A stretch of DNA of 64,000 nt from Planctomycetota bacterium (GTDB taxonomy: Bacteria > Planctomycetota > GCA-002687715 > CAIWVZ01). The notes beneath the pieces were generated by a model that was given only the letters and a program-made list of their open reading frames with translations, did not search any database and was not told the origin of the DNA. Below, one piece after another: positions 1-64,000 of this stretch (positions within the stretch are counted from its first letter, which is position 1; every line of letters begins with the position of its first letter). The stretch is taken from positions 256,001 through 320,000 of the forward strand of contig JBGANV010000003.1 in NCBI GenBank assembly GCA_044222185.1, in the 5' to 3' direction. Made by a program: the position numbers and the translations under genes.

Positions 1-2
1 GC

Positions 3-245
3 GGGCTCTTCGGGCTGAGCTTCGGACCGGGATCGGGTGACCCGCTCTCGCAGTTGTTCCTGCCGATCAACTTCCCGCCGTTCCACGTCAACGCGGACTC
101 GGGCGGTTCCTACAACCTCGGAATCCCGACGTCGGGCATCTGCCCGGGCGTATCGCTGTCGGTCGAGGCCGTGACGATCGCGGTGACCGGTACGACCATC
201 AACGGGGTCACGCCCACCTCGGGATGCGTGCCGCTGAATCTGTGA
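3..245 (+). CDS. 3' end of a secreted/surface protein (partial, runs off window start)
   Basis: Frame is open from position 3 (GLFGLSFGPGSGDPLSQLFLP...) to TGA at 243-245; Gly/Pro/Thr-rich beta-type C-terminus; followed by a terminator. Confidence 0.7.
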   Translation, partial: GLFGLSFGPGSGDPLSQLFLPINFPPFHVNADSGGSYNLGIPTSGICPGVSLSVEAVTIAVTGTTINGVTPTSGCVPLNL

Positions 246-286
246 TGAAGCGGTAAGCCCGCTCCTCACGTTTCAATGATCGCCGG

Positions 287-320
287 ACGGCCGCCCTCCT
301 CGGGGCGGCCGTTTTCGTTT
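287..320 (+). terminator. Rho-independent terminator
   Basis: Stem ACGGCCGCCC (287-296) / GGGCGGCCGT (303-312) followed by TTTCGTTT; lies between convergent genes. Confidence 0.8.
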
Positions 321-331
321 CGCCGGGGCGT

Positions 332-796
332 TCACTGCACGAGCATCTGGCGAATGAAGATCTGCTCCACGCGCCCGGTCTTCTCCGGGAACACGGTGGA
401 CTGGACGTGGTCGAGGATCTCGTGTTTCAAGAGGAGGAGGTTCTCCTTGCCCTCGATCTCGCGCTGGGTCTTGTTCGACAGCAGCATCGTCAGTTCGTCC
501 TTCAGGGCCATCTCGGCCTTGGTGAAGGGCGCCTTGGGATCGGGTTCCTCGGCGCCGACCTGGTATCCGATGCCGATGCCGATGACGAGGTAGCGCTGGC
601 CCTCGGTCCCCTTCAGGTTGACCGTCAGATCCTTCAGCTCGTACTGCTGGATTCCGGACGTGTAATACGCGTCCGTTCCACGCTTCGACTTCCAGTCGAC
701 GTGCTCTTCGTGGTGGCCGGCCTTGCCCGCGACGACGACCGCCGCCAGACCGAGAACGACGACGGCTGCGCCGCCGATGATGATCATCTTCTTCAT
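332..796 (-). CDS. fliL: Flagellar basal body-associated protein FliL
   Basis: N-terminal TM helix (MKKMIIIGGAAVVVLGLAAVVVA), DLTVNL...RYL motif, C-terminal IFIRQMLVQ; ATG at 796 preferred over GTG at 811. Confidence 0.88.
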   Translation of the reverse strand: MKKMIIIGGAAVVVLGLAAVVVAGKAGHHEEHVDWKSKRGTDAYYTSGIQQYELKDLTVNLKGTEGQRYLVIGIGIGYQVGAEEPDPKAPFTKAEMALKDELTMLLSNKTQREIEGKENLLLLKHEILDHVQSTVFPEKTGRVEQIFIRQMLVQ

Positions 797-856
797 GTCA
801 CGCCCTTGCACTCACCGCGAAACCGGGACGCCTGCCGGAAAAAGTCCTCATCCTCC

Positions 857-885
857 CTATCGCCTAAATTGCGTGCGTCGGTGAA
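857..885 (-). promoter_or_regulatory. Possible sigma28 (FliA)-like promoter of fliL
   Basis: Minus strand TTCAC-N16-GGCGATAG; weak match to TAAA-N15-GCCGATAA. Confidence 0.3.
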
Positions 886-977
886 GGCGCGAGCCCGCCC
901 GGTTGGCCAGCGGGGTCCGGAGAAGCCGCTGCAGACGATTCCTTCTTCACGACGCGCCTCAGGCGCGGGTGGGCCGA

Positions 978-3900
978 TCAGGGAATCCGCACGCGAATGA
1001 GGGACGGTTCATGGGCGGGGACTTCGACCTGCGCGTCGGCCCACGTCGCGCTGCCATGGGTCACCACCACGCGCCAGGACCCCGGGATCGCGGGCAGCGT
1101 GAGCTTCGTTGGGCACTCCATGCCGGCGAAGCGGATGAGCGGCTGGTCGTGCCACACGACGCCGGCTGCGTCTTCGACCCGCATGCGGACCCCGGGGAAC
1201 CGCGCGCGCAGGATCGGATCGGTAGCGCTCAGGAGCGTTCCGTCGGCGTTGCTCCGATACTCGAACGCCAGCGCCATGGGCGTCGTCGCGAGGATCCGGA
1301 GCTCGACGCTCCGCGCGCCCACCGCGTCGACCGTGATCCGCGAGGGTGCCGAGACCCGGAACTCCGTTCGGCTGACCGCCCGCGCCATCACCCACCAGTC
1401 GCCCGGCTCCAGCCCGCGGACGGAGAACGCGCCGTCGGCCGCCACGGCGACCTCCGTCGACCGCCCCTCGACGGCTGCGCGACGGACGACGACCGACACC
1501 GTGCCTCCGGGGACCGCTCCGTCGGCATCGAGCACGTGGCCTGCGAGCGATCCACCGACTCCCAGCCTGACGGCCACGTCGATGATGGGGCGCGAGCCAT
1601 CGACGACGATCCCGTCTCGTGCCACGCGCATGGCGTGCGGCGCCCACACATGAACCGTCCACGTCCCGACGGGCGTGCCTCGGAACTCCACGATGCCAGG
1701 CCCGGTCACCTGCCCGACGCGGCCGCCCCCCGACCCGGAGACGAGTTCCGCTTCCAGCCCCGCGAGAACGGGATCGCCCGTCGTTCCATCCGTGACCGTC
1801 ACCCTCACCGTCGCGGTCGGCGTTGCCGTCGCACCAATCGTGAGCACGATCGGCGCCGAACTCGGAGAGATCTCGAACGTCTTCCACGCTGGCCCGACCC
1901 CATCCGCTTGCGCGCAGAGCTCGATGGGACCCGGCGCGAGGTCCTCGATGCGAAACTGCCCACGGGCATCGCTGGCCAGGTATCGCAGTCCCATCCGACG
2001 GCCCGTCTCAGCTTCGGCCTTCGGCGAACCGCGCGCCATCACGACGGCTCCCGCCACGGGCTCCCCCGCCGCCGTGACCACGGACCCGGAGACGACGAGC
2101 CCCCGCGACAGCACGATCCGCAAAGGAGCGCCCGCGGCGCCCATGGGAACGTCCGTCGTCACGAACCCGCTGGCACTCGCCCGCACGGTGTCGGCCGCGA
2201 CGGCCTCGCCGCTCGTCGTTCCGCTGATGGATGCGGATGCGCGGTGCCCGCGATCGACCACGATGGTGAATCCGCCGGCCGCGTCCGTCAGCACCGTGGA
2301 GGGCCACGACTGCGCTTCGATGCGAGCGCCGGCGATCGGCGTCCCCGCCTCGTCGACGACCGCTCCGCTGACGCGATCACGCCCCATGGTGAAGACGAGA
2401 TCGGGGGCCTCGATGTCGCGTCCCGTCGCTGGAACGAGGAGTTTCGGGTGGCCGGGCAGGGACGTATCGCAGCCGCAGGCCGTCAGGCGAATGCTGGTCG
2501 ACGAGGCGCGCGGAACCGCGACGGTCGCGTGTTCGTAACGACCCTCCGCATCCGTGACCGCGGCACCGCCGAGGGGCCCGCCTTCGCCGGGAACGATCCG
2601 GCCCTCGTCACCATCCGCCTCGTCGTCGGGGGCGGCGAACACGCGGACGCCGGCCACCGGTCGGCCGTCGGGATCGACCACGCGACCCGTGATCCGCAGG
2701 CAGGCGCCCAATGCGATCGACACCTGCTGCACCTCCCGCTCGCCATCCGGCATCACCACGGGACACGAACGCGGCGCGTGCCCTGGCGCGATGGCGGCGA
2801 CGCCTCCGATGACGCGTCGGCCATTGACGAACCGTGAGCTGAGCGCGGGCAGCTTGATGCCCGCCACCTCGACCGGGATCCGATCGAACCGGTACCGGCC
2901 GTCGGCGTCGGCCCGGGTCCGCTGTGCGATCCGACTGCCGAACGCGTTGCGGACTCCGACGCCGCGGATGTACCGGGTCCCTTGCGGGCCGTCCGCCATC
3001 CAGAAAACCACGTCGGCGCCCCCGATCGGTCGACCCGACGTGCGATCGAAGACGACGCCCTCCACGACGCCTCCCCGCGCGAGCACCACGTCGAGCGTCA
3101 CGACGCCCGAAGAATGCGCGGGCTGGGGCCGGAGCGGCCGGGCTTGTGGCGCGAACCCCGGCGCATCGAACGCGACGTGCGCGTCGCCGGTCGGCTCGAG
3201 GGCCGTCGCCGGCACTCCGTCCACCGAGTAGGTCCCGTCCGCGGCCGTCGTCGTGCGCGACGTGACCGGGGTCCATCCCACCATCGTCCGGTAGGTGACG
3301 GTCGCGTCGGCGATCGGGTGCCCGCCCAGGTCGGAAACGACCCCGCGGATCCGGAATGCGGCCTGGAGCACGATCGTCGTCTCGATCCCATCGGCGCGCA
3401 CGAGATCCTTGATCCCCACGGCGAACCCATCGGCCGTCGCGAGCACGTCGAACGCTCGCGCCGCAGACGGCGCCGTGATGACGAATCGCCCCGAGGCGTC
3501 CGTCACGGCGGTCGCGAGAGGAGGCGACGGCTCGCGCTCGGCGGCGCCGATCGCCACGGGAGGCCGCCGACCGGAAGCGAAGACCGAGAGCCGCGCGCCG
3601 GAGATCGGTGCGCCCCTGAGGTCGACCACTCGACCGAGGATCGCGCCCCGCTCGTCGAGCGTCGCCGCGGTCACGGAGACCGGGCGCACGACCGGTCCGT
3701 CCGGCGCCGCCGGAGTCGTCGCGGGGCTCGGCGGCATCGCCGCGTCATCGGCCGCGTCATCGGCCGCGTCGGCCGTCCGTCCGACGAGCGGCGACGGCGT
3801 CGGCGAAGCCATGAGGCCCCACCAGGCCGTGAGTCCGAGCAAGACGACCCCGAACAGCACGAGGAGCTTCTTCATCGTCACGACTCCGGCCGTTCCGGCC

Positions 3901-4511
3901 GCGGCCAGCGAAATCCCTCCGTCGACGGACGCCGACGTGAGCACGTCGACGGCGCGACCCGTGGTCCGTCCGAGCGCTGGAAGGAACGCGAGCGCCAGCG
4001 GCACGCGCTCGGATCCGCCGATGCGATCGAGCGTGGCGCCGAGCCGCCGTCGCGCTTCGTGCACGCGCCGTCCGATCGTGCCCACCTTGCAGTCGAGGAC
4101 CCGCGCCACGGCGGCGTGATCCAGGCCCTCGTCGTACACGAGGTGGAGCAGCGCCCGATCGGCCGGTGACGACCGAGCGAGGCCGGCCTCGATCCACTCG
4201 CGGAGGTCCCTCAGCCTCGACGGGTCGGGGCCGGCGACGTCGAGGAACCCGTCCTGGTCCCCCAGGCTCAGGGCGGCGGGCCGCCGCGAGTCATCGACGA
4301 TCCTGTGCCAGGCGATCCTCAGCGCGTAGGCGACGGGGCGATCCGGCGCCATGCCGTCCCGGCATTTCTCCAACAGAGCGAGCACGACCGCGGACGTCAG
4401 ATCCTCGACACGATCCGGGCCGACGAGCCGCCGCACGAACCGCCGCACGGGATCGCGCACGGCCAAGAGGACCTGATCCACGCGCGGGTCTGCTGTCGGG
4501 GTTCGCGCCAT
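978..4511 (-). CDS. ECF sigma factor fused via a TM helix to repeated carboxypeptidase-regulatory-like (beta-sandwich) domains
   Basis: N-terminal sigma region 2 (VEDLTSAVVL...YALRIAWHRIVDDSRR) and region 4 (EGLDHAAVARVLDCKVGTIGRRVHEARRRL); TM helix; about 7 repeats of 'G-V-D--G-P--GA-V...TDA-G-F'. Confidence 0.85.
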   Translation of the reverse strand: MARTPTADPRVDQVLLAVRDPVRRFVRRLVGPDRVEDLTSAVVLALLEKCRDGMAPDRPVAYALRIAWHRIVDDSRRPAALSLGDQDGFLDVAGPDPSRLRDLREWIEAGLARSSPADRALLHLVYDEGLDHAAVARVLDCKVGTIGRRVHEARRRLGATLDRIGGSERVPLALAFLPALGRTTGRAVDVLTSASVDGGISLAAAGTAGVVTMKKLLVLFGVVLLGLTAWWGLMASPTPSPLVGRTADAADDAADDAAMPPSPATTPAAPDGPVVRPVSVTAATLDERGAILGRVVDLRGAPISGARLSVFASGRRPPVAIGAAEREPSPPLATAVTDASGRFVITAPSAARAFDVLATADGFAVGIKDLVRADGIETTIVLQAAFRIRGVVSDLGGHPIADATVTYRTMVGWTPVTSRTTTAADGTYSVDGVPATALEPTGDAHVAFDAPGFAPQARPLRPQPAHSSGVVTLDVVLARGGVVEGVVFDRTSGRPIGGADVVFWMADGPQGTRYIRGVGVRNAFGSRIAQRTRADADGRYRFDRIPVEVAGIKLPALSSRFVNGRRVIGGVAAIAPGHAPRSCPVVMPDGEREVQQVSIALGACLRITGRVVDPDGRPVAGVRVFAAPDDEADGDEGRIVPGEGGPLGGAAVTDAEGRYEHATVAVPRASSTSIRLTACGCDTSLPGHPKLLVPATGRDIEAPDLVFTMGRDRVSGAVVDEAGTPIAGARIEAQSWPSTVLTDAAGGFTIVVDRGHRASASISGTTSGEAVAADTVRASASGFVTTDVPMGAAGAPLRIVLSRGLVVSGSVVTAAGEPVAGAVVMARGSPKAEAETGRRMGLRYLASDARGQFRIEDLAPGPIELCAQADGVGPAWKTFEISPSSAPIVLTIGATATPTATVRVTVTDGTTGDPVLAGLEAELVSGSGGGRVGQVTGPGIVEFRGTPVGTWTVHVWAPHAMRVARDGIVVDGSRPIIDVAVRLGVGGSLAGHVLDADGAVPGGTVSVVVRRAAVEGRSTEVAVAADGAFSVRGLEPGDWWVMARAVSRTEFRVSAPSRITVDAVGARSVELRILATTPMALAFEYRSNADGTLLSATDPILRARFPGVRMRVEDAAGVVWHDQPLIRFAGMECPTKLTLPAIPGSWRVVVTHGSATWADAQVEVPAHEPSLIRVRIP

Positions 4512-4646
4512 GTGCTCGACTCATCCTACAGACGGTCGGCGCGGCGGATCCTTCGCTCGGCTCGCCGAAAACCGACGACCCGTCCGCTCTCGATCAGCTT
4601 TCGGTGAGCGACGTCGTTCCGCCCGATGACTCCGCCGGGGCGGCGC

Positions 4647-5399
4647 TCAACGCACCGCGAGCCAGTACACGCTGGACGCGCTCACGTGGCCGCCCGGTAG
4701 GCCGATCACGACGCCCACCGGCGAACCGCCCGCCGGGGCGAGCCCATCGCCAGCAGGCAAGGGCATCCACAGCCGGCTCACGCGGTAGCTCCCGTTGGGC
4801 GCACCGATGTCCTCCTCCGTGACGAGGCACCCATCGACCCCGTCGGTCGCCGCGAACGTGCCGAGCGGCGTCCCGTCCTTGTCCACGAAGGTGATGCGCG
4901 CCGAGCGGATCGCCGGCGGCAGCAACGCGAGGACCCCACGGGGCCGCGCCTCGAACGGGCCGGCGGGCTCCAGGCACACGGGCGTCCCGCCCGCGAGCGT
5001 CACGCGCCACAACTCGGTCTGCGCCGTGCGATCGCCGTCCGTGCCGGTCGTGCGCCGCGGCATGAAGGCCATGATGCCGAGCGCCGCGATGCCGCAGAGG
5101 AAGAGGATCCGCTTGTTGCGCGCCTTGACGTAGGCAGGGTCCAGGCGGCGTACGGGCTGCGACGCCTCCGGCTCCGCTTCGACGCTCGGTTCGTCCATCG
5201 GATCGACGGACTCGGGGCGCACCCATTCGGCGGCGTGGCCGTGCTCGCCCCGACCGGGCTTCCACGACTCGGCGAGTTCGCGGAAGGCCGTGCGGCAGTC
5301 AGGGCACCCCCGGACGTGGGCGAGTGTCCGCGACGCGGCGCGATCCTCGACCTCGCCGCGGATCACCTTCCGAATGGTCCCTCGTTGCGGACACGACAT
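4647..5399 (-). CDS. Zinc-finger (ZAS-type, HxxxCxxC) anti-sigma-like membrane protein
   Basis: HVRGCPDC motif near the N-terminus, single TM helix (ILFLCGIAALGIMAFM), periplasmic C-terminus. Confidence 0.6.
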   Translation of the reverse strand: MSCPQRGTIRKVIRGEVEDRAASRTLAHVRGCPDCRTAFRELAESWKPGRGEHGHAAEWVRPESVDPMDEPSVEAEPEASQPVRRLDPAYVKARNKRILFLCGIAALGIMAFMPRRTTGTDGDRTAQTELWRVTLAGGTPVCLEPAGPFEARPRGVLALLPPAIRSARITFVDKDGTPLGTFAATDGVDGCLVTEEDIGAPNGSYRVSRLWMPLPAGDGLAPAGGSPVGVVIGLPGGHVSASSVYWLAVR

Positions 5400-5540
5400 G
5401 CTCCGACTTTCGGCAGGAAGCGGAGTCAAATCGGAGCCAGCGTGCGGGAAACCCGCCGCGCGGCCCTGGCGGAGCGCCGCCCCCCACCAGCCGTGTCCGA
5501 GGATGCATGCGGCGTCGCTCGGAAGTGCGGGCCCGCGGGA

Positions 5541-7028
5541 CTACTGCACGTGCGCCTTGAACTGAGCGGCCATCTCCTTGTCGATCCGCTTCACGAGATC
5601 CGGGGTCATCATGCTGCCGTGGTCGCCGGGCACGATCTCGACGACGGCGTCGGCGGAGATGTCGGCGAGGTCCTTCTTGAGCAGCTTCACGGCGCCCTCG
5701 AGATAGAAGGTGTCCATGTCGCCCATGTAGACGTGGATCTTGCCGTTGAGCTTGGGAGCGAGCGACTTCCACTGGGTCCGCAGCGTGAGACCGATGTCGA
5801 ACTTCTTCCAGGTCTCGGCCGTTGCTGTGTCGACCTCGCCCGTGTCCCGGTTCCAAAGCCGTCGCGGCTTGCCGTCCGCCATCTTCGGACTGAACACCAT
5901 CTCGAACGATTCGAGCTGTTCGCCGCGCAGCGGACGTTCCATGTCGCTGAACTGGCGGTAGGTCACCATGACTCGATCGCCCTGGCGTGCCAGCGGGCGC
6001 GGCTGGCCCGAGCCGTCGACGAACATGTTCGACCCCTTGGTGTAGAGGTCGATGCGCTGGAAGTCGCGGAAGTCCACGGGATCGGGGCTCGTGGACCAGC
6101 AGCCGCCGAAGACGTTCGGGTAGGTGACCTGCAACCACAGGCTCGACCAGCCGCCGCTCGAGTGGCCCGTGACGAAGCGAGCCTCGGGCCGGCCGATCCC
6201 GCGGAACTGCGCCTCCACGTGCGGGATGAGCTCGGTCGTCAATGCCGCGCCCCACGGCCCGTTGTTCTCGCTGTCGGCAAACACGCAGTGCCCGCCGGGA
6301 CACGACGGGTCGAGCAGCACGCGAATGAAGGGCTGTCCGTCACGCACCGTCCGCATGTCGCCCGAGCTCCCGCCCGCGCGCGAGTGATCGCCGCCGAATC
6401 CCGGGATCTCGTAGATCACGGGGAACTTCTGTTCGGGGCTCGCGAGCGACGCCTTCGGCAGGATCACGGCGCAGTTGATGGTCGTCGGTCGTCCGTAGAA
6501 AGCCGACAGGAGCTTCGACTCGAGGCGAACTTCCTTCGTTCGATCCGAGTCCTTGAACGGTCGGCGCACGATCGTTTGATCGCAGACGATCGCGACGACG
6601 CCGGACTTCGCGGGATCGAGGTCGAGTGACACGGTCTTGGAGTAGACGTTCCCCGCCGTCGCCCCGATGGACCGGCCTCCGAGGTTGCGATCGACGACGG
6701 CCTGGACGTTCCACTTGCCGGGCTTCAACGCCGACGGCTTGCCGGGAAACCCGATGGCGTTGCGATCGTCGATGATCATCGCCGCGCCTGGCGCGACGGC
6801 GGCGAAGTCTGCCGCATACATGGGCTCGGGACGAAACCAGTTCGGACCCCGCCGTGGCTCATCCGCCTGTTGTGAGAGGAACACGACGACGCGACCGGTG
6901 AACGGCGTCGAGAGCGCCGCGGTGGGCACGGTCACCGAGAACCCGAATGCCGGTCGCGACTCCTGCGCGATCGATCCGGCCACGACGACGGCGAGGGCGA
7001 AGAGGATGCGACGAATGGCTGCTGGCAT
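5541..7028 (-). CDS. Secreted alpha/beta-hydrolase (putative esterase family)
   Basis: Signal peptide; GHSSGG nucleophile elbow; GDMD and PGDHG acid/His motifs. Confidence 0.85.
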   Translation of the reverse strand: MPAAIRRILFALAVVVAGSIAQESRPAFGFSVTVPTAALSTPFTGRVVVFLSQQADEPRRGPNWFRPEPMYAADFAAVAPGAAMIIDDRNAIGFPGKPSALKPGKWNVQAVVDRNLGGRSIGATAGNVYSKTVSLDLDPAKSGVVAIVCDQTIVRRPFKDSDRTKEVRLESKLLSAFYGRPTTINCAVILPKASLASPEQKFPVIYEIPGFGGDHSRAGGSSGDMRTVRDGQPFIRVLLDPSCPGGHCVFADSENNGPWGAALTTELIPHVEAQFRGIGRPEARFVTGHSSGGWSSLWLQVTYPNVFGGCWSTSPDPVDFRDFQRIDLYTKGSNMFVDGSGQPRPLARQGDRVMVTYRQFSDMERPLRGEQLESFEMVFSPKMADGKPRRLWNRDTGEVDTATAETWKKFDIGLTLRTQWKSLAPKLNGKIHVYMGDMDTFYLEGAVKLLKKDLADISADAVVEIVPGDHGSMMTPDLVKRIDKEMAAQFKAHVQ

Positions 7029-7100
7029 GGGAGGTACCTCGGGCGAGGTCGCCGTTGTAGCTCCGTTTCCGGCGCTCCCCATTCACGACGGGTGGCGGTT

Positions 7101-7340
7101 CTACCAGAGGACGATGCGTCGCGCGGGAGTGAGGCCGTAGCCGAGGGGCACCGCGGAGTCGAAGACGCCCACGTGGGCGAAGACCATCACGCCGAACAGG
7201 GCGGGCAGGTTCGGCAGCGGAATCGGGAAGGTCGCCGCGCCCAGGGCATCGATGGTTGACTGCATCGCGAGCACCAGCGCCGACGAGCCTGGATCCAAGG
7301 GGACGCCGGCGGGCGCCGCGCTTCTTGGGCCGGCGTTCAC
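7101..7340 (-). pseudogene. Orphan C-terminal domain of a secreted protein (gene remnant or stand-alone small protein)
   Basis: 79-aa ORF (...IPLPNLPALFGVMVFAHVGVFDSAVPLGYGLTPARRIVLW) resembles the domain in 35850..37040; no signal peptide or upstream in-frame continuation. Confidence 0.4.
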
Positions 7341-7651
7341 AGGCCCACCGTCGGCGACGCGCGACTCCCGTCGCGCCCGTTCGAATCGCCGCCCTTACTC
7401 TGCACGCCAAGCGAGAGCGCGGTCCGTGGATGGACCGTCTCGGAAGTGCGTCGAGGTCCAGGCCCGACGAGGTCGAGGGGCAACCGTTTCCTGGCTGGCT
7501 TGCGATGGCGCGCCAATCCGGGAGTGCCAGACGGCCGTGATGCAGGGCGTCGATCCCGACGCGAAAACGCGAGGACGGGCGCGTCGACAACGGTCCACCC
7601 CACGCTCCGCGACGACGTTGCCGCCGTCGCACCGCCACCCCGCGCCGCGAC

Positions 7652-8572
7652 TCAGGGCAGGAACGTGATCACGACGGCTCGGCGACCCCAACGGTTCTGA
7701 GCGAGCGGAGGTGCACCCGCGCGGGTCGCCGCGCCGAGCGTCAACATGCCATGGGCGACGCAGCGTATACGCTTCTTGTTCACGCCACCGCGGACCAGGT
7801 AGTCCCGCACCGCCACGGCGCGAGCCTCCGAAATGTCCCAGCCGTCGTCGGGGCTCGCGCCTTCCTCGAACGCGTACCCGTCGATGCGGACCTCGAACGA
7901 CGCCGCGGAGATCCCGCGCGCCAGTTCGTCGAGGAACGACGCGTGTCCGCTCGTCAGCGCCGTCGAATCCTGGTCGAAGATCAGCGGAGCGGGCAGCGTA
8001 GACGAACCCTTCTTCGCCATGGCGTCGACGATCACCTTCCGCATGGTGTCGCGGTTCGAATCGAGGATGCGCCCGTCAGGCTCGGCGAGCGTCTTCGTGT
8101 TGATCGAGGCTCCAGGGCGATACACGACGCGCCCCGCGTGAAACTGCACCGGCACGTGCGCGCCCTTCATGCTCCCGAGCGACCCGATCGGAGAGATCCC
8201 CCGCTGGATGGACCCGAGGCCGTCCTCGAGGAGGATCCCCTGCTGCTTGGACGCGAAGGCCGTCAGCAGGATGAAGAAGCACATGAGATTCGTCATGGTG
8301 TCGGCGAACGACAGCAGCCACAGCGGAGCGCTCGGGCCGAAGTCGGGGTGGTGCTCGGCGTGCTTCTTGTGGTGGCCGTGGCCGCCGTGTCCCCCACCGT
8401 GCTCGCCACCATGCCCACCGTCGCCTCCATGTCCGCCGCCGTGACCGTCACCATGCCCGCCACCGCCGTGTTTCTCGGCGCCGTCCTTGTGCCCGGCATC
8501 GTGCTTGGCGGCGTGCCCGTCCTTCGGCTTGGCCGGCGCATGCTCCTTGGGGCTTGCGGGCGCAGCGCTCAC
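7652..8572 (-). CDS. motB: Flagellar stator protein MotB paralog 2 with His/Gly-rich N-terminus
   Basis: WLLSFADTMTNLMCFFILL stator TM motif with conserved Asp; C-terminal OmpA-like domain (ISEARAVAVRDYL). Confidence 0.85.
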   Translation of the reverse strand: MSAAPASPKEHAPAKPKDGHAAKHDAGHKDGAEKHGGGGHGDGHGGGHGGDGGHGGEHGGGHGGHGHHKKHAEHHPDFGPSAPLWLLSFADTMTNLMCFFILLTAFASKQQGILLEDGLGSIQRGISPIGSLGSMKGAHVPVQFHAGRVVYRPGASINTKTLAEPDGRILDSNRDTMRKVIVDAMAKKGSSTLPAPLIFDQDSTALTSGHASFLDELARGISAASFEVRIDGYAFEEGASPDDGWDISEARAVAVRDYLVRGGVNKKRIRCVAHGMLTLGAATRAGAPPLAQNRWGRRAVVITFLP

Positions 8573-9291
8573 TGGACCTGCCTGACGATCACGTCCACGC
8601 GACGGTTCTTGGCGCGACCCGCCGCCGTTTCATTCGACGCGATCGGATACGCAGAGCCCAGCGCCGTGAATCCGATCCTCGCCGGCTCGATGTCCGACGC
8701 CTTCGAGAGGAGCACGGAGACCTTCTGCGCCAGCGCCCGCGTGAGAGCGACGTCGTTGTCGTAGCTCGAGAACTTCCACGTGCGATCATCCGTGTGGGCC
8801 TCCACGATGAACTCGCACGGTTCGCCTCGGAAGAAGTTCCCGATCTCCTCGAGCACGATGGAGGCATCGGGACCGAGTTCGTCGCTACCGGGAACGAAGA
8901 GGGCGGGCTCGGCCAAGCTGACGTGCAAGCCGTCGGCGAGACGCTTCAGGTCGGGCTTCACGGAGTACTCGGCCGATTGGACCTTCTTCGACATCGCTTC
9001 GTCGAACTCCTTCTCGCGACGCTGCGAGCGCTCTTCGGGTCCAACGATGTCACGGGTCCCGTCCTGACCTGGGCGCCTCGCGACGAGCGCCGGGACTTCG
9101 CGGGTCGACTCGGATCCGAAGATGCCCGGATTGCCGGGCCGGAGGTTGCGCCCTCCGTCCGCCGCCGAGCCGGAACTCGAGGATGAGTATGTCGCCATGA
9201 GAATGAAGAAGATGACCAGGTTCGCGATCATGTCGGCGAACGAGATCACCCACAGCGGACAGCCCGGCCCATCACCACCGCCACCGCACAT
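8569..9291 (-). CDS. motB: Flagellar stator protein MotB paralog 1
   Basis: WVISFADMIANLVIFFILM TM motif; OmpA-like domain (VEAHTDD...NRRVDV). Confidence 0.9.
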   Translation of the reverse strand: MCGGGGDGPGCPLWVISFADMIANLVIFFILMATYSSSSSGSAADGGRNLRPGNPGIFGSESTREVPALVARRPGQDGTRDIVGPEERSQRREKEFDEAMSKKVQSAEYSVKPDLKRLADGLHVSLAEPALFVPGSDELGPDASIVLEEIGNFFRGEPCEFIVEAHTDDRTWKFSSYDNDVALTRALAQKVSVLLSKASDIEPARIGFTALGSAYPIASNETAAGRAKNRRVDVIVRQVQ

Positions 9292-9294
9292 GGT

Positions 9295-10098
9295 TCACTT
9301 CTCCGCGGCTGCGCCTTCGGCCTTGGGCGACGCCGACTGGAGGCGACGGCGGGCCTTCGGGTTCAGGAACGCCTTCAGACGCTCTTTCAGCACCTGCGGC
9401 TTGTCACCGCGTTGGATCGCAAGCACTCCCTCGATCATGAGCGTGCGGATGAGTGCCTCCTCCTTCGCACGCGTATCGAGCTTGCTGGCGAGCGGCATGA
9501 AGATGACGTTCGCGAGCATGGCGCCGTAGAACGTCGCGAGCAGCGAAACGGCCATGGATCCACCGATCGACGAGGGATCGGACAGCTTCGCGAGCATGCC
9601 GACGAGGCCCAGCAGGGTTCCGACCATTCCGTACCCCGGCGCCATGGCGGCTCCGTTGTCGATGATCTTCTTCACCGTGCCGTGGCGCTCCTTCATCGTG
9701 TGCACGTCGGCCTCCAGGATCTCGCGAACCGAGTCGGCCTGGAACCCGTCGACCACGAGCATGATCGCCTTCTGCAGGAACGGGTCCTTGACGTTCTTGA
9801 TCTTCTCCTCGAGCCCAAGGAGGCCTTCGCGCCGTGCGACGGTCGCGTAGTCCGCGAGTCGGTCGATCTCCTCGGGCGGAGACGGCAGCGGGTAGATGAA
9901 GCACTTCTTGATGGACGAGGGAACCGCTGCGCAGAGGTTCATGGGGAACGCGAGCAGCGTCGCCGCCAGCGTGCCACCGAACACGAGGATGATTCCCGGC
10001 AGGTTGATGAAGAGTTCGAAACCGCCTTCGTGGTGCATCATCCAGGCGATGATGCCCAAACCCATGGTCGCACCGATGACGCTCGCGAGATCCATCAC
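9295..10098 (-). CDS. motA: Flagellar stator protein MotA/PomA
   Basis: ARREGLLGLE, APGYGMVGTLLGLV and LLATFYG motifs; four TM segments. Confidence 0.95.
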   Translation of the reverse strand: MMDLASVIGATMGLGIIAWMMHHEGGFELFINLPGIILVFGGTLAATLLAFPMNLCAAVPSSIKKCFIYPLPSPPEEIDRLADYATVARREGLLGLEEKIKNVKDPFLQKAIMLVVDGFQADSVREILEADVHTMKERHGTVKKIIDNGAAMAPGYGMVGTLLGLVGMLAKLSDPSSIGGSMAVSLLATFYGAMLANVIFMPLASKLDTRAKEEALIRTLMIEGVLAIQRGDKPQVLKERLKAFLNPKARRRLQSASPKAEGAAAEK

Positions 10099-10158
10099 AC
10101 TCTCCTCAGACCAAACGCCTGCGGATCCCCGAGATCGAGGAACTCCGCGCCCGGTGCA

Positions 10159-10187
10159 TCATCGACCGCTGGCTCGCCCGGAGCTGA
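10159..10187 (-). promoter_or_regulatory. Possible sigma28-like promoter of motA-motB-motB
   Basis: Minus strand TCAG-N17-GTCGATGA in the 150-bp gap upstream of motA. Confidence 0.35.
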
Positions 10188-10251
10188 ATCGGATGTCGCC
10201 GAGGCGATAGATGCCCGCAGGCGAACGTTCGCGAGTGCGAGCCGTCCCGCG

Positions 10252-10989
10252 CTACTTCGCGGCGGTGGGGGTCTCTGGGTGGCGCTCGTCGGTCGTCAGC
10301 GTCTGCAGCCGCTTGGTGATTGCGACCGCTTCCGGCGTCTTCATGGCGCCGAGGATCTTGCCGGCCTTGCGCTCCGTCATGCGCGAGATGAGCTTCGCCG
10401 CCATGTCCGGATCCAGGTCCTTGAGCTTGGCGGCCGCGTCCTCGGCCGCCATGCCTTCATAGATGCTCGCGAGGCTCTTGAAGTTCTTCACCTCGGTCTT
10501 CTCGACGAAGACGCGTTGTCGGTCCAGTTCGTCCAGCGCGCTCTTCACTTCCTCCCAGTCCTTGTCGAGCTTCGAGCGCGATCGCGCGATCTCCTCGCGT
10601 TGAGCGTCCAGTTCCGCCTTCGCGCGATCGATCTCGCCTCGCTGTTCCAACAGACGCGTCTCGAGCGACTCGGCACGGGATCGAGCCTCCTTCAACTCCA
10701 TCACCATGGTCTTGATCTGATCCACGGTGTAGGGCTCGGGAAGCTTGAAGTCGTGGCGGCTCTCTTCGAGCCACCTGGCCGCCTCGCGGTCGCGGATTTC
10801 CTCCTGCGTCGGCGGCGGGGTCTCCGGAACGTACTTCGGGAAGAACCCACCGATGACGGGCCAATCATGGAAGACGCCCATGGCCTCCGGCTTGTGGTTC
10901 CCCTTGATCATCAGTGCGCCGTGGACCATCCCCGCGAACAAGAGCAGTGCAACCAGGAGTGCACCGAAGACCTTCATCACAAGTCCCAT
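10252..10989 (-). CDS. MotE/FlbB-like flagellar protein (MgtE N-terminal-like domain)
   Basis: N-terminal TM helix, coiled coil, C-terminal 'LASIYEGMAAEDAAAKL...M-ERKAGKILGAM' motif; position after fliJ. Confidence 0.8.
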   Translation of the reverse strand: MGLVMKVFGALLVALLLFAGMVHGALMIKGNHKPEAMGVFHDWPVIGGFFPKYVPETPPPTQEEIRDREAARWLEESRHDFKLPEPYTVDQIKTMVMELKEARSRAESLETRLLEQRGEIDRAKAELDAQREEIARSRSKLDKDWEEVKSALDELDRQRVFVEKTEVKNFKSLASIYEGMAAEDAAAKLKDLDPDMAAKLISRMTERKAGKILGAMKTPEAVAITKRLQTLTTDERHPETPTAAK

Positions 10990-10992
10990 GGA

Positions 10993-11445
10993 TCACCTCG
11001 TTCGGTTGGCGAAGCGCGTGCCGGCGACTTCGTCGAGGAATGCGTTCTCTTCGCGCCGCGACTCTTCGGCCCAGGCCGCCCGCTCCTTCTCTTCCAGTTG
11101 CTCGAACGCCCGGCGCGCGGCCTTGCGCTTCTGCAACTCCTGTTGGGCCGTTCGTACCGCCTGCGCCGCGTCGTCGCGCTCGCGCTCGGCAGCGCGAACG
11201 AGCCGCTCGATTCGACCAGCATGAAGTCCCGTCTGCACGGGAGCCGCAGGATCGGTCGTTCCCCGCGCGAGCAAGACCCCGAGGTCCCGGTAGAGCGTCT
11301 GGTGCTCCGCGCGCAGGCCCATGATCCGCTCCTCGATCGCGCCGAGCGTCTGCATGGCGCGCCGCAAAGCGAGCGCGGCCTGATCCTCTTCGATCCGGCG
11401 TACGTCCAACAGTCGTTTCAGGCGGAAGCGGAAGCGTTTCATCAC
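10993..11445 (-). CDS. fliJ: Flagellar export protein FliJ
   Basis: MKRFRFRLKRLLDVR...E; coiled coil; C-terminal E...LDE; directly after fliI. Confidence 0.9.
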   Translation of the reverse strand: MMKRFRFRLKRLLDVRRIEEDQAALALRRAMQTLGAIEERIMGLRAEHQTLYRDLGVLLARGTTDPAAPVQTGLHAGRIERLVRAAERERDDAAQAVRTAQQELQKRKAARRAFEQLEEKERAAWAEESRREENAFLDEVAGTRFANRTR

Positions 11446-12755
11446 TCGACCTTCTGGCCGATTTCGGTCAGCCGGCGAACCGTGTCGGCGAATGCCCGGC
11501 CATCGCCGGTCTTCTGGGACAGCAGACCGTCAATCTCTTGGATCGAACGAACCGCCTTGTCGACTTTTGGGTCGGCGCCTGGCCGATATGCGCCGACCGC
11601 AATCAGATCGCGAGCATCCTCGTATGTGGCCATGGAGCGCCGGACGCGTGCCGCCGCCTCGAGATGCTCCTTCGCGACGACGCGGGGCATGATGCGCGAG
11701 ACCGACCCTGCGACGTCGACGGCCGGGTACCGGCTGCGGGCGATTGCGCGCGAGAGCACGATGTGCCCATCCAGCAATCCACGCATGGTGTCGGCGACCG
11801 GGTCGTTCATGTCGTCGCCATCGACGAGGACGGTGAACAGGCCCGTGATGCTTCCCGACAGCGTGCGACCCAGCCGCTCCACCAGCTTGGGAACCGTGCT
11901 GAAGAACGACGGCGGATAGCCCTTCACGGTCGGAGGCTCGCCGAGAGCCAGTCCCACCTCGCGACTCGCAGCCGCGAAACGGGTGACCGAATCCAGCATC
12001 AGCATGACGTCCGCGCCCTGGTCGCGGAACCACTCGGCGATGGCCACGGCCGTGTACGCAGCCTTGATGCGGATCAACGGAGGTGTGTCGCTCGTGGCGG
12101 CGACCACCACCGAGCGTCGCAGGCCGTCCTCGCCGAGCGTCTCCTCGATGAACGCGCCGACCTCGCGACCGCGCTCACCCACCAGGGCGATCACGTTCAC
12201 GTCTGCGAGCGTTTCACGTGCGATGTCGCCGAGGAGCGTGCTCTTGCCGACGCCCGAGCCGGCGAAGATGCCCACGCGCTGCCCGCGTCCGAGGGTGAGG
12301 AACCCGTCGATGACGGACACGCCGGTCTCGAGCGGCTGATCGATGTTGCGGCGGTGCAGCGGGGACGGCGCGTCCTTCACGAGAGCAACGGCCTCCCCCC
12401 GCGGCAGCGGCCCCTTGTCGTCGATGGGGCGACCCAGGCCGTCGAGGATGCGCCCGAGGATCTGCTGGCTGACGGTGACCGTGGGTCGTTGGTGCATGGG
12501 GGTGACGAGGGCACCAGCAACGAGACCGTCCGCGTCCCCGAGCGGCATGAGAAGCGAGTGTCCCTCTTCGAATCCGACGACCTCACAGAGCAGCGGCGAC
12601 ATCGCGCCGCGATCGATCGAGCAAAGCTCGCCGAGCGGCACGGTGACGCCGCGGCAGGCGATCGTCAGCCCGACCATCCGGGTGACGCGCCCGGTCTGGC
12701 GAATCGATGGGACGCGGCTCGCGGCCGCGAGGTACGTCGCGACGTCACGCATCAT
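11442..12755 (-). CDS. fliI: Flagellar export ATPase FliI
   Basis: Walker A AGSGVGKST; GERGREV; DSVTRFA; GEPP; DGHIVLSR. Confidence 0.97.
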   Translation of the reverse strand: MMRDVATYLAAASRVPSIRQTGRVTRMVGLTIACRGVTVPLGELCSIDRGAMSPLLCEVVGFEEGHSLLMPLGDADGLVAGALVTPMHQRPTVTVSQQILGRILDGLGRPIDDKGPLPRGEAVALVKDAPSPLHRRNIDQPLETGVSVIDGFLTLGRGQRVGIFAGSGVGKSTLLGDIARETLADVNVIALVGERGREVGAFIEETLGEDGLRRSVVVAATSDTPPLIRIKAAYTAVAIAEWFRDQGADVMLMLDSVTRFAAASREVGLALGEPPTVKGYPPSFFSTVPKLVERLGRTLSGSITGLFTVLVDGDDMNDPVADTMRGLLDGHIVLSRAIARSRYPAVDVAGSVSRIMPRVVAKEHLEAAARVRRSMATYEDARDLIAVGAYRPGADPKVDKAVRSIQEIDGLLSQKTGDGRAFADTVRRLTEIGQKVE

Positions 12756-13437
12756 CCCGGTCCTCCAACGCCATGGCGCGCAGCCGCTCGCCGATCACTG
12801 AAAGCCGTGCATGGACGTCCGTCGAGAGCTCGGCGCCGCCCGCTCGTACCTGGCATCCCGCCCGCGGAACGCCTGCGTCCGCATGCAAGCGCACGCGCGA
12901 CCACGAGTCGGACAGCGCGTTGGCGGCCTCGCCGCCCGACGCACGACTTTGCGCCCGGACGACCTCGAGTTCTGCGAGGTCTGCGGGGTTCAGTGCCACG
13001 ATCACGGCCTGGTCGCCGATCGATGGCACCGCCTCATGGAGCACCGTGTCCACCATCTTCTTCACGTCGTGCGCGGACTGGCGAACGGCATTCCCCACGA
13101 GGATTTCTGCGACGCCGAGGGCGACCTCCACGGCGAACTGGGCCGTCAGCTTCCGCTCGTCCTCACGTTGGTGAGCCAACGCCTCGGCGGCGCGCTCGAG
13201 GTCCACGATCATGGCGTTGAAGCGTGAATCCAGGTTCTTGCGTTCGAACTCACACCCTCGCTCGAACGCGCGCCGCTGGAGGTCCTTGAGTTCGGCGACG
13301 GACAGGCCAGGCGCCGGAGGCGCGACGGCGGAGGGCGCGGCGGCCGGTTGAGCCCCCGCCGCCGGCGCCGGCACTGACGTCGGCGCCGCGCGGAACGAAA
13401 CGAGCCCTCGCGGGAGGATCAGCCGCTCATGTGACAT
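12745..13437 (-). CDS. fliH: Flagellar assembly protein FliH
   Basis: Between fliG and fliI; AFERG motif, LNPADL and GCQV C-terminal motifs. Confidence 0.85.
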   Translation of the reverse strand: MSHERLILPRGLVSFRAAPTSVPAPAAGAQPAAAPSAVAPPAPGLSVAELKDLQRRAFERGCEFERKNLDSRFNAMIVDLERAAEALAHQREDERKLTAQFAVEVALGVAEILVGNAVRQSAHDVKKMVDTVLHEAVPSIGDQAVIVALNPADLAELEVVRAQSRASGGEAANALSDSWSRVRLHADAGVPRAGCQVRAGGAELSTDVHARLSVIGERLRAMALEDRDDA

Positions 13438-14452
13438 AGACGGCGTCCTTCCCACGGGCGATGGAGATCTCGCCCTTCGAGATCAGATCGCGGATCGAAT
13501 TCAGGATCTGGTTGCGTGCGTCGAGCACGTCCTTCAGCGGAACACTGCCCAACAGCTCGCGCTCGTCCTTGATCATGTCCGCCGTGCGCGACGAGACGGC
13601 GGAGAGGACCTTGGCTCCCACACCGGATTCGTCCGAGCCCTTGAGCGACATGGCGAGGAGCCGCGTGTCCGTGTCGGCGAGCACGCGCTGCATCGTCCGC
13701 TTGTCGAGTGACAGGAGATCGGTCCACTCGAACATCTTCTCGCGGATCTTCTTCGCCAGATCTTCGTTCTTCGTCGTGAGGCTGTCGAGCACGAGCTTGT
13801 CGTTGCCCGGCTGCGCCGACAACAGGATGCGCGCCACGGTCTCGAGCCGCGGGTCGGTGGCATTCGGATCCTTCTCTCCCCCGCGCTTGAGTCCGCGGGT
13901 GCGTTCGATGACTTCGTGAGCGACGGTCTTGACGAGACGCGCTGGAGGCTCCTCCGTCGCTGCGATCCGAGCGACGAGGGCCGGGCGCAGGTCCTCGGGG
14001 ATCTCGTCCAGCACGGACGCGGCGAGATCGTGATCGAGGTGCATGAGCACCAAAGCCTGCACCTGCGGATGTTCCGTCAGGAGGACCTTCGCCAGGTCGC
14101 CACCCTTCAGGCCCCGAAGCGCCCGGAACGGATGTGAGGTCTTGGACTCCTCGCGAAGCTGCGTGATCCGCTTGCGCGCCTCCTCGGGCCCGTGGACGTG
14201 TGCGAGCAGCTCGTTCAACGTCTTCTCGATGTTCGTGATGGCCGATCCGCCTTCCTTCAGGAGCTTGCGGAACTCGTCCACGATGGACGTGATGCTGGAC
14301 TCGTCGAGATCCAGGTTCTCGAGCTCGAGCAGCGCCTGGGTGATCATCTGCTGCTCGTCCTCTTCGAACGTCTTGAGCAGCTTGACGGCCGTCTCGCGAT
14401 TCACCACCGCGAGCACCACCGCGATCTTCTGGATTCCACTCAGCTTGGCCAT
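13427..14452 (-). CDS. fliG: Flagellar motor switch protein FliG
   Basis: LSGIQKIAVVL N-terminus, EHPQ motif, KMFEW, torque helix SSRTADMIKDE. Confidence 0.95.
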   Translation of the reverse strand: MAKLSGIQKIAVVLAVVNRETAVKLLKTFEEDEQQMITQALLELENLDLDESSITSIVDEFRKLLKEGGSAITNIEKTLNELLAHVHGPEEARKRITQLREESKTSHPFRALRGLKGGDLAKVLLTEHPQVQALVLMHLDHDLAASVLDEIPEDLRPALVARIAATEEPPARLVKTVAHEVIERTRGLKRGGEKDPNATDPRLETVARILLSAQPGNDKLVLDSLTTKNEDLAKKIREKMFEWTDLLSLDKRTMQRVLADTDTRLLAMSLKGSDESGVGAKVLSAVSSRTADMIKDERELLGSVPLKDVLDARNQILNSIRDLISKGEISIARGKDAVYVT

Positions 14453-14462
14453 CTGTCGTCCA

Positions 14463-15947
14463 TCAACCCTTCGCCGTCTCGTACAGCCAGTTGCGCAGGA
14501 GCTTGCTCACGGCCTGGGCATCCCGATCGATGACCTGGGAGATCTCGACCGTGGGATCGGAGCGCCGGGACTCTTCCTTCGGCTCGGATTGAGCATCCTC
14601 GAACGCGGTCCTCATGGTGGCGCGCGCCGCCTTCACCGACTTCAACACCATCAGTCCGATGATGATCGACGCGATGCCCGTGACGCCCCACTTGATCATC
14701 TCGATCACGGAGGGAAGCTCCAGGCCCGCGATCCCTCCCGGTGCCGCCGGCTCGACGGGCTTGGGCGGCTCGGCAAACGGAACGACCGCGAGCTCGATGT
14801 AGTCCTTGCGGGCCTCGTCGAAGCCCACCGCGCCCTTGACGATTCCCTTCACCTGGTCCTGGCTCGCCTCGAAGGACTTGTCGAGGAGCACGCTGACGGT
14901 GAGCCGCTTCACGATCCCGATCCGCTCCGTGGTCGTGTGGGTCGTCTCGCGCGTGTACTCGAACTTGCTCTCGATCTCCTCCGACTTCCCGCCAGAGGAT
15001 GCGGCGGTCGCACCTTCGGTCTCCGCGCGCGTTCCGACGGGACCGGCGGGCTTCGAGCCTCCCCCATCGGCCGAGTTCGTGACCTTCTCCGACATCGTGA
15101 CCTTCGAGTCCGGCTTGATCGCCGAGGTCGTGTTGTCGGTCGTCTCGCTCTCGACGACGGCATCGACCCGAACGACGGCGTGGTTGGGCCCGAGCGCCGC
15201 ATCCAACGCGGACTGGGCCTTGTTCGCCAGGTAGATCTCCCGCGCGCGGGCTTGGGTGAGCATGCCGGCACCATCCGAGTCACGCCCTGGCACCGAGAGC
15301 GCCGTTCCGCGTGTATCGGTGATGACGACGTTCGAGCGGGTCAGCCCCGGAGCCGCGTTCGCGACGACGAGCGTCATCGCTTCGACCGTGCTCGGGTCGA
15401 ACACGTGCCCGGGCTTCGTCTTGATCACGACCGAAGCCTTGGCCGGGAGCGCGTCCTTGCGGCTGAACCCTCGCTCACTCGGGACGAGGTGGACCTTCAC
15501 GGAGTCCACGCCCTCGAACTGCTTCAGCGAGCGCGCGATCTCCTCCTCCTGCGCGATGCGGACCCGGAGCTTCTGCTGCTCCTCCGTCAGTCCGAAGCTC
15601 ATGTTGGTGATCCCGCGATAACCCAGCAGATCACCATCCACGGGAAAGAGTTGCTGCTGGACCGCCACGGTCTGCGCGCGCTCGAAATCGCGGACGTCGA
15701 CCATGATCTCGCGCCCGTCGTTCTCCAGGCGGTAGCGGATGCCGGCCTCGTCCAGGCGCGTCAGCGCCTTCGATGCCGTCTCGCGATCGAGGTTGCCGCG
15801 CAAGAGCCGGAACGACGGACTGCCGCCCCAGAACGCCGCGGCGATCATCCCACCCACGCACAACGCGATGACTCCGATCATGAGGGCGCGTTGCGCGCCG
15901 TTCATTCGGGCCCAGATCTTCTTCAGGTTTTGGATGATGGCTGGCAT
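14463..15947 (-). CDS. fliF: Flagellar MS-ring protein FliF
   Basis: Two TM segments; EEEIARSL, VHLV, KASV, RLTVSVL and GFDEARKD motifs; C-terminal LLRNWL. Confidence 0.95.
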   Translation of the reverse strand: MPAIIQNLKKIWARMNGAQRALMIGVIALCVGGMIAAAFWGGSPSFRLLRGNLDRETASKALTRLDEAGIRYRLENDGREIMVDVRDFERAQTVAVQQQLFPVDGDLLGYRGITNMSFGLTEEQQKLRVRIAQEEEIARSLKQFEGVDSVKVHLVPSERGFSRKDALPAKASVVIKTKPGHVFDPSTVEAMTLVVANAAPGLTRSNVVITDTRGTALSVPGRDSDGAGMLTQARAREIYLANKAQSALDAALGPNHAVVRVDAVVESETTDNTTSAIKPDSKVTMSEKVTNSADGGGSKPAGPVGTRAETEGATAASSGGKSEEIESKFEYTRETTHTTTERIGIVKRLTVSVLLDKSFEASQDQVKGIVKGAVGFDEARKDYIELAVVPFAEPPKPVEPAAPGGIAGLELPSVIEMIKWGVTGIASIIIGLMVLKSVKAARATMRTAFEDAQSEPKEESRRSDPTVEISQVIDRDAQAVSKLLRNWLYETAKG

Positions 15948-15969
15948 GTGTCTTCAATTCGTTGGAGCA

Positions 15970-16284
15970 CTACACCTGCATGCGCATGACTTCCTGGTAT
16001 GCATCCAGGAGCTTGTTGCGGACCTCGAGCATCATGCGGAACGAGAGGTCGGCGCGGTTCATCGCCAGCATCACCTGGTGGACGTCGCCGATCTCGCCTG
16101 TCCCGAGTTTCGTGACCATCTCGTCCGCTTCCGTCTGGAGGCGGTTCGTCTCGCCGACGGCGTTCTTGATCGCCGTCGAGAATCCGGCGCCCTTGTCGCC
16201 CGGCTCCTGGGTCTTGCCCGCGGCCTTGAACGCGGCCTCGTAGGCCTGACCTCCGCCGGATCCGATGACGCTGAGTGGGTTCAT
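15970..16284 (-). CDS. fliE: Flagellar hook-basal body protein FliE
   Basis: DVHQVMLAM...EVRNKLLDAYQEVMRMQV signature. Confidence 0.97.
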   Translation of the reverse strand: MNPLSVIGSGGGQAYEAAFKAAGKTQEPGDKGAGFSTAIKNAVGETNRLQTEADEMVTKLGTGEIGDVHQVMLAMNRADLSFRMMLEVRNKLLDAYQEVMRMQV

Positions 16285-16290
16285 CTCTCA

Positions 16291-16704
16291 TCACCTCCCG
16301 AGCTGCAGGGCCTGCTCGATCATGCTCTTGAACTGGCGTGAGGCCTGGAGGTTCGCTTCGTACGCCCGCGAGGCCGAGAGCATGTCGACCATCTCGAAGA
16401 CCGGCGTCACGTTCGGCATCGTGACGTTGCCGTCCTTGTCGGCGTACGGGCTGTCGGGCCGGTGCACGACCGGAAGCGGCGTCTTGTCGTCCTCGACGAC
16501 GCCGCGGGCGTGGACCATCCCGTTCTGCACCTTGTCGAGAAGCGTCTCGAAGACCACTTCCTTGCGGCGGTACGGCTTGCCGTCGCCGCGGTTCATGTCT
16601 TCCGCGTGGGCGATGTTCTCCGCGACGACGTCCATGCGAACGCGTTGCGCGGTCATCCCCGAGCCCGTGATGGCGAGTGCTCCGAACATTCGGTCGAAGT
16701 TCAT
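16291..16704 (-). CDS. flgC: Flagellar basal-body rod protein FlgC
   Basis: SGMTAQRVRMDVVAENIA, PYRRK, MPNV, ASRAYEAN. Confidence 0.97.
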   Translation of the reverse strand: MNFDRMFGALAITGSGMTAQRVRMDVVAENIAHAEDMNRGDGKPYRRKEVVFETLLDKVQNGMVHARGVVEDDKTPLPVVHRPDSPYADKDGNVTMPNVTPVFEMVDMLSASRAYEANLQASRQFKSMIEQALQLGR

Positions 16705-16715
16705 GGATCAGGTCC

Positions 16716-17078
16716 TCAGAGGCTGCGACCCGCGATGGCGCTGCGCATTTCGTGGGTCTTGAGATTGACGATTGCGAGTGCGGTCTGGTGGATCAGGGCG
16801 TTCTTGCCTGCTTCGGCGACCTCCTGCTCGAGGTCGACGTCGTTGCCGTTCGGCTTCGCGGGCCCACCCCGACCGACGACCGTGAATTCCGCTTCCGGGA
16901 CGTTGTCGGCGTCCGGATTCATCAGAGCCGTGTCGAGTGCCTTGCCGAAGTCCAGGTCTTTCGCCTTGTAGTTCGGCGTGTCGGCGTTGGCGATGTTCTG
17001 CGCGATGAGACGCTGCCGGCTCGCAGTCGCGTCGAGCATCACGCGGAGGAGGGGTTCGTTTCGACCGAGTGGGTTCAT
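16716..17078 (-). CDS. flgB: Flagellar basal-body rod protein FlgB
   Basis: RQRLIAQNIANADTPNYKAKDLDF; NGNDVDLEQE. Confidence 0.96.
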   Translation of the reverse strand: MNPLGRNEPLLRVMLDATASRQRLIAQNIANADTPNYKAKDLDFGKALDTALMNPDADNVPEAEFTVVGRGGPAKPNGNDVDLEQEVAEAGKNALIHQTALAIVNLKTHEMRSAIAGRSL

Positions 17079-17080
17079 GG

Positions 17081-18454
17081 TCAGGCACTCACGACCTGGG
17101 ACAGGAGTCCCTGGCTCCGATAAAGGCGCAGCTTGTTGCTCAGCGTCCGCGTCGTGACGCCCAGGACCCGAGCCGCCTCCGTGCGGTTCCAGCCGGTCAT
17201 GTCGAGGGTGCGCAGGATCAGATGGCGCTCCGTCTCGTCGATGGTGAGCCCGAGCGGAACGACGACGGCGCGCGGTGCCGCGCCCTGGGCCGGCAGTCCC
17301 AGGTCCTCCGCGAGGATCGTGTCCCCGCCGGCGCGGAGGATCCCTCGCTGGACGACGTTCACGAGCTCACGCACGTTCCCGGGCCAGTCGTAGGCCGCCA
17401 TCGTCATGAGCGCGCGGTCGTCGAACTTGCGCGCGGATCCACCGAGCTCGCGGCGGAACTGATCGAGGAAGTGCGCGGCGAGCGGGGCGAGATCGTCGCG
17501 ACGATCGCGCAGCGGCGGCAGCGTGACCGGGAACACGTTGAGGCGATAGAAGAGGTCTTCGCGGAACCGGCCTTCACCGATCGCCGCCTCGAGGTCTCGG
17601 TTCGTCGCAGCGACGATGCGGACGTCGGCTTTCATCGTCCGCGTCCCACCGACGCGCTCGAACTCGCCCACCTCGAGAACGCGCAGGAGCTTGGATTGGA
17701 CCTCCGGAGCCACCTCGCCGATCTCGTCGAGGAACAACGTGCCGCCTTGGGCGAGCTCGAAGCGGCCCTCCTTGCGCTGGTGCGCGCCCGTGAACGCCCC
17801 CTTCTCGTGCCCGAAGAGCTCGGAGGTGAGCAGCGTTTCCGTCAAGGCCGCGCAGTTCACGCGGACGAAGGGTCCGCTCGCGCGCTGTGAGTTCTCGTGG
17901 ATGAGGCTCGCGACCAGTTCCTTGCCGGTGCCGCTTTCGCCGCGGATCAGCACGGTCGCGTTCGTGCGGGCGACGCGTTCGGCGAGCGTGAGGGCGTCAC
18001 GGAAGCCGCGGTTGCGACCGATGAGGCGCGTCCGCGTCGGTCGCGACGGCTCGAGGCAAGCCTTCAACGTGCGGTTCTCGCGTTCGAGACGAGCTTGTCC
18101 CTGCACGCGGCGCAGGACCAGGTCGAGCTGATCCGGCGACAGCGGCTTCAGGAGGAAGTCGGCGGCGCCGTCGCGCATGGCTTCGACGGCGGTTTCCACG
18201 GCGCCGAACGCCGTCAGGACGACCACCGGCCGGGCAGGGGCTCGCTCGCGCGACGCCCTCAGGACGGCGAGTCCGTCGGCCCCCGGCAGCCGCAGGTCGG
18301 TGATGACGAGATCGAACTCCTCGCGCTCGATGAGGGCGATGCCCGCGCTTCCGTCGGCGGCGGCGCGCGTCTCCAGGCCATTGGCCTCGATCGCTTCCAC
18401 CAGGAACTCGCGAGACAGGGCGTCGTCGTCGACGATCAGTACGCGTTGAATCAC
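17081..18454 (-). CDS. Sigma54-dependent response regulator (FleR/FlrC-like)
   Basis: REC domain (VDDD, ITDLRLP with Asp), [14 protein letters not shown], Fis-type HTH; immediately upstream of flgB. Confidence 0.93.
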
Positions 18455-19743
18455 GTCATCCCTCCGGCGGCGAGCGCAGCGGGCTCAGCCGCCGTTCGCG
18501 AAGCCGCCACGCAACGATCGGGCAGGGTGACGAGGAAACCAGCGCCTCCGAGCCGCCCGTCGACGAGTTGGAGCTCGCCGCCGTGCACCTCGATGAGCTT
18601 GCGGGCGACGGCGAGGCCGAGCCCGGTTCCCGACGCCTTGCCGGTGATGAACGGACGGAAGAGCTTGCGGCGCAGATCGGACGGCACACCCGGGCCGGTG
18701 TCGTCGACGCGGATGCTCAGGCCCGTCGACGAGCGGTCGATCGCGACGACGACCCGACCGTCGGGTCCCGTCGCTTCCAGAGCGTTCTTGAGCAGGTTCG
18801 AGAGCACGATCTTCAGCTTGACGCGATCCGCCAAGAGGTTCGTGACCTCACGAATCCCCGTGCATTCGATGGCGGCGTGCCGTTGCGCGCCCGCGAGCAC
18901 GGGCGCATCGCCGATGACTTCCCCGACGAGCTCCGGGAGGCCGAAGGTCGAGCGCGCGAGGCGCTCCGGCCGAGCCCAAAGCAGAAGGTTCGTCACGATC
19001 TCGTTCACCTCGCCGACACCCCGGCGCACGCGATCGACGTAACGCTGCGCCTGCACTCGGTCGATGCCCTCGGCGGAGGCGAGCATGCGAGCGAGCAGCC
19101 CGGCAAAACCCTCGATGCCGTTCAGCGGGTTGCGGATCTCGTGCGCGATTCCGGCCGCCATTTCTCCCAGAGCCGCAAGCGTGTCCAGACGGTTCAACTG
19201 CGTGCGCAGGTGAGACACCTCAGTGAGGTCGGAGATGACCTCGATGCGACCGCCGTCTTCGAGCGTGGCGACGACCGATGACACGCGACGCCGCGACCCG
19301 TCGAACGACTCGACGTCGCGCTCGACCGGGCCCTGTCCACCGCCGAGCAAGGCGAGAAGCGGCGTTCCGTCGCGTGCCGAGACCGCGCGCGCATCGCGCC
19401 CGATCAACTCGAAGGCCGCACGTCCGAGAATGCGCTCGGCGGCCCGATTCATGCTGACGATGCTGCCGTCCCGATCGCAGGCGATCACACCGCACGGGAT
19501 CGCATCCAGCACGCCGTGAAGGTGCCCGGTCACCTGCTCGAGCTCGACGACCTTCTCACGGAGCTGGCCGTTGGCCTCACGCAGGCGCTGGTCCACGCTC
19601 TCGGCACGCATGCGAAGCCGGCCATACGCGGCCTCGAGGTCTCGCGTCACGCGGGTGAAGACGTGGAAGCTCTCCGTGAGCTTCGAGATGTCCTCGACCT
19701 GCGGAGCCGCAGCGGCAGCGCTTTCGATTTCGAGTCCACTCAC
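18451..19743 (-). CDS. Cytoplasmic PAS sensor histidine kinase (FleS/FlrB-like)
   Basis: GTG start overlaps the upstream stop (GTGA); coiled coil, PAS, H-box [25 protein letters not shown]; no TM. The longer 701-aa ORF start is spurious. Confidence 0.9.
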
Positions 19744-20615
19744 TGTTGTTTCTCTCCGGTCTGCTTGACCCTGTCGATGCGCTTCTTCACGGCGTCGTCC
19801 ACACCCTTCCGGCCGCCTCCGATGCGGAGCATCCAGGAAGCCTGGCGTCCCCAGTGTCCTTCCGGGTCTGCCTTCGCGAGCGCCTCGTAGGCGGCCTTGG
19901 CCTCCGTCCAGCGGTCGAGGCGGTCGAGGGAACGGGCGATGCGGTAGCGATCCTCCGACGTGCGCGCGTCCTCGGGTATCTGGTTCGCGGCTTCCAAGGC
20001 GCCGCTGAAATCCTCCGCCGCGTAGAGCGCCCGGCTCAGGCCCTTGGGGTCGAGCGCCATTGCCCGCGGCGCCGGTTTGGACTCCGCGGCCCGCGGCGCA
20101 GTCACCGGGACGTCGAGATCGACCGCGAGGAGCGCGCTGCCGATCGCCGTCGCCCGGGTCGGTTTGGGAGGTGTCTCCGCCTCGGTGCGCGTGGGCGCAG
20201 CGACGGGCGCGCGCTTCATCTCGTTTGCGAGCGCGAGACGTGAGCGAAGCTCCTCCACGCGCCGGACGTTCTCGGCCCGCGCGGCCTCGGTCGCGTCTTC
20301 CATCGACCGCCCCGTGCCAGGAGCGTCGACGAGGAGCCCGCCTTGCACGCGGGTCAGAAGACCGTTCAAGAGGCGAAGCTCGACTTCCGTCTCCGAGAGT
20401 CGCGCCGAGATCGCCTTGGCCGAGCGGCGGTCGACCCATTGGAGGTGATGCAATGCGTCGCCGACCAGTTCGTCGACGGTCGGCGGGGACTCGCCGTCGC
20501 CGCCACGGGGCTTGGCGGCGTCGTCCTGACTTCCCCCGGAGCGCGTCTGGGACCATGCCGCGAGCGGCAGGAGCACCAGAGCGATCAACACGGCGTTGGA
20601 ATCCAAGCGCCTCAT
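19740..20615 (-). CDS. Secreted TPR-containing protein
   Basis: ATG at 20615 overlaps the upstream stop (ATGA); signal peptide MRRLDSNAVLIALVLLPLAAWS; coiled coil, Pro/Ala linker, C-terminal TPR (DRYRIARSLDRLDRWTEAKAAYEAL). Confidence 0.75.
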   Translation of the reverse strand: MRRLDSNAVLIALVLLPLAAWSQTRSGGSQDDAAKPRGGDGESPPTVDELVGDALHHLQWVDRRSAKAISARLSETEVELRLLNGLLTRVQGGLLVDAPGTGRSMEDATEAARAENVRRVEELRSRLALANEMKRAPVAAPTRTEAETPPKPTRATAIGSALLAVDLDVPVTAPRAAESKPAPRAMALDPKGLSRALYAAEDFSGALEAANQIPEDARTSEDRYRIARSLDRLDRWTEAKAAYEALAKADPEGHWGRQASWMLRIGGGRKGVDDAVKKRIDRVKQTGEKQQ

Positions 20616-22141
20616 CTCTTTTCCTCCTCGCGACCTTCGAACACGCGAGCCGCCTCGAGCGGCCGCCCCAGCTCGAGCAGAAGCTCGCCGCGAAGCGTCG
20701 TGACCTCCGCCTTCGACGGCGTCGGGTCGATGAAGTCGGCAGCTTTCAGGCGGTCGATGGCCGCGAGCGCGGCACTCTTGTTGCCGGCCCGCCGCTCCGT
20801 GCGTGCGAGGTGGACGAGTGCCGCCGCCCGATACCGCGGCACCGTCGTGAGCGCTTCCAGGGCGCGCGCCGCCTCGTCGTGGCGGTCCGTGTTTCCCAGG
20901 GATCGCGCGAGGACGGCGAGCGCCCGCTCGGCCGTCTGTGAGGCGTCCGGCGTCGCCGCCAGGGTCTCGGTCGCCGAGACGACGGCCTGCTCGAACAGGC
21001 CAAGCCGTTCCTCGAGCTCGGCCTTCATGAGCAACGCGCGACGCTTCTGCAGTCCCTCGGGTCCCAGCGCGAGACAACGCTGGACTGCGACCAGGCCCGT
21101 GACCAGGTCATCCAGCGCCACGAACGCAACCGCCACGGACTCGGCCGCTCGGATCTGCGCCGACTTCTCGTCGACGTTCCGCTGCGCGATGCGCAGCTGG
21201 AGGAGCGCCGATCGGAAGTCCCCCTTCAGCATCAGGCCGATCCCGACGGCGAGTGGAACGTGCTTGGCCAGGTCGGGAAACTCCCGCCGGGCCTCCGAGC
21301 GGAATTCGGCGAGCGCCACGAAGGCGTCGTCGACTCGCTTCGAGTCGAGCTCGAGCTCCGTCAGGAGCAGGCTCGCGACGGCACGAGCGCGCGGCGACGA
21401 TCCCTCGCGAACGACACGCCGCAGCCGGATGCCGGCCGCCTCATCGTCGCCCGCGGCCCGGTGGATCACGGCGGGCACGAGTTCGGCGTTCGCGAGGTCC
21501 GGCAACCCGGCGTCGCTCGCCTCGAGCTGATCGATCGCCTTCTTCGCCGCCGGGAGGTCGCCCGACTTGTAGTACGCGTAGCCCGCGAGCAGCCGCGCCA
21601 TGGGGACCCGTGAGTCCTTGGGGAACTCGGACGTGAACGACTCGAAGCTCACGCCGGCCTCGTGCATCCGCGTGAGGCGGTAGAGCAGATCGGCGCGTGC
21701 GTATCGCACGTCGGCCGCAAGCCGCGGTTCCGCGTGTACGAGGATCGTGTGATCGAGATGATGCATCGCCGCGTCCGCCAACGCCGTCTCCGGATCGCTG
21801 GCCGCGGGCCTCACCTGAAGCCGGTTCTCCTTCACGTCGACGATGAAGCCGGTGCTCGCGCTGATCAGGATCGCGAGCTCGTCGAGCGTGATCCGGGCGC
21901 GGTCGATGGAAATCGTCCGCTGGACCAGATCCGCCATGAGCGCCGGCTCCACACGCAGCTCGACGCCGAACGCCGCGCAGGCGCGAGCGAGCAGGTCCAC
22001 CACCGAGGTGTCGCTGGCATGGATCTCGAGGAGGCGGCTCTGGCTCGCCCCGTTCGCCGCCACGACCGCCCTGCGTTGGCCGGCCACCGGGGACGCCGCC
22101 AACACGAGCAGGAGAACGAGGAGGGCGCCGTTTCGGCTCAT
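20612..22141 (-). CDS. Secreted protein with N-terminal STN-like domain and multiple TPR repeats
   Basis: Signal peptide; 'DTSVVDLL...ELRVEP...ISIDRARITLDELAILIS...VKENRLQV' resembles a Secretin/TonB N-terminal domain; repeated TPR helices. Confidence 0.75.
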   Translation of the reverse strand: MSRNGALLVLLLVLAASPVAGQRRAVVAANGASQSRLLEIHASDTSVVDLLARACAAFGVELRVEPALMADLVQRTISIDRARITLDELAILISASTGFIVDVKENRLQVRPAASDPETALADAAMHHLDHTILVHAEPRLAADVRYARADLLYRLTRMHEAGVSFESFTSEFPKDSRVPMARLLAGYAYYKSGDLPAAKKAIDQLEASDAGLPDLANAELVPAVIHRAAGDDEAAGIRLRRVVREGSSPRARAVASLLLTELELDSKRVDDAFVALAEFRSEARREFPDLAKHVPLAVGIGLMLKGDFRSALLQLRIAQRNVDEKSAQIRAAESVAVAFVALDDLVTGLVAVQRCLALGPEGLQKRRALLMKAELEERLGLFEQAVVSATETLAATPDASQTAERALAVLARSLGNTDRHDEAARALEALTTVPRYRAAALVHLARTERRAGNKSAALAAIDRLKAADFIDPTPSKAEVTTLRGELLLELGRPLEAARVFEGREEEKR

Positions 22142-23202
22142 GGCTCCTTCCCCGCGAACGTGACCTTGGGCTCTGGGATCTCGACGCTCGCCGCCTTGTC
22201 ACGCCAGATCGCCGCGACTGCGATCGCCATGCGTCCGTGCGCCCACGCGATGAGGGCCTCCTCGTCGGCTCCCAGGTCACCGGCGCTCATGAGGAACGCC
22301 AGGTACTTCTCGCGGGCGTCCTGCATCCGTCCCGCGACGAAATCAGCATCGGCGGCAGCGAGCCGCGCGGTGCGAGCGGGACCGGGCTCTGCTGACGCAT
22401 CGTCCTGCCCGGAGCCGGCCTCGTCTTGTGGCGTCGGCCTGCCGGCAGCTGCGAGGATCCGCTCGTAGCGGAGCCGCAGCTCCGACTCCCCCTTCGGAAG
22501 GAGGGGCCTGATCCTGACGGCCATCTTCCGCGCGTCGGCGAGTCGGCCGCCGCGAACCGCCGCCTCGGCCAGGACGAGAAGCTCGGTGAGATCGAGGCGG
22601 TCGTGCCCGGATCCAGGACGCGCCGTCGCGGCGACCCCCTCCTGTGCGTGCCCCGAAGCCTCGGCGGAAGGAGAGTGTTCGTCCGTTCCCTCATGCGGCC
22701 TGGCCGCAGGGGCGTGGGGGTCGTGGGCGCCGTCCGCGCCGTCCGCCGTCCCCTCGCCCGCCTCGTGTTCCGACTCGGCAACCGCGTGCGCTGCGTTGCG
22801 GAGCATCAACCACGCGGCCAGCCCGATGATCGTCAGGAGTGCGCCCGCGGCCCCCATGAGCACGAGCTTCCGCCGCTTGGACCGCACCGCGGGGCTCGCC
22901 GTCGGAGCCGGCGCTGCCGGAGCGTTCGCGACAGTCGCGGGCCGTGCTACGGTCGTGCGGGGCGGCGCCGCGCCCGTCTGCGACGGCGGACGTGCCCCCG
23001 TCGCCGGGCGCTGGGCCGTCATCGGCCGCGGCGTCGGCTTGGGTTTCGCCGCGGAGTCGCCGTGCGTCGCCGGACCCGAGACCGTCGCGGGACGCACCGT
23101 CTCTGCGGCCGGCGGTCCTGCGTGCGGAGTGCTGGTGGTCGTCGTGTGGCGGGGTGGACCCGCCACGGCGTCGTGATCAGCGTTGGGTGGCTCGGACGTC
23201 AT
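22138..23202 (-). CDS. Single-pass membrane protein with Pro/Ala/Thr-rich N-terminus and periplasmic TPR-like helices
   Basis: Low-complexity N-terminus, KRRK followed by a TM helix, His/Glu-rich linker, two TPR-like units; translationally coupled to the next gene. Confidence 0.7.
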   Translation of the reverse strand: MTSEPPNADHDAVAGPPRHTTTTSTPHAGPPAAETVRPATVSGPATHGDSAAKPKPTPRPMTAQRPATGARPPSQTGAAPPRTTVARPATVANAPAAPAPTASPAVRSKRRKLVLMGAAGALLTIIGLAAWLMLRNAAHAVAESEHEAGEGTADGADGAHDPHAPAARPHEGTDEHSPSAEASGHAQEGVAATARPGSGHDRLDLTELLVLAEAAVRGGRLADARKMAVRIRPLLPKGESELRLRYERILAAAGRPTPQDEAGSGQDDASAEPGPARTARLAAADADFVAGRMQDAREKYLAFLMSAGDLGADEEALIAWAHGRMAIAVAAIWRDKAASVEIPEPKVTFAGKEP

Positions 23203-23219
23203 GGCTTCGTTTGCGCTTC

Positions 23220-23236
23220 AGCAAGCGGCGTTCCTG
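23220..23236 (-). promoter_or_regulatory. Sigma54 (-24/-12) promoter of the basal-body operon
   Basis: Minus strand CAGGAACGCCGCTTGCT with exact GG-N10-GC spacing and TTGCT -12 box, 18 bp upstream of the first operon gene. Confidence 0.65.
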
Positions 23237-23357
23237 CGCGCTTCAGGGCGTTTTCCTCGTGTTTCGTGACGGACCGTGTGCGTGGCATGTTCGAAAAGTC
23301 GGCCGCTGCGGCCGACGACGTCGCGAAGTGCGACAGCGGCGCGCGAGCGTCGGAGAA

Positions 23358-24779
23358 TCAGACGGTGCGTCGGAGGAACAGTCGTTCGTTCCCCTCGAGG
23401 CCCAGGCTCTTCATCTTGTGATAGAGCGTGCTGCGGTTGATGCCGAGCATCTTCGCAGCTCGCGTGATGTTGAAGCGCGTCTCGCCGAGAACGAGGCGGA
23501 TCAGGTCCTCTTCCACGGAGCGGAGCGTTCGATCGCGCAACGGCAGGACGTCGGCCGACGTCTCCGAATCGGGTGTGGACTCGATCGCCGTCGGCTCGGA
23601 ATGCTCGGAGAACGCCAGGTGGCGAGGCTCGATCTCGGCTCCGTCGCAGACGATGACGGCGTATTCACAGACGTTGCGGAGCTCACGGACGTTGCCAGGC
23701 CATTCGTGCTCGAGCAGAGTCCGAAGCGAGGTCTCGCTGAAACCGGAGACGGGCTTGCGCAGGTCCTGTGCGAAGCGGTCGAGGAAGTGTGCGGCGAGGA
23801 CCGGAATGTCCGACTTGCGCTCGCGGAGCGCCGGCACGCGGATCGGCATGACGTTCAGCCGGAAGAAGAGGTCCTTGCGGAAGGAACCGGTGCGAACGTC
23901 GTCCCACAGCTCCCGGTTGGTCGCCGCGATGATGCGCACGTCCACTCGGGTGTCCTTCGTTCCACCGACGCGCTTGAACGAGTTCTCCTGAAGGAACCGG
24001 AGGAGTTTCGCCTGGAGCGACGGCGCCATCTCCCCGATCTCGTCGAGGAAGACCGTGCCGCCATCGGCGGCCTCCAGGAGTCCCACCTTGCCATTCGGGC
24101 TCGCACCCGTGAACGCGCCGCGCTCGTAGCCGAACAGCTCGGCCTCGAGGATGTTCTCGTTGAGCGCCGCGCAGTTGATCGCCATGAACGGGCGCGCGCT
24201 GCGGCGACCGTCGAAATGGATCGCGCGGGCGACGAGTTCCTTGCCCGTGCCGCTCTCGCCCTGGATCAGCACCGTGGTGCTGGGGGTCGACGCGACTCGT
24301 GCGATGTGATCGCGCAGGCGAGCGACGGCGTCGCTGTCACCGATGATGGGCGGCCGCGAAAGATCGGTCGGCGTGGGCCCCTTCCGGTGGGATGCGCGCC
24401 GCGTCGCCGCCTGATCCTCGAGCGCCGGCGTGAGGACGTTCAAGAGGCGCTCGGCGAAGAGCGGCTTCTCGAGGACGTCGAGCGCGCCCTCGCGCACGGC
24501 TTCGACGACGACGCGAACGTCCGGATACAGCGCGGTCATCAGGATCACGGGGGCATCTGGAAGCCGGTGCAGCTCGCGGACGAGGTCGATGCCGAGCCCG
24601 TCCGACAAGCGGTGCTCGACGAGCACGGCGTCCGGCATGGTCTCGGCGATCGCACGGCGAGCCGCGGCGAGATCCGCAGCGCCACGGACCTGCACCGCCT
24701 CGATCCCCAGCGCATGCGTCAGTTCGCTGACGAGGCCGGGATCCGAATCGACGACCAACAATTGAAAACGCACCGTCAT
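23358..24779 (-). CDS. Sigma54-dependent activator with atypical receiver domain (FleQ/FlrA-like)
   Basis: [17 protein letters not shown]; the receiver has VDSD and LVEHRL (Glu at the phospho-Asp position). Confidence 0.9.
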   Translation of the reverse strand: MTVRFQLLVVDSDPGLVSELTHALGIEAVQVRGAADLAAARRAIAETMPDAVLVEHRLSDGLGIDLVRELHRLPDAPVILMTALYPDVRVVVEAVREGALDVLEKPLFAERLLNVLTPALEDQAATRRASHRKGPTPTDLSRPPIIGDSDAVARLRDHIARVASTPSTTVLIQGESGTGKELVARAIHFDGRRSARPFMAINCAALNENILEAELFGYERGAFTGASPNGKVGLLEAADGGTVFLDEIGEMAPSLQAKLLRFLQENSFKRVGGTKDTRVDVRIIAATNRELWDDVRTGSFRKDLFFRLNVMPIRVPALRERKSDIPVLAAHFLDRFAQDLRKPVSGFSETSLRTLLEHEWPGNVRELRNVCEYAVIVCDGAEIEPRHLAFSEHSEPTAIESTPDSETSADVLPLRDRTLRSVEEDLIRLVLGETRFNITRAAKMLGINRSTLYHKMKSLGLEGNERLFLRRTV

Positions 24780-24842
24780 GTCGTGTTCTCGAACAAACTG
24801 GGAGAGTCGCCTCTCCTGGGCCAAAGACCGACGTCGATGCAT

Positions 24843-24869
24843 CTATCGGCGTTTGCGACACCCCTCTGA
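24843..24869 (-). promoter_or_regulatory. Sigma28-like promoter upstream of the FleQ-like gene
   Basis: Minus strand TCAG-N15-GCCGATAG with canonical spacing. Confidence 0.55.
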
Positions 24870-24949
24870 AAGATATTCCTGCCGTCGGATAGCCCGACAG
24901 GGTGCCCGAAACCGCGCCGGCCGCGCAGATTTCGCATCTTCAAGCATCC

Positions 24950-24978
24950 TCAACAGTCCTGCGCGCGAGGGCCGAAAA
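24950..24978 (+). promoter_or_regulatory. Sigma28-like promoter of fliD
   Basis: TCAA-N17-GCCGAAAA about 40 bp upstream of the fliD ATG; fliD is commonly sigma28-dependent. Confidence 0.45.
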
Positions 24979-25017
24979 CACCAGGGGGGAGGGCCTTGCG
25001 TCCGCCTTCGAACAACC

Positions 25018-26361
25018 ATGGCAACGACATCATCAACGCCCATCGCCCAGTTCCAGGGGTTTGCTACGGGCCTCGACACGGCGTCGATCATCTCGGCGCT
25101 CTCTCAGGTCAAGCGAGCACCCATCGACCGACTCGACGCCACGAAGGCGAAGCTCCAGAAGCAGCAGACGCAGTTCACGACCCTCAAGGCGAAGGTCGAC
25201 GCGCTCACGGCGAAGCTGAAGGAGCTCGATACCAGTGCCGAGTTCTCGGCGTTCACGACGACGTCGACGGACACGGCGGCGATCGCGGCCACGGCGAACG
25301 GGTCGGCAAACGAGGGGACGTATCAGATCGCGGTCTCACGCTTGGCTGCGGCCGAGAGCCATTCGTCCCAGGGATTCGCCTCCAAGACGACCCTCCTCGG
25401 ACACGGCGCCATCGGGTTCACCGTCGACGATGTCGACTTCACGGTCAACATCAGCAGCGACGCGACGCTCGAGCAGGTGCGGGATGCGATCAACAACAGC
25501 ACCGCCCCCGTGACGGCGACCATCATCAACGACGGAACGGCGACCAGTCCCTACAAGCTCGTCGTCACGAGCGAGAAGACCGGCGCGAAGAACGCCTTCA
25601 CGGTCGACTTCAACAACTTCACGGCCGCCTCCTCCGCCCCGTCGGTGTTGAACCTCAGCAATCAACTGAAAGCCGGCACTGATGCTTCGTTCACGATCAA
25701 CAGCGTGCAGGTGAGTTCCCCGACGAACGTCGTCGACCAGACGATCGACGGAGTCACTTTCACGCTGACGAAGGAGAACTCGACCGCCACCGTGACCGTC
25801 GCGCGCGACAATGCGGCGGTCAAGACGAAGGTGAAGAGCGTCATCACGGCGTTCAACGACGTCATCAACGAGCTGAAGTCGCAGGAAGACCCGGCGCTGA
25901 AGGACACCAAGGCCGTCCTCTACGGTGACTCGACGATCACGGCCCTCGATCGGCAGATCCAGAATCTGATCCGCACGCAGGTGACGGGATCGTCGTCGTC
26001 GTTCCGCACGCTCGCGTCGATCGGCGTCGAAACGACCTCCAACGGCAAGATCCAACTGGACGAGACGGCCTTCGACCGCGCGATCGCGGCGGACCCCGAC
26101 GGCATCGCGCGAATCTTCACCGATGCCACCACCGGGATCGCGCAGAAGGTGAAGACGTCCGGAGAAGCGATCAACAAGACGATCAACAGCCGAACGTCGA
26201 CGATCCGCGATCGGATTCGACAGGGCGACCAGCGAGCTGCCGATCTCCAGGTCCAGCTCGACCGCTACATCGACGGGCTTCGCACCAAATTCGGAAACTT
26301 GGAACAGGTCGTGGGTCAACTCCAGTCGCAGGGCGCAAGCCTGTCTGGGATCCTCGGCTGA
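25018..26361 (+). CDS. fliD: Flagellar filament cap protein FliD
   Basis: GFATGLDTASIISAL N-terminus, GTYQIAVSRLA, GVTFTL, LASIGV, C-terminal KFGNLEQVVGQLQSQ. Confidence 0.95.
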   Translation: MATTSSTPIAQFQGFATGLDTASIISALSQVKRAPIDRLDATKAKLQKQQTQFTTLKAKVDALTAKLKELDTSAEFSAFTTTSTDTAAIAATANGSANEGTYQIAVSRLAAAESHSSQGFASKTTLLGHGAIGFTVDDVDFTVNISSDATLEQVRDAINNSTAPVTATIINDGTATSPYKLVVTSEKTGAKNAFTVDFNNFTAASSAPSVLNLSNQLKAGTDASFTINSVQVSSPTNVVDQTIDGVTFTLTKENSTATVTVARDNAAVKTKVKSVITAFNDVINELKSQEDPALKDTKAVLYGDSTITALDRQIQNLIRTQVTGSSSSFRTLASIGVETTSNGKIQLDETAFDRAIAADPDGIARIFTDATTGIAQKVKTSGEAINKTINSRTSTIRDRIRQGDQRAADLQVQLDRYIDGLRTKFGNLEQVVGQLQSQGASLSGILG

Positions 26362-26380
26362 GTAGGAGTGGAGGGAATCC

Positions 26381-26773
26381 GTGACGTCGACACCGCAGAA
26401 GCAGTTCCGCAGCGCCAGCATGGAGTACCTGACGAACGCCGTCATGACGGCGACGCCGGAGAAGCTCGTCGTCCTCCTGTACGACGGTGCGATCCAATCG
26501 CTCGACGCAGCGGCTGACGCGTTCGACCGAAAACGCCGAGCAGAGGCGGGCACCCAGGTGAGCCGCGCTCTCTCGATCGTCGGTGAGCTGCGAGCCTCGT
26601 TGAACCTGGAGGAAGGCAAGGAGGTCGCGCGGGACCTCTTTGCGCTCTACGGCTTCATCACGAACCGAATCACTCGCGGAAACGCCGAGAAGAACAGCGC
26701 GCTCGTTCGCGAGGCACGACAGGTGATGTCGACTCTCCGGGAAGGGTGGGATGGAATTGCCCGTCGCAACTGA
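26381..26773 (+). CDS. fliS: Flagellin chaperone FliS
   Basis: VMTATPEKLVVLLYDGA, ELRASLNLEEG, LREGW. Confidence 0.96.
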   Translation: MTSTPQKQFRSASMEYLTNAVMTATPEKLVVLLYDGAIQSLDAAADAFDRKRRAEAGTQVSRALSIVGELRASLNLEEGKEVARDLFALYGFITNRITRGNAEKNSALVREARQVMSTLREGWDGIARRN

Positions 26774-27119
26774 CAGACGTGCCACGCTGGGGACGCTTCG
26801 CCGTCTGCGCGACGTCTCCCAACTGATCCTCGTTGCGATCGAGCACGACGACACCGTCGAGATCGAGCGGCTTGCGAACGAAAGCGAGCGGCTCATCGAC
26901 ACCGTGCGTCCGGCGTTCGAGGGCACCGGGGCCGAAGCGGCGTCCACCGACCTGATTGACGAGATCGCGGCGATGAACCGAATGATCGTCCGTCGCCTCC
27001 AGGAACGCCGCGCCGAGGTCGCTGCCGAACTGTGCGCGGCATCGCAACTTCGAACGCAGTTGCGCGCGATTCGAGGTGATGGCCCGTGCGAGGGCGACGA
27101 GCTCGATCGAGAGACATAG
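26751..27119 (+). CDS. Helical flagellar chaperone-like protein (FliT-like by position)
   Basis: 122-aa helical ORF overlapping the end of fliS, in the usual fliD-fliS-fliT position. Confidence 0.55.
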   Translation: MELPVATDRRATLGTLRRLRDVSQLILVAIEHDDTVEIERLANESERLIDTVRPAFEGTGAEAASTDLIDEIAAMNRMIVRRLQERRAEVAAELCAASQLRTQLRAIRGDGPCEGDELDRET

Positions 27120-27383
27120 GTGAGCACCATGATCCCATCCGTCACTCAGTCCGGATACCAGACGATCCAAGACGGCGTGAACCGCCTCGACGCGGCGGCG
27201 AAGCGCATCGCGCGCGGAACGCTCCCCGAGGATGGAGCGAAGCCACCCGCCGACGCGGATTCGACGGACACCATCGGTGACGTCGTCGACATGATCGAGG
27301 CGAAGCACCAGGTGGAATTGGGTGCCGCCATCGTCAAGAAGGCCGCGCAAACGCACCAGTCACTGATCGACCTGCTCGCCTGA
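27120..27383 (+). CDS. Small protein with flagellar rod/hook-type terminal (D0-like) helices
   Basis: RLDAAAKRIA near the N-terminus and VVDMIEAKHQVELGAAIVKKAAQTHQSLIDLLA resembling Flg_bbr_C. Confidence 0.65.
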   Translation: MSTMIPSVTQSGYQTIQDGVNRLDAAAKRIARGTLPEDGAKPPADADSTDTIGDVVDMIEAKHQVELGAAIVKKAAQTHQSLIDLLA

Positions 27384-27417
27384 ACCGGGCTTCGGCGAGG
27401 GCCGGGAGAAGAGAGAG

Positions 27418-29031
27418 ATGAAGAAGGGACCCAGGGTCAGCCTCTGCATGATCGCGCGTGACGAGGCGGCCACGATCGCCCGCGCACTCGATGCCGCTCG
27501 TCCATTCGTCGACGAGATGATCGTCGTCGACACCGGATCGGCCGACGACACACGCGCCATCGCGATGGCGCACGGCGCACGAGTCATCGACGAGCCGTGG
27601 GCGGACGACTTCGCCAAGGCCCGAAATAAATCCCTGGACGCGGCGACGGGCGACTTCGCGCTCGTTCTCGACGCGGACGAGTTCATGGATGCGCGGAGCG
27701 GCCGGGAGATGCGCGAGGCCGTCCGCCGGCACAAGACCTACGGCGTGTTCCTACCGATCATCAACCGGTTCGAGGACGGCCGGGTGATCCCCACGCTCAT
27801 CATGCGTTGCTTCGTCCTGCGGAAGGATCTGCGTTTCAAGAACCGGATCCACGAGCAGGTGATCGACGCGCTCAACGAGATCGCCGTCGCCGAGGGCGGC
27901 AAGCTGATCAAGGTCGAGGGCGAAGTGACGCACGTCGGCTACCGCAAGGAGATCGTCGCAAGCCGGCAGAAGAACGAGCGGAACCGCCGGATCTTCGAAC
28001 TTGCGGTCGCAGACGACCCGACCAACGTGTACCTGGCCTACAAGTTCGCCGACTTCCTCCGGCAGTTCCCCGAAGAATCGGAGCGGGCCCGCGCGATCCT
28101 GCAGAAGGCCGCCGAGGACGTCGCCGCGTTGCCGAAGGCCAAGGCCCGAGATCTTCCGTTCGCCGGAGAGATCTTCGCATTGCTCGCGCAGTTGACGCGC
28201 GATGCCGGTGACCCGCGCCGCGGGCTGGAGATCGCGGAGCAGGGGTTTGCCGTGACCGACGTCACGACGAACCTGCGCTTCATCCGAGCGTCGCTCGCCG
28301 TCGATCTCGGGGACGCGCGCACTGCCGCCCGTGAGTTCCGCAACTGTCGCGAGGCACATGGCAAGGTGCTCGTGATCCCCGCTCAGCCCGGCGTGACGAG
28401 CACGCTCTCCGGCGCCGGGCTGGCGCGTGCCCTCCAGATGCTGGAGGAGCACGACGCAGCTCGAGCGGCGATCGAGACCGTCATGGCCGAGGTCGATGAT
28501 CGGAACGAGGCGCTGGACTTCTGGCTCGAGTGTTCCCGCCGATCGGGGCAGTTGAACGCGGCCTTCGGCTTCATCACTGGCTGGCTGACGAAGAACCCGT
28601 CGGACTCGCATGCCTGGTTCGTCGGCGGTCAGCTGCTCTTCGCCGCGCAGATGTTCGCGGAAGCACGCAAGTGGCTTGCCCGCGCGGCAGCGGACCCCAA
28701 CGAACGCGACGCCGCGCGTGGCTGGATCGCCGAGTCGTTCGTGCACGAGTGCAACCTGGACGAGGCGCTGGCAGCGGCCGCCGCGGCGCCTTCCGATCCA
28801 CGGGCGCAGGCCGTCATTGCGGCCGTCAGCGTGGCCGCCGACGTGGAAGTCCCGAGCCTCGTACACCATTGCGACGTCCGCGTGAAGGACGCCTTCCGGA
28901 CGATGGTCCGCAACCTGCAGATGACGGCCGGGGCGCCTGTCGCCGCTCGCCTCGATCGGGCGCGGACGGAGATGAAGGTCTTCGATCCCGCGGGGATGGA
29001 GCTGGTCGTCGACGCATTCGCCGTGGCGTGA
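27418..29031 (+). CDS. GT2 glycosyltransferase with TPR repeats (probable flagellin glycosyltransferase)
   Basis: SLCMIARDE, VDTGSADDT, DDFAKARN, LDADE, IHEQ, HVGY; C-terminal TPRs; flagellar context. Confidence 0.88.
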   Translation: MKKGPRVSLCMIARDEAATIARALDAARPFVDEMIVVDTGSADDTRAIAMAHGARVIDEPWADDFAKARNKSLDAATGDFALVLDADEFMDARSGREMREAVRRHKTYGVFLPIINRFEDGRVIPTLIMRCFVLRKDLRFKNRIHEQVIDALNEIAVAEGGKLIKVEGEVTHVGYRKEIVASRQKNERNRRIFELAVADDPTNVYLAYKFADFLRQFPEESERARAILQKAAEDVAALPKAKARDLPFAGEIFALLAQLTRDAGDPRRGLEIAEQGFAVTDVTTNLRFIRASLAVDLGDARTAAREFRNCREAHGKVLVIPAQPGVTSTLSGAGLARALQMLEEHDAARAAIETVMAEVDDRNEALDFWLECSRRSGQLNAAFGFITGWLTKNPSDSHAWFVGGQLLFAAQMFAEARKWLARAAADPNERDAARGWIAESFVHECNLDEALAAAAAAPSDPRAQAVIAAVSVAADVEVPSLVHHCDVRVKDAFRTMVRNLQMTAGAPVAARLDRARTEMKVFDPAGMELVVDAFAVA

Positions 29032-29050
29032 CGCGACGCCCACCGGCGGA

Positions 29051-30307
29051 TCAGTCGCCAGTCGGTCTCACGCGGCCGCTCGGCGTGAGCCTCTCGCTCA
29101 CGCGTGCGGCCTCCTCCGCGAGCTCGCCGCCGAACGCCGCTGCACGCAGGCGGAAGAAGAACCACGAGTCCTGGAAGTAGTCGCGGTGCGAAAGCTGCGA
29201 GAGCATCTGCTTGCGGCGCGGCGTCTCAGGCTGACGTTTGAAGAGGCGGCGCTGCGACAGCATGACCTGGCGGACGCGATAGGCATCGCGGCGTGCCATA
29301 CGCAGTCGCTGTGCGATGTCCGTCAAGCCGTCGACCGTCGACAACGACGGAGGGGCGTTCCCCCCGGATTCGATCTCCTCCTCGTACAGCGGCGAGAACA
29401 GCACGGCGAAGATCCGGGCGTTCGTCACGGCCTCGCCATCGCGGACGGCGTCGTCGAAGGCCCGAAGCATACGCCAGTAGCCCTGAAACGCCGCGGCATC
29501 CGGCCGCGATGCGAGGTCATCGAGTGCCGCATGAAGCTCGGGCAGCATCACCTCGAGCAACCCGGTGCGGAAGAGGAGACGCACGGCGTCGTGACCGCCG
29601 CCGAGGTTCATCAGCCGCAAGATCTCCTCGAGCACGCGCGGCTGCGCGGCACGCTCCACTTCCCGGCGGCAGTCGACGATCGCTTCGTAGACGTCGTCGG
29701 CGAGACGGAACCCGAGCCGCCCTGCGAATTTCACGGCCCTCAGCATGCGGACCGGATCCTCGCGGAAGCGGATCCAGGGATCACCGATCGTCTCGATGAC
29801 GCGGCGGTCGAGATCGGCCATGCCGCCCACGTAATCGATGACGCACGCCGTCTGGGTGTCGTAGAAGAGCCCGTTGATCGTGAAGTCGCGCCGGCGCGCA
29901 TCCTCCTCGGGTGTGCCGAAGGTGTTGTCTTGTTGGATGAGGAGATCCGTTCCGTCGGCGGGAGGCTCGGCGGCGCTGCGGAACGTGGAAACCTCCAGGA
30001 TCTTGTCGGCGAACGTCACCTGAACGAGGCGGAACCGGCGCCCGATGATCCGGCTGTTGCGGAAGAGCCGTTTGACCTGGCGCGGGGTGGCGTCGGTCGC
30101 GATGTCGAAGTCCTTCGGGCGGAGATCCAGGAGCAGGTCCCGCACGCTGCCGCCGCACAGAAAGCTCTTGAAGCCGTACCGGTTCAGCCGGTTCAGCACC
30201 TTGACCGCGTCTGGGCAGATGGCGTTGACGCGGTCGAGGACGTGGGGCTCATGCCCCGTGGTTTCCGGGTTCCGCACGCCGCCGCCGTTCCGTGTCGCGA
30301 CTGTCAA
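29051..30307 (-). CDS. pcnB: Poly(A) polymerase I
   Basis: GGSVRDLL, KDFDIAT, PAP-specific IIGRRFRLVQV signature, RRDFTIN, EDPVRMLRA; start codon uncertain. Confidence 0.88.
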   Translation of the reverse strand: MTVATRNGGGVRNPETTGHEPHVLDRVNAICPDAVKVLNRLNRYGFKSFLCGGSVRDLLLDLRPKDFDIATDATPRQVKRLFRNSRIIGRRFRLVQVTFADKILEVSTFRSAAEPPADGTDLLIQQDNTFGTPEEDARRRDFTINGLFYDTQTACVIDYVGGMADLDRRVIETIGDPWIRFREDPVRMLRAVKFAGRLGFRLADDVYEAIVDCRREVERAAQPRVLEEILRLMNLGGGHDAVRLLFRTGLLEVMLPELHAALDDLASRPDAAAFQGYWRMLRAFDDAVRDGEAVTNARIFAVLFSPLYEEEIESGGNAPPSLSTVDGLTDIAQRLRMARRDAYRVRQVMLSQRRLFKRQPETPRRKQMLSQLSHRDYFQDSWFFFRLRAAAFGGELAEEAARVSERLTPSGRVRPTGD

Positions 30308-30489
30308 GCTCGTGGTGGGTGGCCGGGTTCGTCACCGGCCCTGGGATTCACGTGTCATCCGCCGTCATCGGTGGGTCACGGACTCGGTGCGCATGATACT
30401 GCCGAGACAAGCGGCTGCCAGTCGGCGGCCGGCGCCCTGAAGTCGCAAGGAGTTCGGCTATGATCCCGCGCTTCTGGAAAGGCGCGACG

Positions 30490-32412
30490 ATGCAGCATGC
30501 AAAGTGTCCGGCCTGCGGGGCCGGTTTCGAGGTCGACTTTGAGCCGGGGACCGAGTTCACCTGCGGCGGGTGCGGCGGAACCGTCGTGGTCCCTGCACCC
30601 GAGGCGCCGAGGGCGCCGGCAGCGGCACGACCGCCGGTCGGCCGACCGCCAGTAGGGCGCCCCGCTCAACCGGCGCGGTCGGCGCCACGACCGGGCGCTG
30701 CGGCCCCCCGCCCTGCACGAGCCGCCGCAGGCGCACGGGACCCGGCCCCCGCGAAGAAGCCCCCGAACATGCTTCTCATCGGCGGCGCAGGCGCGGCCCT
30801 CGTGATCGGCGTCGTGCTCTTCATCGTCCTCGGCGGCGGTGACAAGTCGCCGAAGCAGTCGCCCGCGACCTCGGGCAACTCGGGAACCACCGGCACGGCG
30901 GCGCAGAAGCCCGAGACGGTGCCCGCCAAGGTGCCGGACCCTCCGAAGAAGCCCCGCCCGACCGAACCCCTCGCTGCGGCGCGCTACGACGCCGAGCAGC
31001 CCAACGCCGGAGCCACGGAATTCCTGGCACTCGCGAACATGCTGTGGTCCGAGATGACGACGGCTCAGGGCGCTGGAGACAACGACAAGGTCAAGTCGCT
31101 TCGGGAGGAGGCGCTGAAGGCCTACGAGAGCGTGCTCCGCATCGAGAAGTCCCAGCCGACCGCACGGGAGCGGCTCGGGTTCGTGCCCTTCGTCCTCGCC
31201 GACGCTGAGGGATACGCCAAGGCCGAGTACCTCCCGCGGAAGCTCCGACAGGACATCTCCGACACCATCGACCAGATGAAGAGCGACGCCGGGGGCAAGG
31301 ATCTCCCGGCGACGATCTGGCTCAATCCCCGCTCGGAGAGGCAGAAAGACCTGGCGAACGACTGGCGCAAGGTGCTTCGCGAGGCCGAGCGGCGCACGAA
31401 GGTGGAGCGAGAGAAGGCGACGGATCCGTTCTACAAGCGCAGCGAGAGCCTCGTCGCGGGCGTCGAGAAGGACGTCGGCGACTTCCTCAAGCGGCGAGGC
31501 GTCGAGGGCAACTGCTTCGTCGGCTTTCCGTTCAAGCCGTTCGTGATCATCGTCCAACGAGACAAGAACTACGACCCCGAGGCCGTCGCCATGCGTTGGG
31601 GCGAGACTCTCGAGCAGTTGCGGGACACGTTCTTCGAGCGCTTCGGCAAGAAGTTCAACCTCGCCGAGATGGATCGGCCGACGCCGGTGCTCGTGCTCCG
31701 TTACGACTCGGATTACTCCAAGTACCTCCGCAAGTCGGACAGCCGAGCGCAGATCAGCAGCGCTGCCCACTTCGAGCCGTGGTCGAAGCGGCTCGTCACC
31801 TGGGCCGAGGTCGACAACACGGACAGCAAGACGCAGAAGGGAATCAGCGAGGACGAGGTCCGAACGACCCTGTTCCACGAGGGAACGCACCAGCTGATGG
31901 ACTTCTACACCACGCAGCGCCTCACCAACTCGGGCGAGTCGCTGTGGTTCTCCGAAGGAATCGCGGACTACTTCGGAGGTCACGGACGTGCGTGGGACAC
32001 GACGGACGGGCGATGGCGATACGAGCCCGGCCTGATCAACGAAGGCCGCGTCAAGGAGCTCGCCGAGGCCAAGTCCGGCGGGTACCTGTTCAAGCTCGAA
32101 GACCTTCTCGTGTACAAGCGGTCCGACTACGAGCGCGACAAGAACATGCCCAACGACCCGCGGCCGCGCACCGCGTACGCGGAAGGGTGGGGCCTGGTGT
32201 ACTACCTGGCGAATTGGAACGACGGAAAACTCCGTCCCAAGTTCGAGGAGTACGTCAAGCTCGAGATGAGCGGGCGGTCGGGGCGCGACGCGTTCCTCAC
32301 CGTCTTCGGCAACGATCTCGCGGCGATCGAGAAGGACTTCCACGCGATGATCGATGCACTCGGTCAAGCAGCGAAGGACAAGAAGATCGTCAACGGCCGG
32401 CTGCAGAAGTGA
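30490..32412 (+). CDS. Zn-ribbon/TM-anchored gluzincin metallopeptidase-like protein (DUF1570-like)
   Basis: N-terminal CPAC...CGGC, Pro/Ala linker, TM helix, HEGTH...WFSEGIADY and YAEGWGLVYYL. Confidence 0.8.
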   Translation: MQHAKCPACGAGFEVDFEPGTEFTCGGCGGTVVVPAPEAPRAPAAARPPVGRPPVGRPAQPARSAPRPGAAAPRPARAAAGARDPAPAKKPPNMLLIGGAGAALVIGVVLFIVLGGGDKSPKQSPATSGNSGTTGTAAQKPETVPAKVPDPPKKPRPTEPLAAARYDAEQPNAGATEFLALANMLWSEMTTAQGAGDNDKVKSLREEALKAYESVLRIEKSQPTARERLGFVPFVLADAEGYAKAEYLPRKLRQDISDTIDQMKSDAGGKDLPATIWLNPRSERQKDLANDWRKVLREAERRTKVEREKATDPFYKRSESLVAGVEKDVGDFLKRRGVEGNCFVGFPFKPFVIIVQRDKNYDPEAVAMRWGETLEQLRDTFFERFGKKFNLAEMDRPTPVLVLRYDSDYSKYLRKSDSRAQISSAAHFEPWSKRLVTWAEVDNTDSKTQKGISEDEVRTTLFHEGTHQLMDFYTTQRLTNSGESLWFSEGIADYFGGHGRAWDTTDGRWRYEPGLINEGRVKELAEAKSGGYLFKLEDLLVYKRSDYERDKNMPNDPRPRTAYAEGWGLVYYLANWNDGKLRPKFEEYVKLEMSGRSGRDAFLTVFGNDLAAIEKDFHAMIDALGQAAKDKKIVNGRLQK

Positions 32413-32449
32413 CGGCGGCCATCCCCCGTCGAGTACCGACCACGCACCC

Positions 32450-33889
32450 GTGAAGACCGTCGCGCGCTACCTGCTGTTCGCCGTGGCGGTCGTCGCCACC
32501 TTCAGCATCCCCGCGTTGAACCTCGAACAGGTTCTCGGCGGTGGGCATCGTCTGATCACGGTCGGCGGATCGGCGGCCTTCTGTGTCGGCGCCATCCTGC
32601 TTGCGAGGCGGTCCGGAGCCTACTGGCTCGACGCTTCGGGACGCGTGGCGACGCGCCTCGCCGCGATCCCTCGCACGCGGTGGATTCTCGGGTGCATCGC
32701 CGTCGGCGTCGCACTCCGCGCGGCGTGGATCGCCGCCTTCCCGTTCGAGCAGCAGTCGGACTCGATGACCTACGGGTATCTCGCCCATCGCCTCGCGACG
32801 GGCGCGGGCTACGAGGTCGCGGGGATGAAGTCGAACTGGCCTCCCGGCTTCCCCCTGCTGCTCAGCGTCCTCTACCGCGTGCTTGGCGAGGGACGCTGGG
32901 TGCACTCGGGGCTGAACCTCGCGCTGTTCGCCGCCGCAGTTCCGCTCGTCGACGGTCTCGCCCGCCGGGTGGCTCGCGAGGAAGGCGCGCGAATCGCGAC
33001 GGGCATCCTCACCGTCTGGCCCAACGCCGTCATGACGAGCGGCGTGGCGAGCAAGGAACTGCTCGTGTTGACGCTCCTGCCGATGGCGATCGCGCTCTTC
33101 TGTCGCGCCGATGCCAGGCTGTCGCTCGGGCGCCAGGTTCCGGCACTGGCGGGCTGCGGGATCGTGCTCGGTGCCACGTGCCTCGTTCAGCCAGGCCTCC
33201 TTGCACTGCCGGCAGCCCTCCTCGTAGGCGAGGTGCGCGAACGACGGCCGGTCGCGCAGGCGGTCGTGCGGATAACGGTCGTTGCAGTCTGCATGCTGCT
33301 GCCGATCTTCCCGTGGACGCTGCGCAACCAGGGGGCCCTCGGTGAGTGGGTCCTCATCTCGACCAATGGCGGCGACGTCTTCTATCGCGCCAACAATCCG
33401 CTCGCGACGGGTGGCTACACCCCTCGCGGAGAGCGCGATCTCGACGGCCTCGGGGAACTCGATCGATCGCGCAAGGGCATGGAGTGGGGCAAGGAGTGGA
33501 TCCGCTCCAATCCCACGGCCTTCGCAGGTCTGTGCGCGCGCAAACAGATGCTCTTCCTCGGCGACGACTCCACGGGTGCATTCGAAACGCTTCAGCGCGG
33601 TGGAGCCGCGAGTCGGCACGCATTCGTGGCGGCAAAGGGGATCGCCAACGCGTTCTGGCTCGCGATGTGGCTCGTGATCCTCGCGGCATGTTTCGAGACG
33701 CGACTCTTCGGCGGTGACGGCGACGCACCGCTATGGATTTGCACCGCGGCGTTCATCCTGCTGCTCGCCACGCACACGGTGTTCGAGAGCAACGGCAAGT
33801 ACCACGTTCCGGCACTGGCGATCCTGTCGGTGATCGTGGGCGGAGCTGCGGCGATCCGCGCCCGCCCCTCGACGTCTTCCCCGTCATGA
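32450..33889 (+). CDS. Multi-pass GT-C fold (PMT/ArnT-like) glycosyltransferase
   Basis: About 12 TM segments; SD..Y..LA, WPPGFPLLL and PWTLRN...STNGG motifs; GTG start at 32450 inferred. Confidence 0.75.
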   Translation: MKTVARYLLFAVAVVATFSIPALNLEQVLGGGHRLITVGGSAAFCVGAILLARRSGAYWLDASGRVATRLAAIPRTRWILGCIAVGVALRAAWIAAFPFEQQSDSMTYGYLAHRLATGAGYEVAGMKSNWPPGFPLLLSVLYRVLGEGRWVHSGLNLALFAAAVPLVDGLARRVAREEGARIATGILTVWPNAVMTSGVASKELLVLTLLPMAIALFCRADARLSLGRQVPALAGCGIVLGATCLVQPGLLALPAALLVGEVRERRPVAQAVVRITVVAVCMLLPIFPWTLRNQGALGEWVLISTNGGDVFYRANNPLATGGYTPRGERDLDGLGELDRSRKGMEWGKEWIRSNPTAFAGLCARKQMLFLGDDSTGAFETLQRGGAASRHAFVAAKGIANAFWLAMWLVILAACFETRLFGGDGDAPLWICTAAFILLLATHTVFESNGKYHVPALAILSVIVGGAAAIRARPSTSSPS

Positions 33890-34980
33890 CGAACTCGACT
33901 CGTCGGCGGATCGCGATCCTGTGGCCGAAACCACGCGCCCGGCGAATCGCTGCCGCCGACCCTGCCGAGACTCCCGACCAGAGCGACGGCCTGTCGGCGC
34001 TCGGCTCGCGAGGTTTCGACATCACGATCGAGGACCCGCTGCCGTTCCCGTGGAATCCTCTGGCGAACCGTCACGAGGTGTACTGCGCGCTGGACCCGCT
34101 CCGCGCACTACGGCTCGCACTCTTCAGGCGTCGGTACGACGCGATCGTGTCGGTCGGCTCGTCCTCTGCATTCTTGACCCACCGCGCTCTTGCGGCGACG
34201 CTCAAGCCCACGCCCATCGTGATGATCGATCCGGCCATGTCGTACGACTGGCCGCTGCGCAAGAGGCTTCAGGATCGGATCCTCCCGAAGGTCTCGCACG
34301 TGATCGTGTACGGACGAGTGCAACTCGACTACCTCGCGCGCGAGTACGGAGAATCGCCCACCGGGGTCTTCATCCCACACCGCGCCGACACGCGGTTCTA
34401 CGATCCCGCGGCCCCGCCGCAGACGCCGCCTCCATCCAAGCCATACCTGCTCGCCATCGGAGATGACGTCTCACGAGACTTTCAGGCACTCGCGGACGCG
34501 TTCGAACGGTCCAGGGCATTGGCGAACTGCGACATCCGATGCGTGATCCACACGAGGCTGCCCGTGACGGCACGGGATCCGCGGGTGGAGTTGAGCCGCG
34601 CATTCCTCTCGCACGTCGCGCTGCGCGACCTCTATCGCTACGCGACGGCCGTCGTCCTCCCATTGAAGGACACGATTCACGCGGGCGGAATCAACAGCCT
34701 CGTCGAAGCGATGAGCATGCGACGGCCCGTGATCGTGTCGCGATCGGCCGGCCTCGCCGATTACTCATCGGACGGAGTGACGGCGCTCACCGTGCCGCCA
34801 GGAGACGTCGAGGCGCTCGGCACGGCGATCAGGCGTCTACACGACGACACGGCGTTGGCGAGGCGAATCGGAGACGCGGGCCGGGAGTGGGTCGTCCGCG
34901 AGTGCGGACACTCGGCCTACGCCGAGCGCGTCGCTGCCGTACTTTCGGCGGCGATCTCGCGGCGCGGTCGCACGGCGTAA
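33886..34980 (+). CDS. GT4 glycosyltransferase
   Basis: ATGA overlap with the upstream stop; GINSLVEAMSMRRPVIVS, VPPGDVEAL. Confidence 0.85.
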   Translation: MTNSTRRRIAILWPKPRARRIAAADPAETPDQSDGLSALGSRGFDITIEDPLPFPWNPLANRHEVYCALDPLRALRLALFRRRYDAIVSVGSSSAFLTHRALAATLKPTPIVMIDPAMSYDWPLRKRLQDRILPKVSHVIVYGRVQLDYLAREYGESPTGVFIPHRADTRFYDPAAPPQTPPPSKPYLLAIGDDVSRDFQALADAFERSRALANCDIRCVIHTRLPVTARDPRVELSRAFLSHVALRDLYRYATAVVLPLKDTIHAGGINSLVEAMSMRRPVIVSRSAGLADYSSDGVTALTVPPGDVEALGTAIRRLHDDTALARRIGDAGREWVVRECGHSAYAERVAAVLSAAISRRGRTA

Positions 34981-35696
34981 CCGCCGACGACGCGCGTGAA
35001 CCGGATCTTCACGAGGTCCCGCAGCATCTGCAGGGAATGGCGGACCGGCTGCACCCGGCTGTCCGCGTCGTTTCGCCAGGTGACGGGAATGTCGCCGATC
35101 GCATATCCGAAGGATTGAGCCACGTAGATCACCTCGGCGTCGAACGCGAAGCCGTTCACGCGCGTCGCACGAAAGATCTCGCGGGCCACGTTCCCATCGA
35201 ACCCCTTGAAGCCGCACTGCGTATCCAGGAAGCGCAGCGGCAGGATCCTGCGGAGGATCCAGTTGAACGTGCGCCCCATGCGCTCGCGATACCAGGGCTG
35301 GTGCACTTCGACGTTGGAGGTGTCCAGTCCGCGTGAGCCGATGACGATGTCGAGCCCGCCGTCGAGCGCCGCTTCGAAGCGCGTCCACTCGTCGATCGGC
35401 GTCGACATGTCGGCGTCCGTGAAGAGCACACGGCGACCGCGGGAGGCGAGCACGCCCGTCCGCACGGCAGCGCCCTTCCCGCTGTTCTTCTCGAGGACGA
35501 TCACGCGAACCGCGCCACCCTTCGACCGCGCGAGCTCGGCCGTTTGGTCCTTCGATCCGTCGTCGACCACGATGACCTCGTACGGCTTGCCGAGAACGTC
35601 GAGGAACGAGACGACCCGATCGAGCGTCGGCGACAGCCGTCGGGCCTCGTTGTAGGCGGGGATCACGACGGAAAGTTCGAGGGGCTCGCTCATCAT
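34917..35696 (-). CDS. Polyprenyl-phosphate (dolichyl-phosphate-like) glycosyltransferase, GT2
   Basis: SVVIPAYNE, VDDGSKD, GKGAAVRTG, FTDAD, DTQCGFK, FAFDAE. Confidence 0.9.
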   Translation of the reverse strand: MMSEPLELSVVIPAYNEARRLSPTLDRVVSFLDVLGKPYEVIVVDDGSKDQTAELARSKGGAVRVIVLEKNSGKGAAVRTGVLASRGRRVLFTDADMSTPIDEWTRFEAALDGGLDIVIGSRGLDTSNVEVHQPWYRERMGRTFNWILRRILPLRFLDTQCGFKGFDGNVAREIFRATRVNGFAFDAEVIYVAQSFGYAIGDIPVTWRNDADSRVQPVRHSLQMLRDLVKIRFTRVVGGYAVRPRREIAAESTAATRSA

Positions 35697-35849
35697 CAGG
35701 GGCCGATTGTCGATCTGCGGGGAACGACTTTCAACGAACGACGCGCCTCCGGGATCCGGCCCGACGACCGAATGGCGCGACTCCCATCCGCACAGCGAAC
35801 GCGCATTGCAAACCGACGTGCCGAGCCCGCAACGCCGCCGTTCGCGCGG

Positions 35850-37040
35850 TCATCGATCGAGGTAATAGACGAGATTGCAGAAGACGAGGTCCGGATACGG
35901 ATTCTGGGACGTCGCCATCAGGGTCCCCGCGCCGCCAGCGAACAACACGCCGATCGGCGCGCCAATCGTCTGAGCCGTGGCATCACTGGGGTTGAAGAGC
36001 ATCCCGAAGACCATGGGGCCGATCTGGCTTTGCCCGGAAATCCACGGCGTCCCGACAGCGGCAAACCCCGGAGGCCCGAAATTGCCGCCCTCGGACGTGA
36101 CTTCGAACGGCAGGCCGGCCACTGAGATCGGGCTGTAGAGGTAGTTCGGGTCCGCACCCGTGTCGACCGTTTCGACGGACGAGGCGCTGAGGTTGCCCCC
36201 GGTCGCCACGACGACGCTGATGCCGAGCGTGGTGTTCAAGAAGTTGTTCACCCAGAGTGCCCGTTCCTGGCCGGCGGGCGAACCGACGGACGGGCCCACG
36301 ACGAATGCCACTCCCCCACTCTGCCTGAGGAACTGGAGGAAGCGAGCGGCTTCCAGCGGTGAAGGCGGAACCGTGAAGCGGCAATCCAGGATCACGTCGT
36401 ACGACGTCAGCGCGGCTGGAAGCACGTCGTCCGCGACCACGACGTGATTGCCCAGCAGGGTGAGCGACCCGGCGAGGGCCGTCGCCTGCGCGCTCGGATT
36501 TCCGATGGCCGACGTGCTCGCGGTCTGGCGCAGCAGCAGAACGTGCTTCCCCGTGGCCAGGAACGGCGAGACCTTCAGATGAACGCTGTTCGACATGCGG
36601 ATGTCGGCCACCTGGGGATCCGCGACGGCGCACTGCACGGCGAACTCCAAGCCAGCGAGGCCGGGGTCCATCGGCACGGAAACCACGTGCTCGAGCATGC
36701 TGCCGCCGCCCAGGAGCGTCAGGTCGCGCAGGACGAACCAATCCGCCCCCAGGTCGGTGAAGTAAGGCCCGATCCAGGACGGCCCGGTTTCGGACGACGC
36801 CAGGATCCACACGCCCGCCTGCGGCACCGTGTGGAGGACGAGGTGAAGGTCGTCGCCGAGTTTCAGGTTGTTGCTGACGAGCTTGTGCGGCGCCGCGGGG
36901 ACGACGCTGTTGCCGCCACCCGGTCCGGCGCCGGGCACGCCAGCGAGTTGGAGGATGACGAACATCAAGAACAGGGCTGCTGCGGCGGCGATCAGGACCT
37001 GAGTCGAGCTGGCCTTCCCGCGCGAGACGTCGGTTGACAT
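35850..37040 (-). CDS. Secreted/membrane-anchored hypothetical protein
   Basis: N-terminal hydrophobic helix; beta domain ending VPMDPGLAGLEFAVQ...MSNSVHLKV; C-terminal alpha/beta domain (YDVILD...QSGGVAF) resembling class I GATase/ThuA-like folds. Confidence 0.7.
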   Translation of the reverse strand: MSTDVSRGKASSTQVLIAAAAALFLMFVILQLAGVPGAGPGGGNSVVPAAPHKLVSNNLKLGDDLHLVLHTVPQAGVWILASSETGPSWIGPYFTDLGADWFVLRDLTLLGGGSMLEHVVSVPMDPGLAGLEFAVQCAVADPQVADIRMSNSVHLKVSPFLATGKHVLLLRQTASTSAIGNPSAQATALAGSLTLLGNHVVVADDVLPAALTSYDVILDCRFTVPPSPLEAARFLQFLRQSGGVAFVVGPSVGSPAGQERALWVNNFLNTTLGISVVVATGGNLSASSVETVDTGADPNYLYSPISVAGLPFEVTSEGGNFGPPGFAAVGTPWISGQSQIGPMVFGMLFNPSDATAQTIGAPIGVLFAGGAGTLMATSQNPYPDLVFCNLVYYLDR

Positions 37041-37142
37041 GGTCGGGCGCAGACCGGTTGTTGTGGTCCGCTGAGCCTCCTTTTCGACCGTCGGCGTGTG
37101 CGGGCTTCATCCCCCGCAGGAAGAAGACGCTTCGAGGGGCTC

Positions 37143-37691
37143 TCAGGCGTGGCTGCGATCGGCAGCGTCGATGGGCTGCGGCCCGGCACCGGAACCGCGC
37201 CACGTGCGCACGTCCTCGACGATCTCCTGGGAGCCCGCGCACAGGATCTGCGTTCCGAAGCGCATGTTCGGGCCGTGGCCGCACTGCCCCAGGCAGTGCA
37301 CATCGGTGAACTGGAGCGCCGGGTTCGCGGTCGCGAGTGCAGCCCGCAGGCGTTGGTTGAGCGCCGCGGCGCCGGTCAGCCGGCACGTGACTCCAAGACA
37401 GAAGCGGAACTCGTCGGCCGGCGTGGCCGACACCAGTTGCGCGTGGAACCGCCTGGTGTCGTCCAGTTGAGCCGGCGTGACGCCGAGGTCGGCCGCGACT
37501 GCGCAGTGGACCTCGGGGTCCTCGATGCCGCATCGCCAGAGCGCGTGGGCGGCAAGGATCAACGCGCCGTCAAGCGGTCTGCCTGACGAGTCGGTCCAGT
37601 CGCGCTTGATGTCATCAATGGACACGACGCCCTCCGGAGTTCCGGCGACGACCCGCTCCGTGATCATCCGAAAACCGGCGCGAGTATACAC
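37143..37691 (-). CDS. NuoE-like thioredoxin-fold [2Fe-2S] protein (orphan)
   Basis: CLGVTC ... CLGQCGHGP motif (Cx4C...Cx3C); degenerate NuoE N-terminal helices; start uncertain. Confidence 0.7.
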   Translation of the reverse strand: MYTRAGFRMITERVVAGTPEGVVSIDDIKRDWTDSSGRPLDGALILAAHALWRCGIEDPEVHCAVAADLGVTPAQLDDTRRFHAQLVSATPADEFRFCLGVTCRLTGAAALNQRLRAALATANPALQFTDVHCLGQCGHGPNMRFGTQILCAGSQEIVEDVRTWRGSGAGPQPIDAADRSHA

Positions 37692-37740
37692 CTATCGAAA
37701 GTCGCCGACCAGAGAGCCCGGGCCCCCAGGTCGGCGTCGA

Positions 37741-38250
37741 TCACTTCGGGAAGAGCGAGTCCAGCCGGTCTTTCGCCGTCTGGTCGTAGTCGGCCGCGAG
37801 TTCGACCGCCGGGCGCGTTCCCTTGCGTGTGCGGATCGACTCGAACAGCTCGCTGAGCTTCCGCGCCGCCTCGTTCGTGTAGAGGCGGACCATCCCGATC
37901 GTCGTCTGGTCATCGAAAATCACGGTCAGGATCGTTCGCTCGCTGATCAGGGTCAACTGGATGTTGTCCCGCTGCCCCTGATGGAACACGACCGAGAATT
38001 CGTCCTCGCCGAGGATCCGCGCCATCTCGCGGGTCGCAGCGAACGACCCGGCAATCAGGGCTGCGATCGTATCGATGTCGAAGTCCCGAACGACTCCGGT
38101 CTTCGCCACCATGTGGCCGTCCTTGTCGATGAGCAACGCGCACTTCGAACCAGAGAGGTTCGTGAGCTCCTTGAGGACGGCGTCGATCTTCGCCATCTCC
38201 TCGCGATAGAAGACCAGCCGTTCTTCCCGCAGTCGGTCGGTGTCATTCAT
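37741..38250 (-). CDS. mglB: MglB-type roadblock/LC7 GTPase-activating protein
   Basis: LIDKDGH, IAALIAGSFAAT, FHQGQRDN and IFDDQTTIGMVRL, matching the Myxococcus MglB pattern. Confidence 0.9.
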   Translation of the reverse strand: MNDTDRLREERLVFYREEMAKIDAVLKELTNLSGSKCALLIDKDGHMVAKTGVVRDFDIDTIAALIAGSFAATREMARILGEDEFSVVFHQGQRDNIQLTLISERTILTVIFDDQTTIGMVRLYTNEAARKLSELFESIRTRKGTRPAVELAADYDQTAKDRLDSLFPK

Positions 38251-38359
38251 GACGGTTCACTTTCGTCTATTTCCGGGCCGCGCCTTTCGGACGCGTTCTC
38301 CGCCCACGGCAATCCGCTGCGCGAGGACCCGGTTCCCAACTCACTCGTGGTTGATGGGT

Positions 38360-39397
38360 TCATTTCCGGAAAAAGAAGAGGACGGCAACGGCCACCGCAG
38401 CGCCGAGCAGCACGGCGCCGCCCCAAACGAGAGCCGGCGATACCGACCGCCTCGGGCGCGACGACGAAATGATCACGCGCTGCCGCGACGTGGACTGGCT
38501 TGCAGGCGAAGCCGTCCGCTTGGCTCCCGGACGCGTGGCAGGGCGCGGCACTGCGGGCACCGGCATGCCGCCCGTCGCCCCTGCCGAAGCCGGATCGGGG
38601 TGCGTTTGGGCACGAGGCATTTCGACGGTCGCAACGCTCCGCGCGCTGGCGACCGGCCCGGTTGCGGCGGTTCCGGCCGTGCCGTGGCCATGCGCGGGAG
38701 CCGGAGCCGTGGGCGCGGCATGCACTCGCGGAGTCGGCGGAGCCATGGCTGGCCGGGGCGCACCGGCCGTCGCAGGTGCGGAAACCGCCGCTTTCGCCGC
38801 CGGCTTCTCGTCTGCGAGCATCTTCACCTTCTGGAGCACGAGCATCGAAAGGCCCTTGAACGTCTCGACGACGCCCGTGCCTTTCGCCGCGACCGCCTCG
38901 AATGTCGGGACGTTGAAGCGGTTGAGCGTTCGGTTCATCTCGTCGAGCGTGAGCGCGTTCGGCAGGTCGCGCTTGTTGAACTGGATGACGTGCGGCATCT
39001 CGCACAGGGACCGGCCTTGTTCGCGCAGGCAGTCCTCCAGGTTCTGGAGCGACTCGACGTTCTCGGCCATCTTCTCCGGGTTGCTGTCGGCGACGAACAC
39101 GACGCCGTCGGCGCCCCGCAGGACGAGCTTGCGAGTGGAGTTGTAATAGACCTGCCCAGGAACCGTGTAGAGCTGGAACTTCGTCTTCATCCCGCCGACG
39201 GTGCCGAGGTGGAGGGGCATGAAATCGAAGAACAGCGTCCGGTCCGACTCGGTCGCGATCGACGAAAGAACGCCACGACTCTCGTCCGGCGCCTTCTGGT
39301 GAACGACCTCGAGATTGGTCGTCTTTCCGGAAAGGCCAGGTCCGAAATACACGACCTTGCAGTTGATCTCTCGAAGGGCCAGGTTGAACTGCACCAC
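38360..39397 (-). CDS. mglA: MglA small GTPase with C-terminal Pro/Ala linker and TM tail anchor
   Basis: REINCKVVYFGPGLSGKTT, DRTLFFDF, TVPGQ, NKRD; C-terminal LVWGGAVLLGAAVAVAVLFFFRK. Confidence 0.92.
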   Translation of the reverse strand: MVQFNLALREINCKVVYFGPGLSGKTTNLEVVHQKAPDESRGVLSSIATESDRTLFFDFMPLHLGTVGGMKTKFQLYTVPGQVYYNSTRKLVLRGADGVVFVADSNPEKMAENVESLQNLEDCLREQGRSLCEMPHVIQFNKRDLPNALTLDEMNRTLNRFNVPTFEAVAAKGTGVVETFKGLSMLVLQKVKMLADEKPAAKAAVSAPATAGAPRPAMAPPTPRVHAAPTAPAPAHGHGTAGTAATGPVASARSVATVEMPRAQTHPDPASAGATGGMPVPAVPRPATRPGAKRTASPASQSTSRQRVIISSSRPRRSVSPALVWGGAVLLGAAVAVAVLFFFRK

Positions 39398-39412
39398 GAC
39401 AACTACCCCCCG

Positions 39413-39766
39413 TCAGACGGTGATTTGACCGAGCTTCCGCAACGTCTTCGCGGCGCTCTCGATGTCCAGGAGACCTTGATCGAGGTCGATGTGACGATCG
39501 GTCACGACGACCAGGTACGCGTTTCCGAGATCGGTGACGATCACTTTGCCGCGGGTCGCCACCATGACGAGCCGTGACATTCCGCCGTCGCCGCATTGGC
39601 GTACGACGCTTTGAGCTCCCGCGAGCAATGATGAGACGAGGGCTGCCGCCGTGTCAGGGTCGAGTGAACCTCGAAGCCGTGACGCGACGACGATCCCGTC
39701 GGGTGTCGCCACCAGGCTGCCGGAGATTCCCGGCAGCGAATTCAATTCGTCGAGGACCTCGATCAT
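39413..39766 (-). CDS. Roadblock/LC7 domain protein
   Basis: LNSLPGISGSLVATPDGIVVAS...AAAL roadblock pattern. Confidence 0.85.
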   Translation of the reverse strand: MIEVLDELNSLPGISGSLVATPDGIVVASRLRGSLDPDTAAALVSSLLAGAQSVVRQCGDGGMSRLVMVATRGKVIVTDLGNAYLVVVTDRHIDLDQGLLDIESAAKTLRKLGQITV

Positions 39767-39775
39767 GAACGTTTC

Positions 39776-40885
39776 CTATCGGGAGCGATCCACCGCAGCC
39801 GCCACGTCTCGGGCAGCCTCGCGGACCGCATCCAAGTGACTCGATGTGATGGCGACGACGAGCACGAGGGCGCTCCAGCCACCGACGACGACGATCGTCT
39901 TGCGCCCCGAGACGATCTCCGTCTCCTGGAAGGCGCCGATTCCGATCCGCCGCGCGCACACGGAGACCGTGCGCCGCATCATCCCTGCGAGGGCGAGGAA
40001 TGGGTCGGGCTCGGATGAATCCGCCTCGCGAACCTGCCCCTGCATCGCGACGAGTTCGTGCGCCGGATGAACGAAGGCCACGCGCTCGACGCCGCCCAAT
40101 TCGGAGAGGCCTCGCAGCGCGCGCGACAGCTTGGGCTTCAGCCCGGGCGCCGCGCCGAGACGGCGGCGATCGCGCGGACGCCATGCGTCGAACGGACGGT
40201 CCCGGTCTTCGACGGTCTGGATGAGCACGTCGATCGTCGAGGTCTCCAGGGGTAGTCCCGTGAGGCAGTCCTTCAGACATTCGCCGTCCGGGTCGTTCGC
40301 CCGGAGATCGAGCAGCGCGTAGACGTGGTGGAGCGCGCTCGCGACGGCGCCGACGTAGTAGTAGGCCTCCGCGAGCGCGAGGTGAGCGTCAGAGTCGTTG
40401 GGCTTTCGTTCCACGACGAGGAGCCATGACCGCACCGCGGCAAGGCCGTCCGCAGCGACATGGTCCCGGGTGAAGCGTCGCCACAGGATCCGCGCGCGCG
40501 CCGCGACCGCGTCCGGCGAGTCCGGATTCGCCGCGCAGAAGCGGTCGGCAACCCCCAGGGCCAGGTCGAGTTCCTCTGCCTGACCGTAGTGATCGATGAG
40601 CGCCGAGAAGTCGCCGCCGTCGCCGCGGCCGTCGACGCGCCCGACGAGCTCGAGTTCGCGTCCCCGTCCGACCTGCCGCCAGATCAGACGCAGCTGATCT
40701 GCCATCTCTCGCGAGCGCGGGAACCTCTCGACCCCGGCCCGGGCGGCGTCCATGGCGCGGTCCCAGCGGCCCTGTCGCACCAGGGCGCGGCACTCTGCCA
40801 GGATGGCCCGAGGACCGTCGGTCGGCGGCGCCCGTCGGGACGCCTCCACCCGCGGTTTGGTTGTGCGTTTGAGAAAGCCCAGCAT
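39776..40885 (-). CDS. TPR protein with C-terminal roadblock-like domain
   Basis: TPR motifs (DAHLALAEAYYYVG); C-terminal LSELGGVERVAFV...GIGAFQETEI roadblock-like fold; ATG at 40885. Confidence 0.7.
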   Translation of the reverse strand: MLGFLKRTTKPRVEASRRAPPTDGPRAILAECRALVRQGRWDRAMDAARAGVERFPRSREMADQLRLIWRQVGRGRELELVGRVDGRGDGGDFSALIDHYGQAEELDLALGVADRFCAANPDSPDAVAARARILWRRFTRDHVAADGLAAVRSWLLVVERKPNDSDAHLALAEAYYYVGAVASALHHVYALLDLRANDPDGECLKDCLTGLPLETSTIDVLIQTVEDRDRPFDAWRPRDRRRLGAAPGLKPKLSRALRGLSELGGVERVAFVHPAHELVAMQGQVREADSSEPDPFLALAGMMRRTVSVCARRIGIGAFQETEIVSGRKTIVVVGGWSALVLVVAITSSHLDAVREAARDVAAAVDRSR

Positions 40886-40960
40886 CACTCCACAGCCTGA
40901 CGCGTGTTCGAGCCCGGTGCCGGCACGCAAAAACGCGGGCGCGGCGGAGGACCTTCCCGT

Positions 40961-40989
40961 TTATCGGTAGGACAGAGGCAGTTCGTTGA
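40961..40989 (-). promoter_or_regulatory. Sigma28-like promoter of the mgl operon
   Basis: Minus strand TCAA-N17-ACCGATAA, same geometry as the fliD motif. Confidence 0.45.
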
Positions 40990-41451
40990 CGGCAGCCCGC
41001 GCGATCCACGGAACCCGGTCCGCCCGCGTAGAAATGGGTCGCGCGGCTGCGCGACCTCACGCCTCCGCCGACGTGATCGCACGCAAAGGCGCGCCGGCGC
41101 GCCTGCTCGGAGCGTCCGGGACCCGCCGACGCTGCTGATAGTTGCAGTTCCCGGCTGGAACGGCCGGCCCCGGACGCGCCCCGAGCTTCTCGATCCGTCG
41201 TCGAGAACCGCGGAGGAAACCCGGCGAAGCATCTTCCTGCGCGCGTCCGACGATCAGGCCGGCCCTCGCGACGATGCGTCACCTCCCCGTTGCCGCCTCT
41301 CCGCGGCGACCAGTCTCTTGCCCAGCCACCGGTCGACGGATAGACTCGCCGCGTCGTAGGGGATCCCGCGCGGACCCCGTGGCGCGAGTGGGCGATCAGG
41401 TGGCTCTGAGCCCCTCGCATCAAACAGACAACGTCGGCCCGACCGGCCGGC

Positions 41452-41560
41452 ATGACAATGGAAAGCGGATGGGGTTGTGTGTCTCAATACACGTAAAACT
41501 CCCTCCTTCCTCTCTACGCCTGAAATCTAGCTCCTCGTCTGCTTTCCACTTTCAAACGAG
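41452..41560 (+). ncRNA. Candidate structured small RNA or leader element
   Basis: Low-GC island; TGGAAAGCGGA (41459-41469) pairs with TCTGCTTTCCA (41538-41548); internal C/U-rich tract; directly precedes a strong terminator. Confidence 0.4.
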
Positions 41561-41598
41561 ACAGTTCCGATCAGATGCTGATCGGAACTGTTTTTTTT
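41561..41598 (+). terminator. Strong Rho-independent terminator
   Basis: Perfect 14-bp stem ACAGTTCCGATCAG-ATG-CTGATCGGAACTGT running into a T8 tract (41591-41598). Confidence 0.9.
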
Positions 41599-41738
41599 GA
41601 CGGAGCACGTTGCCGCAGCGCCCGTTTGCTTGAGCAAGCGTTCGCCGCTGATAACATCGCGGCCCGTCAAGCATTAACTGAGCGAAGCCAACGACTTACG
41701 TTCAGCATCCTTCACGCCGAGTGCGCGGAGAGCCATCG

Positions 41739-43634
41739 ATGAAGGCGTGTGCCCATTTCCTGCCGTTCGTTCTGATCGCGACATTCTGCGCAGCTCCGCT
41801 CGCCGCGCAGGAACACCCCAAGCCCAGCGCGGAGGTCGACGCGACGGTGCCCGTCAAGCCGGCCACGCCGGTGCCGCAGCCGCCCACGCAGCCGAACGTC
41901 CTGCAGCCGCAGGGCGTCGAGAAGCCCGCCGATCCGAGCAAGGTGCGCGCGACCTTCGAGCTGCAGGGCGCCACGGTCCCGATCACCGAAGGCGAGTTCT
42001 ACGACGCGTACCGGCGCCTCGAGAAGTTCGACACCAAGCAGGGCATGAAGATCACCGTCGAGCGCGCGTACGAGCACCTGCTCTCCTACGCAGAGGCCAA
42101 GGCCCTCGGACTCGAGGCGACGGCAGAAGAGGTCGCGCTCTACGACCCGCTCGCCTCCAATCCCGAGCTCGCCAAGCAGACGCGTGAGCGCTGGGAGAAG
42201 GATGGCATCACGCAGGCGATGTACGACGCCTTCCAGCGGGAATCCCGCACGATCCAGAAGGCGAAGGACCTCTTCGCGAACTCGGTCCGCGTCTCGTCGA
42301 GCGAGATCTTCGACATGTACCGCCGAGACCACTACACCTACCGACTCGAGTACGTCGAGTTCCTCGCGTCCGCCTACGCGGCCGAACTCCGGCAGGCGAA
42401 ACCGACGGATGCGGACCTGAAGAAGTTCTGGGACGAGAACACGATGGTGCAGAACAAGCACCGGATGCAGGCGACGGTCACGGCGGACTTCGTCTACTTC
42501 GACCCGGCGATGTCATCGGGGAACGCCGTCGAGACACGAACGGTCCCCCGCGAAGAGGCCATCGCCTACTACCAGAAGCACAAGGCGCGGCTCGACTCGC
42601 AGATCCCGTCCGAGCGCCGCAAAGAGCTCTACCCCACCGGCCAGGCGGACCTGACGTCGCTCGTCACGCCGTTCTCCATACTCCGCCCGATCATCGAGCG
42701 GGAGATCCTGCTGTCGGGTCGGGTCGCGACGGCATTCCAGGAGGCCAAGGCGGGTGCAACCGATCTGAAGGCGCTCGCCGCGAAGCACGGTCTCGGTTTC
42801 GTACACATCGAAAAGGCGAACCGGGACGTGATGGCCCAGCAGCACCTGCGGTTCGGCGCGCAGGCGTTCCCGGTGCTTTCGAACCTGAACCCGAACACGC
42901 TGTCGGACGAAGTGAAGATGGAGGGGCAGCTCCACTTCTTCTATCGCCTCCTCGACAAGGAGCAGAGCCGCCTCCCAGACTTCGCCAGCGTCCGCGAGCA
43001 GATCCTCGGCGACTACATCGAGACGACCTCGCTCCAGCGCGCGCAGAACGCCGCCCAGGAGTTCCGCAACTCGATCGACAAGAAGGTGGATCAAGAAATC
43101 GCGGCCGAGCAGGAAACCCAACTCGGCAAGGCCGAAGCGGATGCCAACGCCGAGATCAAGCGTGACAACGTCACGGACGGTCGCCAGATCGAGGGAATCA
43201 AGGCGCGGTATCGACTCCAGGCCGAAGCCAAGATCCGCCAGATGAAGGACGGGATGGCTCCGAAGTACTTCGCTCAAGCGGTCACGGACGCAAAGCTGAA
43301 GCTTCTCGATACGGGCCCGTTCGAAGTCGGCATCCCGCGCGGTGACCGCGGCGCGAACCCCGAGGATGCACAGGCTCGCATCGACTTCCTGAAGACGGCC
43401 TACCAGGTCCGCACGATGGAGGTCGGTCAGATCAGCACGGTCCTGAGCGACGCCGTGACGAAGTCCCACTTCGTCGTTCGCGTGGTCGAGAAGGCCGAGC
43501 CCGACTTCACGAAGATGACCGACAGCGAGATCCTGTCGTTCCGCTCGTCGATCGAGCGCAACAAGTCGTTCCAGGCCGTGTACCGCTGGACCTACTACGA
43601 GATCTCGCGGCGCTGCAACCTCGTCGTCAAGTGA
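41739..43634 (+). CDS. Periplasmic chaperone, SurA/PpiD-like
   Basis: Signal peptide; LLSYAEAKALGL, VSSSEIFDMY, TDADLKKFW and VGQISTVL...HFVVRV resemble PpiD/parvulin-like proteins. Confidence 0.7.
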   Translation: MKACAHFLPFVLIATFCAAPLAAQEHPKPSAEVDATVPVKPATPVPQPPTQPNVLQPQGVEKPADPSKVRATFELQGATVPITEGEFYDAYRRLEKFDTKQGMKITVERAYEHLLSYAEAKALGLEATAEEVALYDPLASNPELAKQTRERWEKDGITQAMYDAFQRESRTIQKAKDLFANSVRVSSSEIFDMYRRDHYTYRLEYVEFLASAYAAELRQAKPTDADLKKFWDENTMVQNKHRMQATVTADFVYFDPAMSSGNAVETRTVPREEAIAYYQKHKARLDSQIPSERRKELYPTGQADLTSLVTPFSILRPIIEREILLSGRVATAFQEAKAGATDLKALAAKHGLGFVHIEKANRDVMAQQHLRFGAQAFPVLSNLNPNTLSDEVKMEGQLHFFYRLLDKEQSRLPDFASVREQILGDYIETTSLQRAQNAAQEFRNSIDKKVDQEIAAEQETQLGKAEADANAEIKRDNVTDGRQIEGIKARYRLQAEAKIRQMKDGMAPKYFAQAVTDAKLKLLDTGPFEVGIPRGDRGANPEDAQARIDFLKTAYQVRTMEVGQISTVLSDAVTKSHFVVRVVEKAEPDFTKMTDSEILSFRSSIERNKSFQAVYRWTYYEISRRCNLVVK

Positions 43635-43663
43635 CCGAAGCCACGGTGAACGGAGTTCGAGAC

Positions 43664-44629
43664 ATGATTCGCATGAAGACCATCACCCAGCTCGCGGCCA
43701 TCGTCGTGTTGACGGCGGCTCACGTCGTCGCTCAGGAGAGCGCGGCGGCAATCTGGAAGGATCTCGAGGCAGCCCTTCCCCGCCACGGGACATCGACGTT
43801 CCAGGCGACGCCCCCGACGCCCAGTGCCGCCATCGACTGGCAGTCCGTCATGGAGAAGACGGAAGGTCTGATGGTGCGCGGCGCAGATTCGGCAGTCGAG
43901 CCCTTCGCCATGTTCTACGTGGCGAACTTCCAGTTCGAGACGGGCCGGCTCGACGAAGCCATGGCGCTCTACGACACGATCCGACAGAAGTTCCCGAAGC
44001 ACGCACTCGTCACTGCATCCCTGACCAAGGACACGAAGCCGCTCCTCGTTCAGGCGATCGAGGACTGCGCCTCCGAGATCGCGTGGCGCAAGAAGTACGC
44101 GCGCCCGCCGATGCAGGTCCCGGTTCTCAACGAGAAGCACACGGCGACGCTGCACCTTTCGGCCGGCGACGTCACGATCGCCTTCTTCGACAACGTGGCC
44201 CCGAACCACACGAAGAATTTCGACGAGCAGGTCGCCGCCGGGCGATTCGACGGCACCAAGGTCGGGCGGATCATGGCTGAAACCGTCGTGAACCTGGGAG
44301 ACCAGGCGACCAAGGCGGATCCGACCGCGCAACCGACTGGCCGCGCTCCGCAATCGCAGTTGCCGTCGATCGCACCAGAGTATTCGAACCTCTCGCACAC
44401 GCGCGGGATGGTCGCGATGTCGCGCAACATGGGCGCAAATGAAAGCTCGGCGACGCAGTTCCAGATCATCTTGAAGGACCAACCGCACCTCGATTTCCAG
44501 CAGACGATCTTCGGCAAGGTGATCTCCGGCCTCGAAGTCGTCGATCAGATCTCGAAGGCGATGAAGAACCAGTTCGAGGTCCCGGCCGCCGACGTGATGC
44601 TGAAGGGCATCACGATGAAGAAGCCGTGA
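43664..44629 (+). CDS. Secreted cyclophilin-type PPIase with N-terminal TPR
   Basis: APNHTKNF, HTRGMVAMSR, SATQFQI, TIFGKVISGLEVVDQI. Confidence 0.88.
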   Translation: MIRMKTITQLAAIVVLTAAHVVAQESAAAIWKDLEAALPRHGTSTFQATPPTPSAAIDWQSVMEKTEGLMVRGADSAVEPFAMFYVANFQFETGRLDEAMALYDTIRQKFPKHALVTASLTKDTKPLLVQAIEDCASEIAWRKKYARPPMQVPVLNEKHTATLHLSAGDVTIAFFDNVAPNHTKNFDEQVAAGRFDGTKVGRIMAETVVNLGDQATKADPTAQPTGRAPQSQLPSIAPEYSNLSHTRGMVAMSRNMGANESSATQFQIILKDQPHLDFQQTIFGKVISGLEVVDQISKAMKNQFEVPAADVMLKGITMKKP

Positions 44630-44754
44630 TCTGACCTCTCCACGCCCGGAGCCGCACGCTCCCGGGCGACGGCGGCCGCCATGGCACCAACGGTGCTGGC
44701 GGCCGTTTTCATTGGCGACGACCCAGCGCGGCCGCGCGACCAGCGGCCGATCAC

Positions 44755-45984
44755 TCAGCGCGACGCCAGCAGGTCAGCGTGCTGAGAGAGCCACGCGTCG
44801 CGCACCGCGACCAGCCATCGCTCGCCGACCGCGACCTGCGTGCTCGTCAGCCCTCGGACCCATTCGACGTAGGTCGTGGGGCGCGTGACCCCGGCGAGCA
44901 GGGTCGACGTCGCATTGGCCGTGACGCTGATCTCCGGGACCCTCCCGAGCGTCGCGCGCGCCGTCTCCAGGCGGCCCCGAAACCCGCGCTGGAACGCCAC
45001 GTCACCGTCGTCACCAAGGTCGTGTTCAGCGCCGCTGAGGATCTCGGCCGACACGACCAGGTCGTCAGCAAGCCGCGCAAGCTGCTTCGTGCGCTCGTCC
45101 ACGGCCGCCGCGAGGAGAAGGTCCGCCGCCTCGATCGCGGACGTCGCGAATGCATCCCCACGGACGAGGTCGCGCCGGATCTGACGATAGAAGCTCCGTA
45201 ACGCGATCAGTTCGCTGATGTACGCGAGGTTTCGTTGCACCTTCCCGCGAGCCTTCGTGAAGATCCGTGGATCGAACGAACGCTCGCGGGCCGGCAACTG
45301 CTCGGCGTAGACGATGACGCCATCGCCCCTGTCGCGCCGGTACACCGAGCCCGCCGCGAGCACGCTGCCGTAACCCACCGCCATCGGGCCGACGACGCCA
45401 CAATTGCCCCCGAGGAAGATCCGTCGACCCCGGAGGAACACGCCCCGCACGACGTCACCGAACATCGACGGCGTCGCCTTGTCGCCGTGTTTGCCGTTCG
45501 GCGTGAAATTGAAGTGAATGAAGCCGCTCCCGACCTCGCTGTGATCCTCGGCGCTGCTGCCGCCAGCCAGAAGGCAGTCACAGAAGTTGATGAGGCTCCC
45601 CAGGGTCGCGAACGGAAGGAGGATGGTCTGTTTCGTTCCGACACCGTGGCCCGCGCGCGCGCCTTCCTCGAAAAGCGTGCCCGGGCGTGCATATCCCGCG
45701 GGACCGAATTGCGCACCATCGAGGAACACGGCGCCCTCGAACGTCCCGGCCGACAACTCGACGTCGCGACCGATGACGGAGTCACGAACGCACACGGGCC
45801 CGCCCGTGCCCAGGCGCGCCCCTCGGCCGACGGCGGTTTTCTCGCCGTGCAACCGCACCCAAGGCATCAGCGTCGCGCCCGCTTCGATGCGGTCGACGAC
45901 GACCTCCGGCGCGATGAAGACATGCTCCGGCGCCGGAATCTGGACGCCGCGAGCGATCAATTCCAACGTGACCTTTCCCGTCAT
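44755..45984 (-). CDS. GlmU-related left-handed beta-helix protein (no N-terminal uridyltransferase domain)
   Basis: Starts at the GlmU linker (LIARGVQIPAP); hexapeptide repeats; ARPGT, EVGSGFIHFNF, IFLGGNCGVVGP. Confidence 0.7.
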   Translation of the reverse strand: MTGKVTLELIARGVQIPAPEHVFIAPEVVVDRIEAGATLMPWVRLHGEKTAVGRGARLGTGGPVCVRDSVIGRDVELSAGTFEGAVFLDGAQFGPAGYARPGTLFEEGARAGHGVGTKQTILLPFATLGSLINFCDCLLAGGSSAEDHSEVGSGFIHFNFTPNGKHGDKATPSMFGDVVRGVFLRGRRIFLGGNCGVVGPMAVGYGSVLAAGSVYRRDRGDGVIVYAEQLPARERSFDPRIFTKARGKVQRNLAYISELIALRSFYRQIRRDLVRGDAFATSAIEAADLLLAAAVDERTKQLARLADDLVVSAEILSGAEHDLGDDGDVAFQRGFRGRLETARATLGRVPEISVTANATSTLLAGVTRPTTYVEWVRGLTSTQVAVGERWLVAVRDAWLSQHADLLASR

Positions 45985-46108
45985 GGACCCATGCTAATGT
46001 GCGCCCCTCCTCTCCGTCCACCGCCCCGGTCGATAGCGATGAGTGGTCGCACGCAGGTGGAAGCTCGAAGAGCCAGTGGATCCCCTGTCGGTTGGCCTGC
46101 AGAACGCC

Positions 46109-46777
46109 ATGCCCGATCAGCCGCTGATACCCGACGAACAAGTCGCAACCCTGATCGACCCGGACCTCCGCCGTGAGATCGGGGACCCGGTGCCGGTCAA
46201 GTTCGCCGCGACCGTGGTCTACCTGCCGCTGCTCCTGCTCGGGGTCGGCACGTCTGCGTTCTGGTTGAAGACGGTCCCGGGCCCGAACCTGAACCTCCGC
46301 ACGATCGCAATCGATCTCAGCGCGGGAACCGGCACGGCCCTCGTGCTCGTGATCGTCACCTACTTGCTTGCGAAGTACGTGAAGCCCTTCCACGAACTGG
46401 GGCGGGAATTCAGCAACGTACTCGGGACCATGTCGACGCGGGAGGTCCTGCAGATCGGTGCGCTGTCCGGCGCGGCGGAGGAACTCGTCTTCCGCGGGAC
46501 GATGCAACCATGGCTCGCAGGGCACATGGGAACCGGTTCAGCGATCGCCGTCACGAGCGTCGTGTTCGGGCTGTTGCATTTCGTTCCCTACCGGGTGTTT
46601 TTCCCGTTGACCGGGTTCGCCACGGTCGTGGGGCTCATCTGCGGCGCGCTGTTCGAGATGAACCACACGATCGTCGCTCCGATGGTGGCCCACGTGCTGT
46701 TGAACGCGATCAACCTGTGGCTGCTCGTCAGCACGCGCACGCCGGATCGCACGACGCCACGCCCCTCCGCCGGCTGA
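46109..46777 (+). CDS. CPBP/Abi family intramembrane glutamic endopeptidase
   Basis: AEELVFRG, FGLLH and AHVLLN motifs. Confidence 0.88.
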   Translation: MPDQPLIPDEQVATLIDPDLRREIGDPVPVKFAATVVYLPLLLLGVGTSAFWLKTVPGPNLNLRTIAIDLSAGTGTALVLVIVTYLLAKYVKPFHELGREFSNVLGTMSTREVLQIGALSGAAEELVFRGTMQPWLAGHMGTGSAIAVTSVVFGLLHFVPYRVFFPLTGFATVVGLICGALFEMNHTIVAPMVAHVLLNAINLWLLVSTRTPDRTTPRPSAG

Positions 46778-46786
46778 CCGCGCGGG

Positions 46787-48004
46787 TCACTTCGCCGTCT
46801 TCAGGGCTCGCTCGACGGCCTCACCGAGCGCCGTCGCGCTGCGGCGATCCGTCCGGCTCGACCCGATCTTGACGTGCGCGATCGTTCCATCCGGGGCGAT
46901 CACGACGGTGTGCGGGATCCCCTTCACGGAAAGCGCCTTCAGCATGCGGAAGTCGGAAATCACGGCAACCGGGAATGCAACCTTCTCCGCATCGAGAAAC
47001 TCGCGCAGCAGCTTGTCCTCTTCGTCCGCCGAGCGGGTCTTCTTTCGGTAGTAGGTCGTGAGACCGAGAAACTCGACGGGGCGCCCGGCGAACCGCGTGG
47101 AGAGGTCGCGCATCAACGCCAGCTCGGCCTTGCACGAATCGTAGAAGCTCGCGAAGAACGTCATGACGACGACGCGCCCCTTGCGCTCCGCAAGTGTCCG
47201 TCCCGCGCCGTTCAGCCAGGTACGGACCCCATCCAGCTCGGGCGCGGGCTTGCCGAGCCAGTCGAGCTGTTCGCGTTGCGCGACGAGCGCCGGAGCGTCG
47301 GGGTGCGCCTTCAAGAGCTCGTCGAGTCTCGCACGCGCCTCGGTGACTCGTCCCGATTCCGTGAGCGTCGACACGATCTTCAGGCTCGCGTCCGCCGCGA
47401 GCGGGTGCTCGGCGCCCGTCTTGACGACCTCCTCAAGACGAGCCAGGCCCGTATCGATCCGACCGGCCTGGAGCTGTGCGATCGCGAGGTAATACAGAGC
47501 AGGGATTCGCTGATCGCTCTTCGGACGGTTCTTCAGGAAGTCGTCGTAGACGGCGATCGCCTGGTCCGTGCGCTCCGTGTCCAGGTAGCCGGCAGCGAGG
47601 CTCAAGAGCGCGTCCTCGATGTCCTCGGATTGCGGGAACTCGCGGGTGAACACCTCGAGGTGCGGCACTGCGTCCGCCGGCCGACCGGAGAGCAGCAGGG
47701 CGCGTCCCAAGGGGAATCGCCCCCTGTGGAGATCCGCCGCGCGCGCGGACCAGCCGGTGACGAAGCGCCCGATCGCGGCCTTGAACGATTCGGCGGCCGC
47801 GCGCCTGTGGTCCTCGTCGGCATCCTTCGGCGGCGACGCCAGCTGAAGAACCGACTCGAATTCCTTCTCGATCTCGACGTCGGGGTTCTGCGCCCGCGCC
47901 GCGATGCAGTTCATGGCGAGGAAGAGCACCAGGGCCATCCGATGCACGACGTTTCTCCGCGGCTCCATCGGTGCGAGTCTACTCGGAGAACCGTCGCCAC
48001 TCAC
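46787..48004 (-). CDS. TPR protein with C-terminal TlpA-like thioredoxin domain (single Cys)
   Basis: TPR repeats; GKPAPEL, FFASFYDSCKAE, VKGIPHTVVIAPDG; true start likely downstream of 48004. Confidence 0.8.
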   Translation of the reverse strand: MSGDGSPSRLAPMEPRRNVVHRMALVLFLAMNCIAARAQNPDVEIEKEFESVLQLASPPKDADEDHRRAAAESFKAAIGRFVTGWSARAADLHRGRFPLGRALLLSGRPADAVPHLEVFTREFPQSEDIEDALLSLAAGYLDTERTDQAIAVYDDFLKNRPKSDQRIPALYYLAIAQLQAGRIDTGLARLEEVVKTGAEHPLAADASLKIVSTLTESGRVTEARARLDELLKAHPDAPALVAQREQLDWLGKPAPELDGVRTWLNGAGRTLAERKGRVVVMTFFASFYDSCKAELALMRDLSTRFAGRPVEFLGLTTYYRKKTRSADEEDKLLREFLDAEKVAFPVAVISDFRMLKALSVKGIPHTVVIAPDGTIAHVKIGSSRTDRRSATALGEAVERALKTAK

Positions 48005-49278
48005 GACGGGCGGCGGGGCATGGGGCCCGGACGGCTCTCCGTCTGCGGGTCGCCCAAAGGCCGCCCGCCGCCGCGCCGACGATCGGGGCCGGGCGGCCCG
48101 GGGCGACCACCGTCCGGCCCGGGCGGCGGCCCCTGTCGAGGCGGCGGATCACGTCGTCCTCCTCGTTTGGGGCCGAGTTCCGGGAGGGCGTCATGGAGCC
48201 GGCGCTGCATCTCAGGCGGCGGTCCTTGGAGGATCTTGGCGCGCACGTCCTCCGGCAGCGCGAGAAATCGCTCGCGGACCGGACGCGGCATCATCCGCAA
48301 GAAGTCCGCGCGACCGGCTTCTTCGAGGCGCTCCGCGCCAAACCGGCGCAGGCTGAAGGGCAGTCGAAGGCGTGCGGGCAACTCCTGGAACGTGCGCTGC
48401 TCCTCGCGACTCAATTCGTCGAACAACGATGGCGGAAGTGGGAAGTCCGACGGCTCCTGTCCGCGCGCGCCGCGAAGCTCGCGCGCGAAGTGGATCCGCC
48501 TCATGTCCCGGGCGAGGCGTTTCATGACGTCCGAGGGCAGCTCCACGAGGGCCGCACGCCGCTGGGGGCTGAAGACCGCTTCGGCGACCTCGGATGAAAC
48601 TCGGCCGCGCTCGAGGTCGGCAGTGAAGGCCTCGAGCAGGTCCGGGTCGACGGACCGGAGCCGCTGAATCTCCGACGGAGTGAGGAACGCGAACGTCCGA
48701 TAGTCGCGAAGGGCCGGGTGCTCGAAGAACTCTCGAGCCGGTAGTGCCTGGAGTTCGGCCCGCAGACGCTCGGGCATCTCGGACCAGTCCTGTCCGTGAG
48801 TCACGACGAAGAGCTGCTTCTGCAGTCCGAGCGTCGCCTCGGCCTTGTCGCGGAGCGTCAGCCGGCTGATGCGATCGATCTCTTCGTCCGCGACCGCGCC
48901 GCGGTTGCGAGCTTCCTCGGCGACGCGTGCAAACCGCCGTTCCACGCGGAGCGTGATGAGTTTCTCGCGCCTCTTCTCCGGTTGACCGGCGAGGGCTTCG
49001 AGCGATGCGCGCTCCTCGTCCGTGAGCGTTTCGATGAACGCCTTCTCGTCAGCGGCCTGCCGGGCCTCCATCAGACGAAGGATGGCTCGCTCGCGGTCGG
49101 GGCCGCGGAGCTGACGCAGCGCCGAACGCTGCTCCTCGGTGAGGTCGAGGAGACGACCGAGTCCCGGACGACCACCCGGCCCGTCCGGCCGCCGATCGGG
49201 ACGGGCCGGCGGCCGATCCTGCGCGGCCAGAAGCGCCGCCAGCGTCAGAAAGGCGAGGATGGTCAACTCCCGTTTCAT
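48001..49278 (-). CDS. Secreted helical-repeat protein (DUF3106/Spy-like) of the ECF operon
   Basis: Signal peptide; repeated 'L--EE/Q-R' helices; Pro/Gly/Arg-rich tail; follows the anti-sigma gene. Confidence 0.65.
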   Translation of the reverse strand: MKRELTILAFLTLAALLAAQDRPPARPDRRPDGPGGRPGLGRLLDLTEEQRSALRQLRGPDRERAILRLMEARQAADEKAFIETLTDEERASLEALAGQPEKRREKLITLRVERRFARVAEEARNRGAVADEEIDRISRLTLRDKAEATLGLQKQLFVVTHGQDWSEMPERLRAELQALPAREFFEHPALRDYRTFAFLTPSEIQRLRSVDPDLLEAFTADLERGRVSSEVAEAVFSPQRRAALVELPSDVMKRLARDMRRIHFARELRGARGQEPSDFPLPPSLFDELSREEQRTFQELPARLRLPFSLRRFGAERLEEAGRADFLRMMPRPVRERFLALPEDVRAKILQGPPPEMQRRLHDALPELGPKRGGRRDPPPRQGPPPGPDGGRPGPPGPDRRRGGGRPLGDPQTESRPGPMPRRPS

Positions 49279-49281
49279 GGC

Positions 49282-49767
49282 TCAGTCCGATCCGAAGAAG
49301 TTGGATTGGATCGCATCGATCTCGTCGAGGGTCGCCGCGACCTCGCGCAGGGCCTCCGGTGTCGTCGATTCACGACCGGCGACGACGCGCGCGACCGACG
49401 ATTCGAGCGGCTCGTCCTCGGAGCCCGGCCCCGCGGCTGGCGTTCCATGGGTCGCGTGCGCCAGGTAGCCCCACGCTCCGATCGCAACGACCAGGACCGC
49501 GGCCGCCACCGCACGCCATCGCGGCGGGAACGGCAGCCTCCAGGAGCGCGCCCTTGCGGCCTTCATCGCACGCGACGCCACGAGGTCCGCGTGAAGTGCG
49601 GACGGCAACACGCCGAGGAGTCGATCCACGGCTTCGAGCTCGCGTACGCGCTGCAGCGCCGATGGGTCGGCATCGATCCGCCGCCGCACCTCGGCGGCAG
49701 CGGTCGCGTCGAGCGCGCCGTCCACGAACTCCATCAGGCGATCGTCGCCCAAGTCGTCGTTCGTCAT
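49282..49767 (-). CDS. Membrane anti-sigma factor
   Basis: LMEFVDGALDA...EVRRRI anti-sigma domain; TM helix AVAAAVLVVAIGAW; ATGA overlap with the sigma gene. Confidence 0.8.
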   Translation of the reverse strand: MTNDDLGDDRLMEFVDGALDATAAAEVRRRIDADPSALQRVRELEAVDRLLGVLPSALHADLVASRAMKAARARSWRLPFPPRWRAVAAAVLVVAIGAWGYLAHATHGTPAAGPGSEDEPLESSVARVVAGRESTTPEALREVAATLDEIDAIQSNFFGSD

Positions 49768-50402
49768 ACGTTCAGTCCTTTCGGCGCCGACGCCTCGGTC
49801 GCGAGCACATCGCCGATCTGTGGGGCAAGGGCACGTCGCAGCGCTTCCTTCGCGCGATTGAGCAGGCTCTTCGTCGCTTGCAGGGACAGGTCCAGGGCCT
49901 CCGCGATCTCCTGGTACGAGAGTTCCTCGAAACGGAGGAGCAGCACGGCCGCACGCTGATTCGCAGGCAGCGCCATCACGGCGTTGCGGACCGCGTCGCA
50001 CACCTCACCGCGCTCGAGCCGGCCGCTGGGCGCTTCCATCCGCTCGTCGGCCGGATCCAGTGGCCGCACGCCGCGCCCCGTGTCGACGGGAGCGTCGAGC
50101 GAAGCGGCCGCGCGGTATTCCTCGTAGCGAAGCCGGTTCAGGCCGAGGTTCGTAGCGATCCGGTACAGCCACGTGCGGAACCGCGCCGCTGGGACGTAGG
50201 CATGACGCGCCTTGTACATCCGCATCAGGACCTCCTGGGTGAGATCCTCGGCAAGTTGCTGATCACCGGTCTGGCGGTACATGAAGTTCAGGAGCGGTGG
50301 GGTGATGATCGAGACCAGCTCCTCGTAGGCCCCGGGCTCGTCCGCCTGCACGCGGAGCATGAGGCGGACCTCGGGATCGGAGGCAAAGCTGCTCCCCATC
50401 AC
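49764..50402 (-). CDS. ECF sigma factor
   Basis: AEDLTQEVL, FRTWLYRIATN, ELSYQEIAEAL...KSLLNRAK. Confidence 0.95.
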   Translation of the reverse strand: MMGSSFASDPEVRLMLRVQADEPGAYEELVSIITPPLLNFMYRQTGDQQLAEDLTQEVLMRMYKARHAYVPAARFRTWLYRIATNLGLNRLRYEEYRAAASLDAPVDTGRGVRPLDPADERMEAPSGRLERGEVCDAVRNAVMALPANQRAAVLLLRFEELSYQEIAEALDLSLQATKSLLNRAKEALRRALAPQIGDVLATEASAPKGLNV

Positions 50403-50409
50403 CTACCTG

Positions 50410-50435
50410 AAACCCCGGCGGCGCCATCCGGTTCC
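50410..50435 (-). promoter_or_regulatory. Probable autoregulatory ECF promoter
   Basis: Minus strand GGAAC-N17-GTT ending about 8 nt before the start codon. Confidence 0.55.
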
Positions 50436-50492
50436 GGCGCGGCCGCGGAAAACGGCGTCCGAGGCCTGACTCGCCGGATCACACCCGCTCCC

Positions 50493-51611
50493 TCACGCTT
50501 TTTCCTGCCGGTCGAGGAGCGTCAGGATGAGCAGCACCCGGAACGTAACGTCCGTGTACTTCTTGTGTTTGCCGCGCCAGGAGTCCTCCAGCGGGAAGTA
50601 GTGATATTGCGACGGCGTGACGGCCTTTTCGATCTCAGCGTCGGGCCGGAAGACGCCATCTGGCTGCTGGAGGCTCAGGACCCAGTCGAGCAACTCGACG
50701 GCCCGCGGCTGGGTCAACAGCGTCCCGGTCCGCGCGAGAAGCTCGAGGTCATGAAGGAGGAACCCCAGCTTCTGGGCGGCGAAGTCCTCCCGGGTCATAT
50801 CCCCGATACGTGGCTGCCGCAGCCTCAGGACTCGCTTGCCCTCGACCTCGAGGATCATCTTGGGCTCGCCGGTGCGCGTGAAGAGGTGGTCTACGAAGCG
50901 ATCCACGACGCGTTGCCCGCGCGGGGTCGAGCGGATCTGGGGCAGGAACGCCATCAGGTAGAGAGCGAACATCTCCACTGGGATCGCATCGGGCTTCAGA
51001 CGCGCGTAGCGGCCGTCCTCCGGAATCTCGAGATCGCCGTCGTAGATGTCGGGAGCATCCGTCTTGCCGTACTGTTCCTCGACCTCGTCGAGGAACCGCG
51101 TGGCGTAGCTCGTGATGCGGGGATCGTCGTACGATCCAGCACGAACGAGGAGCGCCGCCGATGCGCGCATGAGCCAGCGACGCACGACGTGGTCGAGGAC
51201 CTTGTTCTTCCCCACGTAGCCGTTCAGCTCGTACAGCTCTGCCGTGGTGTCCTCCGAGAGGTACCGGAAGAGCAACTCCCCCGAGCAGTGCAGGATCGGG
51301 TGGGACATGTCCCATCCGTACTCGACGAGTGCGAGGAACTGGTTCACGAGGCCGGGGCCGCGCTTTCGGCTGGGGTTCGGCGGCTCGAACTCGAGCACCT
51401 TGTCGAGCCACGTGCCGGCCTGTTGCTGCAAGCGGGAGATCGTCACCGCCGGCTCGTAGTTGTAGGCGCGCTCCTTCGCCCGCTGCAGGTCCCAGTCACC
51501 CGGCTTCGTCTGGAGGATCTCCGTGTGGGTGCGGTACTGGATCGGCGGACACGCCTTCTCGAGCAACCACGGCACAGGCGAGCTATTCAACCGATCCGTC
51601 CACCGCCCCAT
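50493..51611 (-). CDS. Hypothetical protein, prenyltransferase/terpene-cyclase-like alpha/alpha fold
   Basis: WLLE...P-IQYR N-terminus and QW-like motifs (QQQAGTW, QQPDGVF). Confidence 0.6.
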   Translation of the reverse strand: MGRWTDRLNSSPVPWLLEKACPPIQYRTHTEILQTKPGDWDLQRAKERAYNYEPAVTISRLQQQAGTWLDKVLEFEPPNPSRKRGPGLVNQFLALVEYGWDMSHPILHCSGELLFRYLSEDTTAELYELNGYVGKNKVLDHVVRRWLMRASAALLVRAGSYDDPRITSYATRFLDEVEEQYGKTDAPDIYDGDLEIPEDGRYARLKPDAIPVEMFALYLMAFLPQIRSTPRGQRVVDRFVDHLFTRTGEPKMILEVEGKRVLRLRQPRIGDMTREDFAAQKLGFLLHDLELLARTGTLLTQPRAVELLDWVLSLQQPDGVFRPDAEIEKAVTPSQYHYFPLEDSWRGKHKKYTDVTFRVLLILTLLDRQEKA

Positions 51612-51639
51612 GAATCAACCTCCCCGCGACCGGACGACG

Positions 51640-52827
51640 TCACCGGATTCGGCGCACACGCTCGAACGGCCGAACCACGGCACGCACGAATCCGACGACG
51701 GATGACAGCGGAATCGGCCCGAAGGCCGCGTCACGGCTGTCGATGCTGACTGGAACGTTGTCGCCCACGAGAAACAGCTTCCCCGACGGGACGACGACCG
51801 CTCCACTCACATTCTCCGAGGCCCAACCGTAGTGGACGTCCCGAAGCACCTCAAGCGCCCGCATGGTGATCGCACCGCCACGGGCCTGAATTCGAAGGCC
51901 GGAGAAGCTGCCGTAGGTGGCCGTGTCCCGAGGCTCGGAGAAGAGCTCACGCCACCCGGTACCCTCCCGACGGCTCACGCGGAACACTCCGTCGACGGTC
52001 TCGATCCGGATGCCCGTTCCCACGCACGCACCTGGGAAAAAGCCCCGGCGGGTCTCGCTCTCCGGAGTGCCCCCGAGAATGGCGATCCCGGTCGGGTCGA
52101 TTTCGACCCGTCGCACCTCACCGCCCTCGAGTTCGTGGGAGATGCGCAGGCCACCGCCCCCCAACTCGACCCCTCCGAGGTCGACTCGGATGTCGGGGAC
52201 CACGTTCCTCCCCGGGACGATCCTGCCGTCGGGTCCCATGTGGTCGTCGCGAAAGCACCGCCGGTCGACACCGCCACCGGGGAGCAGGTCGACCGTCGCC
52301 ATCCCGCCAGGCTCCGGCTGGATGGAGAGGGCGCCTGCCTCCCCGCGCGCCGACCCGCCCGCGACGCGAAGCATCGACAGCCATGCCCCGTCAGGCGGAA
52401 AGACGCGGAACATCTGGGCATCGACGAGGTCCGGCGGTCGCTGAACGATCGACATGCCCCCGTGCCCATCCTCGAGCACGATGTCACCGCCCCGAAAATC
52501 CATGCGGTCGCCGGAGACGCCGATGACACGCTTCACGTACAGGTGGGAGTTTCCGTCGCCGTCCGAATGGGCGAATACGCAGACGTCGAAGCGCGCAGGA
52601 GCGGAGAATCGTGCGCTCAACCGATCCACGATCACGTAGTCGGCCCCGCCCTGGAGCGCCGGCCACATGCTCTGCTCCCGCACCGGATACACGTCGACGA
52701 CGAAGAGCTTTCCGAGCAAGGGCACGACGGCCACGATCGCGAGCTTCCACGTCAATCCGAGGCGCGGCTTGCGCCGTCGTGGCGTACTCACAGTCGCCGG
52801 CTCGACGGCATCCGGACGGTCACTCAC
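51640..52827 (-). CDS. lepB: Signal peptidase I with large insertion
   Basis: QSMWPAL (Ser), YVKRVIG (Lys), GDNVPVSIDSR. Confidence 0.88.
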   Translation of the reverse strand: MSDRPDAVEPATVSTPRRRKPRLGLTWKLAIVAVVPLLGKLFVVDVYPVREQSMWPALQGGADYVIVDRLSARFSAPARFDVCVFAHSDGDGNSHLYVKRVIGVSGDRMDFRGGDIVLEDGHGGMSIVQRPPDLVDAQMFRVFPPDGAWLSMLRVAGGSARGEAGALSIQPEPGGMATVDLLPGGGVDRRCFRDDHMGPDGRIVPGRNVVPDIRVDLGGVELGGGGLRISHELEGGEVRRVEIDPTGIAILGGTPESETRRGFFPGACVGTGIRIETVDGVFRVSRREGTGWRELFSEPRDTATYGSFSGLRIQARGGAITMRALEVLRDVHYGWASENVSGAVVVPSGKLFLVGDNVPVSIDSRDAAFGPIPLSSVVGFVRAVVRPFERVRRIR

Positions 52828-54098
52828 GCCTCGCCTCGCCGGTAGTGCTGCATTCCACCGATGTGGACCGCCTCGACGTCCTCCGGGCCGCAGGTGAAGA
52901 CGATGGTCGCGAGCGGATCTCGAATGGGCGCATGGCGCGTGGTCGAGACGTCGAGGATGACGAAGTCAGCCGACTTGCCCACCTCCAGCGTTCCGGTGAG
53001 GTTCTCGAAGCCGAGTGCGCGCGCACCGTTGATCGTTGCCATCCGGAGCAGTGTAGCGGCATCCATCGCGCCGACGCGACGCGCGAGCCCACGCTGGCAC
53101 AGAAGCGCGGTTCGCATTTCTTCGAACATGTCCAGGCGGGAGTTCGACGCAGCCGAGTCCACGCCAAGCGCGACGTTGACGCCGGCTTCGATCATCGCGC
53201 CCACCGGGGCGACGCCCTCGGCGAGCTTCAGATTCGAGCGCGGACAGTGAGCCACGTGCGTACCGGTGCGTGCCAGGATCGCGATGTCGTCGGAAGTCAC
53301 CTGCACGGCGTGCGCGACGACGGTCTGGGGACCGAGCGCGCCAAGCTCTGCCATCAAGGCCGTCGGGGTCACGCCGAAGCGGTAGCGATCCAGCGTGCCG
53401 CGCTCCGCGCACATGCGCTCGAGGGGGCCACTGCGCGCGGAGATGAACTCGTGCTCCTCCAGGCTCTCGTCCAGGTGGAACGAAAGTCTGCGTCCCTCGT
53501 TTCGCGCTCGGTCGACGACGGCGGCGAAGACGCGAGGAGGGCAGGTCCAGGGCGTGTGCGGCGAATAGCCGACCGGTGACGTAAGACCCTGCGCCCGGAT
53601 TCGCTCGACGATCGCATCGACCTCCGCGATGTATCCTGACTCGTCCGGGGCCATGCTCCCGAAAAACTCCTGGAAGTAGATGCCGTGTTGGCCCGTCTCC
53701 TCGAGCACCGCCATGGCATCCGATCGGAAGAAGTTCTCCCCGACCAGCGTCACGCCGCTCGCAAGGAGCTCGCGAGCGCTCCGTCGCGCGCCCTCCGTCC
53801 AGATGCCGGCATCCGCGCCGCGCTCCTGGATCGCAGGAAGAAGCGCGTTGGAGATCCAATCGAGGAAGGGGCGGTCATCGCCGCAGCCTCGGAAGGAGCC
53901 CAGTGCGAGATGGCAGTGCGCCGACACGAGCCCCGGCATGATCAGGCGTCCGCGCGGAAGGCTCACGGGGCTCACGCCGGTCGGGGGCTCGCCGCGGCCA
54001 ACGGCCGCGATTCTGGTGCCCTCGATGACGATCCACCCTGGCGAGAAGACGGCGCCCGAACCCGTGACGAGGTGATCAGCGAAGAAAGCGGTTGGCAT
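52824..54098 (-). CDS. Amidohydrolase (MTA/SAH deaminase-like)
   Basis: MPGLVSAHCH, FHLDES, AHAV, HCPRSNLKL, LGVDSAASN. Confidence 0.88.
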   Translation of the reverse strand: MPTAFFADHLVTGSGAVFSPGWIVIEGTRIAAVGRGEPPTGVSPVSLPRGRLIMPGLVSAHCHLALGSFRGCGDDRPFLDWISNALLPAIQERGADAGIWTEGARRSARELLASGVTLVGENFFRSDAMAVLEETGQHGIYFQEFFGSMAPDESGYIAEVDAIVERIRAQGLTSPVGYSPHTPWTCPPRVFAAVVDRARNEGRRLSFHLDESLEEHEFISARSGPLERMCAERGTLDRYRFGVTPTALMAELGALGPQTVVAHAVQVTSDDIAILARTGTHVAHCPRSNLKLAEGVAPVGAMIEAGVNVALGVDSAASNSRLDMFEEMRTALLCQRGLARRVGAMDAATLLRMATINGARALGFENLTGTLEVGKSADFVILDVSTTRHAPIRDPLATIVFTCGPEDVEAVHIGGMQHYRRGEA

Positions 54099-54104
54099 GC
54101 GATC

Positions 54105-55400
54105 TCAGAGCCCGGCGCGGACGAGGCTCCGCAGCAGCTCTTCCGAATCGGCGTGGCGCGAACGGAACCGCGCGAGCATGCGGGAGAACCCTTCGTCGGC
54201 CCCGATGGCCGCAGCCAGTCGTCCCGCGTGCGCGAGGATCTGCGCGACCTCCTCTGCGCGAGGCCCACCGGGCGCGTCGGCAACTCGATGAGCGGCGACG
54301 ATCATCCAGCCTGCGGCAAGCTCCGCTCGCGTGCCCTCGATGGAGCGCGCTGCTTCCATCAAGACCGCGGCGTCGATCGGCTGCGTGACCACGAGGCCAT
54401 CGGCGTCCGTGAACATTCCCTCGTCCACGTACAACCGAAACACCAGCTCGGGGCAACGCTGATGCTTCTGGAGATGCCCGAGCACCCGGCCACGCACACG
54501 CGGCCAATGCTCGGCGGTCGTCGCTCGGCGGAGTTCCTCGAAACGCGGGCTGTCTGGTTCGGCGAGGAAGCGCGCCTCGCACGCGACTCGAATTCGCCGG
54601 GCCGGCGCCTCCGCGCGCGGCTCCTGCAGGCCTCCGGCAGCCGCTCGAACCGGCTCCGCGCTCGGCGCCGCTGACAGCCGGCGGGACAACTCCATGGCTT
54701 CGCTTGAACGACCGGCGCGAACGAGCGCTGCAATCATCTCGCGAGCGTCACCCGTCATCCGCGCGCGCTGTCGGGCAGCCGCAATGCCGTACTCATGACC
54801 GCCGCTGCCTGCGAGGATCTCTCCCGCGAGGCGATCGAGTGCCCAACGGCGCGCGGCGAGATCCAAACGACGCGGGTCGAGCGATTCGAGACTCGTCCCC
54901 GGGAAAGGAACGGGGAGGTCAGCCAACGCGTCCGCCGTCAACTGCAGGAGCTCTCGTCGATCCGCCGGTTGCTCCGCGAGTCGGAGGAGTCGATCCCCGA
55001 GGCGCCCGAGGACTCGCCCTCCGTCGTCCTGCCACACGGAGAACAAGCGGACGAGTCCGCCCCCTCGATCGAAATGGTGCCGCTGGCTTCGCGCATCGCG
55101 ATGGTAGATCCGATCGAGGATCCGCAGTGCGTGCTCGAGCACTGCCGCGAGGTCCGCCGCAGCACCCGCCGGAGCCGCCGCCCAGTCGACGTCGCAGGTG
55201 GCGACGACGCCGAGAAGGTTGACGACGGCGTCATGAGTGTCGAGAGGTTCCTGTACAACGAAACGGCGCAGCTGGGAAACCAGCCGCGCCGCAAGCTCCT
55301 GGACCTTCGCGTGGTCAGCCGCGGTTCTCGCCGCGGCCAACTGTTTGCGAATCGTCAGGATCGATCGTCGACAACCATCGAGGGTGTCACTTGGCTCCAC
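54105..55400 (-). CDS. Helical hypothetical protein
   Basis: 431-aa ORF packed between co-oriented genes; no recognised motif. Confidence 0.6.
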   Translation of the reverse strand: MEPSDTLDGCRRSILTIRKQLAAARTAADHAKVQELAARLVSQLRRFVVQEPLDTHDAVVNLLGVVATCDVDWAAAPAGAAADLAAVLEHALRILDRIYHRDARSQRHHFDRGGGLVRLFSVWQDDGGRVLGRLGDRLLRLAEQPADRRELLQLTADALADLPVPFPGTSLESLDPRRLDLAARRWALDRLAGEILAGSGGHEYGIAAARQRARMTGDAREMIAALVRAGRSSEAMELSRRLSAAPSAEPVRAAAGGLQEPRAEAPARRIRVACEARFLAEPDSPRFEELRRATTAEHWPRVRGRVLGHLQKHQRCPELVFRLYVDEGMFTDADGLVVTQPIDAAVLMEAARSIEGTRAELAAGWMIVAAHRVADAPGGPRAEEVAQILAHAGRLAAAIGADEGFSRMLARFRSRHADSEELLRSLVRAGL

Positions 55401-56454
55401 TCGCCACCTCGGAGCCCGAGGCCTTCGACGGCTCGAAGACGTCCGCCTTCAGGCCCGTGTTGATCTGCGCATCCTTGACGTCGATCGTTGCGACCGGCTC
55501 GAGGGACGCGCCGAGAACCGACACGCGCGATGGCGTCGTGATGCCGGAGGCGAAGCGCCAGCCGGTGTAGTCATATCCGCGAGTGCGGACGCCACCGCGG
55601 CTCCACTCCGTGTGGGTCGGCACGCGGAGGTCCGAGCGGAACGTCGCAGAACCGCTGACGCCGTTGTCGGCTGACGGCTTGACGGTGTACGTCTCCTGCG
55701 TGACGAAGTCGACTTCCGCCGCCTTCGTGAACGTGAAGGAGTACGCGGTCGCGTCGAACGGAACGACGTCCGCGAGCGTGACCGGCGTGCCGTTCAGGCG
55801 GATCTCGGAGGCGAGCGACGACGCCGACGCCGTGCCGCCATCCTTGGTCCAACGAGTGATCTTCGTCATCGCACCCGACTCGCGCATGAAGAACACTTCG
55901 CGGGTCACGTAGTCGGCGCCGGACTTCTCCTGCACCTCGATGCGACGCTTGATGTCACTGCCCCGGAGCTCGGCGACCTTCACGCGGAACTCGACCTTGC
56001 GCAGAGCCGCGTCGAGGCACGAGACGTCGAGCGACACCGAGCGATCCTTGACGCGGCCCATGTCGGCCGTGATCGCGGTCTTGAACGCGGTGCCGAGAGC
56101 CGTCGCTTCGGCCGCGGTCTCGGGTGCGCCACTGTCACCACCACCTTCGGCGCCGTTGCGATCGCGACGTGCCGTGGCCGCGCCCGCGCGAGGCGCCATT
56201 CCGCCGCCGCGCGATCCGCCGGTCGTCCCACCTTCGCGAGCCGTCGTGCCTGGCGTGAAGCCGGCCGGCGCCGGGCGCGCGCCCGTGTTCGTGTTCGGCG
56301 TGTTCGACGACGTCGGGTTGCCACCGCCGGTGAGTCCGCGTCCAACGCCCGGGGGCGACGGCGGCGGCGAGAAGCCGTGAGCCAGGGCCTCCGAACTGGC
56401 GAATCCGAGAACGGTCACCACACCCAACACGATTGACGCTTTCCGCATCTGCAT
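55387..56454 (-). CDS. Secreted protein with Gly/Thr-rich linker and LolA-like C-terminus
   Basis: AAGGAGA ribosome-binding site, signal peptide ending ALA, C-terminal IDVKDAQINTGLKADVFEP. Confidence 0.65.
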   Translation of the reverse strand: MQMRKASIVLGVVTVLGFASSEALAHGFSPPPSPPGVGRGLTGGGNPTSSNTPNTNTGARPAPAGFTPGTTAREGGTTGGSRGGGMAPRAGAATARRDRNGAEGGGDSGAPETAAEATALGTAFKTAITADMGRVKDRSVSLDVSCLDAALRKVEFRVKVAELRGSDIKRRIEVQEKSGADYVTREVFFMRESGAMTKITRWTKDGGTASASSLASEIRLNGTPVTLADVVPFDATAYSFTFTKAAEVDFVTQETYTVKPSADNGVSGSATFRSDLRVPTHTEWSRGGVRTRGYDYTGWRFASGITTPSRVSVLGASLEPVATIDVKDAQINTGLKADVFEPSKASGSEVASGAK

Positions 56455-56569
56455 TCTCCTTCAGATCACGAGGCACACCGGGCTGGTCGAGTGAGCCCCA
56501 TCGAACGCGTGTGGAACGGGACGGCCGGGATCATACATCGGTCGCGGCTGGGAGTGAAACTTCAGCTCA

Positions 56570-58609
56570 TCATTCTCGCGAAACCGATTCGGGGAACGGA
56601 CGGCAGGCCGCGTCCTCACACAGCAGCGCCCCGGTGGGTGAACCGCTCGCCCCCGCGATCCCGACCCCGATCGCGGCGAGGGCGGGACGACCCGCGTGAG
56701 TCACCGGGCACACCGAGCGGCCAGGGGACTGGGCTCGGTGTGCCGCCTGCAGCAGCTGCCGGAACCGGGCATCGGACCCGTCACCCCAGACCGTCAGTTT
56801 CCTCGGCGGTTCACGCAGCTCCACCCAGGCGCTCAGCATCAACGGGAATCCCTGAGGAACGCGCGCGACCTCACCTCCGAACGCCCGGACGGTCTGCCGG
56901 CCCTTCTCGCGTAGCGCCTCGTCATCGAACAGCGCGCCCAGCCGCGCCCACAGGAGAGCCAGCACCGAGTTGGCGGAAGGAAGGGCCCCATCATGGGAGT
57001 CCTTCATGCGAGCGATGAGCTCGGACGACGGTTGCGAGAAGAAATACCCGCCGCCAGGGGCGGCAAAGAGCTCGTCGCACCGGGTCGCCAGTTCCCGGGC
57101 CCGGCTGACCCAGCGCGCCTCCCCCGTCGCCTCGAACAGCCCCAGGTATCCAAAGGCCAGGTAGGCGTGGTCGTCGAGCGACCCGGGGAACCGGGCATCG
57201 GCATCTCGGTAACGGCGAAGGAGCGTCCCGGTACCGGGTTCGACGAGGCGGCTCTCCACGAACTCCGCCGCGCGCCGCGCCAGACCGACCCAGCGGTCGG
57301 AGCCGGTGACGGCACCCAGGCGGGCAAGTGCATGGATCGCCAGGCCGTTCCAGGAGGTCAGGACCTTGTCGTCGAGCCCGGGCCGAGGCCGGCGCTCACG
57401 TGCGTCATACAGCTTGCGGCGAACGGCCGCGTACCAGTCGAGGAACGCGTCCTCCGTGAGGCCTTCGGCCGCCGCGATCTCGGAGACGCTCGCCGTCAGG
57501 TGCAGCACGTTCGCACCCTCGAAGTTCCCGGTGGGCTCCACGCCGAAGACCCGGAGCACCCGCGGAGCATCCGCCCCGAGCATGGACTCGAGCTCTTCCT
57601 TCGTGAAGACGTAGAAGCGCCCCTCCTCGCCCTCGCTGTCCGCATCTTGCGCCGAATAGAACCCGCCGGCGTCGTGCGTCATCTCCCGCTCGATGAACGC
57701 GGCGACGTCAGCGGCGATTCGAAGCAGGTCGTCACGTCCCAGGAGCAACGCGCCGTCGACGTAGGCCTCCAGCAGGAGGGCGTTGTCGTACAGCATCTTC
57801 TCGAAGTGTGGGACCAGCCACCGCTCGTCCGTGGAGTATCTCGCGAACCCGCCCCCCACGTGATCGTAGATCCCGCCGCGCCACATCATCTCGAGCGTGT
57901 GCCCGATGGCGTGCCGGCGACGCGTGTCCGGCTCCCGCGCCTCCCGGCGAACGAGCAGGTCGAGAATCGAGGTTCGGGGGAACTTCGGCGCGCCCCCGAA
58001 TCCACCGAACCTCTCATCGAATTCGGCGACCAACGCCCGGTCAGCCTTCTCGACGGCGTCATCCAACGCGGCGTCGCCGACGGCCACGCCTGCGGGCCCG
58101 CGCGCCAGCATCTCGACCATCCGCCGACCGTTCTCGTCGACCTCGGCCCTGCGACGGCGATACACGTCCGCCAAGGTCTTCAGGATGTCCGCGAAGCCCG
58201 GTCGCCCCCACCGTGCATCCGGCGGAAAGTACGTGCCGCCGTAGAACGGCTCGAGGTTCGGGGTCAACCAGACGGAGAGCGGCCACCCGCCCTGGCCCTG
58301 CATCGCCATGACGGCATGCATGTAGACCTGATCCAGATCCGGGCGCTCCTCCCGGTCGACCTTCACGTTCACGTAGTTCTCGTTCATGATCCCGGCGATG
58401 GCCGGGTTCTCGAACGATTCACGCTCCATGACGTGGCACCAGTGGCACGTGCTGTATCCGATCGACAGGAAGATCGGTTTGTCTTCCAGGCGCGCCCGCC
58501 CGATCGCCTCCTCGCCGAAGGGGTACCAGTCGACGGGGTTCGCGGCGTGCTGGCGCAGGTAGGGACTCTTCTCGTTCGCCAGTCGATTGCGGTGCGGTTG
58601 GGGGTGCAT
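56570..58609 (-). CDS. YyaL/SPATA20-family thioredoxin-domain protein
   Basis: [49 protein letters not shown]. Confidence 0.95.
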
Positions 58610-58942
58610 GAAGCTTCTCGGCTCCGGAGGAAAAGGGAGACCAGAGGGTACCGAAGTGGTTCTCTTTGCCACGATCCTCGCCGGCCGGGGAGCCGGGGCG
58701 TCGTTCCTTCGCGTGCCCCGACAGGCGTTTGCACCGTCAGGCGCGCCATCTTTGGGCCAGCAGCTCCGCTCCAATCCTTTCACTCGTTGAGGATTAGAGC
58801 GAATCCGGCAGCGTTTCGTCCGCAGGCCGGACCACGCCCGTCGACGACGCGGGTATCCTCGTATCACTCTGTAGTCGGCCCCATGTTCGCCACCGCTGAG
58901 CGCCAGTCGACGGTGACCGAGCGAGGGGAAGGAGTCGTCGCC

Positions 58943-60070
58943 ATGTCGTCCCGCGGACCCCGAGGTGGATCCAAGGTTCTTTTGTCGCTCTGCCACCAGG
59001 TCGACGTTCTGTCCGAGCGCATCCGCGCGTCGGTCCCGAAAGGGCCACGGCTGCTGGAAAGTCGCCGGCGGAACGCCGTGCATCGGCTCAGGGCGGCGCT
59101 CCACCGACCGGGCCGGGACCGATTCCGCAACGCCCTCCGCCTCGTCCGGCGCGAGCACGGGTTGGACGAGACGTCCATGCTCGTTGTCCTCCTGCTCTTC
59201 AACCGACGGATCCGCCGAACGAACCCGGCCATGTCGGGTCGGGAACTGCTTGAGAGCGTGTCTCGAAGCGGCTCGGCCATGATCGAATCGTCGAACGTCC
59301 TGCACCCCGATGCGGCGCTGCTCAGGACGGGGCTGATCTCGGGGTCCGCGGCGACGCCCGAGGACGTGTTCGATGCCGAATACCGCATCAGCGTCCCGGC
59401 GTTTCGCTCCCTCTATCGGGCGTACCACGGGGTCCCGGCGGCCGGCGGCGCGGAGACCGACCTCGCGGTCCCCTACCGGAACGTCCTCGAACACCTGTCC
59501 GACATGCGGCTGCGGGTCGAGATGGCCCGTCGTCGGGCGGCGCGCCTGTTCCCCCAGAGCTACTGGGCCGAGGTTCACTCGGACGAGGAACGGCCCGCCG
59601 ACGAGCTTCATGACCTCGTCCGCCGCGTCGAAAGCGCGATCGCCCAACGGGAGGAGTGCACGGCGAACCAACCGGCCCTGCCGCTCGTCCGGCTGAGGAC
59701 CGAATTCAAGCTCACGCCGGACGAAGAACTGATCCTCTCGGCGCTCCTCGTGCAGGAGCTGTTCACGGCGCGCCAGACACTCGAGCTCGGCGAACTGCTA
59801 CGGCTCGTCGCCACGTCCGAGACGGAGGTGATCACCAAGCGCCACGTGATCGCCGCCGACTCCACGCTGCGTCGTGACGGGCTCATCACGGTCGAGTCCG
59901 AGAGCGACGGCAAGGACCTGATGGCAACGGCCTGGCTCGCGCCCGCCACGACGGAGCGGCTGCTCGGAGATGCCCGACTTCAAGGAACGATCGGCGAGGA
60001 CGAGCGGAGGAAGTTCCACGATTTCCTCGAGAAGCTCCGAGGTAGTGATGACTTTTTTCAACAGCTCTGA
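58943..60070 (+). CDS. Hypothetical protein with two winged-helix-like repeats
   Basis: Duplicated pattern 'R-E--L-------L' followed by 'L--D--L---GLI'; ATG at 58943 with upstream GGAG. Confidence 0.65.
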
Positions 60071-60143
60071 ACAATGATGACGATCCGCGCCGGCCGAGTC
60101 GCCCCCCTATCGACGGGGCGGATCATCGAGTAGAAGGAACCGC

Positions 60144-60821
60144 ATGAAGCTATCACCCGCTTCGGACCCGAAGCTTCGGGAACAGTTTCAGCGTTATCGC
60201 GAGATGTTCCCGCACGAGTACGAGGACCGGTGCTGGGTCGCCGTCGCCGAGTACTTCGACCTCCAGAACGATGAGAAGCGGACGATCTCGGCGTTCAAGC
60301 AAGCGATCCTCTTGAACCCGGAATGGGGCAAGTGGCACCTCGACCTCGCCAAGGCGTACATGCGCGCCAAGAAGCTCCCGGAGGCCATCCATCACCTGGA
60401 GCGCTGCGCTGAGCTCAGCTCGTCGGGCTGCCAGAACGCGTACTTCGCCGAGAACGTCCTCTACTACCTCGGTTACGCGCTGTTCATGTTGAAGCGATAC
60501 AAGGAGGCCGCGGAAGCCTGGCGTGGCGCCGAAACGACGATCACGAGCTGGCGGCATCCAGAGCCGCTGAAGGATTTCCACCTCCATCGAGGCTGGGCCT
60601 ATCACCTCGAGCGTCAACTCCTCGACGCGCTCGAAGCGTACCGCAGAGGCATGGTGGCGCCGGGCCCGGGTGACTGCTCTGAAGACGACCCGATGGATCC
60701 CGACGAGGTCGAGTCCGTCCAGGACGCCATGAACGACAACATCATGAAGTTCCACCAGATGGCGAAGGAAGGCGAGATCCCGGACGCGGACACGTTGAAG
60801 GCCACCCCTTACACCAGCTGA
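60144..60821 (+). CDS. TPR protein
   Basis: AAGGA ribosome-binding site; tandem TPRs (WHLDLAKAYM, YYLGYALF). Confidence 0.85.
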   Translation: MKLSPASDPKLREQFQRYREMFPHEYEDRCWVAVAEYFDLQNDEKRTISAFKQAILLNPEWGKWHLDLAKAYMRAKKLPEAIHHLERCAELSSSGCQNAYFAENVLYYLGYALFMLKRYKEAAEAWRGAETTITSWRHPEPLKDFHLHRGWAYHLERQLLDALEAYRRGMVAPGPGDCSEDDPMDPDEVESVQDAMNDNIMKFHQMAKEGEIPDADTLKATPYTS

Positions 60822-60841
60822 ACGCGCCCCCGCACCCGCCC

Positions 60842-62080
60842 ATGCACGAGCTCATCTTCGACTGGAACACCGTCGGCGACTCGGATCGCAGGCCTCGCTC
60901 CGTCACGTTCGACGACGAGACCCTGCGCGACGGTCTCCAATCCCCGTCGGTTCGCGACCCGCACATCTCGAAGAAACTCGAGCTCCTCGACGTCATGGAG
61001 GAGCTCCGCATCGAGACCGCGAACCTCGGGTTGCCCGGCGCCGGAGAGAACCAACGGCGCGACATCCTCGAGATGTGCCGCCATCTCGCGAAGAGCAAGG
61101 CGCGCCTGCGACCGAACGTCGCGTGCAGGACGCTGATCTCCGACATCGAGCCCGTCCGCGCGATCATGGATCAGACGGGGCTTTCGGTCCTCGCGTGCTG
61201 CTTCATCGGGTCGTCGCCGATCCGTCAATACACGGAAGACTGGAAGGTCGACACGATCCTCGGGCACATCGAGAAATCACTCACCTTCGCGCGCGACCAG
61301 AAGATCCCCGTCATGTTCGTGACGGAGGACACGACCCGCGCCCATCCCGACGACCTGAAGAAGATGTACGACCTCGCCATCGGCCTCGGCGCCGAGCGGA
61401 TCTGCGTCTGCGACACCGTCGGGCACGCGACGCCCCACGGGGTGACGAAACTCATCGCCTTCATCCGCGATCTCGTCGCGGCCGCCGGTCGACCGGTGAA
61501 GATCGACTGGCACGGTCACCGCGATCGGAACCTGGACATCGCGAATTGCATCGCGGCGGTCGAAGCCGGAGTGGATCAGGTCCACGGCGCCGCCCTCGGT
61601 GTGGGCGAGCGCGCCGGCAACGCACCGATGGACCTGCTGCTGGCGAACTTCGCCCTGCTCGGCTGGATCGATCGCGACCTGCGGGCGCTCGACCGCTACG
61701 TCCGACTGGCGTCCGAGGCCTTGGCCGTCCCCGTACCGCACAACTACCCGATCTTCGGCAACGACGCGTTCCTGACGGGAACCGGCGTCCACGCGGCCGC
61801 GGTGGTGAAGGCCCTTCGCAAGAACGACGTCTGGCTCGCCGACCGCGTCTACTCGGGAGTCCCCGCGACGTCCTTCGGCCGCGAGCAACGCATCTCGGTC
61901 GGGTACATGTCCGGCAAGTCGAATGCCGCCTATTGGCTCGAGCGGCACGGCTACACGCCTACGGATGAGCTCGTCGCCCACGTCCTCGGCGCGGCGAAGG
62001 CGGGAAACCACCTTTTCACGGACGACGAGATCCACGCGATCTGCAAGCGCTTCGGCGCGAGCACCGCCGCGCGCGCGTGA
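60842..62080 (+). CDS. LeuA/homocitrate-synthase-like DRE-TIM enzyme lacking a regulatory domain
   Basis: DETLRDGLQ, EDTTRA, CDTVG, WHGHRD, GVGERAGN. Confidence 0.85.
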   Translation: MHELIFDWNTVGDSDRRPRSVTFDDETLRDGLQSPSVRDPHISKKLELLDVMEELRIETANLGLPGAGENQRRDILEMCRHLAKSKARLRPNVACRTLISDIEPVRAIMDQTGLSVLACCFIGSSPIRQYTEDWKVDTILGHIEKSLTFARDQKIPVMFVTEDTTRAHPDDLKKMYDLAIGLGAERICVCDTVGHATPHGVTKLIAFIRDLVAAAGRPVKIDWHGHRDRNLDIANCIAAVEAGVDQVHGAALGVGERAGNAPMDLLLANFALLGWIDRDLRALDRYVRLASEALAVPVPHNYPIFGNDAFLTGTGVHAAAVVKALRKNDVWLADRVYSGVPATSFGREQRISVGYMSGKSNAAYWLERHGYTPTDELVAHVLGAAKAGNHLFTDDEIHAICKRFGASTAARA

Positions 62081-62311
62081 TGGCGCCCGCCCCGGGCGCG
62101 CGAGTGCGCGCCACGAACCAGCTCCAAGCTGGCACGTCCCGCAACTCCGCACGCACGGGTCGGTCACCGACGACGCACGACCTCGACGTCCGGATCATGC
62201 AGGTATCTCAGACCGCGCGTCGCCAGGAAGCAAGACGCGCGCGGCGACGGCCCGTTCGACGCTCGCACGCAAGCCCGATGCGCCCACCGCGGTTCTTCGT
62301 GCGCCGCAAGC

Positions 62312-63433
62312 TCAGATGAAGAGCGGCATCAACAGGCCGATGAGCAGCCCGAGGACGCCGCCGAGGACTTCCACCGCCGCCAGCTCATTTCGCGTCGCCT
62401 CGTGGATCAGCCGCTCGAGCTCACCTTCGTCGAGCTCCGAAAGCTGCTTTTCGACGAGCGCGCGGATGTCGATCCGGCGCAGGCCGGTGACGATCTGCTC
62501 GGAGACGACGGCCTCGAGCTCCGGCAGACTCTGCGTGAGCGTCCCCCCGAACCCGTCGAGCCAGCGGTCGAGGCGCGACACGAGGTCGTCGACGATCTCG
62601 TCCCCGTGCCGTTGGAAGCCGCGGTTGATCTCGGCCTTGATCCGGTCGAGGACCGGCGTTTCCACGAGATCGACGACCCACGTCCACAGCTTCTCGCGGA
62701 AAAAGCTCCTCGCCGCCGCCGTCACGCGCTCCGTCAGGACGCTGCGGAATGCATCGTCCGACAGATAGAGCCTGCCGGTCTCCGAAAGCCTCCGCTTCAG
62801 GTCAACTCGAAACTCGCCGGACTCGAGCAGGCCGGAGAAGCCGCGATGCCATCCGCGGATCGCGTCGGCCACGACGCCCTTCTCTCGCAGCCAGCTCGCG
62901 AGCACGTCGGGATTCACGAGGTGGGTCTCGATGGCGGATGCAAGCCTTCGGATGAGCTTGCCCCGGTTCGCGGGGATCACTCCGAAGCCGAACCGCGGTC
63001 GGGTCGGCTTGAAGAGGAGGCGGATCGCGACCCAGTTCGTCCAGTAGCCGACGAGCCCCGACATGGCGCCGAGAAATGCGTAGCTGCGCACGGTCGAGCC
63101 GCGCTCGAAGCACAACGCACCGAGCACCATGGCGAGAAGCGCCCACGGGGTGACGATCGTCATCGCGACGAACGGCCCGGCCGGCCCCTCCCGCGGGGGA
63201 GCCGCCGGCACGTCTGCAGACGGCAGCTCGTCGTCCTTGGCTCCGATGACCTCGGCGAACTGGCGCCCGAAGCCTGCCCAGATCGGCAGCAACTTTTGCG
63301 CGGCGGGCCCGCTCAAGAGTGAATCGGGCGACTCGCCTCCGCCGGCGTCATCCTGAACGCGACGACGGAACCGTCGGAAGACCCGGAGGGCTCCGAACAG
63401 GGAAACCACGAGCATCATGAACCATCGCCCCAT
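62312..63433 (-). CDS. DUF445 family membrane protein
   Basis: VGYWTNWVAIRLLFKP, GVIPANR, C-terminal ELAAVEVLGGVLGLLIG; ATG at 63433 inferred. Confidence 0.85.
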   Translation of the reverse strand: MGRWFMMLVVSLFGALRVFRRFRRRVQDDAGGGESPDSLLSGPAAQKLLPIWAGFGRQFAEVIGAKDDELPSADVPAAPPREGPAGPFVAMTIVTPWALLAMVLGALCFERGSTVRSYAFLGAMSGLVGYWTNWVAIRLLFKPTRPRFGFGVIPANRGKLIRRLASAIETHLVNPDVLASWLREKGVVADAIRGWHRGFSGLLESGEFRVDLKRRLSETGRLYLSDDAFRSVLTERVTAAARSFFREKLWTWVVDLVETPVLDRIKAEINRGFQRHGDEIVDDLVSRLDRWLDGFGGTLTQSLPELEAVVSEQIVTGLRRIDIRALVEKQLSELDEGELERLIHEATRNELAAVEVLGGVLGLLIGLLMPLFI

Positions 63434-63674
63434 GTTGCCGGGACGGATTATCACTCGCCGGGTCGTGGCATTCACCTGCGCGCGCCCCTGCGCCCGAAGC
63501 CTCCGTACCAGTCGAGCCTCGACAGCTGCCCGTGAACCTTCTACGATTCCGGCTCGACCCGCGGAGGTCGTGACGCGAACCAGGACCGCAGACTCATCGG
63601 ATGCCTCGTGGCGGTCCGGTGACACGCTCGGAGCTGTCGGCGCTTTCCTGTTTCACGCACGTCGTCCTGCAACT

Positions 63675-63965
63675 TCATGAGCCGGAGCCACCATGGCCAA
63701 GGTGCTGATCACCGTAGTCGATGCGCCCGCCCCTCCCCGCAAGCACGAGCACGCCCATGCCCACGCCGACGGCGATCCGAACGGCATGCGATGGCCGACG
63801 CTCGACCGCGCGCGCCGCGGTGAATACGAGCGGGTGATCATCGTCGGTTCGATCCGCTTCCATTGGGAGCAGTTGATCGGACTTACGGCCGAAACGACGT
63901 CGGACGACCCCCAGGGCCACGAGGAAGCACACCCCCAGGAAGGCGACGCCAGCCACGAGGGTCAC
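63675..63965 (-). CDS. Small putative membrane protein
   Basis: Two hydrophobic segments; start weak and close to the window edge. Confidence 0.3.
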   Translation of the reverse strand: MTLVAGVAFLGVCFLVALGVVRRRFGRKSDQLLPMEADRTDDDHPLVFTAARAVERRPSHAVRIAVGVGMGVLVLAGRGGRIDYGDQHLGHGGSGS

Positions 63966-64000
63966 GGCGACGGCGACGCGTCATCCGAGGAGACGTCTGA

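Follow-up and report, generated by a model that had tools for sequence, protein, structure and literature searches.

Does a flagellar stator encoded by one motA and two different motB genes carry both MotB proteins in the same motor, or does each of them make a motor of its own? In current stator models MotB is a homodimer: its two Asp residues alternate during rotation of the MotA pentamer, and its two identical domains hold on to the cell wall. The locus described here, located in a stretch of 64,000 nucleotides (the window), has a different layout. The gene motA (10098..9295, minus strand) codes for a stator A subunit of 267 aa, identified by its open reading frame (ORF) and by a match to PF01618 (MotA_ExbB) of 87.4 bits. 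Its TGA is separated by 3 nt from the ATG of motB1 (9291..8569, minus strand; ORF and Pfam), which codes for 240 aa with a transmembrane (TM) helix, a weak plug region and an OmpA-like domain. The stop of motB1 overlaps by 4 nt (GTGA) the GTG start of motB2 (8572..7652, minus strand), whose product of 306 aa has a His/Gly-rich cytoplasmic tail, a TM helix, a plug, a conserved linker and an OmpA-like domain. ORF coordinates and junctions thus agree with an earlier sequence-only reading that had described one motA followed by two overlapping motB genes. The overlap of start and stop suggests coupled synthesis of the two MotBs, and a search of the locus found no terminator-like site on the minus strand.

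Both motB genes lie directly after motA and inside a flagellar gene cluster that includes flgC, fliF, fliG, fliH, fliI and fliJ, and fliL is found at 811..335. Directly upstream of motA there is an FlbB/YlxF-like gene (10252..10989, minus strand; 245 aa, with a coiled coil), mentioned here only as context, whose matches to MgtE_N (25.4 bits, cut-off 25.9) and collar_FlbB (18.1 bits, cut-off 110) are both below the cut-off. Among NCBIfam models, PomA (244 bits) and MotP (232 bits) come nearest to the window MotA, each scoring under its equivalog cut-off. The whole genome, which is 93.8% complete, contains two MotB_plug matches, and these are motB1 and motB2 themselves; of its six MotA_ExbB loci, only that of the window has MotB-like neighbors. 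No flagellar stator other than the motA-motB1-motB2 set was thus found in this genome.

Both proteins have the makings of a stator B subunit. Pfam recognizes MotB_plug (cut-off 24 bits) and OmpA (cut-off 27.2 bits) in MotB1, with 29.0 and 36.0 bits, and in MotB2, with 41.7 and 48.5 bits, although the plug match of MotB1 spans only positions 17-44 of the 58 in the profile. Neither reaches the NCBIfam equivalogs (MotB, MotD, MotS and PomB-type), the best scores being 84.9 and 82.6 bits for MotB1 and 50.0 and 40.2 bits for MotB2, against cut-offs of 259 and 283 in each case. The ion-binding TM Asp is Asp20 in MotB1 (ISFAD; 9232..9234, minus strand) and Asp91 in MotB2 (LSFAD; 8300..8302, minus strand), read from the translations, and is present in all members of the window's class that could be compared (21/21 B1 and 19/19 B2). 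In alignments, these residues coincide with the Asp of PomB and MotB. The AlphaFold model of MotB1 has a pLDDT above 90 over residues 120-240, and its Foldseek match is the MotB-C of H. pylori, with an rmsd of 2.0-2.3 Å over 121-124 columns. For MotB2, the block-mean pLDDT is 74-95 over residues 91-200 of the trimmed protein, and the OmpA-like fold is matched by PA0833, OprF, Pal and MotB-C, mostly with an rmsd of 4.3-7 Å. Each window MotB thus retains, besides the ion-binding Asp and a plug region, an OmpA-like domain predicted to be well folded. The paralogues also differ at their N termini: residues 1-75 of MotB2 (8348..8572, minus strand) form a His/Gly-rich tail; the first 80 residues of the protein include 17 His and 25 Gly. 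Such a His-rich tail (at least 10 His among the 70 residues that precede the TM motif) is found in 7/21 B2 proteins of the class, the one in the window included. The linker of MotB2 contains several invariant positions (D117, G133, A146, L162, G167, N173, R174 and R178 in full-length numbering).

The feature that first drew attention to this pair is the state of the peptidoglycan-binding pocket. Five conserved residues recognize peptidoglycan in OmpA-like domains, numbered Gly161, Asp164, Leu179, Arg183 and Arg226 in H. pylori (PMC3080404). The corresponding positions are Ala165, Asp168, Leu183, Leu187 and Arg230/231 in MotB1, and Gly232, Phe235, Ile247, Arg251 and Arg297/298 in MotB2. The set is therefore incomplete in both proteins: MotB1 has no equivalent of Arg183 and MotB2 has none of Asp164. 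In MotB1, the canonical Asp is kept within EAHTDD (His166-Thr-Asp168; 8788..8796, minus strand), while LTRALA (Leu183-Thr-Arg185-Ala-Leu187; 8731..8745, minus strand) aligns to LSTARA of 6ysf in such a way that Leu187 stands opposite the canonical Arg. Arg185, two residues before that position, was considered as a general replacement and rejected, as it is found in only 8/21 class members. The NRRV motif is also kept (Asn229-Arg-Arg231; 8599..8607, minus strand). In MotB2, it is GHTD that has been lost. The profile segment egyayeE aligned to GHTDn of 6ysf and PomB puts an aromatic residue opposite the canonical Asp, which in the window is Phe235 of DGYAFEE (Gly232-Tyr-Ala-Phe235-Glu-Glu237; 7862..7879, minus strand). 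The canonical Arg is Arg251 of ISEARA (Ile247-Ser-Glu-Ala-Arg251; 7820..7834, minus strand), and NRRV is replaced by Gln292-Asn-Arg-Trp-Gly-Arg-Arg298 (7679..7699, minus strand), an example of a class-specific C-terminal motif, Q[DN]RxGRR. These assignments, made from the translated codons and from the alignments to 6ysf and to the profile, bear out what the sequence-only reading had said of the individual residues: both proteins keep the TM Asp, MotB1 has the OmpA-like Asp without the Arg of LSxxRA, and MotB2 has that Arg without GHTD.

The same reading had asked whether the two losses are reciprocal across orthologues, and they are so within the window's class but not beyond it. The canonical Arg is missing in 20/21 class B1 proteins (the exception, at locus L034, has Arg), and the canonical Asp in all 19 complete class B2 proteins, where the position is occupied by Tyr (9), Phe (7) or Trp (3). 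The pattern in the class is thus more than chance. Outside the class, by contrast, the Arg is present in 63/67 B1 proteins, and the canonical Asp is found in only 3/68 of the single MotBs of the phylum, so that the textbook residues of the peptidoglycan pocket are not general in Planctomycetota. Of the two losses, only that of the MotB1 Arg is specific to the window's class. With regard to an Asp merely shifted by one residue, the typical motif of out-of-class B2 proteins is EGHAxD, with an acidic residue one position after the canonical one in 53/75; within the class this position varies, being Glu in 11, Ala in 3, Lys in 2, Gln in 2 and Arg in one.

What remains of each pocket is nearly constant in the class. 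In B1, the position of His166 is His and the Asn-Arg-Arg is kept in 21/21, and the position of Asp168 is Asp in 20/21 and Glu in one. In B2, Glu237 (two residues after the position of the canonical Asp, for which it might stand in), Arg251 and the Gln, Gly, Arg and Arg of Q[DN]RxGRR are each present in 19/19, and this last motif could be aligned in only 1/75 out-of-class B2 proteins. Purifying selection acts on the remainder of both pockets and, since these residues are invariant, a ligand site, though with changed chemistry, has probably been retained in both domains. A single OmpA-like protomer supplies both the canonical Asp and the canonical Arg of its pocket (PMC5974059, PMC3080404), and hence we infer that a B1-B2 dimer would hold two incomplete pockets rather than a rebuilt one. 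In addition, the loss of the B2 Asp alone need not imply a partner, because most planctomycete MotBs lack it, including the single ones, which presumably act as homodimers. The complementary loss is therefore a weak argument for a heteromer.

The inheritance of the operon is more informative. A B2 orthologue was found in 21/23 genomes of the window's class, and the order motA-motB1-motB2 was found at every class locus with enough flanking sequence. For the phylum, the census was seeded with MotA, so that it is not biased towards B2, and found flagellar-type MotA in 191/401 Planctomycetota genomes; the genes in all these comparisons are stop-to-stop ORFs of draft genomes, many of them metagenome bins. 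Among the 122 out-of-class loci read, 54 have two motB genes, 67 have one and one has none. In the MotA tree (all trees were built with FastTree only), the window falls inside a set of 63 rows with a support of 99, of which 61 are two-motB operons, the exceptions being one with a single motB and one without motB in the stretch read. In the MotB tree, 92/95 B2 rows form one set, also with a support of 99, and the single MotBs are separate. B1 and B2 are thus two old paralogous clans, with differing periplasmic ends, and the A-B1-B2 operon is an ancient, stably inherited unit over much of Planctomycetota. This joint inheritance of an A gene with two unlike B genes, seen in 61/63 rows of the MotA clade, is in line with heteromeric 5:1:1 motors of the AglR5-AglQ-AglS type. 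The window proteins share 35% identity over 115 residues (B1 against B2) and, in the TM segments, 52% over 23 residues (B2 against B1).

The fate of the ion-binding Asp is also unequal. Outside the class, the second MotB lacks this residue in 17/53 operons (Ser in 11 and Ala in 6; families f35, f16 and f90), while the first MotB keeps it in all 52 that could be aligned (one of the 53 could not) and the single MotBs in 68/68. The gene order in f16 and f90 was found in 4/4 genomes. Family f35 combines a first B that carries the Asp but whose OmpA-like domain is degenerate with an Asp-less second B in which GHA..LSLARA..NDRV is kept. A B without Asp that is retained beside a B with Asp points to joint action and is otherwise hard to explain. 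All the Asp-less operons belong to families other than the window's class. Two independent losses are not claimed, as the Asp-less rows lie on one side of a weakly supported branch of the B2 tree (support 32), which is compatible with a single loss.

With these data, the most likely torque unit of the window seems to consist of one MotB1 and one MotB2 enclosed by a MotA pentamer (MotA5-B1-B2), a reading to which we assign a probability of about 0.55. MotB1 and MotB2 would sit in one complex, anchored through two unlike, modified pockets, and the asymmetry taken on by homodimeric MotB inside the motor would here be fixed in the genes. The heteromer had already been put forward from the DNA alone, next to a possible anchoring to a protein scaffold instead of peptidoglycan; it now draws on the inheritance of the operon, the age of the two clans and the unequal fate of the Asp, while the rationale originally given for it, the complementary loss, has become weak. 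A complex prediction with the periplasmic parts of B1 (86-240) and B2 (trimmed 68-231), using separate alignments, gave scores of 0.18 and 0.22, for a mark of 0.32, which we count neither for nor against binding. A broader proposal sees the stators from two-motB operons of Planctomycetota as obligate MotA5-MotB1-MotB2 heteromers with gene-fixed asymmetry, those of the class standing on two unlike anchors, possibly peptidoglycan and another partner, and those of related families having one ion site. This we offer tentatively, as somewhat less probable than not.

The most serious alternative is that of two homodimeric stators, A5B1B1 and A5B2B2, sharing one MotA and serving different loads, ions or states of the wall, each with its own anchoring. 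Dual stator systems are common in other bacteria, and the Asp, the plug match and the OmpA-like fold of both window proteins mean that each could in principle homodimerize with MotA. However, known dual stators usually have their own A subunit, and the coupled synthesis suggested by the gene overlap and the absence of single losses of either paralogue in 61/63 rows of the MotA clade fit poorly with two independent devices. A B2 without Asp could not conduct as a homodimer, and yet it has been kept in those 17 operons. Even with the support of Aquifex aeolicus, where either of the two MotBs by itself, tested as a chimera carrying the periplasmic domain of E. coli, could power rotation together with MotA (PMC4525482), we consider this explanation unlikely.

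A different division of labor would make the MotB1 homodimer the working stator and MotB2 a non-conducting accessory (an anchor adaptor, a brake or a reserve) bound to MotA, to MotB1 or to a periplasmic scaffold. That B2 is the paralogue able to lose the Asp, its more conserved linker, its occasional His-rich cytoplasmic tail and the closer structural similarity of B1 to MotB-C (about 2 Å versus 4.3-7 Å) would all fit. Nevertheless, B2 in the window's class keeps the Asp throughout, together with TM and plug residues that fit a MotA pentamer, and it is B1 itself that lacks the canonical Arg there; moreover, in the 5:2 motors reviewed, the center of the pentamer is the only place known for a B-type TM helix (PMC9389320). 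This makes an accessory role quite improbable. We give the least credit, and only a slim chance, to a mixed assembly in which B1B1, B1B2 and B2B2 all form in proportions set by expression, resulting in graded anchoring. MotA may indeed not distinguish TM segments as similar as these, and the sequences give no evidence of a selective B1-B2 interface, but lineages with an Asp-less B2 would waste part of their complexes, and the two periplasmic domains have been diverging for so long that their roles are probably fixed.

If the two B positions of the MotA5-B1-B2 unit are indeed different genes, they provide a natural handle on whether both ion sites are needed, on the differing jobs of the rotor-near and rotor-far MotB and on how much of the canonical peptidoglycan pocket anchoring requires. 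If the heteromer is true, the Asp-less second B would imply that one ion-binding site is sufficient for a 5:2 rotary motor. The same operon is present in a cultured species, Rohdeia mirabilis Pla163 (locus L103), which makes the question testable. We found no paper in the literature describing a heterodimeric MotB in a flagellar motor.

With the canonical MotA5MotB2 and PomA5PomB2 stators (6ysf, 6ysl, 8bri and 8zyv, and 3s0h for the MotB-C of H. pylori), the window pair shares the order of domains, the TM Asp, the plug, the OmpA-like fold and the placement of the B gene after motA in a flagellar cluster. The canonical stators differ in having a single B gene, a homodimer and all five pocket residues (PMC3080404). 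The nearest flagellar precedent in gene layout is A. aeolicus, with a single motA and a pair of motB genes in one operon and very different periplasmic domains, although its MotBs' TM and N-terminal portions are 97% identical (PMC4525482), a near identity that the window pair, from two old clans and with 52% over 23 TM residues, does not show. The Aquifex Bs were tested separately as chimeras and not as a heterodimer, and the portion of that report available to us mentions neither a reciprocal change of pocket residues nor an Asp-less paralogue (PMC4525482). Outside the flagellar motors, the gliding machinery of Myxococcus xanthus, AglR-AglQ-AglS, also combines a pentamer-forming A-type subunit with two unlike B-type subunits, but it is TolQ/TolR-like, lacks OmpA-like domains and drives gliding (PMC11761067, PMC9389320). 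An AglQ-AglS heterodimer inside the AglR pentamer (AglR5-AglQ-AglS) is there a model prediction (PMC11761067), and a 2022 review gives the stoichiometry as unknown (PMC9389320). Closer in phylogenetic terms, in the PVC group, a tolQ-like gene is followed by a pair of unlike tolR-like genes, i.e., one A and then two Bs of the same superfamily; these sets, whose function is unknown, are linked to vWA and TPR genes and do not belong to flagella (PMC12204202). By analogy, AglRQS and the PVC tolQ/tolR-like pairs may be regarded as precedents, within the same superfamily of motors, for a pair of unlike B subunits.

In the window, motA (10098-9295, minus strand, 267 aa), motB1 (9291-8569, minus strand, 240 aa) and motB2 (8572-7652, minus strand, 306 aa) form the end of a flagellar cluster; they are preceded by flgC, fliF, fliG, fliH, fliI, fliJ and a FlbB/YlxF-like gene and followed by an esterase-like gene, a sigma-70 fusion protein and fliL. 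Only 3 nt separate motA from motB1, and the stop of motB1 and the GTG start of motB2 overlap by 4 nt. MotA matches Pfam MotA_ExbB, and both MotBs match MotB_plug and OmpA above cut-off; none of the three reaches the curated NCBIfam equivalog cut-offs, the nearest NCBIfam models of MotA being PomA and MotP. Since the genome (7.08 Mb, 93.8% complete) contains no MotB_plug match beyond motB1 and motB2, and MotB neighbors occur at only one of its six MotA_ExbB loci (that of the window), no flagellar stator besides this operon was found. Between fliJ and motA (10252-10989, minus strand) lies a gene for a 245-aa coiled-coil protein. It resembles MgtE_N and the collar protein FlbB of spirochaetes only weakly, both scores falling short of cut-off, and may contribute to a scaffold, in the periplasm or the membrane, close to the stator. 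A 1,180-aa ORF (981-4520, minus strand) is an unusual fusion of N-terminal sigma-70 regions 2 and 4 with repeated carboxypeptidase-regulatory-like domains.

The motifs that the sequence-only reading quoted for the two MotBs were all found in the proteins, with their codons verified. Alignment to MotB and PomB chains of known structure, pairwise and by profile, agrees with that reading: MotB1 lacks the canonical Arg of the OmpA-like LSxxRA helix (the position is Leu187) and MotB2 the canonical Asp of GHTD (Phe235). According to the available text of PMC3080404, five residues are common to peptidoglycan-binding OmpA-like domains (Gly161, Asp164, Leu179, Arg183, and Arg226 in Helicobacter pylori MotB); MotB1 has Ala, Asp, Leu, Leu, and Arg at these positions and MotB2 has Gly, Phe, Ile, Arg, and Arg. 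In Acinetobacter baumannii OmpA, diaminopimelate is bound by the Asp and the Arg (PMC5974059, in the available part, citing Park et al. 2012). AlphaFold models from class alignments predict the OmpA-like domain with confidence in both proteins, that of MotB1 superposing closely on the MotB-C of H. pylori (about 2 Å) and that of MotB2 more loosely on Pal, OprF, and MotB-C (mostly 4.3 to 7 Å).

A MotB2 ortholog is present in 21 of the 23 species genomes of the window's class (here equivalent to the order; the related contigs with known titles are metagenome bins), and the order motA-motB1-motB2 is kept at every class locus with enough flank. All 21 class MotB1 proteins keep the transmembrane Asp, which binds the ion, together with His166 and Asn-Arg-Arg, and 20 keep the canonical Asp (Glu in the other), while the canonical Arg survives in one, being replaced by Met, Leu, Asn, Gln, Ser, Ile, Thr, or His in the rest. 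The 19 complete MotB2 proteins all have the transmembrane Asp, the canonical Arg, a Glu two residues past the canonical Asp position and a C-terminal Gln..Gly-Arg-Arg; the Asp position itself is always Tyr, Phe, or Trp. These counts indicate that the reciprocal pattern is real and under selection in the class. The closest contig by MotB2 (L069, 55% identical to the window's protein) carries the title Candidatus Kuenenia stuttgartiensis yet groups with the window's family, and may be a mislabeled metagenome bin.

The class also varies outside the pocket. The cytoplasmic N-terminal tail of the window's MotB2 (residues 1-75; 8348-8572, minus strand) is rich in His and Gly, which number 17 and 25 among the first 80 residues. 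Similar His-rich tails are present in 7 of 21 class members, including the window, and absent from the others. They may serve in metal binding or pH sensing. In the window's family, MotB1 residues 39-85, after the transmembrane helix, are rich in Ser, Gly, and Pro with no helix modeled (pLDDT <50); in other families of the class this stretch holds a plug-like MEDEKLRRATGSLSGAFG, and the MotB2 model keeps a plug-like helix.

A scan of species genomes with the B2 pattern gave 80 loci, 79 of them motA-motB1-motB2 and one cut by a contig end. Because such a scan is biased towards B2, the census was redone with MotA as the seed, the two overlapping sets being freed of duplicates by sequence. Flagellar-type MotA was found in 191 of the 401 planctomycete genomes sampled, and among the 122 listed loci outside the class with usable flank, two motB genes follow motA at 54, one at 67, and none at 1 (genes were taken as stop-to-stop ORFs, and many genomes are incomplete bins). 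In family f48 (genomes G157 and G093), MotA and MotB-like matches lie on separate contigs, with no motB after motA at L186; the operon may be split or the assemblies broken. In the MotA tree the window falls within a supported set of 63 rows, 61 of them two-motB operons, and a joint tree of MotBs separates B2 (92 of 95 rows in one clan, support 99) from a B1 clan and a clan of single MotBs. Together, these trees (FastTree only) indicate that the pair stems from one ancient duplication, after which loss of either gene has been very rare.

Outside the class, B1 has the canonical Arg in 63 of 67 proteins and the canonical Asp in 46 of 67. In B2 the Arg is present in 72/75 and an Asp at the canonical place in 6/75, the next position being acidic in 53/75. 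Single MotBs (68 loci: L057, L058, L060-L062, and 63 more) have the Arg in 61 and the canonical Asp in 3, Ser taking its place in 38. Given such low Asp counts, a missing Asp is ordinary for Planctomycetota, the class-specific oddity being the missing Arg of MotB1, and the textbook Asp/Arg pair of OmpA-like domains is not general in the phylum. The reciprocal loss thus holds among the orthologous pairs of the class (Arg absent in 20/21 B1, Asp in 19/19 B2) but is shared only in part beyond it.

The transmembrane Asp has had an unequal fate. In the MotA-seeded set it is present in all 52 aligned motA-adjacent MotBs and all 68 single ones, but Ser or Ala replaces it in the second MotB of 17 of 53 out-of-class two-motB operons. 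These Asp-less proteins, conserved in other respects, come from families f35 (13 genomes; L164-L181, L190), f16 (3; L051/L151, L054/L149, L150), and f90 (1; L152), and the residue may have been lost only once. In f35 the first MotB has the Asp, but its OmpA-like domain is degenerate; the second lacks the Asp, but its OmpA-like domain is better and keeps GHA..LSLARA..NDRV, in what looks like a division of labor. By the established view of MotB, a homodimer without this residue (Asp32 and equivalents) cannot conduct. That an Asp-less MotB is kept next to a partner with the Asp therefore argues for joint action of the two in one unit, although this evidence comes from relatives only, both MotBs of the window's class keeping the Asp.

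We consider a MotA pentamer around one MotB1 and one MotB2 the most likely arrangement, with a probability of roughly 55%. Alternative homodimers sharing a common MotA, as was supposed in the case of Aquifex, in which chimeras of either MotB were functional alone (PMC4525482, in the available part), seem unlikely, as conduction by a B2 homodimer would fail in the Asp-less relatives. An accessory role for MotB2 is doubtful, and a mixed assembly of MotB1 and MotB2 slightly more so. In the MotA5-MotB1-MotB2 unit, the dimer would carry two altered grooves, one per protomer, because Asp and Arg line one groove of the same protomer; that the half-sites complement each other, as first proposed, is not a conclusion the structures lead to. 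That the remaining pocket residues are invariant in each paralog suggests that each groove still binds some ligand, whether peptidoglycan (ordinary or chemically altered) or a protein.

We found no description of this arrangement in the literature on MotB1/MotB2, planctomycete stators, two motB genes, or MotB heterodimers. In a 2025 survey of how MotAB evolved, Planctomycetota fall into two flagellar groups, and a term search of its main text, as available, found neither two MotB genes nor tandem genes nor heterodimers mentioned (PMC12505986). In the PVC group, dissimilar tolR-like genes come in pairs (PMC12204202, available part). For AglRQS, a heterodimer of B-type subunits has been modeled (PMC11761067), and a 2022 review treated it as an open question (PMC9389320), as far as the accessible portions of both papers go. 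Precedents for the planctomycete motA-motB1-motB2 stator are thus the tandem motB genes already known from Aquifex and the B-type heterodimer model of AglRQS.

Follow-up and report, generated by a model that had tools for sequence, protein, structure and literature searches.

The locus lies in a 64-kb window, the whole stretch of DNA analysed here, and comprises four genes on the minus strand. The first (39776-40885) encodes TPR-RB, a protein of 369 aa with TPR repeats (Pfam TPR_14, 3.8e-09) and a C-terminal roadblock domain. Its reading frame is open to a TTG at 40930 (39776-40930, 384 aa), but the alignment with homologues begins only at the ATG at 40885. It is followed by the gene for a small roadblock protein of 117 aa, RB2 (39413-39766; Pfam Robl_LC7, 4.2e-16), which lies directly 5' of mglA, an arrangement conserved across Planctomycetota loci. 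The mglA gene (38360-39397) encodes 345 aa assigned to Pfam Arf/Ras, with the GTPase domain at residues 1-195. The mglB gene (37741-38250; 169 aa; Robl_LC7, 1.6e-13) lies 109 nt downstream of mglA, and the mglA-mglB pairing is conserved. Two further minus-strand genes follow: one for a thioredoxin-like [2Fe-2S] ferredoxin-like protein (37143-37691; PF01257, 5.2e-08), kept 3' of mglB across the order as judged by tblastn synteny, and one for a protein of 396 aa assigned to no Pfam family (35850-37040), which also follows the ferredoxin-like gene in several relatives (L020-L022, L024). An Rfam search of 37000-42500 with E values up to 1 gave no match, a tRNA search of the window found none, and a consensus promoter and terminator scan of the region returned nothing useful. 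A clear plus-strand terminator is located at 41561-41598; that scan missed it. A candidate small RNA is placed at 41440-41598. Two metatranscriptome runs from one study contain contigs 100% identical to the locus over 37796-38061, 38152-38302, and 39631-39810, the last of which spans the TPR-RB/RB2 junction. These contigs are a weak hint only of operon expression: no start, strand, or level can be read from them, DNA carry-over is possible, and uncovered parts are uninformative.

The locus MglA was compared with the solved M. xanthus MglA, which it matches over residues 4-192 (E 1.7e-71). The alignment shows GPGLSGKTT, DRTLFFDF, YTVPGQ, and NKRD. We take a P-loop, an Arg-Thr in switch I, TVPGQ replacing DxxGQ, and NKxD to be diagnostic for group 1 MglA, and the GTPase core of the locus protein has all of them. 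It differs from a cytosolic MglA of one domain and about 195 aa in that a linker rich in Pro and Ala and a hydrophobic helix at the C-terminus extend it to its full length. Of 27 loci of the Planctomycetota type, 26 have an MglA with this linker and helix, as against none of 11 other loci. Judged from these sequences, planctomycete MglA carries a conserved C-terminal transmembrane helix, a predicted membrane anchor. The locus MglB matches the solved M. xanthus MglB over residues 11-167 (E 5.1e-31), with the Robl_LC7 domain, C-terminal helix, and full-length similarity of that protein. By these comparisons MglA and MglB are clear orthologues of the M. xanthus proteins, and the mglB product is presumed to be the GAP of MglA.

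RB2, a candidate MglC-like paralogue, has a clear roadblock domain; its best matches among solved proteins are unnamed Robl_LC7 proteins (E 1.9e-05), with MglB at only 0.17. A search with the single TPR-RB sequence found one relative and a profile search found 36; the homologues carry only the names "hypothetical" or "TPR repeat protein". Pfam detected no C-terminal roadblock domain in TPR-RB, and the Foldseek matches to the full model were all TPR proteins. An hhalign comparison of the RB2 and TPR-RB alignments matched 107 columns at residues 257-367 (probability 92%, E 6.4e-07), and in the AlphaFold2 model (pLDDT 86) residues 249-367 form a helix, strands, a helix, three strands, and a helix. 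The TPR-RB C-terminus therefore agrees with a roadblock domain in both profile and fold. The initial annotation had proposed an operon in the order TPR-roadblock, roadblock, mglA, mglB with three roadblock domains; the minus-strand reading frames and Pfam bear out the order, and the profile comparison and confident fold supply the third domain. RB2 and the TPR-RB C-terminus were modelled as a canonical roadblock heterodimer with a score of 0.80 (best control 0.01), contact agreement of at least 98% between runs, and partner pLDDT of at least 85. The mark for such scores is reached by 116 of 157 solved pairs and 2 of 215 mismatched pairs, and the pass may be due to resemblance to solved roadblock dimers.

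Upstream of TPR-RB, a sigma-28-type promoter sequence, TCAACGAACTGCCTCTGTCCTACCGATAA, is located at 40961-40989 on the minus strand as an exact motif match, ending 75 nt before the ATG. It consists of a -35 element TCAAC (40985-40989), a 17-nt spacer, and a -10 element CCGATAA (40961-40967), the latter containing a conserved CCGATA box. The spacing is at the long end of the range and is the same as in the promoter-like site before fliD, TCAAC-N17-CCGAAAA (TCAACAGTCCTGCGCGCGAGGGCCGAAAA; 24950-24978, plus strand, motif match). A related site, TCAGC-N16-GTCGATGA, lies upstream of motA (10159-10187, minus strand). All three had been noticed in the initial annotation and are present at sites of the kind described. 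The mgl site has the -35 T(A/C)AA, -10 CCGATAA, and 15-17 nt spacing of a sigma-28 promoter, and a cognate sigma factor is encoded in the genome, where the FliA-family genes score above the NCBIfam cut-off. The consensus from other bacteria is GCCGATAA, with whose -10 element the mgl box agrees. Within the window, the motif occurs twice (mgl and fliD) where 0.20 occurrences are expected, a count attained in 2 of 100 shuffles. The match within the window is thus only mildly improbable; the strong evidence is conservation across species. A genome-wide scan with a degenerate motif gave 17 oriented intergenic matches at spacings of 15-17, compared with 7-15 (mean 10.2) at five control spacings, so that the motif is in slight excess over background but barely enriched.

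In each of the 17 genomes of the order with usable upstream sequence, the CCGATA box precedes the first gene on the coding strand, and it also stands before the first gene in 11 more distant Planctomycetota loci (28 loci in total; kin are not independent in these counts). In an automated count, 18 of 34 loci had the box, where 0.045 per locus would be expected; a further 10 box-positive loci that the first-gene caller overlooked or assigned wrongly (RB2 or the first gene not called, or a wrong reading frame taken, as in L040) were read by eye. The flanks of the box are not alignable, its distance to the start codon varies, and positions -22 to -18 show an enrichment of T and A. No upstream region of 18 relatives matched the strict pattern TCAA...CGA[TAC]A[AGT], and direct reading of the mgl upstream sequences showed that the -10 element is retained and the -35 element variable, with near-perfect CTCAA[C/T]-N16-GCCGATAAG sites in L035, L036, and L037. 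Because the box occurs in 17 of 17 genomes of the order and 11 further loci against about 0.045 expected per locus, it is very likely that the mgl operon has a sigma-28-family promoter. The boxes of the flagellar genes overlap with it in sequence. Upstream of fliD in the order we found CCGAAAA or CCGAAAT in 11 of 20 loci and CCGATAA in 3 of 20 (genus g5); flagellin upstream regions contain CCGATA in 2 of 27 cases and mostly CCGA[G/C/A]AA or CCTACAA. With such overlapping -10 sub-classes, sequence alone cannot assign the sigma factor.

The initial annotation had placed the operon in the flagellar sigma28 regulon. Under that explanation, the operon is one more target, besides fliD, flagellin, and motA, of the FliA encoded beside flhA, and the role of MglA is to place the flagellum or to switch it. 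The identical architecture of the mgl and fliD sites in this genome speaks for it, as do the -35 variants TCAGG, TCAGC, and TCATG common to the mgl and fliD promoters of relatives. Linkage to flagellar genes is loose, with the operon 9-13 kb from fliD in three genomes (G000, G003, G009); most box-positive genomes of the order are flagellated, and the genome-wide scan also matched sites before flagellin, FlgN, a PilZ protein, and a CheY-like regulator. However, the operon is not co-inherited with flagellar genes. Operon and box are kept in G013 (94% complete), in which FlhA, flagellin, FliD, and FliG were not found, and in G041, G043, G044, and G045, in which FlhA and FliG were not found (no completeness is given for G041-G045); all five retain a sigma-28. 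Conversely, G035 and G029 have flagella, a sole sigma-28 beside flhA, and the operon, yet no box, and four flagellated genomes (G006, G011, G017, G015) are without the operon. The predominance of other -10 forms before flagellin also counts against control by the flagellar FliA, and we consider this explanation unlikely. What stands of the flagellar assignment is a conserved sigma-28-type promoter like that of fliD; a specifically flagellar link is not supported. Retention of the operon in non-flagellated relatives with unrelated expression, the outcome that the annotation had held against itself, is found in its first half: the operon is retained, but its expression there should not be unrelated, because the same promoter type persists. 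Since a promoter of the same architecture as that of fliD is conserved in relatives, co-expression of mgl with sigma-28-dependent motility genes is plausible.

The co-occurrence of the operon with flagellar versus type IV pilus genes, also raised in the initial annotation, points more to pili than to flagella. CCGATA is located at most 230 nt upstream of the pilT orthologue in 14 of 20 genomes of the order, and CCGAAAG in 3 more. In G041 and G043, CTCAAC-N16-(G)CCGA[A/T]AA precedes both pilT and mgl. PilT genes score above the curated cut-off in G000 and in G013, G041, G043, and G044, the last four being genomes in which flagellar markers were not found.

The order, this genome included, has two sigma-28 paralogues, one beside flhA and one standalone, which fall into two clades with support of 100/99 and 99/97. 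The standalone clade (II) holds the sigma factors of G013, G041, G043, G042, and G039, all of which are box-positive, and by its distribution this clade appears to track the mgl box. A FliA/WhiG gene is present in every box-positive genome tested, and the five tested genomes without one (G030, G038, G040, G047, G050) are all without the box. Three genomes depart from the pattern: G044 and G045 have the box and a single sigma-28 outside clade II, and G024 has a second sigma-28 and no box. A c-di-GMP-I or c-di-GMP-I-GGC aptamer (RF01051/RF03167) precedes the standalone sigma gene at 8 of 8 loci, above the gathering score; outside this order, no riboswitch was adjacent to the clade-II sigma gene in the loci examined. 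A FlgM Pfam search of the genome (93.8% complete) found none. Autoregulation of the standalone sigma gene through CCGATA was considered and rejected, the box occurring there at 3 of 21 loci and in varying places. Taken together, these distributions suggest that the operon ties more to type IV pili and the second sigma-28 than to the flagellum.

The overall explanation that we favour, and hold to be somewhat probable, is a planctomycete MglA switch with a sigma-28 promoter, in a regulon with pilT, and with the second sigma-28 (sigma-28-II) as its likely reader. A weak and variable -35 element and the slight genome-wide enrichment are its weaknesses, and together with the lack of CCGATA conservation before the standalone sigma gene they would suit an account in which the box binds a different regulator or belongs to a leader RNA and a housekeeping or other sigma factor reads the operon, but that is quite improbable given the agreement of the box with the sigma-28 -10 consensus, the T/A enrichment at the correct distance, the near-perfect sites in L035-L037, the same two-block form before flagellin, fliD, and pilT, the absence of the box from the five sigma-28-free genomes, and its variable distance to the start codon. 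Under the favoured explanation, the four-protein operon would encode the MglA polarity switch in the form that Planctomycetota have. The TPR scaffold would end in a roadblock domain predicted to pair with RB2, and this pair may act as landmark, exchange factor, or effector adaptor. The MglA GTPase would be held at the membrane through the C-terminal helix, on a long disordered linker, with MglB as its putative GAP. Transcription of the operon would start from the sigma-28 (FliA/WhiG)-family promoter at 40961-40989, within a small motility and polarity regulon that includes pilT, the type IV pilus retraction ATPase, and that in flagellated members would stand alongside the late flagellar genes. 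The reader is most probably the non-flagellar sigma-28-II, and the flagellar FliA may also read the promoter. The c-di-GMP level would determine expression of the operon via the riboswitch before sigma-28-II. Membrane-anchored MglA-GTP would mark one pole for pilus, perhaps also flagellar, function, and MglB would clear the other.

A further step is possible, though we put it forward tentatively: the c-di-GMP riboswitch may gate the non-flagellar sigma-28, and through it the membrane-anchored MglA module and PilT, and so set the pole of the motile or daughter cell.

M. xanthus has a roadblock paralogue, MglC, and a TPR effector, SgmX, with RomR and RomX as further partners. Compared with the MglA/MglB module of M. 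xanthus and Thermus thermophilus, the locus has orthologous MglA and MglB, and each of the two systems adds further roadblock and TPR partners. Here the genes run TPR-RB, RB2, mglA, mglB, and in the Myxococcus/Thermus module mglB-mglA. Unlike in that module, MglA has a linker and a predicted membrane helix, one protein combines a TPR domain with a roadblock domain, the operon sits in a flagellated planctomycete, and the promoter is of sigma-28 type. To our knowledge, nearly all that is understood of polarity control by MglA comes from gliding and pili in Myxococcus. Planctomycetota are budding bacteria with dimorphic cells, and the switch is now placed in this phylum with a putative GTPase tether, a TPR-roadblock/RB2 pair, and a sigma-28-type promoter common to pilT. 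Literature searches on MglA and Planctomycetes and on planctomycete swarmer sigma factors gave no description of this system.

Systems in which a group 1 MglA is coupled to two MglB proteins were described by Wuichet and Sogaard-Andersen in 2014 (PMC4316618). As in those, one MglA here has more than one adjacent roadblock protein; according to that paper, only one of them co-evolves as MglB. In its main text, "Planctomycet-", TPR, and sigma-28 do not occur, and "transmembrane" occurs once, in another context. The promoter resembles the sigma-28 (FliA/SigD/WhiG) class III flagellar promoters, having the same T(C/A)AA(G/C)-N15-17-CCGAxAA form, which here precedes flagellin, fliD, flgN, and mgl. 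Unlike class III promoters, the mgl and pilT sites have an invariant CCGATA and a weak -35, and persist in genomes without detectable flagellar genes.

The closest regulatory parallel is the split of WhiG1 and WhiG2 in Actinomycetota, where c-di-GMP control is reported to be exerted via the anti-sigma factor RsiG and the targets to include type IV pilus genes (PMC12871210). In both cases one sigma-28 stays with the flagellar cluster and the other is freed from it and linked to pilus genes and to c-di-GMP, here through a predicted riboswitch. The present case belongs to another phylum, c-di-GMP would act by a riboswitch in the leader of the sigma gene and not by RsiG, and an MglA polarity operon is among the proposed targets. 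As part of the tentative riboswitch proposal, the circuit from c-di-GMP through sigma factor to polarity could thus be convergent with actinobacterial WhiG2-RsiG, but with an RNA sensor. If sigma-28-II does read the operon, two distant phyla would each have evolved a duplicated sigma-28 with c-di-GMP control and pilus targets, and planctomycete polarity would become testable via a single promoter, a single riboswitch, and a small operon.

Flagellar genes lie in the first 27 kb of the window (G000:C7:256001-320000, in a genome of 7.08 Mb with 67% G+C, 93.8% complete), comprising fliL, motA, two motB-like genes, fliJ-I-H-G-F-E, flgC-B, fliD-S-T, and two sigma-54 activators, and the remainder is of mixed functions. 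The two MotB-like genes (MotB_plug plus OmpA) stand in tandem after motA (7652-9291, -), and a 1177-aa protein (978-4511, -) carries N-terminal ECF-type sigma-70 regions 2 and 4 followed by many CarboxypepD_reg repeats. The mgl operon, on the minus strand, encodes a TPR-roadblock protein (TPR-RB, 39776-40930, homologues of which align from the ATG at 40885), the 117-aa Robl_LC7 protein RB2 (39413-39766), a 345-aa GTPase (38360-39397), and a 169-aa Robl_LC7 protein (37741-38250), with intergenic gaps of 9 and 15 nt between TPR-RB and RB2 and between RB2 and the GTPase gene. A thioredoxin-like ferredoxin gene (37143-37691, -) and the gene for p396, a 396-aa protein without a family (35850-37040, -), follow. 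Across Planctomycetota loci the order (TPR-RB)-RB2-mglA-mglB is conserved, often continued by the ferredoxin-like gene and p396; the compared loci of other phyla have the classic mglB-mglA order. Contigs identical at 100% to the interior of mglB, to its 5' end, and to the stretch joining TPR-RB and RB2 are present in two metatranscriptome runs from one study; they hint weakly that the genes are expressed and co-transcribed, and cannot show a start.

Residues 4-192 of the GTPase match the solved M. xanthus MglA (E 1.7e-71), with the P-loop, switch I Arg-Thr, TVPGQ, and NKRD in place in the alignment. By homology it is an MglA orthologue, and the 169-aa protein is likewise assigned as an MglB orthologue (E 5.1e-31). 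Beyond residue 195, MglA continues into about 110 Pro/Ala-rich residues and then a C-terminal hydrophobic helix. This linker and helix occur in 26 of 27 Planctomycetota-type loci and in none of the 11 loci of other phyla, where MglA has 188-196 aa or a different long C-terminus.

The initial annotation counted three roadblock domains, and this count holds because profile comparison and an AlphaFold2 model place one at the TPR-RB C-terminus. Pfam detects two in all of G000, both at the mgl locus. RB2 is without a close solved relative (best solved match E 1.9e-05), and the TPR-RB C-terminus aligns to the RB2 family over 107 columns (probability 92%, E 6.4e-07). The model of TPR-RB (16 homologues, mean pLDDT 86) has about ten TPR-like helices preceding a helix-strand-helix-strand-helix domain at residues 249-367. 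In the predicted complex, RB2 packs on this domain via helix 2 and strand 3, as roadblock dimers usually do, with a score of 0.80 (best of three controls 0.01), at least 98% of contacts in agreement between runs, and partner pLDDT of at least 85. Of 157 solved pairs 116 attained the score mark, as did 2 of 215 mismatched ones. The prediction supports binding of RB2 to the TPR-RB C-terminal domain, and the pass may reflect likeness, since roadblock dimers are already solved. The TPR-RB family is fast-evolving (19-36% identity); its public names do not go beyond 'hypothetical' and 'TPR repeat protein', and none of its 36 profile hits carries a Robl_LC7 annotation. A TPR-RB paralogue (G000:C16:272207-273331, +; 28% identity, E 1.1e-28) stands alone, without an adjacent roadblock or GTPase gene, and has TCAAG-N17-CCGATGA upstream, resembling the motA site.

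Before the mgl operon lies TCAAC-N17-CCGATAA (40961-40989, -), the site that had been correctly located as N16-ACCGATAA. The identical pattern with CCGAAAA precedes fliD (24950-24978, +), and the motA site lies at 10159-10187. The mgl and fliD pattern has 2 matches against 0.20 expected, and 2 of 100 shuffles reach 2; taken alone, the motif within the window is weak promoter evidence. We scanned intergenic DNA genome-wide for TCAAG (at least 4/5) and CCGAxAA (at least 5/6) oriented toward a gene within 300 nt, and obtained 17 hits at spacings of 15-17 versus 7, 15, 10, 10, and 9 at five control spacings. The degenerate motif is therefore near background, as had been feared, and the regulon small. 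The 17 hits precede a flagellin gene, flgN, the mgl operon, genes for a PilZ protein and a CheY-like regulator, an unknown of 97 aa near flgKL, and otherwise unrelated genes, e.g., yebC, argR, dsbD, and a methionine aminopeptidase gene. The PilZ-domain protein (G000:C1:975866-976285; TCAAG-N17-TCGATAAG) and the single-domain response regulator (G000:C7:179133-179597; TCAAC-N16-CCGATAAAC, nearly the mgl site) are candidate members of a sigma-28-type regulon. With TTTCAGA-N15 before it, CCGATAG at 24844-24850 (-) directly adjoins the annotated ATG of a sigma-54 activator ORF (23358-24842) divergent from fliD, and is possibly a sigma-28-type promoter if the activator's true start lies further in. 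A CCGATAA box also lies 34 nt upstream of a 1040-aa DUF4388 (PATAN) plus TPR protein (G000:C1:855371-858879), and the next ORF gives a weak MglA-like GTPase match (E 2.7e-06).

Comparative conservation of the -10-like hexamer CCGATA (the box) is the decisive evidence for a putative promoter. By reading, it stands on the coding strand upstream of the orthologous first gene in 17 of 17 order-level genomes with usable sequence (G000, G002-G005, G007-G010, G012-G014, G016, G018-G020, G022), and in 11 more distant loci (L035-L040, L042, L043, L047-L049), with a distance to the start codon of 22 to about 135 nt and with unalignable flanks. An automated count found it in 18 of 34 loci with a callable first gene, and 53 boxes in 528,106 nt of the same loci give 0.045 expected per 450-nt window; in the 1.13 Mb of G000 non-coding DNA it occurs 223 times, both strands counted. 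Among the 28 box-aligned sites, T stands at -22 in 15 and A at -18 in 16 against a GC-rich background, and several come close to perfect sigma-28 sites, for example CTCAAC-N16-GCCGATAAG (L035, L037) and CTCAAT-N16-GCCGATAAG (L036). The box is absent from 16 loci (L032-L034, L045, L050-L052, L058, L148-L150, L152, L154, L155, L157, L158). Five of the tested genomes have no sigma-28 (G030, G038, G040, G047, G050), and the box is lacking in all of them, as sigma-28 dependence predicts. Judged from sequence, the box is very probably a genuine sigma-28-type promoter.

In G000, two FliA/WhiG-family genes pass the NCBIfam cut-off, one adjacent to flhA (C7:394594-395259) and one standalone (C1:1905541-1906203). 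All 23 order genomes have at least one such gene, and most have both. A maximum-likelihood tree of 40 sigma-28 homologues resolves a flhA-adjacent clade (99/97) and a standalone clade (100/99), the latter with G000_C1, G013, G009_C8, G006_C17, G014_C44, and G007, plus G039_C68, G026_C118, G042_C224, G041_C124, and G043_C19. In 8 of 8 order loci searched, a c-di-GMP-I or c-di-GMP-I-GGC aptamer above the gathering score precedes the standalone gene (in G000, c-di-GMP-I-GGC at C1 ~1906509-1906599, L004:2469-2559, -; 67.4 bits, gathering score 59); in genomes beyond the order, the aptamers detected do not adjoin a standalone-clade sigma gene.

The operon had been proposed to belong to the flagellar sigma-28 regulon and to position or switch the flagellum. 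Late flagellar promoters in relatives are clearly sigma-28-like. Flagellin promoters read CT(C/A)AAG-N15-16-CC(G/T)A-N-AA, mostly with CCGAGAA, CCGACAA, CCGAAAA, or CCTACAA at -10 and exact CCGATA in 2 of 27 upstream regions; fliD promoters read TCA-N-G-N15-CCGAAAA/CCGAAAT in 11 of 20 loci, and the -10 is CCGATAA in 3, all of genus g5. By these forms, the mgl site is thus a variant of the same family, with the -35 variants of fliD, and the operon lies 9-13 kb from fliD in G000, G003, and G009. The similar fliD site and this linkage favour the proposal. However, operon and box are present in G013, G041, G043, G044, and G045 despite FlhA and FliG not being found there. G013 (94% complete) also yielded no flagellin or FliD, yet its TPR-RB match is the best of all, the box (CCGATAAGG) is there, and a riboswitch-preceded standalone sigma-28 is its only one; the other four, of unstated completeness, retain a sigma-28, which in G041 and G043 falls in the standalone clade. 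Conversely, the operon has no box in G035, G029, G033, and G032, whose flagellar genes come with one sigma-28, beside flhA, nor in G024, whose flagellar genes come with two sigma factors, and G006, G011, G017, and G015 are flagellated without the operon. A strictly flagellar tie is disfavoured because there are genomes with the box in which flagellar markers were not found, flagellated genomes without the box, and flagellated genomes without the operon, and we regard the flagellar proposal as unlikely. The flagellar status of G021 is uncertain because its only FliD match sits on a strikingly AT-rich contig (L174, G021:C46), unlike the rest of the order and possibly contamination.

Three or four PilT genes pass the curated cut-off in each of G000, G013, G041, G043, and G044, and the best of G000 (C8:78552-79640) has CCGATAG about 115 nt upstream. 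In 14 of 20 order genomes the orthologue of that gene is preceded, at no more than 230 nt, by exact CCGATA, and in 3 more by CCGAAAG; genus g5, which is without the mgl operon, is included. In G041 and G043, pilT has CTCAAC-N16-GCCGAAAA and mgl has CTCAAC-N16-GCCGATAA. Given these boxes, promoter type appears to tie the regulation of the mgl operon to that of the pilus retraction motor no less tightly than to that of flagellar genes. The MglA of M. xanthus is reported to act on type IV pili.

We moderately favour a planctomycete MglA polarity module that shares a regulon with pilT and is transcribed from a sigma-28-family promoter. The sigma factor at work is probably the standalone sigma-28, riboswitch-preceded in this order, and perhaps also the flagellar FliA. 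We put the standalone paralogue as main reader at slightly better than even. There are exceptions: the box of G044 and G045 goes with a sigma factor from outside the standalone clade, G024 is without the box despite its two sigma factors, and the -10 classes overlap. A non-promoter role of the box is very improbable.

A candidate small RNA lies at 41440-41598 (+), with a CU-rich stretch before a conserved box TTTCCACTTTC, a hairpin of 13 bp, and then 8 T in a row, its intrinsic terminator at 41561-41598. Relatives of family f2 have the TTTCCACTTTC box, the hairpin with compensatory changes, and the T-run just upstream of the mgl operon and co-directional with it; the element in the window, single-copy in the genome, points away from the operon, unlike that of f2. 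Rfam gave no match for it.

In the literature searched, we found no published description of an Mgl system in planctomycetes, an MglA anchored in the membrane, a fusion of TPR and roadblock domains, mgl genes under a sigma-28 promoter, or a riboswitch before a sigma-28 gene in Planctomycetota. The closest known systems are the MglAB module of M. xanthus and Thermus, the '1:2 MglA:MglB' subset mentioned by Wuichet and Sogaard-Andersen (PMC4316618), and the WhiG1/WhiG2 split of Actinomycetota, in which c-di-GMP exerts control via RsiG and there are type IV pilus targets (PMC12871210).

Follow-up and report, generated by a model that had tools for sequence, protein, structure and literature searches.

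A phylum-wide variant of the Ras-like GTPase MglA in Planctomycetota with a predicted C-terminal membrane anchor

The MglA orthologues of Planctomycetota represent a real, phylum-wide variant that, on the evidence of sequence, is membrane-tethered, and from this build we infer its insertion, topology and cellular role. Specifically, we consider it probable that the planctomycete orthologue is a tail-anchored protein of the inner membrane, with its G domain in the cytoplasm and its nucleotide state switched by MglB. This departs from classical MglA, the paradigm of the bacterial Ras-like polarity switch, which is small and soluble and changes place between the cytosol and the cell pole with its nucleotide state. 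The variant is apparently undescribed: the portions of text returned by full-text searches of the literature contain no description of an MglA with a linker and a C-terminal transmembrane (TM) tail. The gene from which we start lies in the window, i.e., the whole stretch of 64,000 nucleotides that was analysed; its earlier attribution to a probable planctomycete holds, the nearest named records being Planctomycetota MAGs. The relevant features are the following:

38360..39397, minus strand: mglA-TM, 345 aa, consisting of a G domain, a disordered linker and a C-terminal TM helix (open reading frame, PDB, Pfam Arf/Ras, AF2)
38813..39397, minus strand: MglA G domain, residues 1-195 (PDB matches, invariant motifs in alignment A1, AF2)
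38438..38812, minus strand: Pro/Ala-rich cationic linker, residues 196-320, predicted to be disordered (composition, AF2, alignment A1)
38447..38479, minus strand: juxtamembrane motif RVIISSSRPRR, residues 307-317 (alignment A1, same-order orthologues)
38369..38434, minus strand: predicted TM helix, residues 322-343, followed by R344, K345 and the stop (38360-38368) (KD19, AF2, orthologues)
37741..38250, minus strand: mglB (Roadblock/LC7, GAP), 169 aa, 109 nt downstream of mglA (Pfam, NCBIfam, PDB)
39413..39766, minus strand: small Roadblock/LC7 protein (Robl117), 117 aa, ending 15 nt upstream of mglA (Pfam, profiles)
39776..40930, minus strand: TPR protein with a C-terminal Roadblock-like domain, 384 aa from a TTG, the start being uncertain (Pfam, hhalign)
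37143..37691, minus strand: thioredoxin-like [2Fe-2S] ferredoxin (NuoE-like), 182 aa, downstream of mglB (Pfam PF01257, E 5.2e-08)

The four motifs from which the preliminary description had recognized an intact MglA G domain are all present, and residues 4-192 align to the solved MglA structures from M. xanthus (6h17_A, E 1.7e-71) and Thermus (3t12_A, E 1.8e-63). The P-loop GPGLSGKTT (19-27) conforms to the G1 pattern GxxxxGK[ST]; DRTLFFDF (52-59) carries the intrinsic Arg53; TVPGQ (78-82) supplies the catalytic Gln82; and NKRD (141-144) corresponds to the NKxD guanine-specificity motif, G4. Residues of all four are invariant in the 22-row alignment of orthologues (A1), namely G19, G21, G24, K25, T26 and T27 of the P-loop, Arg53, Thr54 and Asp58 of the second motif, Gln82, and N141, K142 and D144. 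AF2, run on these 22 rows, models the G domain with confidence (pLDDT mostly 81-97). For the roles of the switch-I Arg and the G3 Gln we rely on Miertzschke et al. 2011, by way of its citation in PMC4316618 and PMC10933270.

Automatic annotation labels relatives of the protein 'SRP receptor beta', 'Arf-like' or simply 'GTPase domain-containing'. The first of these, given by JGI as 'SRP receptor subunit beta', can be rejected: the protein has no Pfam SRPRB match at E <= 0.01, and its anchor is C-terminal, not N-terminal. Similarly, a precomputed PF28211 label on one relative (P0095) was not reproduced by our Pfam search. Matches in the ESM Atlas comprise only clusters from Myxococcota and planctomycete MglA-like clusters of 325-372 aa. 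Elsewhere in the genome there is a second MglA-like paralogue of ~219 aa, which is of the soluble type; hence, tethering need not cover all MglA-type activity in the cell.

Following the G domain, the linker (residues 196-321) corresponds to the Pro/Ala-rich segment that had earlier been put at ~120 aa: it has 41% Pro+Ala, 68% P/A/S/T/G and a net charge of +11, and is devoid of aromatics. AF2 models residues 200-315 without secondary structure at pLDDT 40-57. Among orthologues the linker is hypervariable in both length and sequence (alignment A1), with a median of 127 aa and a range of 77-292 across 98 tail-anchored forms. Residues 196-345 contain no Cys, and the C-terminus, FFFRK, matches no prenylation motif (CAAX, CC, CXC). 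Towards the end of the linker, RVIISSSRPRR combines a hydrophobic triplet, a Ser/Thr run and an Arg cluster, and is conserved in the same-order orthologues (families f1-f4) but not across the phylum. As AF2 neither folds nor docks this motif, only a basic membrane-proximal cluster can be proposed for it.

The only hydrophobic stretch of the protein is residues 322-343, in agreement with the terminal hydrophobic helix ending in RK of the preliminary description. Kyte-Doolittle 19-residue windows (KD19) reach at least 1.5 only at starts 318-327, peaking at 2.42 for residues 323-341, and AF2 places a helix at 321-344 with pLDDT 84-91. By the same measure residues 1-300 do not exceed 0.95, indicating neither an N-terminal signal peptide nor any other hydrophobic segment by hydropathy, and the G domain's first strand makes up the N-terminus. 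The single hydropathy-predicted TM thus falls within ~30 residues of the C-terminus (322-343 of 345), as expected of a tail anchor. Across the 98 tail-anchored forms, the net charge is higher before the TM than after it in 79, a bias that would favor an N-in orientation, equal in 13 and lower in 6. In the present copy the helix is preceded by RPRR but also followed by RK, and this terminal pair slightly weakens the positive-inside argument in its case.

The preliminary description had treated this membrane-tail build as a peculiarity of one gene; the build is real, but it is a trait of the whole MglA clade of the phylum. Recurring as it does in independently assembled sequence from 151 other genomes, it is more than a chance occurrence. 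We surveyed 401 planctomycete genomes, of which 225 have MglA (this one and 224 others) and 176 have none at E <= 1e-40, and examined the best-scoring 155 loci, which come from 151 of those 224 matching genomes. Setting aside 22 loci that run off a contig end, one that does so after the TM and two that were masked leaves 130 complete ORFs. Within this best-scoring set every ORF (130/130) has a C-terminal extension of at least 63 aa, which in 124 (one doubtful) includes a TM-like segment: 98 end in a terminal TM, 26 (one doubtful) continue for 13-204 further residues after the TM and six have no TM. The median KD19 of the TM windows is 2.66, the threshold of 1.4 being one that overlaps the highest G-domain window (1.46); locus L191, at 1.43, is borderline. 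In locus L030 the window (1.66) falls within or next to an MshEN domain and probably does not represent a TM, whereby the count would become 123/130. Among the six TM-less forms, four have basic or amphipathic C-terminal tails: that of L026 is amphipathic (muH 0.86), whereas those of L027, L235 and L245 carry an FKKFKKFL-type motif. Membrane binding as such thus looks like the trait under selection, with these four tails as its alternative carriers.

In the other phyla sampled the build is absent: none of their 125 complete MglA ORFs has a TM. The contrast that had been drawn with the soluble ~195-aa MglA stands in as far as 65/65 complete ORFs of other phyla have 192-197 aa and 30/30 Myxococcota loci have 195-201 aa, but it does not extend to Acidobacteriota, where 18/30 loci have long extensions. 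These acidobacterial paralogues resemble the planctomycete proteins in that a long extension of low complexity follows the MglA G domain; they differ in their acidic linkers, in the absence of a TM (0/30 loci with a TM-like window; maximum KD19 1.28), in a conserved alternating ...KLKL.IK-type C-terminal motif and in forming a separate clade (support 98). In the phylogenetic tree, a single branch (FastTree SH-like support 99) separates the 152 planctomycete G domains from all others, and the TM state requires four changes; on this phylogeny the planctomycete MglA G domains are of single origin. Given that the build is near-universal in the planctomycete MglA examined and found in none of the others, the whole phylum seems to run a tethered switch.

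The gene neighborhood is likewise lineage-specific, with the order TPR-Roadblock, Roadblock, mglA-TM and then mglB. The product of mglB matches Pfam Robl_LC7 (E 1.6e-13) and, over its full length, the M. xanthus MglB 6h5b_B (E 5.1e-31); with the NCBIfam MglB model it scores 101 bits, under the cut-off of 200. It lies downstream of mglA in 22/28 planctomycete loci, whereas in other phyla it is upstream in 42/66 loci and downstream in 0/66. Robl117 matches Pfam Robl_LC7 (E 4.2e-16) and solved Roadblock profiles (down to E 6.6e-16); such a small Roadblock gene precedes mglA in 25/28 planctomycete loci versus 0/66 loci of other phyla, and together with mglB it accounts for the only two Pfam Roadblock genes of the genome. 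The TPR protein (Pfam TPR_14, E 3.8e-09) is encoded upstream in 19/28 planctomycete loci, many of the loci being cut by the 1.5-kb flank. Its C-terminal 134 aa have no Pfam match, but align with the Robl117 family in hhalign (probability 94.2%, E 1.1e-07); the pairwise BLASTP match to Robl117 is weak (E 0.03), as is the single Roadblock match from a PDB profile search (E 0.017). This domain and Robl117 are predicted to form a heterodimer with an ipSAE of 0.82, against 0.00 for the best control, a mark reached by 116/157 solved complexes and 2/215 mismatched pairs; at least 98% of the contacts agree over three runs and the partners have pLDDT of at least 87. Roadblock dimers have already been solved, so the score may reflect Roadblock likeness. 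Downstream of mglB, the ferredoxin gene recurs in 11/28 and 7/14 planctomycete loci and is a conserved neighbor within the order. As for possible outputs, the MshEN domain fused to the L030 orthologue (E 1.2e-10) has counterparts in seven MshEN-domain ORFs of the present genome, which also encodes MreB and many PilB/GspE-like ORFs.

Taking these observations together, we propose the following mode of action. A G domain catalytically complete by its motifs would reside in the cytoplasm, and a Pro/Ala linker of ~125 aa, intrinsically disordered and positively charged, would connect it to one C-terminal TM helix, beyond which only two residues (RK) would follow. The GTP/GDP cycle would be driven with the MglB GAP encoded just downstream, and the lineage-specific upstream Roadblock pair (the TPR-Roadblock and the 117-aa Roadblock protein) is probably involved in the switch. 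If it is inserted with its N-terminus inside and tethered constitutively, the MglA switch would be held to the membrane surface on a leash. Being confined to the membrane, it would be controlled in space through diffusion in two dimensions and capture, and its effectors would necessarily be membrane-proximal. The leading candidates for effectors would be envelope machines, e.g., type IV pili, to which the one MshEN fusion and analogy point.

A more far-reaching picture can be offered tentatively, as we hold its four parts to be rather improbable when taken jointly. First, Planctomycetota may have evolved once, independently of eukaryotes, a membrane-resident Ras-superfamily switch designed like Ras, Rab and Arf, in which the G domain is conserved, the linker hypervariable and the anchor (TM helix, amphipathic helix or basic tail) interchangeable. 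Second, this switch may have its own set of Roadblock regulators, whose predicted heterodimer is reminiscent of Ragulator. Third, the proteins of families f15 and f24 would be bitopic with a periplasmic tail, and could couple the cytoplasmic nucleotide state directly to structures on the far side of the membrane. Fourth, the sites on the membrane to be specified by the module would include poles, buds, pili or invaginations, in cells whose membrane organization is known to be unusual.

It is also conceivable, albeit unlikely, that the protein marks or organizes membrane domains (invaginations, budding or uptake sites) in an Arf- or Rab-like manner and has no part in motility or polarity. Eukaryotic membrane GTPases are laid out in this way, with a hypervariable linker and an anchor in the membrane. 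The three kinds of anchor within the clade (TM, amphipathic, basic), the Roadblock partners encoded alongside as in Ragulator, and the absence of any motility gene found within the surrounding 20 kb all lean in this direction. However, we found no tie to membrane remodelling here, the closest relatives are regulators of polarity and motility, and both the fusion of L030 to a domain of the pilus/secretion-ATPase type and the MreB and PilB/GspE-like complement of the genome speak for the more conventional role.

We regard as quite unlikely a releasable tether, in which a signal-triggered protease would cut the linker and free a ~195-aa soluble MglA to relocalize as in Myxococcus. The long, disordered and hypervariable linker would make an accessible protease substrate, and the G domain by itself is a complete canonical MglA. 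Nevertheless, no conserved cleavage motif stands out in alignment A1, the conserved gene cluster includes no protease, and the genome already encodes a soluble paralogue. Moreover, the TM-less lineages retain tails of the membrane-binding type in place of losing the extension.

That the hydrophobic C-terminus is a docking helix for another protein, or a sorting or cleavage signal, and does not span the membrane, we deem very improbable. The helix is Gly/Ala-rich, and PEP-CTERM-kind sorting signals are superficially resembled by a C-terminal hydrophobic helix with basic residues. A signal of this type can be rejected in view of the lack of an N-terminal hydrophobic segment noted above, the absence of a match to NCBIfam sorting-signal models at E <= 0.01 and the lack of conservation of the terminal basic pair, many orthologues ending in ...FLM, ...GLI or ...LTL. 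In addition, a GTPase requires cytoplasmic nucleotide, and the further tail that follows the helix in 26 orthologues is in keeping with a membrane span but not with a signal at the terminus.

The ORF itself is intact on the minus strand, from a GTG start to a single stop at its end (38360..39397). Codon-position GC proved uninformative as a test of frame in the linker (0.73/0.78/0.74 at positions 1/2/3), where one alternative frame is also open; the frame is supported instead by the in-frame TM helix and the orthologues. Among contigs from public runs, X2 (906 nt, from an independent study) covers 37786-38691 gap-free, and together with X5 it covers most of mglA-TM with no indels. The joint between G domain and linker (38694-38814) is spanned by no independent contig among those searched. 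RNA-library contigs, which are not proof of transcription, map to mglB (37796-38061), 38152-38302 and 39631-39800, with none found on mglA itself among the public-run contigs. The reading of the extension as an assembly, frameshift or missed-stop artefact of a 195-aa MglA, to which the uninformative base composition and the unspanned joint lend themselves, can be considered effectively refuted already, given that in each of the 130 complete orthologues, which were assembled independently, the frame continues into an extension, and in 124 of them on to a TM-like segment, that relatives of 300-430 aa exist in NCBI, JGI, ENA and Logan assemblies, and that contig X2 is gap-free.

With a tail-anchored MglA thus favored, its significance lies in the regime under which the switch would operate. 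An MglB-coupled MglA that is a membrane protein phylum-wide implies two-dimensional diffusion, a fixed leash length and membrane-proximal effectors, and would constitute a natural experiment on how tethering affects a GTPase polarity circuit. Such an MglA would also add to what bacteria and eukaryotes share in directing small GTPases to membranes, and the TPR-Roadblock and Roadblock pair is flagged as an unstudied regulator set. The variant also falls into a census blind spot, to which the automatic names mentioned above contribute: the main survey of prokaryotic small GTPases (2015) left out sequences >240 aa, as its Methods state (PMC4316618), and at 345 aa the protein lies outside its size range (single domain, ~150-240 aa), which is an operational and not a biochemical criterion.

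Compared to known systems, the closest parallel is the MglA/MglB pair (Group 1) of M. xanthus and T. thermophilus, with which the planctomycete system shares the G domain, the intrinsic Arg, the catalytic Gln, the NKxD motif and an adjacent full-length MglB. It differs in the disordered linker and C-terminal TM helix that bring a ~195-aa protein to 345 aa, in the downstream position of mglB and in the two extra upstream Roadblock-domain genes. MglC of M. xanthus belongs with the TPR/Roadblock effectors and regulators of MglA. In the same organism, MglA is reported to act on type IV pili via the TPR protein SgmX (PMC7519303, PMC7668184), and RomY is another of these TPR- or Roadblock-type partners (PMC9481161). 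Likened by description, SgmX, RomY and MglC are similar in that TPR and extra Roadblock proteins act or are encoded with MglA, whereas here a single protein of 384 aa combines the TPR and Roadblock parts and has Robl117 as its predicted partner.

As for the anchor, bacterial tail-anchored proteins and YidC/SRP-type insertion routes are established, and the accessible parts of the papers on TssL, DjlC and Flk name no GTPase (PMC3426401, PMC6794478). The planctomycete protein would share with them a single C-terminal TM, in its case predicted from sequence, and a putatively cytoplasmic N-terminal domain. Among eukaryotes, membrane anchoring of small GTPases takes several forms: prenylated Ras/Rab with a hypervariable region, the tail-anchored Miro/Gem1, and SR-beta with an N-terminal TM. 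The resemblance to these is one of analogy, not membership, as the planctomycete protein has no CAAX, a peptide helix as its C-terminal anchor and the G domain of a bacterial MglA in place of one from Ras, Rab or Miro. It nonetheless encompasses both the succession of G domain, flexible variable linker and anchor, and the occurrence of alternative anchors (TM, amphipathic, basic tail) within a single clade.

The window carries, in order on one strand, genes for a TPR protein, a 117-aa Roadblock protein, mglA-TM (a G domain, a disordered linker and a predicted C-terminal transmembrane, TM, helix), MglB and a ferredoxin, followed by a further ORF:

Upstream of the 117-aa Roadblock gene, minus strand: TPR protein, 384 aa, its last ~120 residues Roadblock-like
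Between the TPR gene and mglA-TM, minus strand: Roadblock/LC7 protein, 117 aa (E 4.2e-16)
38360-39397, minus strand: mglA-TM, an unbroken ORF of 345 codons with a GTG start
After mglA-TM, minus strand: mglB, 169 aa, full-length match to Myxococcus xanthus MglB (E 5.1e-31)
37143-37691, minus strand: thioredoxin-like [2Fe-2S] ferredoxin (NuoE-like), directly after mglB
35850-37040, minus strand: ORF of 396 aa with a hydrophobic stretch at its N-terminus, after the ferredoxin; no match in Pfam or NCBIfam

The mglA-TM gene is real, and every sequence criterion tested places its product genuinely within the MglA family. Over their whole length, residues 4-192 align with the solved MglA structures of M. 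xanthus (6h17_A, E 1.7e-71) and Thermus thermophilus (3t12_A, E 1.8e-63); Rab and Arf proteins are the next best PDB matches (E ~1e-5), and Pfam goes no further than general matches to Arf, Ras and Gtr1_RagA. The motifs listed in the preliminary description are all present: GPGLSGKTT (19-27), DRTLFFDF (52-59, with Arg53), TVPGQ (78-82, with Gln82) and NKRD (141-144); its anatomy of G domain, Pro/Ala linker and terminal hydrophobic helix ending in RK was likewise borne out as written. The linker (residues 196-321) is 41% Pro+Ala with a net charge of +11 and no aromatics, and the C-terminal end reads ALVWGGAVLLGAAVAVAVLFFF-RK. Among Kyte-Doolittle 19-residue windows, those starting at 318-327 alone score 1.5 or more (peak 2.42), the highest within residues 1-300 being 0.95. 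In the AlphaFold2 model (22-row alignment) the G domain is confident, residues 200-315 stand at pLDDT 40-57 with no secondary structure, and residues 321-344 form a helix at pLDDT 84-91.

We advance the following mechanism. By analogy with bacterial tail-anchored proteins, whose membrane insertion is treated in PMC6794478 and PMC3426401, the terminal helix would span the cytoplasmic membrane and leave the G domain on the inner side; the GTP/GDP cycle would run with MglB, and the protein would act only on partners within reach of its leash at the membrane. The weakest step of the proposal is the choice of type IV filament machines as candidate targets, made because M. xanthus MglA acts with the TPR protein SgmX (PMC7519303 and PMC7668184), because one planctomycete MglA is fused to an MshEN domain, and because the genome has many PilB-like genes. 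The latter comprise seven MshEN-domain ORFs sized like PilB/GspE-type ATPases; MreB is also encoded (457 bits). The fusion is:

L030:1495-2901 (genome G037, family f19), plus strand: MglA-MshEN fusion (PF05157, E 1.2e-10) with a polybasic end

ATPases of the MshE/PilB/GspE type have MshEN as their N-terminal domain, and at the level of domain architecture the fusion appears to link MglA to type IV filament machinery. Alternatively, though less probably, the tether might be releasable, or the anchored protein might have a role in membrane identity.

The G domain was searched against 401 genomes of the phylum (E <= 1e-40), of which 225 gave an MglA match, and ORFs were read at the best-scoring loci (155 loci, in 151 of the 224 other matching genomes). 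Of these loci, 22 ran off a contig edge, one did so after the TM, two were masked and 130 held complete ORFs. In every one of the 130 the G domain is extended by 63 aa or more: 98 finish with a hydrophobic helix whose best window has no more than 12 residues after it, 26 have one helix and then 13-204 more residues (a class that takes in all complete ORFs of families f15, 13/13, and f24, 8/8), and six have no hydrophobic helix. In the 98 tail-anchored forms, linkers span 77-292 aa (median 127) and carry a net charge whose median is +12.

A further, improbable rival is that the helix is not a membrane helix. Two helix calls are borderline, and one of them, that of the MshEN fusion, is likely false, the segment probably lying inside a folded domain. 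The median hydropathy across the 124 helices is 2.66, and charge in the 98 tail-anchored forms is higher just before the helix than after it in 79, equal in 13 and lower in six, a bias that fits a cytoplasmic G domain. Among the six forms that lack a TM, four have tails of a membrane-binding kind: that of L026 is a basic, strongly amphipathic helix (hydrophobic moment 0.86), which may resemble a MinD-type membrane-targeting helix, and L027, L235 and L245 end in a FKKFKKFL-type basic-aromatic motif. The clade thus appears to conserve an extension that brings MglA to the membrane and no particular sequence. After the TM, f15 (e.g., L218, L238, L247) and f24 (e.g., L145, L153) carry 27-142 more residues with short conserved motifs (..GIQKLLMDEP.. 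in f15, ..ALQKFY.DKLAP.. in f24); these tails would sit outside the cytoplasmic membrane, making such MglAs bitopic. MglA was not matched at this threshold in 176 of the 401 genomes, including all 20 of family f7 and all five of f5, several of these genomes being complete and in a single contig, so that the module must be dispensable, or have been lost, in whole families.

The remaining rival is that the extension is an artefact. Composition cannot fix the frame of the linker, its GC at codon positions 1/2/3 being 0.73/0.78/0.74 with one other frame open too. A contig of 906 nt (X2), which comes from a different study, matches 37786-38691 at all but two bases and has no gaps, and others cover the G domain; no independent contig spanning 38694-38814 was found among public-run contigs. 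Relatives of 300-430 aa occur in NCBI, JGI, ENA and Logan assemblies. The comparative evidence is decisive: with every complete orthologue at the best-scoring loci extended, an artefact is effectively refuted, and on this sequence evidence the extension is genuine and maintained by selection. Near-identical DNA to window positions 37700-39800 is present in activated-sludge and bioreactor metagenomes from several studies, and for X2 10 of 12 contigs are at 99% or more. Contigs from RNA libraries map to mglB and to the Roadblock/TPR junction, which is no proof of transcription.

The nearest named records are Planctomycetota MAGs, and the ESM Atlas gives an agreeing picture. In the same scan, all 65 complete MglA ORFs of other phyla (including Acidobacteriota, Krumholzibacteriota, Gemmatimonadota, Fibrobacterota, Myxococcota and Nitrospirota) are 192-197 aa, one more running off a contig edge. 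As extra controls, 121 genomes each of Myxococcota and Acidobacteriota were searched and the best 30 loci of each read, two of these loci repeating genomes counted in the 65-ORF set. Those of Myxococcota are all 195-201 aa, whereas the acidobacterial ones divide into 12 of ~194-197 aa (one, L315, from an unpublished genome) and 18 extended by 83-445 aa. These extensions are acidic or Pro-rich and have no TM-like window (maximum 1.28), and they look like a second, unrelated long-MglA family. Long MglA is thus not unique to Planctomycetota; that phylum alone, of those sampled, showed a form anchored by a TM. The extended acidobacterial forms, among loci L287-L316 (genomes G526-G645), share at their C-terminus a conserved motif of the alternating ...KLKL.IK / RRFKLSLSLRLD type. 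In a quick, unrooted FastTree of 274 G domains, which leaves out L315, a branch with SH-like support of 99* sets the 152 planctomycete rows apart from all others, and the 18 acidobacterial rows with an extension group in a clade of their own (98*). Four changes of TM state are required on this tree, which is consistent with, and no proof of, a single anchor gain and a few replacements.

The genome has a second MglA-like gene:

G000:C6:388362-389081 (own genome; locus L002, ORF within 1249-2142, plus strand of the locus): MglA-like gene, ~219 aa from the likely start, 39% identical

It keeps the Arg, Gln and NKRD, and has neither a TM nor an adjoining mglB. By eye, its neighbours resemble cysteine-desulfurase and glycosyltransferase genes, and open frames of ~225 aa resembling it occur in relatives.

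The gene order is also distinctive. Among 28 planctomycete loci, a small Roadblock gene lies upstream of mglA in 25, a TPR gene upstream in 19 (flanks being short) and mglB downstream in 22; in other phyla mglB precedes mglA at 42 of 66 loci and follows it at none, and neither TPR-Roadblock nor small Roadblock genes were found. The window mglB scores 101 bits against the NCBIfam equivalog, under its 200-bit cut-off. The Roadblock likeness of the TPR protein C-terminus, missed by Pfam alone, emerged against the family of the 117-aa protein (hhalign probability 94.2%, E 1.1e-07); by Pfam, the 117-aa gene and mglB are the only Roadblock hits in the whole 7.08-Mb genome. The predicted complex of this Roadblock domain with the 117-aa protein scores ipSAE 0.82 versus 0.00 for the best control, a mark attained by 116 of 157 solved complexes and two of 215 mismatched pairs; 98% or more of contacts are common to the runs, and the partner has a pLDDT of 87 or higher. 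Roadblock dimers usually pair through the interface predicted here, so the score may reflect likeness to solved dimers, and the model supports binding without showing it. In many relatives (L007, L012, L014-L019 and others) only a few bases, or none where the two overlap, separate the end of the TPR-Roadblock ORF from the small Roadblock start, so the two genes may be translationally coupled; the window has a gap of 9 nt there (39766-39776). The ferredoxin gene keeps its place after mglB in 11/28 and 7/14 planctomycete loci, and the 396-aa ORF is kept at its place in f1 relatives (E down to 3e-87, L034). The 20 kb around the cluster encode glycosyltransferases, a poly(A)-polymerase-family protein, a cyclophilin and a TPR-redoxin; no motility genes were found there.

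In databases, relatives appear as 'GTPase domain-containing protein', 'ADP-ribosylation factor-like protein' or 'cell polarity determinant GTPase MglA', and most (P0004-P0121) under the JGI automatic name 'signal recognition particle receptor subunit beta', probably a propagating annotation error. For the window protein, no Pfam SRPRB match supports that name. The genes are therefore on record, and the architecture appears undescribed in the full-text literature searched, planctomycete studies included, where we found no description of a membrane-anchored MglA; the 2015 census of prokaryotic small GTPases (PMC4316618), which discarded sequences longer than 240 aa, does not name Planctomycetes in its main text among the lineages with Group 1 MglA. 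As judged from the genomes compared, the predicted membrane anchor and the operon are conserved and lineage-specific. They are of specialist interest because, of all bacterial small-GTPase circuits, it is the best studied whose physical premise they would alter, and the proposal is directly testable.
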